DNA from: Blastocystis sp. Blastoise
Taxonomy: Eukaryota; Protista; Bigyra: Opalinata
Reading direction: 5' to 3'
Length of the DNA: 64,000 nt
Assembly: GCA_039096225.1 (NCBI GenBank)
Contig: JBBPEB010000015.1
Span: 1,426,001 to 1,490,000, forward strand
Shown here one piece after another: positions 1 through 64,000 of the stretch. The translations under genes were made by a program, and so were the position numbers. Each line of letters opens with the position of its first letter. Positions within the stretch are counted from its first letter, which is position 1. The notes under the pieces were generated by a model. The model ran no database searches. It saw only the letters and a list, made by a program, of their open reading frames with translations, and was not told where the DNA came from.

Positions 1-4
1 CTAT

Positions 5-3000
5 ATGCCTAATAATAATAAAGCTTATATTACATATAAATGGACTATTACTAAAGCTGCTGTTATTCAAGAAAATAATAGATATGCTGCTAGTGAAATT
101 AAATTCTATTTAGAAGATATTGAATCAATTGTCATTCCTGATTTCCGTTTTACTACTTCTATTATAGTTGCTTATAAGGGAGTTACTGTTCCTACTCTTT
201 TAGTTTCTTCTGAATATTATTATGATTTCACTATTTCTCCTGCTCTTCCTACTGGTATTACTATGGATTCTTCTAATGGTAACTTAAGTGGTATTCCTAC
301 TCAACTTCAATCTACTACTACTTATACTATTAGTGCTAAGAATATTCACGGTATTGCTGTAACTACTACTATTACTTTCTCTGTTTCTATTTGTGCTGTT
401 GCTAATACTGCTTTTATTCTTAAATTTGATTTTGAAGAAGATGCTGGAGAAGCTTCATGGACTCTTAAGGATGCTTCAGGTACTGTTATTGATACTAGAA
501 CTACTTCTATTAATCACTCTACTCAATATTTCTCTTTCTGTAAACCTAAAGGTATTTATTCTCTTGTTTTATCGGATAGTATGAATGAGGGTTGGGGTTC
601 TGGTTCTTATACTATCTTAGATATTGATAATAATGTTTATGTTACTGGAACTGTTGGTGCTGGGGAATCTCCTAAAACTGTTAATGTATATATTGATCAA
701 GCTACTGGTTCTTCTACTTCTTGGAAATACTTAACTTTTGGTACTGATGTTCCTTCTGGATGGTATACTATTTCCTTCTCTGATACTGCTTGGTCTACTG
801 GTATTTCTGGATCTTTCCCTGCTCTTACTGGTATTAGTCAATATTATAGAACTACTTTAAGTATTACTTCAATTGATGCTTCTTATGCTGGTTATGAGAT
901 TGGTGTCAAAGGATATGCTGGTATTGCCGTTTATCTTAATGGTCAAGAAATTATAAGATCTAATCTTCCTTCTGGTACTCTTTCTTCATCTACGTTAGCC
1001 ACTTCTGAACTTTCTAATTGGATCTTCTTCAAGATTTCTATTAGTTTAATAATTAATATTCTTCTTAATGTTGGCAATAATGTATTAGCTGTTGAACTTC
1101 ATAAGAAAGATACTCTTCCTTCTATTAATGATTTCACTTATTTCACTTCTTTTATTCCTTCTGGTGAGTATAGAGTAACTGATGGTGTTGCTTGGTCTGA
1201 TATTGAAAAGACTGGTGATGAAGGTACTGATATGTTATTTGATAATAATGTAGATACTTCAGTTGTGAGTGGTCCACGATGTGTTGGTGCTATTTATCAA
1301 TATACTTTTAATAATGGTCGTAAAGAATTTATTAATCATTATAAGATTACGAATGGCAATACTTGTAATCAAAGAACTCCTTCTAGTTGGAGAATAGAAG
1401 GTTCTAACGATAATGGTATTACTTGGACATTATTAGATTATGAACACCAACAATTTTTTACCTCATATAAACAAACATTCTCTTATGATTTCTATGCTTC
1501 TCAACCTTATAATTCCTATCGATTTATTGCTACTGAATGTGATAATACTCCTCTTGATAGAAACACTTGTGGTGATGGATATTTTCAATTATCTGAATTT
1601 GGTTTATACATTAATAATAAAGCTGTTTCTTGTGTATCTGATGGTATATGGGGACCTGCTGTTGAAAGTGGTTATTCATTCCAAGAATGTCCTACGGGTA
1701 GTACAGGTATTCAAAGAAGATTATGTACTGCTGGTGTATTTGGTGAAATTCAACAACTTTGTAGTGTAGCTGCTCCTACTCGTCCATCTTATATTGGTTC
1801 TCCTTTTACTTATCACAAGAATATAATTGTATCTCTTTCTCCTATCCTATCGGATATTGAATCGACATATACTATTGATCCAGCTCTTCCTAATGGTCTT
1901 ACTATTAATGCTTCTACCGGTGTTATTTCTGGTACTCCTCTTGCTAATTCTGATATTACTACTTATACTATTACTGCTACTAATGCTGGTGGCTCTGTTT
2001 CTACGACTATTGTCATTTACGTTGATTTTGTATTTTGTACTTCTGAAGATAATTGGCCTCTTACTGAAATTGGTCAACAATATGATTTACCTTGTGAAGA
2101 TCCTATTAATTATGAAGGTTCAAGAACTAGATCATGTCAAGTTGGTTATCCTGCTATTTGGGGTTCTGTTGTTAATAATTGTCAATTAAGAATGCCAACT
2201 ATAATATATACAGTACCTACTACTATTGGATATAAAAATGTTCCTATTACACCTATTACTGCTCTTATAACTGGAAGTAATTTGAATCTATTCACTATTG
2301 ATCCTCCTCTTCCTGATGGTTTATTATTCAATTCTATTACTGGTACTATTTATGGTACACCTACTACTGCTTCTTCTGCAGTATATACTATAACTATTTC
2401 TAATCCTAGAGGTCAATCTACTGCTACAACTACTATTACTATTAATGCTTTTAACTGTCCTATTGATGATATTTGGCCTGCTACAGAAGTTGGAGAACAA
2501 GCTAGTATAGATTGTGAAGATACTATTAATTATGAAGGTTCTAGAAATAGATTATGTAAAGTTGGAGATCCTGCTGTTTGGGGAGATGTTGTTGATAATT
2601 GTCAATTGAAAACACCTTCAATTTCTTATACAACTACTACTATTACTGGTTATAAAAATATTGCTATAACTGCTATTGATGCTACTATTACTGGAGGTAG
2701 TCTCAATCCTATTACTATATCTCCTCCTCTTCCTACTGGGTTAACACTTAATACTCTTAATGGTCAAATTTATGGTACACCTTCTATAGATTCTTCTAGT
2801 AGTTATACTATTACTATTTCTAATCCTAGAGGCTATTTTACTGTAAGTATAACTATTATCATTAGTATTGCTAATTGTATTGCTGATGATATTTGGGCTG
2901 TTACTGAAATTGGTCAACAAACAACTTTAGATTGTGAAGATCCTATTAATTATGAAGGTTCTAGAACTAGATTATGTCAACTTGGTTATCCTGCTGTTTG

Positions 3001-4864
3001 GGGTTCTGTTATTAATAATTGTCAATTAAAGATACCTTCAATTACTTATGATATCACAACTATTACTTGCTATAAGAACATTGCTATTACTGCTATTGAT
3101 GCTACTATTACTGGTGGTAATTTGAATCCTCTAACTATTTCTCCTCCTCTTCCTGATGGACTACTATTTAATACTCAAAATGGTCAAATTTATGGTACAC
3201 CTACTATAAATTCTTCTAGTAGTTATACTATAACTATTTCTAATACAAGAGGAACAGTTACTACAAATATAGTAATAAATATAAATATAGCTTCTTGTGT
3301 TGCTGAAAATGGTTGGTCTATGACTGAAATTGGTCAACAAGTTACTCTACCTTGTGAAGATCCTATTAATTATGAAGGATCTAGAAGTAGAGTATGTAAG
3401 CTTGGTTATCCTGCTGTTTGGGATACTGTAGTTGATAATTGTCAACCGAAGTTACCTACAATTATATATACAACTACTACTATAATAGGTTATAAAGGTA
3501 TTGCTATTACTGCTATTGATGCTACTATTACTGGAGGGAATCTCAATCCTTTAACTATTAATCCTTCTCTTCCTTGTGGATTATCTTTTAATACTGTTAA
3601 TGGTCAGATTTATGGTACGCCTACTTTTGCTTTCTCTGATTCTTATGTTATCACTGTATCTAATGCATTAGGTCAATCTTCTGTGACTATTACAATTAGT
3701 ATTAGTGTTGCTAATTGTCTTGCTGATACTATTTGGCCTATTACAGAAATTGGTCAACAAGTTACTTTACCCTGTGAAGATACTATTAATTATGAAGGAT
3801 TTAGAACTAAATTGTGTAAAGTTGGTTATCCTGCTGTTTGGGATACTGTTATTAATAATTGTCAATTAAAGATGCCATCAATTTCTTATAATAGTAATAC
3901 GATTATTGGATATAAAGATGATATTATTACTCCTGCTTTTGCTACTATTACTGGTGGTGGTCTCAATCCTCTTACTATTTCTCCTTCTCTTCCTGATGGA
4001 TTATCTTTTAATACTCAAAATGGTTTTATATATGGTATTCCCACTTCTGCTTCTTCTAATAGTTATACTATTACTGCTTCTAATGCTAGAGGAGAAGCAA
4101 CTTTTACTATTACTATTACTATTAGTGCTGTTAATTGTCCTTCTGATGATGTTTGGCCTATTACTGAAAGAGGTATAACTGCTTATATTGAATGTGGTTC
4201 TGGTCAATCCGGTATTCAAAGTCGTGTTTGTCAGAATACAGGTGTTGGCACTGCTTCTTGGCAAGTTGCTGATAGTTCTGAATGTTATATATTTATTGTT
4301 AACGAAGATCCTGGTGAGAATAAAGTATTTATTACTGTTCCTATGAGACTTGAAGGATTATCTGAGAGTGTTTTTAATACTCCTTCTACAATAGAAACCT
4401 TTAGAATACTTATTATTCAATCACTTAGTGTTTATTCTATTCCTTCTTCTGGTGTAAAGATTATTAGTGTTTCTAGTGACTCTTCTTCTACTAGTGGTGT
4501 TTCCGTTAGTATAAGAATCACTGCTAATAAATCTGATGAAGATAATATAAAGAATGATATAAGCATTCTTTTTACAGGTATTGATTCTATTCTTCTAAAG
4601 TTATTCAAAACAAGTGATGATTCGAATCTAAAGACTATTACTGGTATTTCAATCAATGGAAAAATAGTATCAACTGGTAATTCTATTTCAGTTATAACAA
4701 TTATTCTTATTATCGTTATTATTATTCTCATTATACTCATAATTCTTGTATTCATTCTAAAGAAGAAGAAGGACGAAAAAGAAGAAAAGAAAGAAAAGAA
4801 ATTACAACCTCATAAAACAATAGAAGTTGAAACTGTTAAAGTTGAAAAACCTGTTATTTTGTAA
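5..4864 (+). CDS. Large type-I membrane surface protein: He_PIG/putative-Ig domains alternating with HRM-like Cys/Trp modules, galactose-binding-like and F5/8-type-C (discoidin) domains, SEA-like region, C-terminal TM and short basic tail; probably 5'-truncated by the window
   Basis: Intronless 1619-aa ORF whose frame is open at the window edge. Repeated ISPxLPxGLxxNxxxGxIxGTP (He_PIG) and CxxxxxWPxTxxGxxxxLxC...GxRxRxCxxGxPAVWxxxxxxC (HRM-like) units with a ~420-nt period. TPSSWRIEGSNDNGITWTLLD is a discoidin-like motif. Poly-Ile/Leu TM followed by KKKKDEK. Confidence 0.85.
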   Translation: MPNNNKAYITYKWTITKAAVIQENNRYAASEIKFYLEDIESIVIPDFRFTTSIIVAYKGVTVPTLLVSSEYYYDFTISPALPTGITMDSSNGNLSGIPTQLQSTTTYTISAKNIHGIAVTTTITFSVSICAVANTAFILKFDFEEDAGEASWTLKDASGTVIDTRTTSINHSTQYFSFCKPKGIYSLVLSDSMNEGWGSGSYTILDIDNNVYVTGTVGAGESPKTVNVYIDQATGSSTSWKYLTFGTDVPSGWYTISFSDTAWSTGISGSFPALTGISQYYRTTLSITSIDASYAGYEIGVKGYAGIAVYLNGQEIIRSNLPSGTLSSSTLATSELSNWIFFKISISLIINILLNVGNNVLAVELHKKDTLPSINDFTYFTSFIPSGEYRVTDGVAWSDIEKTGDEGTDMLFDNNVDTSVVSGPRCVGAIYQYTFNNGRKEFINHYKITNGNTCNQRTPSSWRIEGSNDNGITWTLLDYEHQQFFTSYKQTFSYDFYASQPYNSYRFIATECDNTPLDRNTCGDGYFQLSEFGLYINNKAVSCVSDGIWGPAVESGYSFQECPTGSTGIQRRLCTAGVFGEIQQLCSVAAPTRPSYIGSPFTYHKNIIVSLSPILSDIESTYTIDPALPNGLTINASTGVISGTPLANSDITTYTITATNAGGSVSTTIVIYVDFVFCTSEDNWPLTEIGQQYDLPCEDPINYEGSRTRSCQVGYPAIWGSVVNNCQLRMPTIIYTVPTTIGYKNVPITPITALITGSNLNLFTIDPPLPDGLLFNSITGTIYGTPTTASSAVYTITISNPRGQSTATTTITINAFNCPIDDIWPATEVGEQASIDCEDTINYEGSRNRLCKVGDPAVWGDVVDNCQLKTPSISYTTTTITGYKNIAITAIDATITGGSLNPITISPPLPTGLTLNTLNGQIYGTPSIDSSSSYTITISNPRGYFTVSITIIISIANCIADDIWAVTEIGQQTTLDCEDPINYEGSRTRLCQLGYPAVWGSVINNCQLKIPSITYDITTITCYKNIAITAIDATITGGNLNPLTISPPLPDGLLFNTQNGQIYGTPTINSSSSYTITISNTRGTVTTNIVININIASCVAENGWSMTEIGQQVTLPCEDPINYEGSRSRVCKLGYPAVWDTVVDNCQPKLPTIIYTTTTIIGYKGIAITAIDATITGGNLNPLTINPSLPCGLSFNTVNGQIYGTPTFAFSDSYVITVSNALGQSSVTITISISVANCLADTIWPITEIGQQVTLPCEDTINYEGFRTKLCKVGYPAVWDTVINNCQLKMPSISYNSNTIIGYKDDIITPAFATITGGGLNPLTISPSLPDGLSFNTQNGFIYGIPTSASSNSYTITASNARGEATFTITITISAVNCPSDDVWPITERGITAYIECGSGQSGIQSRVCQNTGVGTASWQVADSSECYIFIVNEDPGENKVFITVPMRLEGLSESVFNTPSTIETFRILIIQSLSVYSIPSSGVKIISVSSDSSSTSGVSVSIRITANKSDEDNIKNDISILFTGIDSILLKLFKTSDDSNLKTITGISINGKIVSTGNSISVITIILIIVIIILIILIILVFILKKKKDEKEEKKEKKLQPHKTIEVETVKVEKPVIL

Positions 4865-5050
4865 TTTTTTCTTATTTTTATATTTATTATTATTTAAATT
4901 TGTTCATACTTATATATTAATTAAAATTTCATTTTTTTTGTTTAGTTTTTGTTATTTATAAATCATTGATAAGAAGAGTTAATAGAAATTAAAAATGAAT
5001 AAAGACTAGTTGTGAATATAATTATAAACTTAATTATTACATTTTATAAA

Positions 5051-5097
<47 letters not shown>

Positions 5098-5544
5098 ATA
5101 AAACACTCATTAACTACATTTTCAAAACAGGATAATAATGAATACAATAAATAGAAGCGAAACTAGTATGATAAAACATAGAATAATTATACAATCAATA
5201 AAAATAAAGATTCTATTGAAGAGAACACAAATAAATCAAGTTACATGACATAATAAGACATATATATAGAGAATATAAAAAGAAAATAACAAGTAAAAAG
5301 TAGATACATTACAGAAAAACAAAAACAAAAAATAGAAAAAGGAGTACAGTAATATATGACAGTTTTTAATAGATTGAAAAGGATAAAAGTTTAGTTATAT
5401 ATATATATATATATAATCTGAATAAAATTGAAAAAAGAAATGAATTTATAGAAAATGAGTATAGTAAATAATTAGAGAGAGAAGTATATGTAGTAGAATA
5501 TGACTTAAAATATGAATAAGAATATGAGTAGGAAGGAATGAGTT

Positions 5545-6621
5545 TTAGACTATATAATTATGACTATTGTTCTTTCTGATATTATTGGTATTAATATTAT
5601 TAGTTACTTGAAGTTGATTATTATCTTCTGATGTTGGAATAGGTATGGATATGTTTCCCACTAATGTTTGTCCCAACTGAACTTGATTATTACTTAAAAT
5701 ACTCATTTGATTCTTGACATACCAGAGACCAAAGACAGAGATAATAACTGTTATTCCACTTTGAATATAAGGTAATAAGTAATCGGATGGATTCGATGTA
5801 TCTCGAAAGGACTCAACAACAGATAACTAGAAGTTAATTGTAATATAAAGTGATATATATTATAATATTGTTTATAGTAATGAAGTATTTATAATAATGA
5901 ATTAAATAATATTAAATTAATATAATAATAAAAAATATAATAATGAATTAAATATAAATAATAATATGTTTTATATACAGTAAAATAAAAGATGATAATA
6001 TAGAGAGATGGTTTTAGTGATGATTTGAAAACATAGCTATGACATAAACCTTTTAATTTCTAAATAAATATAATGATATAATAATAAAATATATGACATA
6101 TAATAAAAATAATACGAGAAACTTACAAATATATTATAGAAAATGACTTCCACACCGACCATATGTGAGAAAATAGTATAAACAGCTAACATCAATGTAC
6201 CTATATATATAAGATATATGTATAATAAAAGAAAAAATAAAAAATAAAGAATAGGAATATACTTGATACACATGCTGTTTCAATGATACCTCCTGCGTCA
6301 CGTACGACTATCATTTGAAGAATTGTTATTGCTAAATAAAGGATACAATAAAAAGTAAGCAATGAGTTTTCAATCAATATATTAGTATACTTACATATAT
6401 TATAACCTAGAATACAACTTGTGATATAAACTAAATAACAAAAAGGGTCTTTGACTTGATGATTTTGAGAGATACGAATACAATGGTTGATAATAGGAAT
6501 AGAGGAATAGAGGAGACATAAAAGAGGAAGAGCACGCGAAAACATAGAAACCAAGAATAAAAAGATATAATACATGAAATTTCTTTCAATTGCAGCAATT
6601 GTTACAGGATCTGTTCTCCAC

Positions 6622-6663
<42 letters not shown>

Positions 6664-6669
6664 TCTCAG

Positions 6670-6729
<60 letters not shown>

Positions 6730-7324
6730 TAAGCATACTGCATATTGAGTAAAATAATCTTCTATAGAATCTATTTGATTTGGGAAACATATCACCATCG
6801 ACAAACAAAAGAAAAAAGTCTATATGAAAAAAAAAATATTAAATATATAAATTAAAAAAAATATAACCCAATGAAAATAATAAGAAAAACAAATATATTA
6901 AATATAATATATACATTAATAATAACAACACAAATAAAGCCAGGAATCATTCCATATCCAAAAAGTCGTATAACAACATCAATCTGAATATTTTCTTTAT
7001 GTGATCTCCAATATGGGAAATATAGTGCAGAAAACTAAATAGAATAAAAACAGTAATAAATAAATAAAAATGACAATTATAAAAATAATTTTTAGATATA
7101 GAGAAAATACTGTTCCTATTGCTAAAAAGACTACACCTACAATAGACATTGGAATAAAAACAAACTATATAAACGATGATTACAGTTAAAAAAAAATGAA
7201 TAAATAATAGATATACTAATGGTATAAAGCATATTGAAACACATATGATGAACATAATAGAAAGGTAAGAAACCTTGGGAATAGACTCATAGGATGGAGC
7301 ATTATATGTTGCCGTTGACAACAT
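5545..7324 (-). CDS. Multi-exon multipass membrane protein of unknown function (~8 exons)
   Basis: GT-AG splicing gives a continuous hydrophobic frame from MLSTATYNAP to ...SGITVIISVFGLWYVKNQ...HNYIV*. Confidence 0.7.
6625..6730. repeat. (TAA)n microsatellite within an intron
   Basis: Long ataataata run between a minus-strand GTATGC donor and TATATAG acceptor. Confidence 0.95.
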
Positions 7325-8315
7325 GGATACTTTATCTATTAATGTGAAGATTTTTAAATATAAATAAAATAAAAAAAGTGATGTTAATCACACCTAACAC
7401 AAAGGAAAAAAGGTTATAAGAAGAAAAGACAGAATTGTCGAGATGGTTGTATTGAGAATTGATGACGTTGTATTGAGGAATCGATTTCGATTCTAAAACG
7501 TTGGATTCAAAATGAATTTTTGTTTTTATTTTTTAATAACGTTGTACTTTTTTGTTGCTTCGTTTTCTTTTTAAAATTAGTTCATTTAAAATTAGTTTTT
7601 TCTGCTTATAAACTATATTCAAAATATATAGTCTTAATATATTCTTGTGTTCTATTTATTTGTTTAAATCTACAATTGTTTTTATTTAGATATTATGAAC
7701 TTTTAGTGATTTAAAGGATGCATATGATATTTACGAACTATAGCTATATGAGTTATTCAATTCAATTTATTTATATCAATGAAATTGTCAACAATAAATG
7801 TGGATAATTACGACTTTTGGTTTCTTCTGAGGAGTTATTGCTGAGAATAATTGAACAATACATCTAAAATGATTTTAATTTATATTGATTAAAAATTATA
7901 ATATTATTAGCTAATGTGAAATATTTTGGTGGGTAATAAAAATAAAGAGGAACAAAATTGAATCAATAGCTACAACAAAACAATAATAAAATTAGAAAGT
8001 ATCTATTATCAATGAATAACGAAAAAAATTCAATATTGAAAATAGAATAAAAGAAAGAGGGATATATATACAATAAAAAATATATAAATATATACATATA
8101 TATTGGATTACAATATATATCTTATCATTTAGAAAAATAAGAACAAATTCAAATAAAATAGAAACGATAAAAAATTGAAAACAAATAATAATGTATATAA
8201 ATAAAAAAGTTAAAAAATATAGTTTATATTTAAAAAATAAAAAAGTTAATATCATTAGTGATATAAAAGTTTAGAATATAATACAATACTTATATATAAT
8301 TCTTCAGTGGTCATT

Positions 8316-11300
8316 TCAATTAGTAGATGTATTAGTCTCTATTTCAGGATCTTCAGGTGCTTCTTTCTTACCTTCTTCTTCAGGTTGAACTTCAGGTATA
8401 TTTTCAGTTGGAATACTTGTTTTGGAGTTTATATCATTTTCACTGATAGTCAATTCTTTAATAGGTTTAGATTCTACAGAATCAATAGTAGTTTCTTCTT
8501 TTTCTTTTTCTTTTTCTTTTTCTTTTTCTTTTTCTTCTTCTTTTTCTTCTTCATTCTTACTATTTTCATTGTCTTCACTTTCATTTTCATCATTATCTTC
8601 ATCTTCACTCTCACTATATTCCTCATCACTACTACTACTAAGTTCTAGAACCTTCCAAGGATTGTACCAAAGACTCTTCTCTTCAGTATCAGGCTTCACA
8701 TATTTAGGTTTACGATTCTTACTTCGTCTCTGAGAGATCTTCACAGGAACAGAAGATTTCTCTTTAGGAATAACCTCTTTCTCTACTACAGGACGCTCAG
8801 CCCAAAAATCAACCTTTATATAGATATAATAGTTAAGCAAAATAAATAGAAAAAATTAAAAAAAAAAAAAAAGAAAAAAATAATAATAATAATAAAAATA
8901 AATAAGAATAAACTAATACTTGCATATGCATATCTCTTTGATCCAACATGGCTTTAACATTTCTAGCTATTTGTTCTGTGAAGAAGACAATAAGGACACC
9001 GTTAGGCTTAATCCATCGACGAATATGATACTTACCAATAGGGAAAAATGCATCAAAGAACTGAATAAAATAGAATATATAGAAATATATAAATAAAATA
9101 TAAATAATAAAATAATAATAAAAATAATAATAATAATAAAAACACCATAAAAAAATAATAAAAATTATAATCATAAGAAGATATATATATATACTCGAAG
9201 AAGATCGTCATCTCTCACGAATTCTCGTCGATAATCATGAATATATAATGTTGCGAAATCTTTTTCTGTAGCTTTCTCTGGTAAGGGTTCTTTATAAACA
9301 TATATATAATAAATTAATGTGCAATGAATAATAGAAAAATATTTAATGAATAATATAAATATACGTATATTGTGTTTTCTGGTTCCATCAACTAATCCAT
9401 CGACTCGCTTATATGCATCTAATAGAGACAGTTCGGGGCGATGAGGGTTAGGACCTAAGACGGCCCATATCTTTTGAGGAGCTGTTGAAGAATAGATTCG
9501 AAGACCGTAGAAATTACCTAAGTCTTGTAACTATAAATGGAGAATAGATAGAGAAAGGATTGAAGAAGAATAGAGATATAAAAAGTATACATACATTTTT
9601 CTCATAGGTTTGATAAAGAATAGGAAGTTCGAATTCTTTACCTGTTTCCTTAGACATAACAATAGTATCAAATCGATTCACTATCCATTTAACGAACTCG
9701 GGCTTATTAGCAGCAAAAATAAGGAGAGAACGAGGATAAGGACAAACGAGTAATTCTTGTTCATATGCACGACGACGTTCCTATATTAGACAAGGTATAA
9801 TCATAGGAATATAGAGATCATTAATTAATAATATAATAAATCGAAATTTAATATAATAATAATAGCATAAATATAATAATAGTATATAATAATAATAGTA
9901 TATAATATACATCATCATCTGTAAACTGAAGGAGAGAGGGCCCAACTTGAAGAGCTGTAGCTAGTCGAATGTTTCTCATGATAATTTGACACTTCTCATC
10001 ACATTCCAATGTTCTTTCTCTCATGGGTTTATAGATAGCTTCAGCTTGTTCCTCTGTTAGATTGGGTATGCCACCAATCATGCATTTCTCTTTGACCACT
10101 CGTCTTCCACATGGACATTTGAGTTCAATAAAGCATTCACACGGAGTATCAGGACATTCTGTTCCTGGATGACATAAGGCAGTACATGTATGACTACAAT
10201 ACTTACGTAATTTACCACATACTTGACCACAACCATGTTCTTTAAATGTATGTTCTGGATCACAAGGAAGAGGATGACAAGATCGTTTGCATATATGTCC
10301 ACATTCTAATTGTTGTCCACAGAGAGCTCCACAACTGACATTTTCCTTTGAACAAGGAATATGATCAAGGTATACATGCCCTCCAGCACACATCTTTGTC
10401 ATAGGGAACATACAGGGTGGACATTCACCTTCATGACAATTATGAGGAGGACAATTAACATGGCCATTAGGACATGGCTTATTACATGGATAAGGACATT
10501 TTAATTCTCTTGTTCCACAAGTAAATGGTGGATTGATAACAGTCTTACCACAGGCACAAACAAGAGGTTCAAGGTATATATGTCCACAAGGGAGACAAGG
10601 ACCAGGATGACATGGCTGCTCACAGTAATGCTTCTCACAGTTCAAAAGACGACCACAAACATTATGACATTGATGAATAGTTCCGACAGATCTTTTGCCT
10701 CTATTTGGACAACACTTTACTTGACATAAATGTCTTTTACAGGATAGTTTGCTATTGCAAATATGATTACACAAATAGGGTTGACGAATACGATTAATAT
10801 ATTCTTCACTTACACCTTGAGGAGCAGGACTATATAGTTCAATAAGTAGATATAAAATATATTCATAAGGGAAATAATAAACAAAGAAGAAATATAAAAG
10901 TATAAAAAGAAAGAAAGATTGGTATTATGATATATATATATATCATACAGATTATTAAGTACCCAGCAAGGGACCTTTCGTTTGACATATCCACATCGAC
11001 ACTTCTGCATAACAGGTTCTGTACATGATTCACAGGGACCTTCATGACAGAGTTGTTTACAATAGTGTGTACCACAATTAAGTAGTTTTCCACATACATT
11101 GGTACATGTTGGAATAGGTTCATAACAATATTTACGATTTGGAGCTAGATCTTTAACGAGACATTTACCACAAGGACAGGTAGAAGTATCAGTTAAAACC
11201 CGTTCACATTTGCCACAGTCTCCAGAATGACACACCTTCTGACAACGATGATATTGACATTCTAGGATTTTACCACAGATCTGGCCGCAGGAGTATCCTC

Positions 11301-13561
11301 CTGTCCCTGCTTCCTTAAAGGTCTTCAAGTGATAGTCAGAAGGAGTAACAACATTTGTCTCTTTAGGAATCTCCTTATCGATATCTATAACTTTCTCTTC
11401 TTCTTCACTATCATCTATATCATCCATATCATCTATATCTATATTCTCATATAAACTGAGATCTGCAGCCTTTTCTGATGAACCTAAATAATAAACACAA
11501 TAATAATAATAAATATAATAAACACAATAATAATAATAAATAAAATAAACACAATAATAATAATAATAAATATAATAAACACAATAATAATAATAATAAA
11601 TATAATAAACACAATAATAATAATAAATATAATAAACACAATAATAATAATAATAAATATAATAAACATGATAATAATAATAATAAATATAATAAACACA
11701 ATAATAATAAATATAATAAACATGATAATAATATACTTGTATTGTTGACGGTAGGAATAGGTTTAAGGAGACGTATATCATCAGGGAATCGACTTCTCAA
11801 TTGAATATCTATATTTCCACAAATATCTTTTTTGTGTTCCTTTCCACAATAACAGGAGGTTTCCATTTCAAAAGTGCATTTTCCGCATTCTCCATCATGA
11901 CATATACGTGTACAGTAGTGTTCTTGACAGGACATCAATTTACCACATACATTATGACAATGAGGCACTTCATCTGTTTTACCACATTGAACAGAAACTC
12001 TATAGGATAATAAAATTATTTAATATATATAAATATATATACTCTTCTTTACCACAAGCACATTTTCGTTTAACAATAATAGTACACATGGGACAAGGTC
12101 CAGGATGACAGAGAGAAGAACAAAGATGAGGACATAATGATCCTCGAGATTTCCCACAAGTTCGGCCACAACTATGTGGACTAAGGGAGTTTCCTTGAAG
12201 ATGATCTTCATGAGATAAATCTGTTTGACCACAGAAACAACCTGAAGGACGTGTTGGGAAGGAAATGACTTCACGACAACGAGGACATTTACCTTCAATC
12301 TCAAGGAAACTCTGAGAGTTCAAATAAGTAAGGAATGCTAGAATAAATTATAATATAATAAATAATATATAGAAAAAATAATTATACAATAAATAAAATA
12401 ATTATACAATAAATAAAATAATAATAATAAAAAATAAAATAATGAATAGAATAATAAATAAAATAATGAATAGAATAATAATAATAAAAATAAAATAATA
12501 AATAAAATAATAAATAAATAGAATAATAAGCTTATATACCATGAGGTGTTTTGATACTAGATGGGAGTTGACTCTTTATATATGCATCTGTGCTTTTAAA
12601 TACCCAAGTGATCATACATTCAAGATGACAGAGACCATAACATTTAGGACAATTATATATTTTCTGATTACGACGAATATTTCCAAAACATATATTACAG
12701 CAATAGGTCTCATTAAATAGTTCTTTCTCCAACCGATCCTTCAGATCTCCTTGGTCATTATCATTTATATTACTATCTAATAAACCCTTCTATAAATAAA
12801 TAATAGAATATATATAATATACATATTATCAATATTAACGGATTCAATATTAATATATATATATATATCTTATAAAGCTCTATATAATATTGTCAATAAT
12901 ATATACACTTTCAGGAGTTCGTTTACGATTATATTTCTTTTTATAATTCTTTTTAGGTTTTGTAGAACCATTTGCATTTGTTGAGGGTTTGTTTTGTTGT
13001 TGAGAGGAAACATCTTTAGAATCGCTATTCGATATTTGCGGTACATTTGTTCCTTCTTCTGCAGATGGACTGACAGGACTCTGAACATGAGGGGTTCGAT
13101 TCTTTTTATTATAACGATGACGCTTCTTTTTCTCTTGATTTCCATTAACTCCATTAGGTCTCATTGCATTATCTCCTTCATTTTGAGGGGTTTGTACAGA
13201 AGTACTATTTGAAGTATTCTGACTTATAGAATTTGGAACAAAAGGCTTAGCATCTGTATTTAATGACCGTTTAGGGTTCTTCTTGTTTTGCTGAGAAACA
13301 TTTACTCGCTCACCTTCTTGTTCTCCAGTTACAGAACTCTTATTCGCCTCATTGTGCTCTCTTTTATGATAGTTATTATAACCTTTCCTACGATAATTAT
13401 TGTATCGTCTTTCACGGTTATCTCTTCCAGAACCATTCACTTCCCCAACTTGTCCATCAGTATTCTCTAAAAAACAAACAATGAACACAGAAACAATAGA
13501 AAATACTCATCACAACATTGTTGCTAGACTCTTGAACACCTTGGTTACCGTTTTCGCTCAT
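8316..13561 (-). CDS. NFX1: NF-X1-type zinc-finger protein (NFX1/shuttle craft-like): RING/PHD-like finger, many NF-X1 fingers, R3H-like region, acidic tail; ~12 exons
   Basis: CNICFGNI...CPKCYGLCHLECMITW, repeated CGxHxCxxxCHxGxCxxC, and an LQDLGNFYGL R3H-like segment. All junctions are GT-AG and in frame. Confidence 0.9.
11486..11735. repeat. Intronic minisatellite (~27-30-nt unit aataataataataaatataataaacac, ~8 copies)
   Basis: The tandem unit is directly visible and fills an NFX1 intron. Confidence 0.9.
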
Positions 13562-13832
13562 ATTATTACACTAATTTATGTAAAGCTTTAAAAATAAATA
13601 TGAATCTTTTCCTTTTTATTAAAAAAATTCTATCGTACTTTCTTTTTATCACAAATTTCTTATTTTGCACCGAATACTTGATCATTTCCCCGTGATTATA
13701 ATTATCCCAGAAGAACACGTATTTAACACTAGAATCTTAAACTTACTGATTATGTCTGAGATTAATCTTCTTTTTCTGTGTATTCTCCATAATTCTATTG
13801 AGATATATGTTTTATCATCTTGATATGAACTA

Positions 13833-14615
13833 ATGGGATTACAATCAATAATATTTATCATTTCATTAAGTTTGTTAATGAGAATAGTATCTGGATTTGG
13901 CCATAATTATGCTGTTCTTGTAGCTCCGTCAATGTTCTTTAAGAATTATCGTCATACAGCAAATATCTTGGAAATCTATCGATTTCTTAAACAACATGAT
14001 TTTCCAGACGAAAATGTATATGACCCTATATTACTAAAGTTTTACATGATAATTATTTGTTATAAAATCATTGATTAATAGATTATTTTGATGTTATCTG
14101 GTGAAATAGACGTAGATAATAGAAATCCAAATATGCCAAGTATTATAGGAGAAAATAATCCGAATGTTGATTTGTATATAAATATAAATAAATCTATCAA
14201 CTTATAAAAAGTTCTAAAACTAATAATTAATAAGGATTCTTCACATTATATGTTTTTATATAAAAAAATGTTTTCTATAATTCAAAGTAATAACTATAAT
14301 ATATTAATCTCAATATTTAGAATGAAAGATGTTCAAGTGGATTATTATGGTTCAGAAGTCACATTAGATACTTTTGAGAATGTCTTATTAAGTATTATTT
14401 ATTTCTTAATCCTTTTTAAAAATACTATAAAGATAAGATGAATTCTTCTATCTCTTTCTATCGTCAGCTTCATTCAGATGCTAATAGTAATATTCTTATA
14501 TATATTCTATTTATTAATTATTTTATATATATATTATGTACTAGATATATATGAATGGTCATGGAGGAGAAGGATTCTTTAAATTCAGAGTATGTCATCG
14601 TTTCATAATATACTG

Positions 14616-14672
<57 letters not shown>

Positions 14673-15202
14673 CTTCTATTATTTCACTTATTTCTTCTTC
14701 TTTATATCTATCATCTCTAGGAAACTGAAGATCTTACTACTAAACATCTCTCTATGATCTTAAACGAAATGTATATTCTTAAGAGGTATCTATATAGTAT
14801 TCTATTTTCTCTGGTTTTTCATAAATCTATTATAATACATATATTCATAGATATAAACATATCCTTCTTTTTCTGGATACATGCCAATCTTCATCACTTC
14901 AACAATATCCTTTCCCTCCAAATATCCTTTCTATTTCTTCTTCTACGTCTCCTGAATCCTCTTATAGTTATGGATATAACAGACAACTTGGAGTAACTCT
15001 CACGGATCAATTCACTTATTATTTACTTCAAGCTCTACAGAGCAAACAATATTCAACACTTACTATTCATCAACTTATCACTTATTATTTATCTCCAAAC
15101 ATACAAAGCACACCAAATGTAGTCAGTACTATTCAAAAACCATATACAATGATTAAATTATCTTCTTTTTTCTCATTTAAACTTAAAATTAAGTTTGTAT
15201 AA
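13833..15202 (+). CDS. GPI8: GPI-anchor transamidase catalytic subunit (peptidase C13), lacking a C-terminal TM
   Basis: Signal peptide; NYAVLV...NYRHTAN, DYYGSEVT, SNILIYMNGHGGEGFFKF (catalytic His), FLDTCQ (catalytic Cys), GVTLTDQFTY. Confidence 0.92.
14498..14544 (+). other. Non-canonical AT-AG intron (47 nt) in GPI8
   Basis: Needed to join NSNIL to IYMNGHGG. Sequence is CTT|ATATATATTC...GTACTAG|ATA TAT ATG. No GT donor restores the frame. Confidence 0.75.
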
Positions 15203-15873
15203 CTATCTTATTCCTTTTGCTCTTAATGTTTATTCTTTTTTTAATTTTTTTTGTTTGTATTGTAGTGAAATCATTTAATGTTAAATACTATGTTTATAAA
15301 TAATAAATGATATTCCATAATTGAAATCATAAGCTTACAAGTATGTTGATGAATCTATTAATTATAATAAATTTTTTTTATAAAGTTGTGATCATCATTA
15401 TTGCTAAATAATTAGATAAATATATGTTGAAACAATGATATTGAAATCGAGGCAGACTTAAAAGATGTACAAAAACGTGTACAAGAAAATAAGAACAAGA
15501 ATATTAAGATAACAGTGAAAGAAATAAAAGAAATGATAACTACGACAAACAATAGAATTAAAAACAACAAAAAAAGAGAGTAAATAATAAGAATTAAAAG
15601 AAGAAGAAGAAGAAAAAAAAAACTATTCAAAAATGAAAAATGAACATGAAGAATATTCATTTAGAAATTAAATAAATATTAAAAAAATGACATGATGAGA
15701 ATCACATTGTTTGGAATACCTACAAGTATACTGAATATATTATAATAAAGTATAAAGCTAGATTATCCAAGAATAAAGTAGTGATAAAATAAAAGAATAA
15801 GAATAAATAAAAAGAGATTTACAAGTTTATATATGAATAACATTACATATTAAAAGAATAGAAATATTAAATA

Positions 15874-18683
15874 TTATTGTTGATCTTTTGATCCCTTCTT
15901 TAGGATCCAATTTATAGCAGTTTCAACTGTACCATATATGTATCCCAAGGGTGATACAGGAAGATCGAAAGGAGCATACTCATCGATATATCGCAACTGA
16001 GGAATAATATAACGTACATCTGGACCACTATAAAATAATATATAATGATATTTATATAATTATAAAATATTATAGAAATATAATAATATAAATAAATAAA
16101 TAATAAATAAAACAACTATAATAATATAAACAAACAATAAATAAAACAACTATAATAATATAAAAAAATAAATAAAACAACTATAATAATATAAATAAAC
16201 AATAAATAAAATAATTATAATAATATAAATAAAATATAATTATATATATATAAATATACGCTCGAACTAGAACTAAAGACATAAGAGCAATAAGGTCATC
16301 TGTAGCAAGAGGTTTATCTGTATATAATATTATAATAAAGAAGAGAATAATACATTATATTCAATAATAACAAAACTAATCTATACCTATGATGAATATA
16401 TACTTGTATTTGGATAATTCTTTTGAATATGTTTCGTAACACATTCCTGAATGAGATCAGCACATTTACTCCAATGTTGAAGAATATCTAAAGGATATAA
16501 ACAACGAGAGGGTTCTAGACTTTGTATGTTGATGATAGGTTGTTGTTTAGGGATCAATGGTGTTGGTGACGGAGTAGGTGTCACTGGAGGATAGAGAAGA
16601 GGTGTTCGAAAGTCTGTAACAGAGAGTTGTTTGTGTTGAAGGAAGTTTTGCAGATGTTCTGAGATAGGTAGAGGTGATTGTAGTCCTGATGAAAGACTAA
16701 GAGAGGGAGGTGAAGAGACAGGAGGAGGTAGAGAATTAAGAGGAGGAGAGGAAGAAATAGGTGGAGATGAAGAAATAGAAGAGGAAGCAAGTATAGTTGG
16801 AGATGTAGTTGTAGATTCTGTAGTAGAAGAATGAAGAACAAGAAGAGGTTCTGGAATTGATGGAGGAAGAGAAGAGGCAGAAGCAGAAGCAGAAGTGGAA
16901 GAAACAAAAGAGTCAGTTATTTTATTACTAAATTGTCCTTTTAATCGATTTATGAGACTATTTTGAGGTGATTTATTGGGATTTAAAAATGGATCTATAG
17001 AAATATCATGGAGTTGATTGGATAATGTTGTTTGAGGGATAGGAATACTATTGATAGAAATATTATGAGAGTTTGATTGTCCTTTTTCATAGGAATGATG
17101 AAGGCTTTGAGTTGTAATAGGAGTTCGTTTGGATTTAGAATCTCGTTTAGTGAGAGATGAAGAATTATTATGATTGTTCTTCATTTCTTCTTCTTCTTGT
17201 TTATTACTATCTTTTCTTTCTATAGTTGTTTCTTTGGAGTTTATTCCTTCTTTTTTGAGATTATTTAATCGAATAGTTTCAGAAAGGTCTTTATCTGATT
17301 GTTGAAGTATACTTGCGAGAGATACGAGTTGAGGATGAGATGCGCTTAAGCTAAGAGGAGGAGCAGAAGAAATATCTGATTTAATAGAGGATGTAGAAGA
17401 GAGAGGCAAGGATGAGATAGATGAAGGTGGTAGTAGATCTATCGTATAAGGAGGATTAACATAATAAGTCCTGAGATATAGAATAGCTGGAGTAAGATCA
17501 CATTGATAGTATTTATTAATATGAAAATCATGATAAGAAAAATCTTGTATAGCTTCAACAGCCTGAAGGAAATCTTCCATCTTTTGACGATATGTAGAAA
17601 TATAGGGTGGAATAATATAGGAATGTAATCTTGAAAGGAAAAGGGTATGAACCATCTAAATATAGAATAAGAGTATTTATCATAATACTAGTAATATATA
17701 CATAAGTTAAATAATTAATTTCTACTGATGAATAAAATTTTTTGTTTGATTTAATTAACTACATAGAAAAATAGAGATAGATAGATAGAGAAAAAAAAGG
17801 AATGATCAATTTGAGAGAATAAAGACATAATATACTTTAGCAATTCGTTTACTGAGTCGACTCAGTTGAGAATGAAGAGAAGGATATATACTATATATAT
17901 ATATAAATATAAATATATATAAATATAAATATAAATAATAAAATAATAAAATAATAAAATAATAAAATAATAAAATAAAAATAATAAAAAAAAAATAATA
18001 CCGATGTTCTTGATGAGTTTTGAATTGGTTTTCAATAAGTTTACATAGATCTAATACTGTTTGAATGTGATAATATGAAGGATAAAGTTGTTCACATGTA
18101 ACAAGTAATCTAAATAAAAAAAAACATAATAATAAATGATGTATAGAAAATACTGTTCTAAAGAGTATAAAGAAATTTTCTCATCAGTATCTGGAGTCAC
18201 AATTCCACGATCCTATATGTATAAAATAAGTAACAATGAGAAAATGAATTATATAGAAACTCATACAAGACAATGAGAAACCACAACAAACGAAATTGTA
18301 GTACTTTTAGGATAGTTTTCGATTTTTTGTAAAATTTTCTTATCCGTTATTCTTAGTACAGATTCAAATTCATCTAGAGTTTTTGTAAAATATAAAAGCA
18401 TTTTGATAAAACGTTTTTCTTTCCATCCACTTGTTGTGACGATCTCATCACCATTTACAGATAATTCCTTGCTATTCAGAGTCTTATAGTGTGTTTCATC
18501 TATCTTATTAACGATATGATTTGTAATATCGATCTTCTTCAGTTTCAATGGAATAGAATTATTAGGGGGAATCAATAATTTATATCCTTCACACAAAGAA
18601 ATAATCCATTCTTCTCTTAAATACTTGCTAATATAGCGAACCAAATCAGAATTGTTTAAGATCGATGAGCTAGAGCATGCCAT
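15874..18683 (-). CDS. VPS9-domain Rab GEF with VARP/ANKRD27-like N-terminus, no ankyrin repeats seen, large S/P-rich insert
   Basis: N-terminal ...HYKTLNSKELSVNGDEIVTTSG resembles VARP. C-terminal PLATDDLIALMSLVLVRA...LRYIDEY...LGYIYGTVETAINWI matches VPS9 motifs. Confidence 0.8.
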
Positions 18684-19287
18684 ATTTTTCTTATATAGAA
18701 AAAGCACTTGATTCCTAGTATCTTTGGATAAAGGAAGAATAATATATAGTGTTTCGTTTTTAAAGATTTTCTTATTAAGAATTTCCCAGAAATATACATA
18801 AAACGTGAGAAATCTTATTTATTGTGAACCTGACAGAGATTCATAAGAGCTGAATATTTCCTTTGAAATATATATTATAGTATCATGTAAAATATTTTCT
18901 ATAATTAAGTTAATATCTTATTGATCATTTTGTCGAAACCGAAATTTCGTTATAACTGCTATTTTTTCTAAATATATAAAGTATAAAACACCTGAATGTC
19001 ATATTAAAAAGATTATTGAAGAACTATTTGAGGATGACAACAATTGATGGAGTGAGAAAACACGCTTTTTAAAATATTTACTTCTCATTGTGAGAATATA
19101 AATTTATTTAAGTGGTTTTGAATTCATAAATGTAATTTGTAATTATTTTTTAAGTAAAAAAAGAATTATTATATAAAAGTTTCATTCAATAATTAATGTA
19201 TAGAATCATATAAGAATAGTAGCTACTAATTCAACAATAGAAATAAAGTGATATTTCAAATAATAGTATATTTATCAATTTGAATTC

Positions 19288-21737
19288 TTAGATTCCTTTT
19301 GAATCGACAATATTCTAAAGAATAGTGAATGTGAGAATAAATAAATAAAAAAGGAAAGATATACATAGTCACATCGTTGAGTGAGGTTTTCTACTCTGAA
19401 TTTATCACTATATATATATGTGTCTTTCAGACGTACACCAATATTATGGAATTGTTTGGGTATAGAATCATCAGGTGGGAACTAGAAGAATATATATATA
19501 TATATTATATATATATAATATATATATATGTTAAAGTGAATGTATATACATATAATTATAATAATATATAATAATTATAATAATATATAATCATATATAA
19601 ATATGTTAAAATGAATAAATATACATATAATGCAGGTTCTAAAGTGAAGCACACTCCAGGTTGTAGTATTTGTGTTCTTGAAACATGAGGTGTGTCACAA
19701 ACGTCAAGTCCAACGTATTTCCCAATGTAATAGGTTAAAAAACATATAATGATTTTAAAGAATAAAGAAAGCATGAGAATAATATAAAATAATAATATAA
19801 TAATAATAATAATAAGGATATAAAATGAGGAAAGAATGGTTTATATAATTGTTGTTGAATGGCTTGTTGTAGAGATGTTGATTTGATGATTTTCATATGA
19901 ATTAATAATTTAGTGATGAGTTCAATATATTGGTCCTGAAGGGATGCCAGAGAACTAGGAAGAAAATATAATAATAATAAGAATAATAATAATAATAATA
20001 AGAAGAAGAATAATAACTTGAACTAATTGAATTAAAAATGAATATATATATATATAACAAATGAATAATACCATTCTTCAAGTTGTATCGTTGATAATAA
20101 TTGTTTGTAACTTTCTTGGAGTGCATCATAAATGACTTTTTCTTCGTCATTCACATTAACAAATCGTTTCATTCTACAGAGAATTGTCGAGTAACTATTG
20201 AGTTCACAACCAAAATCTAGTAATAATGTGTCATTCTTTTGAATATGATGTTTTCCATTCTGATAAGTGTATGAACAACGATTATTTCCACCTATATATA
20301 TATATGATAATAGCCATAATATTATAGAATAATAAGAAAGAGAGAGACAGAGAAAGAGAGAGAAAAGAGAGAGAAAAGAGAGAGGAAGAGAAAAAGAAAG
20401 AGAGAAATATATACTAGCAATAAAGGGAGGATAAGCCATTCGAGTACCTCCTCGAGCTTTCACGCCAAACTCATAGATAGAGTTCAACATATATTCAGGA
20501 TTCCCTATTTCTATATATGTATATACTCATATTAATAATCATTATTATTTAAATAAAAGAAACAAAAATATATATTATTAAATCAAATAAATAAATAAAT
20601 AAATAAATACGAATTCTCTCCATAACATCAAGGAATGCTGCCACATTTACCATCCCTCCATGACGCAAATGTTTCTGTTCCGCGGGGGTTTTACGCCAAC
20701 GGAGGGATTCAATGGAGGGAATTAGAGATCTAGATAAATCATATATTAAAAAATTGAATTATTATTAATGTATAGAGTATATTTATATATAATTAATGTA
20801 GTATCAATAATACTAAGAATAATTATTATCATTATATATAATATATACTCAACTTTAAATGAATTTGAGCATGATTTGAGAATTGTTTGTATTTGATCGT
20901 CAAGCTGAGAGTCATCCGAAATAGATGTATATATATTCTCACTCTTTGATATGTATTCTGACATTTTCTAAATAGCGTATTATAATATAATATAATATAT
21001 TAAATAATAATATAATATAATATAATAAATAATAATAAATAATAATACAACATTAATAATAATAATAATAACATCACTATATACAGTGGGCATTTCTTTT
21101 AAGTCATAAACTTCAGAGATTTGGAAATTGGATTTAATATCATCAGATGTGAAAGATTGATTAGAAATGTTATCTGGAGAGCTTTAGAATAGAATATAAT
21201 AAAATAATAAAATAATAATAATAATAAAAAAATACTTTTGATTCTTAGACATAAAAAGAATAGAATCAACTTCAGAGAGTTTTTTTTCAGAGGATCTTGA
21301 TAATAGAAGAACCATATTAGGTTCTAAAATACCACAAAGATAATTAAAATTTGCATTTTGACGATACTCATAAGGAATATTCCAGCTCATATACTTGATT
21401 GAAGACGAAGTTACAATAATCGAACTTTTAGGAGGTAAATTAGACAATAAAAGTCTTTGACGATCTTTATATCTATGTTTCAATTGTTATGCATATGAAT
21501 AAGATAAATAAAAATACTCTTCAAGAGGTAAATCAGGAAAGAAACCTTCTCCATCAATCGAATTTTCCGTAGATATGAACTAAGAATCATGATGAAACGA
21601 TAAAATGAAACATAAACATACTCTAGGATATAATTGTGAAAGAAATTGTTTTTTCGGAAGTACTCTCCCTAATAATCCTATATATAAAGACTCAAATATA
21701 TGTTTGAAAAGATAATACTATTAAAAGACGATATCAT
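19288..21737 (-). CDS. Icp55/XPNPEP3-like M24B aminopeptidase P homologue with predicted mitochondrial presequence; metal ligands degenerate
   Basis: MISSFNRLLGRVLPKK presequence; YEYRQNANFNYLCGILEP, LRWRKTPAE, RMAYPPFIASG, LLDFGCE, PHFIGKYVGLDVCD, FTLEPALY, IGVRLKD. Confidence 0.85.
19727..19821 (-). other. U12-type AT-AC intron (95 nt)
   Basis: 5' ATATCCTT, branch TTTTTAAC, 3' AC. Splicing joins FFPHF|IGKYVGLDV, the conserved M24 motif. Confidence 0.92.
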
Positions 21738-22097
21738 CTTTGAGAAATTAGTCTTTAATAGAAAAAAAAGCAGTATTGGTTTTTTTGTTATTTGTAGATA
21801 AAAATAGAATGTTTCCGTGATTATTCTTTAAAAATTAAAAATTATAAAAATATATATGTAACTCCCGTTAAAGCATAAAAATATAAGAATAAACATATCA
21901 TAGATATGGGTATAAAGTGGGTTTATTATATGACTGTTAAAAAAAGTAATAAAGTAAACTATCAAAGGTATGTGTGAATGATGGTCAAGAAGTGATTTTT
22001 AGAAACAAAATGAAAAGTATAATAATAATAATTATATTACAAGTTATAATAAATGAATGTATAAGTATGAATTCTTATTTATGACTGATAAAATGAC

Positions 22098-24068
22098 TTA
22101 TTCTTTTAGATTTATAATACATGCATCAATAATTTCATCTTCTTTCTTTTGTGTTTTAAAATCATTAATTCCTTGAATAAAAGTGTTTTTGAAATTAAGT
22201 ACAATTTTAAAATCAGGTTTTGGAAGAAAATCATCTTTTTTTATGATCTATAGAAATAGTAAGAGTATTCAATTGATACTATATATAATATACTTCATAA
22301 GTAGATTGAATTCGTGTATCAATTTGTAATCCAATAAAGAATAAGTTTTCATCTATAGATGATAATTAATGTAGTAGAATGTATATTCGATAGAATTAGA
22401 GTTTTAATATGCATAAATGAATATACCTTGTGTTTGTTTACATATGACTAAAGAGGAGTTGATTTGAATTGGAAGAGTAGCATCTGAGACAGGACGATAG
22501 ATATACGATGATGGGAGAGGAAAGAGATACTCTTAAGAGATCGAAAAATAGTAAAAAGAGTTATAAAATAATATAGAGAAATAGATAGATAGAAAGAATT
22601 ATAAAATAATATTGAGAAATAGATAGATAGAATGAGTTATAAAATAATATAGAGAAATAGATAGATAGAAAGAGTTATAAAATAATATATAGAAATAGAA
22701 AGTAATAAAAATAGATATAAAAATGAATTTATGTATAATCTATATACCCATAGCTTTATAGAGAATATCTCCACTATAAGTTCGACTACTCACTTTCATT
22801 AGATGGTCCATAAGAAGAGACATATCAATGACAGACAGCTCGTCATTATTTGATGAGTTCTTCTCATTAGAGATTGTATCTTTTCCTATTTGAATATTAT
22901 ATTCTTCAGGTTTATATATTACTCCTAATTGAGTATATAAAGAAGTCATGATTCGCTTAGTAATCACTTGATATCTATAGAAATAATAATGTATCAATAA
23001 AGTAAGGAGAATAATAATAATTAATAGAATAATAAATAAAATTAATATAATTATAAATAGAATAATAAATAAAAAAAAATATAATTATAAATAGAATAAT
23101 AAATAAAATATATATAAAAAATAGAATACATAGAATAAAAAAATAATAATATATATAATACTAAAATAGCATATATACCCTGCTGTTCCTGATAATAGTT
23201 TGTCATTTACTGTCAGGGAGTCTCTTAATAAATCACGAAATATTTGTTTTTCAGTAGGATACTCAATAGATGAATAATGGGGAAGATAAGAAGAAGAAAA
23301 TGATATTAATCCATCTTTATATATATATATATAGTATTATAATTATAAAATAGATTATTTACCATAAATATATACAACTAAAACATGTATCCATATACAA
23401 TAAATAAATATAAATATATATATATACTTTGAGATAGTTCATTTAAGCATTGAATAAAAACTTCATCACTTTGAGATTGTTTTAGTGATTTGATAGAATT
23501 GTTAATTAATTCTTGATTTGTATACGAATTATTCTAATTATATATATATATAACTCGATAATCATTATTATCAATGTTAATATATATACAGTAGATGTAA
23601 TAAAACTATTATTAATATCTTTATATAATGACTTTAATAAAATAGAATCTTCATGGATCTTTTCTTCCGAAATGTCAATTGATGTGACTGTACTGAGAGT
23701 AAATAAGTAATTATAGAGTGAAACCTAATTAAAAAAATAAAATTGTAATAAAAACGAAGGATTACTTTCTGATATAATTCTAGAACTTTAGAATTATATT
23801 TGTTTGTAATAAGATTTTTCATTTGATCAAGATATTTCGTAACCATCTAAAACAATGATAGTATAATTTCATTAGAAACAAAACTAAAAATACATTTCTT
23901 GTATCCTCAGATATATCTAATAAAGGGAAACTCGAATCTGGTTTAAGAATTGAATAATCATCGACAGTCTAAGAAAATAAAGAGTAGAAGAAAGACTTGA
24001 ATATATACATCAATATTTTCCAACTCACTCTTTATAGATGCAACAGAAATTTCAGGCCAAGAATTCAT
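22098..24068 (-). CDS. Hypothetical protein (~10 exons)
   Basis: In-frame GT-AG splicing from MNSWPEISV to ...ACIINLKE*; no family recognised. Confidence 0.75.
22555..22700. repeat. Intronic ~38-39-bp tandem repeat (ttataaaataatatagagaaatagatagatagaaagag, ~4 copies)
   Basis: Unit directly visible. Confidence 0.85.
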
Positions 24069-24367
24069 TTTAATGAATAAAAAGAAATATTATTTAAAAA
24101 AAACAAACACAAAAATATTTTTTTAAAATAATTATTTTTGTTATCTTAGGTCAGTTGTAAAATAAAAAAATGTAAAAAAATAGGTGTTGTGTATAACAAT
24201 GTCTTGTATTGAATAAAATAATAAAGATTTGGAAGAATGCTAATTTCTTTACATATTTATTTTTATATTTATAAAAACATCAATAATTATTAAATAAATA
24301 TCAACAATAATAAATACAACAATATAAATGATTTATATAAATAAAAAGAATATAATCCCATATTTTT

Positions 24368-25770
24368 TTAATCCATTCTGACATTCATATATGTAGGTAA
24401 ACGCATAGGAGCATCATTGATAACACTATAAAGATAATTAAAATATATTAAATATCAGATAAACATTAATAAATATAAAATAAATATAAAATAATAATAA
24501 TATACGAGTTAATGTAGTGATAAACATAGTTAGCCATAAGGATCATTTGAGTGATTTGAGCACAGACGACAGTTTGTCCTGCTAAATGACTAGAGAACCA
24601 GTTGGCGCCACGATTTAATTCTTTCCAAGAAGAAGACCAGAAGAGGAAATTAAGGAAACGAGAAGCAGCTTGAGCAAAAACGAAATGAGAAGTAAAAGGT
24701 TCAACTTCACCTGACTATAGAATATATATATATGTTATTATTTATAAATGAGAAATAAAAAGAAAGAAATAAAAAAACATATAAAATAAAAATATTAAAT
24801 AAGACACAATAAATACTCTATTCTTAGTGAACATAGTAAGTTGAGGAATAATAGCAACAGATTCTAATAATTGAGAAACAGACCAACAACTATCTAAGAA
24901 GTAGCTATGAGCTAAAGCAGGGTGGAATAAGAATCCAAGAATAAGACAAGGAACAATGAGAAGAAGAGCACCAAGTTTTTGAGATACATAATTATTACCG
25001 AAAGTATCTTGATGAGCATTATGAGTATATCTGAATTGAACCATAATACAGTAGATAACAACAAGAATAACTAAAAGAGTTAAACATTCAATTGTTTGAT
25101 ATAACCAATCACCAGAACGATCAAAAGGTAAATAACCTTCACTTCTAGTAATAGCAATAGTTCTAGTTAAAAAGACAACGGCATAACATTGAAGAGATTT
25201 TAATGAAAGACCTATAAATATAAAAATTAAAATTCATTCATTATCTACATATTTTTATATATATTTATGATTAAAGTGACGAATAAAAATAAAATAAAAT
25301 AAAAACAAAATAAAATAAAACAAAATAAAAACAAAATAAAATAAAAATAAAATAAAATAAAAATAAAATAAAAATAAAATAAAATAAAAAACAAAATAAA
25401 ATAAAATAAAAATAAAATAAAATAAAATAAAATAAAAATCAAATAAAATAAAAGCAAAATAAAATCTAATTAAGAGTCACATGAAAGTATATACCCATAA
25501 CAGATTGAGAAGTAATAACTTTGATTAAAATTAAAATGAAACCAAAACAACAAACCATAGAACCAAGAGTTAATAAGAAAGAGAAATCACCATCAGAGAA
25601 GAAATGGAAGGCAAACATGATAAAAACAATGAAACTCGTCCATAATAATACATTAGCTCTATTTTTCTTGACAAAACGCTTTAAGTTTCTAATAAAATAA
25701 AATAAAATAAACTTGAACAAAATGAAAATATATATAATCTTCCAGCATAATCACTAACTGAAGAAATCAT
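24368..25770 (-). CDS. ERD2-like (KDEL receptor family) protein with extra N-terminal TM; 5'UTR intron at ~25785-25831
   Basis: GLSLKSLQCY...TR, EGYLPFDRSGDWLYQ, LESVAIIPQL, VEPFTSHFVFAQAASR. Confidence 0.88.
25689..25735 (-). other. Candidate non-canonical AT-AG intron (47 nt) in the ERD2-like gene
   Basis: GGA AGA TT|ATATATATTTTC...TTATTAG|A AAC TTA AAG restores the frame. An alternative GTTAGT donor with the downstream AAG acceptor is also in frame. Confidence 0.5.
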
Positions 25771-25919
25771 TTTATTCTTTTGACTAGAGATAATGGAATA
25801 AAATATAATTGAAAAATAAGATAACAATACCTTAAAAAACAACAAAAAACGGAAAGAAATGTAACTTTTGTTATTTTCAAAGGGAAAATGTCATAGAGGA
25901 AATAGTTGAACAATCTCTT

Positions 25920-26000
25920 GACGTAGTCAGTCGACCAATAGAAATGTCAAAACAGAAGTTTGTGCTTTTCCCATGAGACACCGACTTTTTCTGGGAATTC
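25920..26000. promoter_or_regulatory. Candidate bidirectional promoter between the ERD2-like gene and DLC (CCAAT plus divergent TGGGAA motifs)
   Basis: Locally GC-richer ~360-nt head-to-head intergenic region with GACCAATAG, TTCCCA at 25968-25973 and TGGGAA at 25992-25997. Confidence 0.4.
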
Positions 26001-26130
26001 CACTTTTCTTGCAGTAAATTATGATTCCGTTCTTTTTGAAACATTTGATGAAAAGTCGTGTTTATTTTAGGTTTTTTGTTTGTTTTAAAAATAAGATCAT
26101 TTCTATATTAACATAAATAATATACAAATA

Positions 26131-26409
26131 ATGAGTCGTAAAGGTGAACAGGTGATAGAGAGTATTGATATGTCTGAAGAGTTAAGAGATGAAATCGTTG
26201 ATCTTGCTCGTAAAGCTCTTGAAAATAAGGAATTCCATGAAAATAAAGATTATGCTAAGTTTTTGAAAGAAGAATTAGAAAAAACTCATACTGGTTCTTG
26301 GCATGTTATTGTAGGTAAAAGCTTTGGTTCTTCTGTAACACACGATAGAGGCTATTTTATATATTTTTATATTGATGATTTAGCATTCCTCGTTTTCCGT
26401 ATTAATTAA
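26131..26409 (+). CDS. DYNLL: Dynein light chain LC8-type
   Basis: IDMSEEL...KDYAKFLKEELEK..GSWHVIVGKSFGSSVTH..GYFIYFY; intronless. Confidence 0.95.
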   Translation: MSRKGEQVIESIDMSEELRDEIVDLARKALENKEFHENKDYAKFLKEELEKTHTGSWHVIVGKSFGSSVTHDRGYFIYFYIDDLAFLVFRIN

Positions 26410-26608
26410 TTGTTTCATATAAATTAGTAAAATAACACTGTTTCTATTTTTGTTTTGTTTTTCTTAATTAATAAATAACAAAAGAAAGTTAAATAGCGTA
26501 GCAATCACTTTTTTTTATTATAAAAAAGATACATCATTAATATAAAAAACAATGAAAGTATTCAATAAGTAACACAAAGAAAACAAGTGGTCTAAATGAT
26601 GATAATTG

Positions 26609-26719
26609 ATTTCTTTTATAAATCAGCAAGATGAATTATTTCTTTTATAAATCAGCAAGATAAATTATTTCTTTTATAAATCAACAAGATAAATGATTTC
26701 TTTTATAAATCAGCAAGAT
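26609..26719. repeat. 29-bp tandem repeat (~4 copies) overlapping the TXNDC17 stop codon and 3'UTR
   Basis: atttcttttataaatcagcaagat starts at 26609, 26638, 26667 and 26696. Confidence 0.92.
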
Positions 26720-27429
26720 CGTATAACATATCTTCATTGTTACAGTTAAGTTCTACAACTCTACCTTTTTCAACACCATCATGATAACGGATAAGAGTAG
26801 GAATCGATTGAAGTTTAATAAGAGGATTTACTCTGTAAGCATGTTCAGGATGTCCCTATATAAATATAAAGGTTAATAAAATATAGATGATCTAATTTAA
26901 AATAGAAATAAAACATAAATATATATATATATATACTTTATATTCATCTCTAATACAAGTGCAAACTAAAACTTTGATATTTTCTTGATCATCAAGGAAA
27001 GAATCAATGTTATGTTCACATTTTTCTATATTATAGAATATAATTAATATAATAATGAAAAGAAACTTGTAAAAAAAAATAGTATTATAAAAAGAAAAAC
27101 TAAAAATGAATTTTTAAATATTCATACATGCAATCAGGACACCTATATAAGACATATTATGAATATATGAATAAAATAAAAGAGTAAATTAAAAAAAGAA
27201 ATGAAGAAAAAAAAATTATGACAAAAAAAAACAAAATTATTGCAAAAAAAAACTTACCAAGATTTACCAGTAGATTCTTCAATAGCACCAGTGAATAAAC
27301 AATATAATTCACCTTCCTTTTGAGCTTCAAAAGCAGCAGCGAAATCAGCAGTATTTCTTATAACAGTAATAGGGTATCTATATATATATATAAGATACGA
27401 ATGACATGTATCATTTACTTTCTAGCCAT
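26703..27429 (-). CDS. TXNDC17: Thioredoxin-like TRP14/TXNDC17 (DUF953) protein; active site on a 15-nt micro-exon; apparent 1-nt frame conflict
   Basis: LFTGA..STGKSWCPDC, HAYRVNPLIKLQSIPTLIRY, GRVVE. Confidence 0.85.
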
Positions 27430-28271
27430 GCCAATATGGAAATATTCAAATTAATTAAAAATGCAAATAAAGAGAAATGAATAACCTATCATCTACGTCT
27501 CTGCTACCAAATGACCCTAAAAATGATTCTTTTAGAGGTTTTTTTCTGGAATAAATAAAAAGTTTCCACGATTCTTGTTTTGAAGATAAACATAAGTTTT
27601 TCTTATTTCTTATCATTTCGAATAAAACAAGGACTGGACTTATTTTATTCATTCTATTATGTGTTCTTAATGCAAAGCATGACAGGCTGTGTGATACATT
27701 TTTATGTTGTATAGTATTCATTGATTATCATCAAGTATTTCGAGTTATTATTAGTGAACAATTTAAATCATAAGGATATTATATAGCATAGAATTTGAAG
27801 ATCACAAACATATCGATAAAGATGAATATATACATTACTTAATATTTTTTTTGTGTTTTATGTAAAACTAATAAAAATTAGCAATGCTGCTGATAAGACA
27901 AAGTTATATCATTTGATAATTTCATACATGACTAGCTTTATTAAGATAATATTTTTAATAATCAATGAATTCGGTTAGTATTAGTAGAATATCATGAGAT
28001 TGATCGTTTAAAAAGAAAGTTAACTCGTGTATCTCATTATATTTTTGTCTTTTACTTCACAATATTGTAAAAAAACATTAAAAAATGAAAAATTAAAAAA
28101 TGAAAAATAAAAAACAGAATTCTTCAGTTTCTTGATGCATTGAATCCTGGGAAAAATGGTTTCATGCCACTTTTTTTTATACAGAATTAATAAAGAAGAC
28201 TTTGGTTTGTTTGTTCTTTATTTCATTAAATTTTAATATATATTTATTGAAAAACTTACAAAGAAAACAAA

Positions 28272-28695
28272 ATGTGGGGATTTTTACGAATGCCTAGTGA
28301 AGATAAATCGAAATCCAATTCGATTGAAAAAGAAGATGATGATCTCTTTCCTGAGGAAGAAGGAAATGCTTTCGGAATAGATGATGGTATTTATTTTTAT
28401 TTTTAAATAGTGATTACAATGTTTTAGATTTGGATTTAGATGATATAGATATTAATTCTAAACAAACAACTTCAGATCTGACTCCTAAGAAATCTGAAGT
28501 ATCTTCAACTTCAGATTCTAAGCAAACATCAACATCTACAAAAGAATCACTTCCAACACATTCTGGTACTGATATAGAAAATGAATATGTAGAATTATTA
28601 GCTCAGAAAACTGATCAGATTCGATCTCTTAGTATTGAACTTCAGAAAATTAAGGAACATGTATATTTTATGAATCATTATCATTCTCTTTAATA

Positions 28696-28729
<34 letters not shown>

Positions 28730-31700
28730 ATAATAATAAATATTTCTAGAATGATACATTAACAAATCAAATGAATCATTATGAATCACAGATATCGAAT
28801 ATTGAAAATGAAAAGGAAACTATAAAGAATAATAATGATCGAATCATTTCAAAACTTCGATTAGAAAATAGTAATTTACAAAAGAAATTAGCAACAAAAA
28901 CAACTACTTGTATATATATATATATATATTAATTAATTATATATATTCATGGTATTTATATATAATATATAGCTTCTACTGATGATTTTTTCAATTTTAA
29001 TCCTGCTGTAAGTATTGGATAGTATTATATTATTATATATTATTATATATTATTATATATTATTATATTTTATTATATATTATTATATTTTATTATATTT
29101 TATTATATTTTATTATATTTTATTATATTTTATTATATTTTATTATATTTTATTATATTTTATTATATTTTATTATATTTTATTATATTTTATTATATTT
29201 GTTGAATTTAAAAAGGATAACTCTATATATATGTTTATCTTATTCTAGGTAGATGAGATGAAAGCTGAGCTTCAAAAGTATAAGGATGCACTTCAAAAGG
29301 CTGATAAGATGAGAACAGAATATAAACAGCTAAAAGAGAAATATCAACGTACTTTCCAAGGAGTATATATATTATTATTATTATTATTATAATTTATATA
29401 ATAATAATAATAATTTATATAATAATAATATATAAACTCTATAGACAGTTCAAGATAAGGCAAAGATAGTAGATTTACAATATCGTATTCAGGAATATGA
29501 AGACGAATTTAATTCAGATCCAAATCTTATCGATCAACGTATTAAAGAACATATTCAAACTATTGGATCTCTTAAAGAACAAGTATATATATTATCTATC
29601 ATCTAAAGTTATTCATTTAAATTCTATAATATATATAAATTCTTTCCATTTCTATTATGTTTATAATCAATTATATATATTATATATACTACTTATATTA
29701 TTCTTTTAGTTATTCCAAGAAAGTGAATTACGTAAAAAACTTGAAGAAGAATCCAAAAATTCTACTTCTACTTCTTCTTCTTCTACTTCTGATAATTCTA
29801 AGAAATTAGAGGAATATACTCAACAAATACAAACACTTGAAAATGATTTAAATAAGAAATCTACTGAAATAACATCATTAACTGAATCTTATGAGAATGA
29901 AAAGAAGATGAAAGAACAATCAATTACTTCTTTAGAATCTACTGTAAGTACACTTCGTAATACTATACAAGATCTTCAATCACAAGTTATGAATTTATCT
30001 GAAGAAAATAATAAACTTCAAGTATCATCCTCCACACCTGAATCAACTAATACAATTGATATTCAACAGAATGAAGAATATAAATCATTAGAAACACGTT
30101 ATAACACATTGAATACAACTTATTCAGATCTTATGAAGTCTATGAAACAACTTGAAGAGAATTATAATCATATAAATCAAGAAAAAGAGAGTATTCAACA
30201 TGATTATGATGTATATAAAGATCAATTTACTGTTGTAGAAAAAGAAAAAGAAGATTCTGAATTACGTTGTCAATCTCTTTTAGAAGAACAAAAGAATCAA
30301 TTAAATGATTTTAATAAACAAAAACAAATATTAGAAGAAAAATTAACATTAATTGAATCTCAAAAAGTCACTATACAATCCTATATAGACAAAGAAACAG
30401 AACTATCATCTCAATTTACATCGCTTCAACAGAATTATAATACTTTAAAACAAGCATCTGAAGGAAATAATGAATTGAATAAACAATATATATCTCTTCA
30501 AGAAGAAAAAGATCAATTATCTTCTCAATGTTCTACTTTAGAAAATCAATTACAAATACAAATATCTCAAGTTTCTTCACTTGAAGAGAAGAACAAACAA
30601 TTAATTGACTCGCAACAAGAATATACTACCCTTCAAGAATCTTTAGAAACCTTAAAGAAGACTTATAATGATGAATGTGAGAGAAATACTACTCTTAATG
30701 AGACATGTAAACAATTAGAACAAGAATTGAATACTCTTTCTGCTACAAAGGAAGATATGGAGAATAAACTTCATGGATATGAAGAAGAATTAAAAGATCT
30801 TCAAGCAACTAATGAATTATTGACACGTGAGCGTCGAGTATCTTCACGTCATAGTAGTGAAGATCATACAAATGATACTATAAAGAATAAATTAATCGAG
30901 ATGGAAGAATTAGTAAATGCAAAGAATGAGACAATAGTTCATCTTCAGGAAGAAAAGGAAAAGATACAGAAAGAGAAAGAAATACTTCAATCTACTTTTG
31001 ATTCTTATAAGGAAACTAGTGAAAAGAATAACGTATCATTAGATTCATTTAATACTATGAAAGAAAAATATCAGAAACAAATAGAATCTATAGAAATAGA
31101 ATCTGATCAATTAGCTGATATGATTGATAAAGAGAAAGAACAAAATAAAAAGTATATAAAAGAAATTGATGGATTACAAAAAGCAAATCAAATTCTTACT
31201 ACAGAACGTAGTGAGATTGGCAAAGCATATGATATGTTAGAAGAAGAACATGAACAATTATTAAAAACACAGGAAACTATGAAAGTTTCTTTAGAAACAT
31301 TGAAGAAAGAAAAAAATAATTTAATGAAATCTCTTGATGATAATAAAATGATTACTAAAGATATTGAAGAATATAAACAATTACTTCAATCTAAAGAAGA
31401 TGAACTTGCTGTTCAAATAACTAAAGTACGTGATCAAGAAGAAGAAATACAAAAACTTAATATTCAAAATGAGGAACAGGAAAAACAATGGAATATAATT
31501 ATATCTAAGAAAGATGATGAATTAAATGAATTAAAAACTTCTCATGATTCACTTTTAGAAACACAAAAGAATATTTTAGAAGAGAAACAGAAATTAGAAG
31601 AATCCTTAAAAGATTCTTTATCTAAAGTATCTGAAGAGGAAATAGCATCAATTATGAATAAGAATACAGAGATAGTTCATGCTTTAGAAGAAGAGAAGAA

Positions 31701-33678
31701 TCAGATGATGAGTTCACTTACTGCTAAAGATACGAAGATACATGAAATGGATACTATTATCCAAGAGAATGAATCTCTTATTATGAACTTAAAGAAAGAA
31801 AAAGAAGAATTAGTATCAGTATTAGATACAAAGGAGAAAGAGAAACAAAATAATGAAATAGTATATAATACTACTATTCATGATAAAGAAAAATCTATTG
31901 AAGAATTAACTACTGCTTTATTAAAGAAACAGGCTGAATTGAAGAGTGAAGTTGAATTGAGTACTAAGAAAGAACAGAATTTTATAAAGCAAATGAAAGA
32001 GAATGAGGATCAATATAAACAACAACTAAAACAATTAAATCAGAAATTAGAATCTACAATATCCGAATGTAATAATGTTATTAATAAAGAAAGAGATGAA
32101 ATAGAGAAGAAAAAGAAGGATTATGAAGAAGAAATATCTCGTATACGTGCTACATGTAATAATCAATTAAGTAAAGTAAATCAAGGAGAACAACAATTAC
32201 ATAATGAAATTACACGTTTAACAGAAATTAATAGTAAATATAATTATGATATTCGTTCTTTAAATGAGAATATCAAAGATATTACTCAGAAATATACAGA
32301 GGCTCATCAAGAACAAGAAGGATTAAAGAGTCAATTAATAGAATTACAACAGAAATATGAACAGATTGAGAAGGAATATACTGATCTTCAAGATATTGAT
32401 GTAGATTTGAAACAGGAGAAGGAAAAGATATTGAAGGAAAAAGATACTCTAGTTAATCAATTAAAGCAACAAGTATATATGAATAATAATAATATACTAT
32501 GAATTCACTATCTATTTTATTATTTTTTGCTTATTATATACTATATAGGTAGATTCTCTTACTACAGAGCATGCGTCATTAGCTTCGTCATTAGAAGAAA
32601 AGAATACTATTGTAAATTCTCAAATTAATGAAATTAATGAACTGAAACTAACACAAGCTAAGCTTGTCTCTGATATAACAACTCAAAAGACAACAGTTTC
32701 TCAATTAAATAATCAAATACAATCTTTAAGTCAAAAGAATGAATCTATACAAGTGATTAATACTAATGAAGAAGAACGAAAACGTAAATTTAAGTTAATT
32801 CAAGTTAAATATGAAAAGGAGAATAATGAATTAAAGAAACAAATTGAAGATTTGAAGTCACAATTATTAAATGCATCATCATCAAAAACTTCTGAACAAG
32901 ATAAGACTATGATTCAACAATTAACTCAACAAATAACTGATCTTCAAAGTGTTATTTATACGTATAAGACTGCTGAAGCACATGTTCAAGAGATCGAGTC
33001 ACGTGAGACTAGTTGGATTATGGAGAAAGAGCAGATGACAAAGACATTAGCTATTAATAAGACTACTATTGATGAATCTCAACATAAAGTATCAGAACTT
33101 CAAGAAATGTATACTGTTATTATATATATATTCATATTCACATGTTTTATTATTATAATTATATTTGCTATTATTATTCTACGTTTATTTCTTAGTGATA
33201 CTATTACATAATATCATATATATATAGTATTACAAAACAGAATGAAGAATTAAAGAAATATACTCTTCAAGAGACTCCTGGAACATCAACACCTACAAAT
33301 AAAGATCTCCTTGAAGATCTATCTAATGAAAATACACAATTAAAATCACTTATTGAGTCCCTTCAAAAGAATAATGTTCGTTATGTCAATGAAAATAGCT
33401 CACTCACAACGAAAAACACGAATTTACAACGTGAAGTTGATGATCTTAATGATAAAATAGCTACTATTGCTTCTCAACCAGTTCAAAAAGAAACTGATAT
33501 TGAAATAGGATCCTTTGTTGATTATAAAGATCATGCACCAACACTCTCTACTCAACTGAATAATATGGTTAAAGAAGTATCACGTGCACTCAGTAAAATG
33601 TCACCTGTCGTTAAATATGCACTTCTTGGATATTTTGTGGCATTACATCTCCTTATATTACTTCTTATGTTTATTTAA
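28272..33678 (+). CDS. Long coiled-coil tail-anchored golgin (golgin-84/CASP/giantin-type TM)
   Basis: Well over 1000 aa of E/K/Q heptads, ending SPVVKYALLGYFVALHLLILLLMFI* with the family's TM Tyr/His. Confidence 0.8.
29022..29200. repeat. Intronic 10-mer repeat (tattatattt)n
   Basis: Directly visible in a golgin intron. Confidence 0.9.
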
Positions 33679-34108
33679 TTATTCTTTTATATATATATAT
33701 ATTTCTTAGTCTTCTTAATCTTTTTATTTAATATTTCTTTTTTATAATTATTTCTGTTATTCTTTTTTGATGGATCAATCATCTATATATATACATCTTT
33801 ATATTATTATCAATCGTTGTTGAATATTTTTATTACATATCTAATAAATAATTATCTATTCTCATTTCTTTTACTCTTGTAAATTTTTCATATTTTCATT
33901 TTTTTTCTTGACTTCTCTTTTATTAAAGTAAAATTGTTATAATTTATTATTTGTTTTCAATTTGTTGGTTAAAAAATTAATTAAATATATATTTATGAAT
34001 TCTTATAAACAATAGGATTCACAAATCATTCAAATGAATCATTAAGATAAACATATAACATCAATAACTATTCTATAGAAACAAATAAAAGACTAACAAA
34101 CAGCATTA

Positions 34109-35458
34109 TTATTTAGATAAATCTTTGATAAGCACAGTATATGGATCTTTCTCTGCTCCTAAAGGATAATGACAAACACTACATTTATGAAACCTAAAGA
34201 AAAACAATGAATTATATATTTTTATTTATATTTATAATTATATTTATAAACGTAATATTTAATCATTAATCATAAAATAGAGAAATGAATACGCTTTCTT
34301 TCCATTATCGCTAACTAAACTATAAATGCCTCTAGTCATAAATTTTCCAAATGTGATTCTAAAATCTACTTTCGACAGTGTATTCTTATGGCAATTTGAA
34401 CACCAACTTAGTACTTGTCTATATAATCATAATATATTATGAATAATATCATAAATATAAAATAAATATAATAGAATTATAATAAACAATACAGAATACA
34501 TAAAAAAATGTATATATTGACAACAATAATAATATAAACAAAAAACTAATAATGTGTCAATTAATATCTATATAATAATATATATACTCTCTTCCTAGAA
34601 TTCTTTTTAAAAGTACATATTGTTCTGTAGGAGGAAGACGATTATCTATAAATGGAAGAACATCCTTTTTATTTAATAATATCTTAAAGAATTTATTTGT
34701 TTTTGTACTTAGTTGATTCACATTTACTAGGGGTATCTGACCAAAAAGAGGGTGAACTAATGTATTATTTTGAATATAAGGTTGAAACATAGGAGAAACT
34801 GTATTGATATATTGATTATTAATCTCTTGAGGAATCATAGCTGTAGGAATCGATTGTTGATATGTTGGAGGAGCTAGAGTAGCAGTAGGAATAGACAGTA
34901 TATCTGAAGATGAAGATATTACTATATGAGAGGAATCAGTTGAATTATTTAAAAATGTTCTAGAATCAAAAGGTTCAGATACAGTCACATAAGAAGATGA
35001 CTGAACAGAAGGAGCTGATTGTAATGTTGTTGTAGTTGATGCTACAACAGGCATTTTTTCTATTCGTATATCATTAGCTGTTTCCGATAAATCTGATGAT
35101 TTCTGGGAATTCTTATCTTGATATAAAGGAATCTGATGAACTGAATTATTTTGATTGGTTTCAATAACAACAGGTTGTTGAGGAGGAGTAATTAACGGTT
35201 GAATTGGTATATTTTTAGGATTATCCATAGGAAGAACATCTACATGTGGAAATATCGGCTGGATATCATTCACAGAATCATTTTGAGTATTTGGAGCAGT
35301 TAGAGGAATTGCTTCAACTGGAATAACTTCCACACCTTGATAACTACTGACTGCAGAAATGGATTGTCTATTTTGATTAGATACAGTCACAGGTTGAATT
35401 GGTATTATATCTTTAAAGATATATATATATGATTCATAAAGAACAAACCTGATTGCAT
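34109..35458 (-). CDS. LITAF-like zinc-ribbon protein with long P/Q/S N-terminus (PPTY motif) and reduced hydrophobic segment
   Basis: Spliced sequence WCSNC...AFHKCSVCHYPLG. Confidence 0.75.
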
Positions 35459-35946
35459 TCTTTGCGTATTAAAATGTGTTTTAAAAGAGTGTTCAACTAG
35501 AATAAATATGAAAAAAACATAAACTTTTTTTTTTGAAAATGTGTCCAGTTTCATCTCATTCGAAAAAACTATTATTGATTGAATAAAATATCTTCATATT
35601 CAAATAGGAACATAGAGCTATTAAAATAATGCTTTGATTTAAAAAAACTAAAAAAAAAGTAAAAAGTAAAAACAAAATTGTAAGTTTTTATACATAGGTC
35701 ATGCTTGTTTAATAATGGTATGCTCTTAAATGTTTCCTTAAAACTAAATTAAAGATAAATATCATAATTGAATCAATAATAATGGATAAACTCTCTTTTA
35801 CAAAATAAAAACAGAAGTAAACAAAAGAATCTTGGGAATCGCATTTTATTGCCTATTTTTCATGAATAATCAGAGGAAAAGCGAATGACCATTTTTTGTT
35901 TTATTTTCATTAAAAGACTTGATATATAGTTTTTATTATTGAGATT

Positions 35947-38900
35947 ATGATCACTTTATTGTATTCTGTTGTCAGTTATTTGATTATAGCAGGAATCTAT
36001 GCCTATTACCGTAATCAATATACTGATCTACTTGATGTTGTGACTCGAATGACTGATTCGACGGCTTCACTCATTGTAACAATAATTAAAACATCATTTA
36101 GATAATATATTTGCTTATATAGGCTCTTTGTAATTGTGGACTTGTGACTTTCTTTTTGATTCTGAAGTTATTTCAATTGATATATATTGGAAAAATGAAT
36201 GATCAAGAGAAAGAAAACTTCAATTCATCGCTGAAGTATATCTAATTATTAAAATTATTGTTTTTATTCTCATTAGGAAAGAACTCGGTCGTCTTATGAT
36301 TATATTCATGCTTATGACACGTTCGTTATCTGTTGTTTATGTATTCCCTATAGCTCTCTGTATATTCAACAAATATATGATCTCTATGTTATATTGTCGT
36401 GTGGAAACTGTATTTATTGATTCTTTTATTTTATATTTTTGATTATTAATATTTATATTTCTTATTACCATATCTATATAATTATGTTATGATGATCATA
36501 TATATTAATCACATAAATAATAGTATTATTCTATTATATACTTATTTATGACTATATAGTTTGGAATGATTCGTGTTTCTTATTTCTCTCTCTTTCGTAC
36601 TTTAGTATTTGGACAATTTATTCTCTGGTTTAATCTTATATTTATATATGGAAATTGTCTTAAATATAGTATTTATATGGATGATATTGATACTATGGAA
36701 TTATTCTTCTTAAATCAAGTATATACATTATAGTATCAACTTAATATATATATAGTATTTCCTATATTTTGTTGAAGGTTTCTTTTTATGTTTAAACATA
36801 CTTCTCATTGCACTCAATTATATGAATGTTGTATATATATATTATAAACTAGTGATTATAGATAAATATGTTATATTGTATTTTCTTTCATTTATATGTT
36901 ATTTATATATATAGGTATCTATTCATAATGTTTCCTTTGTCAGTCTTCTCTTCAAATGCTCCGAAAAAGCTATCATTCTCTTTGTTTATGTTATATATAT
37001 ATAGATTTTATTTATATATATATGTATAGTGTTTCTTTTTATTTAATATTTCTTATATATATAGATATATATGTTGTTAACTTCTATTGGGTCGTACAGT
37101 GAACTATTAGCTTATCCACAAATGGAAATCATGTTCACATTTAGTGTATATTTTTATTTTTATTTTTATATTTATTTTTATATTTATTTTTATTTTTATA
37201 TATTTTTATTTTTATTTTTATTTTTATTTTTATGTTTATATATTTTTATTTATATTCATATTTATATATTTTTATTTATATTCATATTTATATATCTTTA
37301 TTTATATTCATCTATATAAATATATGATTATTTTATCATTTCTCCTTTTAGGAATTAAATAATTATCGTAATAAAATCAGTGTATATATGACTCTTCGAA
37401 ACCGTATTCAAACAGCATTCCCAACGGCAACAGAAGCACAAATACAAAATGACAACATGTGCGTCATTTGTCGTGATGATATGATTGCCGAAGAAGCTAT
37501 TGTGTTACCCTGTGGTCATATTTTCCATGTAGATTGCATCAAAACATGGATTCTTGAACATAGTGTATATATATATATATACTTATATTCATCTACATCT
37601 CCTATAATTATTATTCTATAAAGTATTCTATAAATATCATTTTTCTTTCCTTTCCTTTTTATTTATTAATATATATATATAGACTTGTCCTACATGTCGT
37701 TTCAATCTGTTAGATCCTTTGACGAATAACGCAGCCCCTCGTCACAACATGAATCCCCCCAATCCCCCTGCTGATGCCAATCCTCTCCCTCCTCCTCTCC
37801 CTGATAATGCTCCTATCCCGCCACCTCTTCCCGCCTCTCCCTCGAATAATATGGATACAACATTACCTACTCCTTCTCCTTCTTCTTCTTCTCATCCTCA
37901 ACAATCTATACATAGTATGACAGGTAGAGATATTCCTTATAATAATACAGATTCTCTATATCAATATACTAGTGAAGATGAACCCTTCTTAAAACCTCTC
38001 TCTCCTACAACTGCAGTGGAACAACTAAATAAAATTAGTGATGAAGAACTAGAAAAGATATTAAGAACTATGTCACCCGATGAATATATTATTCGAATGA
38101 AACTGTTGATGAATTATTATCAGAAATATAATGAATATGTTGTTCAGTATGATCAGTATTATCGTGATTATCTTGAAGCATATTATAGTTATTTAATAGA
38201 TTATCTTTCATTCTTCAATAAGGATCTAGATAATCTCCCTGATGAGCCATGTACTGATCTTCCTGCTCCTATTCCTTTCTCTTTCACTCCTTCTACATCC
38301 AATCCATTCGCTAATAACCCTCTACCTACTGCTCAATCTCTTAAGAATCATTCCTCGAAATCTCCTTCTCCTCCTCCTCTTTCTACTATATTTAATAATC
38401 AATCTATACCCTCTATGAATAACTTTGATGGAAATACAAAACCTTCGCAATCAACCACTCTCTCTTCTATAGATAATAATAATAATAATGATGTTATTCC
38501 TATAAATAGCACTACTATATCTCCTTCATTGTCTTTTACTAATAACACAAATATATCTTCCCCAATGTATCCCATGAATATTACTACTTTAGATAAACTT
38601 AAAGAAGAACAGAATACTAAAGAAAGCCAGTCTAAACAATTAAATACATCCTTTGAGAAGTCTACTATTTCTTGTTCTAATACTTCTATTCCTAGCATGT
38701 CTTCTCCTTCCCTTATTAGTGGTATTCAGTCATCACCTACTTTAATAAAATCATCTCAATCACATAATACCATATCAACTACGAATAATAATACTATTCC
38801 TACTAATACTACTGTTATTCCTGTCAATGATAACAATACATCTACTTCTCCTTCTTCTACTACTATTGCTACTACAAATATATTAGGTAAATCTCTCTCT

Positions 38901-39332
38901 ATGTCTATATCTTCATCTCAACATCCTATACTACATTCAAGTCTCTCTACTCCTCCTAACACATCATTTGTGGATAAATATAAACAAGCACAACAAGCAT
39001 ATCAAGCTAAAACATCATCTACACCCAATTTGACTCGTACTCCTTCAATATCTCTTTCTACTTCTATTTCTCCTCTTCCTACGGCATCATCACCAAATGA
39101 CATACTTCGAACTTCATCATCTACAATCTCTGAAAGTATTCTTTATATTATAATCATAATCATAATAATCATAATAATTATTATTATCATTCTATATTTA
39201 TTCTATATTATGACATATATAGGTGCTGAAATTCGTATGAAACGGTTGCAATATCTTGATTCTAAAGCTCTTAATGTTCAAAAAGGATTAACGGAAAAGA
39301 AAGAAACAGATAATTCTAAAGACTCCGAATAA
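35947..39332 (+). CDS. HRD1: HRD1/synoviolin-like ERAD RING-H2 E3 ligase
   Basis: Multiple N-terminal TMs; FPTATEAQI..DNMCVICRDDM..LPCGHIFHVDCIKTWILEHS|TCPTCR; Pro-rich tail; terminal EIRMKRLQYL. Confidence 0.8.
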
Positions 39333-40039
39333 TTCTTTTATATACTTTTATCCATTGTATCTCTTCTGTAATCTTCTATAGTTTTCAATGTTTTTAATTA
39401 TATTTGTTGTTCATGCAAATGTTTATTTATATATCTTTTCTAATATTTAAAATATATGTTGTATATTTGATTTATAATATTTATTACTTCATTTGTATTG
39501 TATCTTTTTTTTAAACTGATTGATATCAAAATAACTATTGAATGAGAACTATTTTTTTTTTCCAATTAATTCCATATATATATGATGGTAAAGAATAATT
39601 ATATAATAATTGCTTGATCATAATATATTAATAATTTATAATAATAACGAGAACACTATATATTTAAAAAAATTACGAAAAACAGTGTATTCTGACACAA
39701 AGAGATGAGCAACGATAGTAAAGAGTCGATATGATATGTTTCAGTATTAATATATTATTCCCAACATATATATATGCTATGAATAACAAAAATAATTACG
39801 CATCTCTTCAATACGATTTATAATCGACTTCAAACTCTATGATCTTTTGCTTTTAACATCTAATACTTGTTGTTCATCTACTCATTGACTTTATAAGTTT
39901 TCTAAAAGAAAAATAATGGATAAATAACAAAAACAAATTTTTTGGAAATTGAGTTTTGGGAAATAATGTTAAATCCAGCTTCATTTTATTTATTTTCGTA
40001 ATTGTTTTTCAAATTTCTTTTTTGTGTTAAATCTATTAG

Positions 40040-41600
40040 ATGAACGGGTCAATGATCAACTCAAGGTATATTTATAATAGACATGATTTAATTTGCAATG
40101 TAAACTTATTATTAGATCGAGGAGTGTATATCAATCTTCATATCAAGGACAATCTATGAATTCAAGAGACCACTCCTATTCGTATTCACAAAACAAGACT
40201 CCAGGAGTATATTTCTATCATTACTTTTATTTATAATATTATTTTTGAGCAATGTACACATTTTCTTTAGATATTTTTTTATTATTGAATAAAATATATA
40301 TTCAAATAATAACTCAATATTATACAAATACATTAATTTATTATTTTTTTCAAAATCTTAGTCATTAACTGTTATTTGTTATTATATATTATCATTCTAG
40401 AATTACTCATTATACAATACTGTGAATGCATATCCGAGTCCTTCTCAACATTCTAGTAGTTATGAAAAAGAGTTGTCTGGTAGTTTATATGGTTCAATTA
40501 GTGGATCTTTTAATGAAGGATCATTTCATCAGATTAAGCCTTCGGAAACCCAGATGAGTATGGCTGATTATTCTACTCAAGCAACACGTAACATCGATGC
40601 GGATGACATAGTTAAAGAACGTAGTCTACAGGAAACAGCTGATTTTCAATCGTATTCGAAAAAGGAACTTGTTTATTGGCAGAAAAAAACTGATTGTATA
40701 TCTTTTTTATATTCTTATATATATTTTTTATTATGATTTTATTATAAAAATATATAGTGTATTTCAATTATTATTATTTTTTTAATTATATTATTATTAA
40801 TTAAATATATTATTATTAATTAAATATAACTACTTTTTTGAAATCTTTATTCTATATATATGTATATATATATGTATTATATATAGCAAAAGGTATGACT
40901 TTTTATATTCATAAAATCACGGGGGAAGTCAGTTATGTTCGTCCGCCAGATGTTGATCCCACTCCCGAACGAAGAAACTATCTACATTGCCCAGATGATG
41001 TATATATATATATATATATTATATTGTTACTTATTAATATATATATATATATGATTTATTATATGTATTTATCTTTATAATGAATATAATATATAATATA
41101 TAATATATAATATAGGCATTAAGTGTAACTCAAGAGGAATCAGGACGAATTCTAAGTTTAAAAGAAAGATTTGCAGGTATATCTATATATATGTATATTA
41201 ACATATATATATATATATATATATATATAGATTTAACTCCAACTCATAATCTTGATGGGGAGCATGTCATATCGACGCAGCAAGCGGGAGGAACACTATT
41301 CCAAACCGAAGATATACTCAAACAGAAAGATATTAAATATATTGTTAAATGGAAAAAGAATTTTTTTATGTATTTATATAAATTATTATTATTATTATTT
41401 GATTTTTTAGTATATATGTATATATACAAATTTTTATTATATTATATTTTCTCTGTATATATATATAGTACAAAAGTATGTCGTCTCTTGGTATCCCCTT
41501 TAAATGCATGTATGGAATTAAAGAATAATAAAGTATATTATATTTATATATATAGAAAGGATTATAATATATTACTTATAATTATATATATCTTATTTAG

Positions 41601-41690
<90 letters not shown>

Positions 41691-42540
41691 AGAACATAGG
41701 TAAATTTGAGATTACTCAGATAAAGAAAGTAGATTTATATCGAAACAGAAATGATACTGTTATTATTACATTCTCTTTAGCAGAAGGTCTTTCTATGTAT
41801 ATATATAACATATATATATATATATAGAATTGTTTTCAATATATATGATACTTATGTAATATATATATATATATATAGTTCAAAGGCTGTTGAATCTAAG
41901 GTTCATCCTCCACTAATAATTACTTTTGAAAGTTCTAAAGATAGAACTATATTTATGCATACTATTAATCATATAAAACGAGCTAAACATGATGAACTTA
42001 TTAAATCAATTAAAGATAATATAGAGAAAGAAGAACGGGAAAAAGGTATTATCAAATGGAATATTGCTGAAGTATATATATAGATAGATTATAACTATTT
42101 TAATCTATATATATAAATGATGACTCTTATAATATATGTACATAATCTTATCTAGTTAACTTATAAGGGTAGTCGTCCTTTGATTATTTCGTTTCATTTG
42201 CCTCATTCCGCTGTTGATTCAGGGAGACTTCGAATTGAAACTAGACAACATGTTATTTAGTATATATATATATATATATTAATCATTTTAGAATAATATA
42301 ATCATTTTCAACACATATTTCGTTGTTTATTTAGATATATTATTATTTATTATATATATATATAGTAAAGAAGTTCTTCTTGTTGATATTAAGAATATTA
42401 TCAAAGGAAATGCACTTGAAAATGGACTTGCATCTATATATTTAATTTTAAGTGATAATTCAAAATATTTGTTTTTATTTAATGACGTTAAGGCACGTGA
42501 TTCATTCTTAACGATTATGGATGCTTATAGAAGACAATAA
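40040..42540 (+). CDS. WW-domain protein with probable tandem PH-like domains (~11 exons)
   Basis: YWQKKTDSKGMTFYIHKITGEVSYVRP is a WW domain. Two beta-rich segments end in ITFESSKDRTIF and LFLFNDVKARDSFLTIM. Confidence 0.7.
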
Positions 42541-43030
42541 TTATGATATACATATTTTTGAAAAGTATCAATTCTTTTCAATTTCTGTTATTATTAATTT
42601 TATTTTTATTTTCAATAATCATTTTTTTTATTCATATGCTATCATTATTTTTTTATTTTCTACTTTTTATTCATGATACAATGTTTTTTCTCTTTCTTTT
42701 GATGATAGTCTTTTCTTGTATTCTATTCTGTTACTGTTTCATTCATATTAATATTCTATTTAGCTTTCTCCTATCTCTTTTTTATATCCTTATTGAATAC
42801 ATACTCACTATATTATAAATAATCAACGTAAAGAAACTAAACTTCTATTAAAAAACTAACTATTTCTTAACATAAAATAAGACAATTGCATTAAAATAGT
42901 TCAAGTAAAAGAAAGCATATAAAAAGAAGATTTGTATTTTTATGACATGAAAAAAAGGTCAATGAACGTATTGTATGCATAAGAAGATATCTTATATATA
43001 ATGTATGGTTATTTAAATAACAATAGCAAT

Positions 43031-43828
43031 TCACGTTCTATGAATAATATCTTGTGATGGTTTCTTATTCTGATAATAAACATCTCCTTCTTTTCCTATT
43101 AACGCTCCACAATTAGAACACTTATGCTCACTAATAGAATTAATAATAGAATTAGCATTATTCTTTAGTAATAGAGAGATATAAATGTTACATATATTCT
43201 TTGTTATATATTTTATATATATATATATATTATTTATTATATATATATATTATATATTATATATACACAACTTTACACCAATCACAAATAAGGAAGAATA
43301 ATGAGAATGGACCAATAAGAAAGAAGAATACTACTGTTAATAAAATAGTATATAATTAAGGTTATATCTATTATTGATAATACTCTTTAACATAATATAT
43401 ATATATGAATCTAAAAGATATCAGAAGAATCCTATTTTATGATTAATATGTGTTGTATTCACAACATCACAGTTATTACAATGAATAAATACACTCCTAA
43501 TATATTATTTTATCATTTAGTTAAATGTATATTGAATAATTCTTATTTAAAAATTATGATATAATATAAATATTTACGATCGTCCAAGTGTGAGAGGATA
43601 CTTTTCATTCATGGATTCTTGTTGAATAAGAACAACAGAATTATGAGAATTTTGACTTCTTGGAGGACCTTCTATAGGAATTGCTTCTACATACGTTTTT
43701 TGAGGTGCTTGAGGAACAACACTTTCGTTTTCCATAATTGGTTCACCTTGAGGTAATATTGGAACTGGCTTTGTATAAACTGGCTCTGAATTTCCTTGAG
43801 GTACAACATATACTTTAGTATCACCCAT
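43031..43828 (-). CDS. LITAF-domain protein
   Basis: HCNNC...HKIGFFC-hydrophobic-CDWCKVVEHKCSNCGALIG. Confidence 0.88.
43348..43421 (-). other. U12-type AT-AC intron (74 nt)
   Basis: 5' ATATCTTT, branch CCTTAAT, 3' AC. Removing it eliminates an in-frame TGA and gives TG|T (Cys) plus the LITAF hydrophobic segment. Confidence 0.88.
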
Positions 43829-44597
43829 TTTCCTTTAAATTGATAAGATTGACTTTAATAGATCTTAGAAACTCTATAAATAGAATGAAAAAGATAATTG
43901 AATCTTGTGACAAAAATGTCTTTCTTTTTATATCCTTTGTATTCAATTTGCATCCATATAATTCTGAATATCATATCATACTTGTATATGATATAAAAAT
44001 AATAGATCCCATGATATTTTGTAAAATATCCTCATTTAAAACTATTTTTAAATATATATGTGTATTCTGAGATCCATTACTTGTTCAATGAATCAGGATA
44101 TAAGTTTTATATATATTTTAGAGTCATGATAAAAAGATTTTCTATTCATTATCCCATTTATTGTAAAATCAACAAAAAGAAACAACATATGTTTCTAAAA
44201 ACTAGTTATTTGCTATTCACATTATTTTGTTTATGTTAATAAATGATATTCGTTAAAATTAAATAAAGTGACAGGATATAAATCAATTATTCTTTTAAGA
44301 AACCATTTCCATATTCTATAAAATAGAATTCTAATAATATAGACAGAGCATTTCGACAGAGTTTAATAAATGATTTATAATTTAAACAAGGATTCAAATG
44401 AAAATTTTTTTTTTAATTTTTTAAGAAGGAATGTGTTCTCATTTTCTGAATTCACATTATTGCAACTTTTCTTCTACTTAATATTCGGAAGAAAAGTCTG
44501 AAAGATCTGAATAGTTCTCCTTTTTATTAAACACAAAAACACTTGAATAACCAAATGAAGTTGTATATAGTATTTCCTTTTTATTTCAATAGATATA

Positions 44598-45594
44598 ATG
44601 AAAACACAAATAGTTCTAGCTTTATTTTTATTTTGCTATGTATACGCAACAAATAAACCTAATATTGTTTTTATAAGTAAATGAGAAAACTTTCGACATA
44701 TATTAAATCCTATTAGTTGCCGATGATATGGGTTGGAGTGATGCAGGATTTCGTAATAATGATCAGATCCATACTCCAACATTAGATTCATTTGTTGATA
44801 ATCGTATTATCTTAGAACGTTATTATGCTCAAGATGTTTGTAGTCCTACTCGTGCTGTACTTATTTAATGTATTGCATATGTATATCAAATAGTCTATTT
44901 TAACTGGGCGATATCCATCTCATTATGGAATGCAACACAATGTACTCTTACCAAAACATGCTTATGGTGTACCATTGAATGAAACATATCTACCTTCTGT
45001 GCTAAAGGATTCTGGATATAATACTCATGCAATTGGTAAATGGCATCAAGGTTTTTATAAATGGGAATATACACCAACATTCAGAGGATTTGAAACTTAT
45101 TATGGTTATTGGAATGGTGCTCAAACTTACAGTTCTCATATGAAACTTGATGGGTATATATATATACATATATATATATATATTATTTTATTTTTTTATA
45201 CAATAGATAATTGTGAATTATGACCAAAAGAAAGGATCTGGAGTCGCGGTTATTATATATAAACAGTGGAAGTTATTACTTGGTCCTGCAGGTTGTCCTA
45301 ATGGCTGACAGGATATGGAGGGAAAACAAATTAATCCTACAGATATGGGGTCTAGTATTTATTATATATTTATTATATATTTATTATATATTTATTATAT
45401 ATTTATTATATTATAAATATATAATGAATATATAATATATACATATATATAGAAGCTAAAACAGAGGAACAAAAAGAATTAATAAAACAACTTGGTTTTG
45501 GTGTTAATAGTATGCTACAACTATTTAATATTATAGATGATGAAGGAGAAACAAAAGAATGTAGTCCAGACTATAATGATGTATATCTATCTAT

Positions 45595-45660
<66 letters not shown>

Positions 45661-45887
45661 CTTTTATATATAGATTGTTGTATTATTATTAAATAAACTA
45701 CTTGAATACAAAAGTATATAAATTCATTTATTATTATATTATAATTATTATCATTAGTATGAATATAAATAATATATATATATGTATATATATAGAAGGA
45801 GTAGTAGCTCCATTTGATCAGTGTGATGACCCTAAAGCTGATCCAGCCCTTCATAATAATACATGGGTACCGTGGGGAAGTCTGTAA
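44598..45887 (+). pseudogene. Arylsulfatase B-like sulfatase pseudogene (internal deletion plus nonsense codon)
   Basis: Signal peptide, KPNIVFIIADDMGW, CSPTRASILTGRYP and THAIGKWHQG are present. It then jumps to the C-terminal QWKLLLG..GCPNG*. The central region is missing, the splice phases clash and there is a TGA at 45306-45308. Confidence 0.82.
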
Positions 45888-46493
45888 TTCTTATTAAAAT
45901 AAAGAAGACATGATATATATTCTATCTATATATACTTGTACTACTTTGTAATTATTTATATATAGAATAGTTTTATAAATTGTATTTTTAACTTTTTTAG
46001 AATTAAGAGTACTTTTTATATTCACAAATTATTTTTATTACAATGTTGTTTTATCTTAATTATTTTAATTTAAAAACAGTTACGTTATCTTATGTCCTGT
46101 TTTATTATTATATCGTTCTCAAATCTGATTTATATCTTATTCATCATACAATAGAAATATGCATGTTTCAGTTGTAATAAACTCTTCTAGAATATTCTAA
46201 AATTAAAAAAAACCATTCTAAAAATTAAATACTCTTTAGCGTATTTTGTTTTTTATTTTAATATGTCGTTTAGAACTAATGTTTTAAATTCAAATACAAA
46301 CTAAGAAGTATAGTAAAGAGTATATATATAAATAAACATCCCAAACAATCAAGAAAATATATATATATATGATAAACAATAATTGAAGAAAAAGTGAAAA
46401 AGAATGAAAGTTTATAGTTGCACCCAAATATATGATATTAGTAATATATATATAATGAATATATGAGTAAATTAATGATATATATATATATAT

Positions 46494-47547
46494 TTAGAAT
46501 TTATGTTTATAGAATGAAGAAAGCCATTGTTGAATAGAAGAAGAAGAAACTTTAATAATACCATTCTCTTCCTATATATATATATATTAAATAATAATAA
46601 TCATAGTTACAATAATATATATATATACTGTATAAGAAACAGCAGGTCGAAGTTCTTCTTTTAGAATTCTTGTGATTCCCATTATTTTTTCATATTCTCC
46701 AGAAGTCGTGATTTCAACAGATGGATAGAGAACTGTAGGTCTATTATTAGTAACAAGATTTGTAGAAGTAGAATATGAAATAGAATTAGAAAAAGAAGAA
46801 GATGAAGAGGACGATGTGTAATTCTTTTTGATTTTTGAGAAAACAGAAAGAGTATTAAAACGTGAAACTGATAAGGGAATTGATGTATAATCAATATCTA
46901 TAATATATATGTATATTAGAAATAGTATTTTAAATATATATGAATATAATATTGAAATGAATAATAATAAATAATAATAAATAATAATAAATAATAATAA
47001 ATAATAATAAATAATAATAAATAATAATAAATAATAATAATATTATTATTATATATATATACATATAGTTCCTTTTCGTTTGACTTCAGGAATGACGTAT
47101 TTAGTGACTGTGATCATTTCTCTTAATAGCCACAGGCCCTGTTCGCGCTGCTCGTCAGAGATATGACGACTTAAACATGAACGACTATATATATTATTAG
47201 GTTTATTTATTATAATGTTTATTATTATTAATATATTATTAATATGTTATACATATAGACTTATTATATTATCATTAAAAAATATTATTTATTATTATTA
47301 ATATTATGATATACGTATCTACAGTTGTTTGTGCATTAATATCTTCTGATAATTGCATAATATAATTATATACACTACTATACACATTGGACTGGTCATA
47401 TAGCTATATATATATAATAAACATTATTATTTCCTTATATATATACAGTAATCATATCAACGTAGACACCAATAGTAGGAGAGATACCTCGAGCACGCAT
47501 ATCGGTATATATAGCGATACATTTATCATACTGATGTAACTCCAATA

Positions 47548-47587
<40 letters not shown>

Positions 47588-47875
47588 CAATAATAATAAA
47601 TAGAATAAATAGAATTAGTAAAATAAGTAATAATTATAATAATAATAATAACATTATATATATACCTATGAATATAACATTGATAGGCTATATCATTCAT
47701 TTGAGATCCCTCTTCTTCGAACTTCTCAAACACGTGGATACATTCATGATACATGTGACGACCTTGTATACCTATATATATATATATATAGAGTTATATA
47801 ATAATATAATTAGAATTTAATATATTTTCAAAATTATTCTTTATTACTCATCCAAGAAAATATATAAAATAAAAA

Positions 47876-47936
<61 letters not shown>

Positions 47937-49010
47937 TATACCTGTAAGAATAGAAGCTACAATGGCAGGTGAAATGTATTTTCTCTTGGGTTCTACAAGT
48001 GTATATATATATAAAGCTGTTTGTAAATCATTATAATGAAATACACATTCTAAATAAGCACCTATATATATATATATATACAGTAAATAAAGAATAATTC
48101 ACCAAAAAGAAAATAATAAATAAAAACATATATATATATACATAACAAAGGTTCACTTTTAGTTATATATTTATTATTAATTTCACTCCAAATATCTTTC
48201 AATTTATTTTCACAATTTCCCTCTTTTAAGGCTTTTAATGTATATACATAGGCATCTTCATTAAATTCTTCCTAGACATTATAATAATTATTATTATTAT
48301 CACTATTATAATTCGCTATTATAATTAGAACAATTCATTATTATAATTATTTAGCGAATTATTACAATCACAATAAATATAATCAAATATATAATATATA
48401 TACAGAGTCATGATATTTTTCATATATAAATAATGATAATCTCCATAAATGACGCGAATTCATATGCTTCATTATTTCATTAATTTCCTATAATATATTA
48501 TAAAGATTATATATAAGTCTATTTATATACAATAGAACGAAGTTCTGTATTATTATCTAATAACATCGAAATAAGTTCGTAGAACTATAGAAGAAAAAAA
48601 ATAATAAGCACTAATAGTGAATATATATAATAATAAAAATAGTTAAATACTCTAGAAACAGATGTTGATGTTTTAAAGAGTTGGAATAAAATATGAGCTT
48701 TATCTAATGCTTTCTCATTATTCTGCTTCATATTTTCTTGGTCTTCAGACTTAGTTTCCGTAATAGACACATCTTTTATGGAATTCTGAGGTTTCGAAAG
48801 AGAATTACTTAATCCAACTTTTGTAGATCGAATAGATATTCCTTCTTTCTTCAGATGCTCATTACTTACAATATCATAATATCGTAAACCAACGAATTGG
48901 CTACAAGCCCAAACTGATTTCGATGCAAAACTTGGTAAAGAGGAGGATCTACAAAGAATATTTGTATATCTCGATGCATTCTTTAGATTCTTTAGTATAC
49001 TCAAACTCAT
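46494..49010 (-). CDS. Organelle-targeted PPR protein with C-terminal degenerate Smr-like domain
   Basis: Basic presequence; PPR-like units (CIAIYTDMRARGISPTIGVYVDMI; VFEKFEEEGSQMNDIAYQCYI); C-terminal YIDYTSIPLSVS...EITTSG...ENGIIKVSSSSIQQWL. Confidence 0.72.
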
Positions 49011-49855
49011 TCACCTATATCTACAAAGAATAATTATTTTTATTACTAAATCATAAAACTCTGATTATTTTCTATTTCTTACTTGAAAGGAACAAAAAGT
49101 CGTGAAAGGCTTTTCGTTTTTCTAATCAAAACTTTATTATTCAATTTTGTCTAAAATACTCTCATATTTCAATATTATTTTAAGCATTCTTGTCAATCTT
49201 CATATAACTCATGGGTAAAGAAGCATTTCAAGTACATAAGCATATTAACAGAGTCTATTTAGAATATCAAGATTGTCAAAATGTATATAACGAGTTCTTA
49301 ATATAATGTATGCATTGTTGCATACCTGAAAAAACAGTAAGAAAAATATTCAAAGTCATATTGATTGATTTCAAGATTATTTCCACTAATACTCTTTAGA
49401 TTTTTCTAGAAACAAAACAGTGTTAAAGAAAGTACATAAATATAATTTTTTATTGCCACATTCAATATATTAGTTATAATCTTTTGACGGAAATGTACGT
49501 GTTTGTATAAAACTGGTCATTAACATATTAGATATGTATATATTATTTGCTTTTGTCTTTATACTTTAGTTTTATACTATTATCAATGTAACGGATGCAG
49601 TTTTTATTCATTTATACTTGTTGAACTACAAATAATTTTTCTTCATTGTTATTAATTATTTCAAATACTTAATTATTTATACATTCTTTAATGTGTCAAA
49701 TAAATTATGAAGTTACTTCAGTTGATTATTTTTAAAAAAATTAAAAAAAAAACATTATTTATTATGTGGATAAAAGAAAATCACATTGAAATATAAAAAA
49801 TAATAATATAAAATCAATATACTATTAGTATATTGTGAATAAAAAGAAAAAGAAA

Positions 49856-51695
49856 TTAGAGATTGGAAGATATATTGTTTTTAATTGAATCATAATTATG
49901 ATTCTCTGAAGAATTCTCATTATTTGTAATATGATTTTGATTATTTGAAGTTGATAAAGAATGAAGAGGAGGTACTGATAGATTATTCTTCATAGCTAAA
50001 AGAGAATGAATAAGAGATATATCACTAGAATTAACACTATACGGAGAATTAATTATATTATTAGTAGATTGAATATTCGATTGATTTGAAGGAGAAGGAG
50101 ATGAAGTTGTTATTTGTTGTTGAATCGATTGACTACTAGAATTATGATGTTTTCGATGACTATGTTTATGTTGAATATGATGATGTTTATGATGTATATT
50201 TATAGGGGATTGTGATATTATTTTATTTGAAGGAACATCATCTGAAGGAGATACAATAGAATTCGAATCACAAGATATAGGGGAGTGATGATGACGATGG
50301 ATATGACGATGATGGCGTCGATGATGACGAGGACTCTGTGAGTGATGATTCGATTGTTTTATTGGACTATTTATGTTTGTAGAAGAAAATAAGTTCCATA
50401 TATTCTTATTACTTTGAGTAATGTCCATAATATTATTCTCTTCATTTAAAGAATTCTTATGATTATCATTATTGTCAGAGTTATTATCTATATCTATATT
50501 CATATCTTGTGAATTATAACCATGTTTATCATTACTTTTATTATAATCATTTATATTTATGGTCTCTAAATCTATAATATTATTATTTCTATTTCTTTTT
50601 TTCTTCTCTATAATAGAATTAGTCTCTTTTGAAAGAGGATTTGTATGTATATCTCTTTGAAGTATTTCATTATAAGATAAAGAATCTTGTCGACAAGAAC
50701 TATTCTCATATGACACATCATCTAAAGACTCATTATCATTATTCTTCGAATTCTTTTGTAACACCTGTTTGGTATTTAATATATGTTTCTTATTTTTTAA
50801 GGAATTCATATGTTGAATATCATGATAACATGATTTGGGAGAGTTAGATAAATATTTATTATTATTATTATTATTAACATTATTATTATTAACATTCTTA
50901 TTATTAACATTATTAGCATTATTGTTAACGTTATTATCATTATTATTATTACTACTATTGTTGTTAACATTATTATTATCATTATTATTATTAACATTAT
51001 TATCATTATTGGATGATAAATGTAATGTTTCTTTTGAGGATAATGTATTTTGATTATTCTTATTTATAGACGTTCTATGATTAGTATTTATTTGTTTTGA
51101 ATGTATTTTTGAGGCGATAGGATTGGAAGTAGATGAAAATGGAGAATGGATATAAGAAGGAAAAGAGTCATCTATATTATGTAGATTATATGAGTGTTGC
51201 ATACTATTAGAGGAATCAGAATGATTGTGATAAGAAGATTCTTCTTCACCCATTAAAGAACGATTTTTGTAAGAGTTTTCAATATCACTATTATCATCAA
51301 TATCAATATCATTATTATCATTACTATCATTATCAATATCAATATCATTACTATCATTATTATCATTATCAATATCAATATCATTACTATTATTATCAAT
51401 ATCAATATCATTACTATTATTATCAATATCAATATCATTATCACTATTATCATCACTATCAATATCAATATCACTATTATCAATATCATTATTATCATCA
51501 ATATCAATATCACTATTATCAATATCATGCCTACACATTATATTATTGCCACGTAAACTTGATTTCAACGAATTACTACCAGTATTCAATATATGTTTTG
51601 ATTTCTTCTTATTGATGATACTATTATTCTTCATTTCATTCAATTGATCTATAGAATGCTTAGATTTGCTTCCTGCCACAGTAGTAGTAGTAGAA

Positions 51696-51741
<46 letters not shown>

Positions 51742-54141
51742 CATTATGATTATGATTATCATTATTATTATCATTTGTATTCTTTAAATTATTTGTGTTA
51801 TGTAGAGCATGTGTAGCCATCATATTATTCAAATTATTCATATGTTTAACTATATCAAAAGACTTATTATTACTATTATCAATATCCATATATTCATCAT
51901 TATTATTAATAAAAGGACTACGTATAATATCATTACTAGTTGATCTAGTTTTCTCCATATTATTAGATATATCACTATTATTTTTTTTCTTTATCTTACT
52001 TAAATCATGTTTATTAGGGTGTAAACGGTGATTTCTCAAAAATATATCCAACATATCCAATGAGTGTTGATCAGATTCCTCTTGATTATCTTCACTACTG
52101 AGATCATTTCTCTCTTCATTACTACTATCCGATGTGTCATGATTAGGGTTCACATGATCATGTGGATGATCAATCGAATTGAAAATAGAGAATGTATTAT
52201 TATGATTATTTCTATGATTATGAAAAAAACTATTAGCATCATGCATATCATCATCATTACTATTATTCATAATATCACTATCATCCATAATATCACTATT
52301 ATCATCATCACTTGTATCATTCATAATATCACTATTATTCATAATATCACTATTATTCATAATATCACTATCATCCATATGGTCATTAATATCATCGTTA
52401 TTCATATCATGAAACAACATATCATCAAAAATATTACCAAATAACATTTCATCACTATCATGATAAAAAGGATTAATATGTTCACGAAGGATACTCTTGT
52501 AATAACTTGATTTCTCTATACGTATTCTTCTATTTGCATTATATATATCTTTATACTTCTTCTTCTGTTCACGATGAACTTTTTTTTGAATATCATAAAA
52601 AGAAGCATTTTGTTTTGTTTCTATACATTGAATAATACGATCTCGAAGAATTCTTTTTGTTTCTTTATTAATCTCTTTTAACATTGATTTTACATAAGAA
52701 TTACTAAGCTTATGGGTAGTAGAATTCGAAGAATCATCTGTATCACGTGGAGAAATGTTTTCAATCATAGGTCGATGAGAATTAATATTATTGATTGATA
52801 TAACAGGATTCATAGTAGAAGTAGAAGAAGAAGGAAGTAATGAATTCGATATATTCTCTTTGGTTGTAGATAGAGAGGTAAATAAACTATCATTATTATC
52901 ATTATTATTATTATCATCACTATTATCATCACTATTATCGATATCGCCACAATAATCATCATCCGAAGTATCACTTGTAAAATGTTCATTAAATTTATTC
53001 AATTCATCTTCTAAATCAAGATGTTCTCTTATTACACGACGTAATAAAGAATTAAAAAATATTTGTTTATTCATTCTTTTTCTAGATTTTATATCTCTCA
53101 TATCTTTAAAATCATATATTGGAGAGTCTGTCATCATATAAGCAGATCTATCCATAGTATCATTAAGATAATCCTGAATCTGATCGAATAAAGAATCTTC
53201 TTCTGTATTATAATAAAACTTACGTACTATATAATATATAGAGAGTAGTGGTATAATCAATAGAATCGAATTATATATATATATATATATATACTAATAT
53301 ATGCAAATTTAACTAAAGGCATGTAATATTGACGAATAACACCTAATAAAGGAATTATTATATACTCTAGATTCACATTTGTAAGAAGAGAACCATCAAC
53401 TAAATATATATTTATATATCTATATATATTTATATATATACATCCATATGCAAAGAATTCAATATATCTAAATAGTCCTTCTCGTATTCCCGTGATTATC
53501 GCCTCTATTCTTTTAGAAATAGTAATAATATTCTTATCATGAGATAAGTCAGAAAAAATTTTTTGTCCATAAATAAAAGAACAATCTATACATATACATG
53601 AAAATATTTAATATATATGATAATTCTATACATATATATATATATACTAAATTCTAGTTTCTTAATATGTTTATTTTTGGGGTCTCGAAATATGTCGAAT
53701 AATTGACTGAAGAACAAAGAAGAGCAAGGCATGTCTATAATATAGAATGTTATATATAATATATATAATTTAATAATAAGTATATTAATAATAATAAATA
53801 TGAAAGTATAATTTGTAAATGAATATGATATATATATACTAACGAAAGATAATGATACTAGATTTTCAGGAACAGGATTAATACTTAAAATATCCCTTTG
53901 AAATTGTTCAACATAACTATTATTATCTACATATATATAGTTTTATAAGTATATAAATATATTCATATTTATATATATATACTTATAAAACTAAGAAATA
54001 ATAATTTGGGGAAAGAATTTTGATTGATTCCCGCGGTTAATGAAGAAAGGAAATAATAGCTATCGTTGTCATTTGCAGTAACAGATTGAAATGGAGACCG
54101 ATTGTGAAAATATTCATCTATATTTATATTTGTATATAAAC

Positions 54142-54180
<39 letters not shown>

Positions 54181-54505
54181 CCTTCTATAAAGTATAAATA
54201 CTTGACAGATGAAAACACGTTTCGAGTAAATAACGATATAATTGTGGGAACAATGTCCTGACAACATTTTGCATCTTTATAAAACAAACATAATAATATA
54301 TATATATATATATATATAATTAACAATTAATATGATAATACATAATTGATTTAGAATAGAATATAATATATATATATATATATATATACATTTCTTATAA
54401 ACAGAATCTCCATGAGTAAATGCGTCTTCTCTCATTTTCCCAAGTGTTTCTATATATTCACATTCATATGCATACACATTATTACAAACTATATATATAT
54501 ATAAT

Positions 54506-54546
<41 letters not shown>

Positions 54547-54636
54547 TATTTTAAGTGTATCTAGTTGTTTAAAATATCCCTGTTGAAGGAGAGATAAAGA
54601 GCGGGAAATTGAATGAATAGTATGGTTATCAAGAGT

Positions 54637-54675
<39 letters not shown>

Positions 54676-55136
54676 AGAGTTCTAATTTTTCAATATTGCA
54701 CAATTCTCCTTTCTGAATAAGAGTAATAAACTGTTTATAGTAATCCATACACCCTATATATATATAATTAATGATTCTATATAATAATATACATGTAGGT
54801 TTGAAAACGAATGTTTTAACAGATTTGAGAGACATCTTTTCAAGAGGAAGAACATGAATATGTCCCTCTGGTATATCACATACTGTTGAATCTATATATT
54901 ATATTTATAAGGAATAACATAGATTGTAATTGAAAATAAATAGTATATATATATAATAGATATATAGAATTGATATATATATAAATATATATATAATTTT
55001 AAAATCTATATATACTAACTAATTTTAAAGTATCTCCAATAAATAAACGATTTTCATTTATATATTTTATTAATATATCCAAAGAAGAATTAACATTTGT
55101 TGTATAATCTATATAAATAATATTAATATTAATAAT

Positions 55137-55174
<38 letters not shown>

Positions 55175-56455
55175 TTACCTAGAGTAAAATCATTTATAAA
55201 TAATTTGACATTTTTCTTTTCATATAATTGAGTAATAAAACTAATAAACAGTTTTTCCATAGTAGATTCTAAAAGAATATATATATAAGGATATATAAGA
55301 ATATATAAGAATATATATATATATAAGAATATATATATATAAGAATATATATATATAAGAATATATAAATATATAAGAATATATATATATAAGAATATAT
55401 AAATATATAAGAATATATATATACCTTGGATATGGACTTCTTCAAGATGAGGGAAGGAGGTGTGAAATGAGCCACAAATATAAGGAGTATAAGAATGAAT
55501 ATCTATATATTATTATATTAGTAACATAATAGTAGCAGCTGAATATAAAATATTATTATATTATAATTGTATTTAAAAGTTAATATATTTAAAATAATAA
55601 CAATAATACTACTAATAATAATAATATATATATATACTTAGGTAAATAACTTTAACCATTTGTATATAGGGTTCATTTAATAATCTTAATTGTTCTTTTA
55701 ATAATAAATTCCTTGTATTCTTATCTATACCCCAAAGATGACTATTCTCTAAACTATATACATCTATAAAGATATACATATATATATAGAAAGAAATATG
55801 TATTAGTATATAGAGTATATTATATATTTACATAGAATAATATGTAAAGAAATGTATATATATATAACAACTAATAATTATTAAATAAGGAATATTATCA
55901 ATAAACAATATATATATATAAGATTACCTAAATGTAGTGTTTCTAATAATGAATAATACTCTTCTTTATATATATCTGTTAAATAGTGAACAGTTTCAGA
56001 ATCGAACGAACTGAAAGCAGAATCATCTATTAAGATATTATTAAAAACTATATATATAGTAAAATGTAGTAAAATAATGAGAATGTAAAAAAAATATAAT
56101 AATAAGAAATAAATTTAATAATAATGGCACCATTATTTTTATAATATATGAATATATAATGAATAGATCAATATAAATTATATATATATATATATATATA
56201 TACAACTTAGTTCAATATATATATCTTTTAAAAACATATAATGCTTTTTTTTCATTAAATCTATAAATTTTGGATTTATACCTATCAAACAATTATCTAT
56301 ATATATTATTATTATTATTACTATATATATGATGTTATTATCATATTCTATACAAAAAATATATATTTATATACATATATATTCTTGCATAAATAAATAA
56401 ATATATATGTATATACATAGACAAATATATATCTTATAATTATTAAATAAATATG

Positions 56456-56499
<44 letters not shown>

Positions 56500-58076
56500 G
56501 CACACGTATGTATTCAATATATGCATCCATCTGAAGATCTTCTAAATATAATACTACACTCTCATCATATAATCCTTGTCTATATATATATATATAATTA
56601 GTAGTGAATTCATATATAGACTAATATATATATATACATAGAAATTCCATTAATATAGAAATTTGAGTATTTATCTATATATATGTATTATATTAATAAG
56701 AGAAAAGAAAAAAATTACATAATATCATTATAATAATATATAACAAGAATTATTATAATTTATTATATAATAATAAACATAATAAATAATAATAATAATA
56801 ATATTAATAATAATAAATAATAATAATATATTAATAAATATATATATATATACATAAAGGATCGTCATGTGTCCCTCGTTTAAGGAAGAAAGTGATTGTA
56901 AACACGTCCGGTCTGAATGAACCCTCTTTATGAATAATATATAGAGAATTATATATATATATATATAAAAGAAAGAGATAGAAAGATAAATTTAAATAAA
57001 ATATATAACATATTGAATAAGTGATATCTAGCTTTATATAAGTATATATATACTAATAAGGTTTATTGACTTCACTTTTGGGAATATTTCTGGGATTTTC
57101 ATATTTAGATAATTATTAATGTTATTTGAAGAATTTAAATTTCCAAATGACTTTGATTCATCAACTATATTATCATTATTAGTTAATAATAATATAAATA
57201 ATTCATAACCATAATAATCATAATAATCATAATAATCATAATATAATCATAATAATCATAATAATCATAATAATCATAATAATATATTATTAAACATAAT
57301 AATAAACATAATAACACTATATATACCTCTTGATAAAAATGAATGTTCATATTTTAAGAAAGGAAAGGATATAAACATTCCCATAATATTAATACTACTT
57401 ATATAACGTTTATAATAACTTAAAGTGATTAATAAATCATTACTCAAATAATCTATATATATATATATAATTTAAAACTGATAAAAATTCAAAAAAAAAA
57501 CTTATGAAATATTATTTTTTATTAATAAATAATTTCATTAATATACATATATATATATACTTGGACTATAAATACACACAGGTAATTGAAAATCAATTAA
57601 TTCAAAAGAATCAATTCGATATGGAAAAATAGAATACGAATCATTATATGGATATATTTTTATATTATACATATCACAAATCCTTTGAAATCGATATCTA
57701 AATTCTGTTGAAATTTGTGCTTCTAATTGAATTTCATGAGGAAAAAACGTAATTAGACAGTCTTGGAAATAAGATAATGTTTGATCAGAATATTTCAAAA
57801 ATAGATTTGTTTTGGATTCATAATCTGGGTCTTGTTGCATTTCTTTAAACAAACCAAGAATAGTAACCAGACACATCTGTGGGTAATCAACATACCAGGC
57901 CAAGTCGTCTTCAGCAAAATTATCTTCGTTCTTCATTATATCTTCAAATAAAGAATCTGGATGACAATCAAGAATATCCTGTGGAACATCAATGACCGTT
58001 TCATCCTGAAAAAGAAATTTAACTACATAAATATAATATAAAACCTTCAATTTCATTTATCAAATAATATACCCAT
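49856..58076 (-). CDS. BTB/POZ(T1-like)-LRR protein with ~1100-aa N/D/H/S-rich low-complexity tail; 24 exons
   Basis: N-terminal IDVPQDILDCHPDSLFEDIM...WYVDYP. Many exons end in LxxLxL-type strands (FPKVKSINLI, SLLETLHL, FPHLEEVHI, CNIEKLELY, KQLDTLKIH). All 23 junctions are GT-AG and in frame. Confidence 0.75.
54639..54672 (-). other. 34-nt intron composed only of GT(AT)15AG
   Basis: Its removal is needed to keep the frame between LELY and LTLDNHTIH; the unspliced ORF stops at 54629. Confidence 0.85.
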
Positions 58077-58888
58077 TTATTTATAGATTTTGAGCGAGAA
58101 ATGGATCTGTTACTGATAAAAAGCACTTCTAATGTTTTAAGTAAATAATGCAACATAATCTGAATAGTTTATATACTAAATATGTGATTGAATTAAAAAA
58201 TAATAATGATTATGTGATAAAAAAAATATAAAAAAACAAAAAAAATAAAATACTCTAAATCTTCTCAAGTTCAAATATAAGGCTATCACAATCTTATCTT
58301 CTATGCACAACATTGTTAGTTTAAGCCATATCATTACTAAGATAGATGAATATTATTCTTTTGACGTTTCATAAGAATGATATGTGACTTGATGTATCAT
58401 AATTTCTTGAATATCGTGTCTCTATAAATATACATATATGATTTATATTGATTGAATAGCATTCTTTCTTTCGAAAAAAACAAATCTACATTTTTTCTCC
58501 TGAATTCCTGGTTTTAGCTTACTCATATATGCGTATTATAACATATGTTTATTGTTAATATTTTTTATATATATTTAAACGATTCTTATTCGTTTATATG
58601 TTATTAGATACATTAATGAGGTAATAATTTAATTTATTTATCAAATTGAGAATTCACATTATTTAGTAAAATAATAATAATTATTATTATTATAAAGAAG
58701 TTCTCTAAATTTATATAATTCTAGTAGAACATATAATATGGTGAATTCGTGTAAATAGAAAAAAAAATAAATCTTAACACAACAAATTGTGAATTGGAGT
58801 ATTATTATTCATATTTATATAAACATATAATAATAATAATGGAAAGATTAATAAAATTAATTCATTGAGATATTTTATTATATATAAT

Positions 58889-59715
58889 TTAATTAATATG
58901 AGATGATATTCCACAATAAGAAACAGAAGTATCATAAACAGAAGTCACTTGACTTGATTGAGCATAATCCATTAGTGTAGTTGTCATAGAATAACCTGAT
59001 TTCTTAATAAGATGAAGGTATATCTATAGAAACAGAGAACATAGGTTATATATATAATAATATATATAATAATAATATACATAATATACATATATATATA
59101 ATAACATATATATTATAATAATTAATATATATAATTCTATATATACAGCGATAGGATTCTTGCCACAAATAGTATTTTCATATTCATCAATATAATCATT
59201 AAAACCCTAATAAAACAAATAATATACATAATATTAATAAAATAATAAAATATATTATAATTATATAAATACTTTAGCATCATTATTACATATATATTGA
59301 GCTCCTAGTTTATCAAGCCATTCTATAGATTCATATATTTTCCCTTTACTCTTATTATATAATGTATATTCAAAGTCCATTCCCCAATGACAGAAATCAG
59401 AACTGATCACGAATAATGTATTATCATCTTTCATATAGGGTAATAATACACTATATACAGAGGGAGATAATATATAGTTTAAGAAATATCTTTATGTATA
59501 TATGCTTATAGTATTTTAATATAGATATTTTAAATATATATATATGATTTTTTAAATAGAAATGATAATAATAATAATCATATATATATATATATATACT
59601 CTGCATATTGTTCTTGTTGTTGGTTCGTAATGTCACCAACCATAATAAATATACACTTAAATTCATTTGGAATCGCATATTTTAAGAATGGAAGCATTAA
59701 TTCTAAACTAAACAA

Positions 59716-59752
<37 letters not shown>

Positions 59753-60361
59753 ATGTTCTTGTTGTTCCACTTTCATAGAAGCCGTCTTAAATAGATTCTA
59801 TATATATTGATATATATATATTATTAATTAAATTTATACAAAAATTAAAGAAAAATAATTTTTATAAATAGAAATGAAATATTAGCAAATTAACAATTCT
59901 TTTGAATATTTCATATATTCATATATAAAAAGCATACAGAAGATTTTAATTTATTAACAGCATCAACATCTACTTTTATATTACCAAGGGGACATTCCAA
60001 CTCTGTAGCTTGAGTTAATAAGCATGAATCTGTGTAATAACGATGGCAAGGTCCTAATACGATGACTCGATCATAATGTTTTCCGAGAATTGTAGAAAAA
60101 CCCTTAGAAGCTACTGGTGCTGAGTAGGTATAACCTGCGTGAGGAGAAATAATTCCTTTGACTATTTTTTCTTCAATAAGAGATTTGTCAAATTTCTCTA
60201 TAAATCATTGTTAATACTTTCACATCAAGAATACAGTCTTACTATCAAAAAGAGATATAATTTCTTTTGCTGTTCCCGGATACCTAATTCATTGTAACAA
60301 ATGCATATAGTAAAAAATACCAAGATCCACAAAATGCGGCTCGACGTATAATACTTTGCAT
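58889..60361 (-). CDS. MEMO1: MEMO1 / AmmeMemoRadiSam protein B homologue
   Basis: RRAAFCGSWY, IISPHAGYTYS, LGPCH, EHSLELMLPF, VISSDFCHWG, NTICGKNPI, YAQSS..DTSVSY. Confidence 0.93.
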
Positions 60362-61006
60362 AATGACTAAATAGCAACTATATCAAAAAAAGTAACTAAT
60401 ATCGAAAAAGAAGAAATTATTATTGTTACAAAGATGGAACTAGCAAAAATTTCTGGAAATTTGTCTACAAATTAATTATCATGGGAATAAGAAGTAATTA
60501 AGTATAAATATATATATTACCGTGAATAGGTGTGTAGATTTATTTTTTTCAAAATAATAAGAAATATTGCTTCATTGTAATAATAACAAATGCTCGTATG
60601 TTCATTCGCTTGCGTGAGAACTTATGAAAACAAATTATTATCATTTTATGCCAAAAAGTAGTTGAAAATGCCTTTATCAGTCTTGCTGATTGAATAAAAA
60701 TAAAATATTTTTATGTATTATAAATTTGCATATTGAAATAATATTTTAAAATCTTCTTTGTAAGGCATTCAACTGAGAAAACGATTTCAAATTCTATTAT
60801 AATAAAAAAATAATTGATATTCATAAACGGTAATAGTTATATATGAAACAACATTTTAAAATACCATATATATATTTAAATATGACAACAAAATTTGTAT
60901 TTAAAAAAGAATATATAATAAGAAACAATCAGTCAATTTTCAGTCAGAATAATTCTTTTTCAATTTGACTCATTTCAATACATTTATTAATAATAAAAAT
61001 ATAGCT

Positions 61007-62712
61007 ATGGAGATTGAAAAGAAGTATATAAATTGAGAATGATCATATAAATGAATTTTAAATAGTTTAAATGATGAAGTGAGCGCTAAAAATGAGAAAG
61101 ATGTTCAAGGTTTTCCTTGGGTTGAGAAATATAGACCTACTGAATTCGAAGAGATTGTATCTCATGATGATATCCTTTCTACAATTAATAAATTGATTGA
61201 AAATAAGAAATTACCACATCTTCTATTTCATGGTCCACCAGGAACAGGAAAAACAACAACTATTTTAGCTTGTGCTCGAAAGATGTATGGTTCAAACTAT
61301 AAATCAATGACTTTAGAATTAAATGCTTCAGATGATCGTGGTATTGATGTTGTTCGTGATCAAATAAAAAACTTCGCAGGAACTCAGAAACTCTTTAGGT
61401 ATATTGAATAGATAATTTTTTTTCTATAATAAATATAAATATTATTGATTATATTATATATAGTTCAGGTGTTAAATTGATTATATTAGATGAAGCTGAT
61501 AATATGACAAATGTAGCACAATTTGCACTTCGTAGAAGTATTTCTATTGTTATTTTTTTTTATTTATTTTTTTATTTATTTTTTTTTTATTTTATTTATT
61601 TATTTATTCTATTGATTTTTATTGACTTTTTTCATTATTAATCTTTATTATTATATATACTATTATATATATATATTAGTTATTGAGAAATATAGTCAGA
61701 ATACTCGTTTTTGTTTAATCTGTAATTATGTGAGTAATATTATTCCTGCACTTCAAAGTCGTTGTACATATCCTTCTCTATATATTATATATGAATTTTA
61801 TTCTGTTTATATATATATATTATTTTATTATTATGAATATATTTTATTGAATAATAATTGTCCTTTATTTATTGACTCGCTTCCGTTTCGCACCGTTAAA
61901 TGTCACAAAAATACGATCTCGTGTCGATACAATTATTAATCAAGAACAGTATGAAACTTATAATTCAATTGGCCCTATTTATTTTATTTTTCAATATTTA
62001 TAGTATATATACTATGTTCTATATAGTATAAATATTACAGAAGATGGTATCAACGCGTTATTAGAATTATGTGAAGGAGACATGAGAAAAGTCATCAATC
62101 TTCTTCAAGTATATATATTTATTATATTTATTATATTTATTATATTTATTATTCTATTTATTATTATTAAACTTATTATTATAACCATATATAGGCAACT
62201 CACATGGCTTTTCCTATAGTAAATCAAGAGAATGTATATTTATGTTCAGGTTCACCTTCTCCCGTGATTATTCAAAGTATTATGGATACTTTATTACAAT
62301 CCTCTTTCAATGAAGCAATGAAGAGTAATATTTATAGTTTTCTCAAAATCAACTTATTTATATTTATATATATTATTATTATTATTATTTTATATATAGA
62401 AATATCAGAAATCAAAGAATCACATCAATTTGCACTTCAAGATATAGTTCCATTAATTAGTAAAAAAGTTCAACAATTAGAATTACCTCCTCAAGTTCAA
62501 ATCTATTTATATAAACAACTAGCAGATCTAGAGTATATATATATATATATTGTTTTATATATAATTATTTATGAATATATACATTTTTATACTATTCTAT
62601 CTATTATACTAGATATCGTCTTGCTTCTTCATGCCAAGAGTCTATTCAATTAGGCTCTCTAATCAGTATATTTATCCTTTCAAAACCTATGTTAGAAAAT
62701 AATACACTATAA
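61007..62712 (+). CDS. RFC5: Replication factor C small subunit (human RFC5 / yeast Rfc3 type)
   Basis: PWVEKYRP, LPHLLFHGPPGTGKT, LELNASDDRGIDVVR, LDEADNMT..AQFALRR, ALQSRCTRFRFAPL, GDMRK, LADLEYRL. Confidence 0.93.
61768..61876 (+). other. U12-type AT-AC intron (109 nt)
   Basis: AC|ATATCCTT...TCCTTTATTTATTGAC|T CGC TTC restores the invariant SRCTRFRF. Confidence 0.95.
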
Positions 62713-63567
62713 ATATGTTGATATTATTATTCATATGTTTTATTTTATATGAATTATGAGTTTTTTGTTATATATTGTATATTGATATGAATAGAATGAT
62801 AACTGATTATAATATATTTTTACTTTCTAATTAATTAAGAATATTTCAATGATTATTATACATATATACAAAAAAGTATTTATAAGAGTAATCAATATTG
62901 AAATATGTTTTTAAAATATTCATTTTATAGTTATTTAGATTCCTTTCTATACTAATCACAATGTTCTATCTCTTTAATAAGCAGCAATCACCATTTATGC
63001 AAATTTTTCATTATAATATGAATATTTTTAATCAAAATTTTATGAATTATAAATTATATTATTTCTTTAATATTCAAAATAGCAATAATAACGTTCAATA
63101 CATATAAAAGCACGGATAGCATCATATAAAATCAGTTATAAATCATTCAATATACATTTATTTGAAGCAACCCGTATTTTATCTAAAAATTATATTGAAA
63201 AATAAACTTTATATTGATTATATATCACCAAACTACTCAAAATATGAAAATTTTTTTTGCGTGAGAAAAATACAATCTTCACAGTAATCATTCAGAATCC
63301 CGTTGGAAATATGTAAAAACATATAAAATTTGTTTTTCATTTATTATAAACAATAAACACATTTAAAATATTCTAGATATCTCATTCATATTCTGAATAT
63401 TAAGTAAATAGATCTGTTATCTTAATCAAGCCAACAACATAGATTTCGTATCTTCCTGTTGAAAATCTGTTTCAATAGCAGCACAAAATATCTAGAAAAT
63501 TCACATCAGCATATATATGTGTGGTAATGTGGCCCATCTGAATCTGAATATAAGTGACATATGATAA

Positions 63568-63951
63568 TTGAGTATTCAATTCCATTTATCGCTATTTCAT
63601 TTACATAATCTTATTAAAAATTGCATTGAATCGCTGCAAACACTCTCAATTCATGATTATACTAATATATATAAGAAAAATATAATGTTTTTTCGATTTC
63701 TGAAAAAGGATATATATAATAATGATGATTCTTTCATTCCTTCAATGTCAGCCTATTATTATGATTCATTTGACAAGATAAAAGGATTTGAATTGGATAT
63801 ACGAGTGTCTGTTCTTTACATTTGTTGTTAAATTAACTAATAATATTGTCTATAATGTCGTCAATAGTATATAATTATTTTAAATGAATCTATTATTATC
63901 ATGTAGATTGTTACTGACATTGAATTACACAGTCTTGATGAAGCAGCAAAT
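63568..63951 (+). CDS. Partial hypothetical gene running off the window; 5' end unresolved
   Basis: Exon-like ...DKIKGFELDIR|gt...ag|IVTDIELHSLDEAAN|gt. Confidence 0.35.
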
Positions 63952-64000
63952 GTATTTTATTATTATTATTATCGCATAAATAAATAAAAATACATTAGTT

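Follow-up and report, generated by a model that had tools for sequence, protein, structure and literature searches.

An intron with AT-AG ends and a major-type donor in the GPI8 gene of a Blastocystis genome assembly

The stretch of DNA analysed here, referred to as the window, is 64,000 nucleotides long (G000:C4:1426001-1490000) and belongs to the genome assembly of Blastocystis sp. "Blastoise", which has 33.3 Mb in 34 contigs with a GC content of about 23%; the strain is apparently Rus-B, from a Russian tortoise (PMC12129017). The window carries the GPI8/PIG-K gene (Table 1), all seven exons of which are open. The C13 domain (Pfam PF01650) was matched on exons 1 and 7, and the best PDB matches of the public 264-aa model were chains of the GPI-anchor transamidase (9ub7_C, E 6e-40, and 7w72_K, E 5e-37), whereas the matches to legumains were weaker (E 1e-20). 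Since the solved transamidase chains outscore the legumains, the gene is GPI8/PIG-K, as the earlier note on this DNA had proposed from the sequence. The catalytic Cys (DTCQ) and the catalytic His (GHGG) are both encoded in the DNA. A DNA search of the genome returned only the gene itself and TA-repeat noise, and the approximately 25 other C13 matches in the genome are legumains and not a second GPI8 copy. Because GPI8 is single-copy it is not a spare paralogue, a possibility that the earlier note had left standing. Six-frame Pfam searches of the genome gave no match to Gaa1 or to Gpi16 (PIG-T), which short exons or divergence can hide, and in the same kind of search GPI8 itself scored just about 1e-5 per exon. 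At 14100-14130 GPI8 has an Asp (IDVDN) where the solved chain has the Cys of DVACN, which may be the residue joining GPI8 to PIG-T in other species.

Table 1. Positions of the GPI8 gene parts and of other introns and genes referred to in the text (positions without a prefix are those of the window)
Feature	Position	Strand	Description or evidence
GPI8/PIG-K gene, 7 exons	13833-15202	+	Pfam C13, spliced alignments, PDB matches
GPI8 exon 1	13833-14015	+	Pfam C13 match; spliced alignment
GPI8 intron 1	14016-14081	+	GTATATGA...AATAG, 66 nt
GPI8 exon 2	14082-14173	+	Spliced alignment
GPI8 intron 2	14174-14320	+	GTATATAA...TTTAG, 147 nt
GPI8 exon 3	14321-14391	+	Spliced alignment
GPI8 intron 3	14392-14432	+	GTATTATT...TAAAG, 41 nt
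GPI8 exon 4	14433-14497	+	Ends ...HSDANSNIL; aligned to homologues and chain 9ub7_C
GPI8 intron 4	14498-14544	+	ATATATATTC...ATGTACTAG, AT-AG, 47 nt, phase 0
GPI8 exon 5	14545-14589	+	IYMNGHGGEGFFKFR; contains the codon of the catalytic His (His-Cys dyad of C13)
GPI8 intron 5	14590-14720	+	GTATGTCA...TCTAG, 131 nt
GPI8 exon 6	14721-14785	+	Spliced alignment
GPI8 intron 6	14786-14850	+	GTATCTAT...CATAG, 65 nt
GPI8 exon 7	14851-15199; stop TAA 15200-15202	+	Pfam C13 match
GT-AG intron of the public model WA158_001258 (P0001)	14487-14566	+	80 nt
U12 AT-AC intron	61768-61876	+
U12 AT-AC intron	19727-19821	-
U6 gene	C21:551506-551617
GcvP (glycine-cleavage P-protein) intron 3, AT-AG	L122 1900-2125 = G000:C19:919499-919724	+
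GcvP intron 7, frame-odd	L122 3361-3453 = G000:C19:920960-921052	+
HSP70 paralogue intron 7, GT-AT	L031 ~2317-2504 (G000:C7:292916-293103)	+	Conservation only
IleRS-like intron	L138 4743-4847 (G000:C23)	+	Conservation only

The five GPI8 introns other than intron 4 all begin with GTAT and end with AG. Exon 4 closes with AGT AAT ATT CTT (SNIL), its last 12 nt, at 14497, and exon 5 opens at 14545 with ATA TAT ATG AAT GGT CAT GGA GGA (IYMNGHGG); the 47 nt that lie between them read ATATATATTC...TGTACTAG, that is AT...AG with a final CTAG, and reading through them leads to an in-frame stop. In the alignments every residue of the conserved SNIL pairs with one in SNIF/SNIL of homologues and in SNIFIYMTGHGG of chain 9ub7_C. 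Spliced alignments were made with a protein-to-DNA aligner written without any splice-site preference, the sole setting of which is an adjustable penalty on non-canonical ends, and with all four GPI8 homologues used (P0010, P0012, P0017 and P0004) it picked 14498-14544. Alignments restricted to canonical ends were 8-20 score units worse and retained an in-frame TAG. When canonical ends were enforced the aligner picked an AT-AC intron at 14498-14541, which was rejected because it leaves this TAG in frame, and for the same reason the 3' end of intron 4 must be G. We also enumerated each in-frame GT/GC..AG pair near intron 4. The pair GC14480-AG14544 removes ANSNIL, as the earlier note had said of the GC option, GT14487 with AG14566, AG14569 or AG14572 loses the GHGG motif, and the pairs of GT14538 leave a stop. 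The nearby GT had been dismissed in that note as giving the wrong frame, which does not hold, as GT14487-AG14566 is in frame (80 nt) and had been overlooked, although GHGG is lost with it. Thus, 14498-14544 is the only junction that preserves both SNIL and GHGG, and the alignments and the enumeration agree with the original claim that the SNIL/IYMNGHGG motif is rebuilt only by removing these 47 nt (ATATATAT...CTAG). The catalytic His reaches the protein product only via this junction, and as a feature of the assembly the AT-AG observation is confirmed. Exon 5 opens with the same 8 nt (14545-14552) as intron 4 (14498-14505, ATATATAT), and because of this repeat at both ends the junction can slide by 0-8 nt with the mRNA unchanged; among the slid positions an AG end is found only at position 0.

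Consensus sequences and position weight matrices were built from 97 homology-validated GT-AG introns of the same genome (loci L031, L122 and L137-L142, and the window). Their donors are GTATAT in 64 of the 97 and GTATATAT in 45 of the 97, and their acceptors are TAG in 81, AAG in 13, CAG in 2 and GAG in 1. The ends of these introns are TA microsatellite-like, with the donor consensus GTATATATAT and alternating T/A before the acceptor, and their median length is 113 nt. When +1 is left out, the donor of intron 4, which has TATATAT at +2 to +8, lies at the 36th percentile of the 97 validated donors, and its TAG acceptor (CTAG, 14541-14544) lies at the 12th percentile, both being comparable to those of the other GPI8 introns. 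This bears out the earlier description of the donor as the locally dominant GTATATAT form in which +1 is A. Intron 4 therefore resembles the U2 GT-AG introns of its own genome in length (47 nt within a range of 34-730), TAG acceptor, AT-rich 3' tract, phase 0 and donor positions +2 to +8, and it differs from them by the A at +1, where it loses pairing with U1. Measured against the features of a U2-type intron, it has the AG 3' end, the usual 3' tract and the extended donor match to the GTATATAT consensus, and it has AT at 14498-14499 in place of GT or GC. The 5' end of U1 snRNA, which the earlier note had suggested inspecting and of which two copies were found, is canonical (ATACTTACCT); a U6 gene was also located.

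The earlier note had further stated that the donor is not U12-like, and this stands, because the U12 introns of the same window begin with ATATCCTT. The donor of intron 4 is ATATATAT and not /RTATCCTT, the CC at +5/+6 being absent, and no TCCTTRAY branch box lies about 8-20 nt from its 3' end; the last 30 nt are TTATTTTATATATATATTATGTACTAG, and the nearest TTAAT is about 25 nt upstream. The U12 reading of intron 4 is thus rejected on motifs. In the window's two textbook U12 AT-AC introns the donor is ATATCCTT and a branch box precedes the AC end by 8-10 nt; the signals of the minor spliceosome have not drifted along with the AT-rich genome. A (UA)n hairpin joining the splice sites, or a nonconventional intron of the euglenid type, was also rejected, as the minimum free energy of intron 4 is -2.2 kcal/mol and 181 of 200 shuffled sequences were at least as good.

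The public model of this gene, WA158_001258 (P0001), joins other sites. It lacks the catalytic His because it uses GT14487-AG14566, by which SNILIYMNGHGG is replaced by R and the protein reads ...HSDAN-R-EGFFKFR, with an 11-residue gap opposite SNIFIYMTGHGG when it is aligned to the solved yeast-type GPI8 chain. This intron's donor, GTAATA, and its acceptor, GGAG, are each at the 2nd percentile of the validated sites. Since AT-AG junctions are normally beyond what BRAKER and StringTie can output, the public model looks like a frame-saving workaround, and the loss of the catalytic His from it probably results from pipelines of this kind. The public model also starts at Met16, by which a signal-peptide-like N-terminus is dropped.

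Multi-exon genes of the same genome were surveyed against conserved references (the genome's own intronless HSP70 and alpha-proteobacterial GcvP, ValRS, IleRS, LeuRS and MetRS), and each non-canonical call was inspected by eye. Most of the non-canonical calls in tRNA-synthetase genes and in legumain paralogues turned out to be insertions in coding sequence, or canonical introns that the aligner had enclosed in a longer skip, and once artefacts were removed the survey comprised 9 genes with about 110 homology-validated introns. Three of the approximately 110 have no in-frame canonical solution, namely GPI8 intron 4 and introns 3 and 7 of GcvP. GcvP intron 3 reads TCCG/ATATATATATTATAG...ATATATAG/ATC and has a donor of the ATATATAT type (ATATATATAT). 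It holds under a non-canonical penalty of 30, and the sole canonical pair that could replace it, GT1879-AG2125, takes out 7 aligned residues. This second obligate ATATATAT...AG case is what the count of AT-AG junctions beyond GPI8, proposed in the earlier note, produced in these 9 genes. In GcvP intron 7 the GTATATAT...AAG pair encloses 93 nt and is one base out of frame, which leads to a stop; the frame requires 92 nt, as GT-AA or TA-AG, and this could be either a one-base assembly indel or a real odd end. No stop or frameshift was found in the 19.4 kb of exons of the 9 surveyed genes. If three random loss-of-function substitutions had struck these genes, the chance of all three falling on splice dinucleotides would be about 0.03, a rough figure from a small sample. 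The earlier note's companion candidate on the reverse strand, an AT-AG intron at 25689-25735 in an ERD2-like gene, proved not to be obligate. This intron is not needed because the ERD2-like frame can begin at a downstream in-frame Met, MFAFHFFSDGDFS, which we take to resemble the usual ERD2 N-terminus, and no conservation support was found for an upstream extension of the frame.

The G at +1 is among the most invariant nucleotides of eukaryotic genes, and in yeast and human an A in its place prevents exon ligation and leads to disease. In Oikopleura non-GT donors are apparently handled by the major spliceosome. PMC5029451 reports, citing Parker & Siliciano 1993, that the G1-to-A change of a yeast 5' splice site is rescued only when the last intron base becomes C, and that U2-type introns with A+1 normally end in AC, which fits the first-last nucleotide interaction of yeast. 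An AT-AG intron is therefore expected to be a poor substrate for the major spliceosome. The U2-type AT-AC introns (/ATAAGT...AC; PMC5029451) are like intron 4 in having A+1 with the major spliceosome but theirs end in C and intron 4 ends in G. AT-AG is known mainly as a rare U12 subtype of plants and animals (PMC1557818; Sheth et al. 2006) or, in human, as a site rescued by A-to-I editing (PMC4176328). Such U12 introns share with intron 4 the AT...AG termini, and its host lineage does possess a minor spliceosome along with numerous AT-AC introns, but intron 4 is without the /ATATCCTT donor and without a branch box near the 3' end. In Blastocystis ST1, 98.3% of the introns are GT-AG, 0.5% GC-AG and 0.16% GA-AG, in addition to 346 U12 AT-AC introns (PMC5608401), and 77% of the ST1 minor introns are AT-AC (PMC10639083). 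The GA-AG introns of ST1 and ST7 (Gentekaki et al. 2017, PMC5608401) are alike in that non-GT donors are apparently used by the major spliceosome of an intron-rich protist at a low-percent level; in those introns, however, it is +2 that varies while G+1 is intact, whereas here G+1 itself is changed. Recurring AT-AG introns with a major-type donor in conserved genes are absent from the cited splicing papers, the cited Blastocystis papers and the genome paper, and the last of these makes no mention of non-canonical introns (PMC12129017). Protein searches with the public GPI8 model and with exon 7, and a metagenome scan, returned no close relative; the sole orthologous GPI8 loci found, on two 41%-GC Blastocystis-like contigs (L027 and L030), have no intron at the site of intron 4 and are thus silent on GT versus AT.

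The reading that we favour, tentatively and at slightly less than even chances, is that intron 4 undergoes productive AT-AG splicing by the major spliceosome. Base 14498 would then truly be A in the organism, and intron 4 would be an ordinary short U2-dependent intron of an AT-rich lineage with the donor /AUAUAUAU in place of /GUAUAUAU. It would be excised at AG 14543-14544, and the resulting mRNA would encode ...SNIL-IYMNGHGG... and hence an active transamidase subunit. From the sequence we infer the removal of intron 4 in vivo, the spliceosome responsible and the efficiency. What we count in favour of this reading is the sole motif-preserving junction, the intact exons, the single copy, the typical donor and acceptor, the canonical U1 and the GcvP case, which as an independent second instance strengthens a plausible interpretation; in addition, three odd intron ends against no exon damage in 19.4 kb do not look like random damage, and there is precedent in the genus in the GA-AG introns of ST1 and the hundreds of AT-AC introns (PMC5608401, PMC10639083). 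On the other side we count the yeast result given above, by which AT-AG should suit the major spliceosome poorly, the public annotation, which joins other sites, the lack of matches to Gaa1 and Gpi16, which bears on selection on GPI8, and the G-to-A change, which turns TGTATATAT into a perfect TA run as consensus smoothing or slippage would; the assembly itself is of R9.4.1 nanopore reads polished with MiSeq reads, from a diploid organism (PMC12129017).

These last points belong to a competing explanation, which we consider unlikely though it deserves weight, that the A at 14498 is not the functional base. It would be either an R9 consensus error in which a lone G in a TA run was smoothed, or one allele of a G/A pair of which the G allele works. 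The Rus-B genome was assembled with Flye --meta from R9.4.1 nanopore reads and then polished by racon (four rounds), by Polypolish with MiSeq reads (three rounds) and by POLCA, and its k-mer signal is diploid (PMC12129017), so that the assembled A could be one allele. In both AT-AG cases, moreover, the G-to-A change lies directly before TATATAT and makes a perfect repeat, and GcvP intron 7 is one base out of frame, as would follow from an indel in a G run. Against this, the TA run spans just 9 nt in a unique region, and three rounds of Polypolish and POLCA should have corrected an error there; most GTATATAT donors retain their G (45 of 97), and the undamaged exons over 19 kb argue both against a high error rate and against freely decaying alleles. 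It is improbable, in our judgement, that GPI8 is instead spliced as annotated (GT14487-AG14566), or unproductively, with a catalytically dead product or a decaying gene as the outcome. The P0001 junction itself speaks for it, as it comes from an annotation pipeline that favoured introns supported by RNA-seq, and so does the failure to detect Gaa1 and Gpi16, with the reservation made above about short exons. Such splicing would, however, have to use a donor and an acceptor that rank as low as given above, the GAG acceptor being found in a single validated intron of the 97, and to skip the strong CTAG acceptor. It would also remove 12 residues, SNIL and GHGG included, that are still encoded perfectly in frame, in a gene the remaining exons of which are all intact, and the model has the look of a workaround.

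Very improbable, to our mind, is that intron 4 is removed in some other manner, either by the U12 spliceosome as an AT-AG subtype or after A-to-I editing, by which the base would be read as G before splicing. In its favour, no non-canonical U12 subtype of human and mouse is commoner than AT-AG (PMC1557818), and A-to-I editing rescues certain AT-AG and GT-AA sites in human (PMC4176328). Blastocystis has a wealth of minor introns of the AT-AC type (PMC10639083), and two of them lie in the window. The true U12 introns of the window retain both of their signals, whereas intron 4 has neither the ATATCCTT donor nor a TCCTTRAY-like box 8-20 nt from its 3' end. Editing meets the difficulty that intron 4 contains no stable duplex to recruit the enzyme, its folding being no better than that of shuffled sequences, and ADAR-type enzymes are, to our knowledge, metazoan. 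The little probability that is left goes to other explanations.

If splicing of intron 4 by the major spliceosome is the correct reading, the intron is probably one of a recurrent /ATATAT...AG class in this genome. A wider proposition, which we regard as possible but hold with less confidence, is that Blastocystis of the tortoise clade maintains a standing major-type /AUAUAU...AG/ class of about 2% of introns, together with a few odd 3' ends, and that its major spliceosome does not need G+1. In this lineage the second catalytic step would then either do without the textbook contact of G+1 with G-1 or rely on a substitute for it, and a culturable protist would offer a natural system in which to study how the catalytic core accepts A+1. 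Since standard annotation pipelines cannot emit AT-AG junctions, other genes of this genome are likely to be mis-modelled too, and missed junctions of this type may be part of the reason for the genome's low reported BUSCO score (43%). RNA-seq data of the strain have been deposited under PRJNA1041441 (PMC12129017).

Some further observations were made on introns in the surveyed genome. The HSP70 paralogue at L031 shares about 60% identity with the cytosolic HSP70 copies, which are intronless, and has 12 introns of which 11 are GT-AG; across intron 7 the conserved ...LVDYYIYEFKRR is restored only as GT-AT with the end within a (TA)n run, and with GT-AG ends the 4 residues YIYE of the EFKR helix are lost. 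In the IleRS-like gene L138 the canonical G/GTATAT...TTAG/ intron is in frame and deletes G-I of VNGIVLASDG before the KMSKS loop, and the homology-optimal junction is TA-TA, AT-TT or TA-AT. The legumain-like paralogues L009, L010 and L013 (G000 contigs C13, C7 and C13) have in common an intron whose donor is GTATATAT but whose 3' end offers no usable AG; in L010 there is no AG in the last 88 nt of the intron, the ends being uncertain as the references are only about 30-35% identical. An intron at L139 (4933-5050) begins with a short copy of the start of its downstream exon, and GcvP intron 3 has a similar exon-start repeat near its 5' end. The intron load of the genome is very uneven. No introns are present in MCM, in six genes of the CPSase_L_D2 family (among them pyruvate-carboxylase-like and CPS-like ones), in five HSP70 genes or in most legumains, and MCM, the CPSase_L_D2 genes and cytosolic HSP70 were for that reason uninformative for the survey. 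By contrast, there are 6-24 introns per gene in GPI8, GcvP and the class-I tRNA synthetases.
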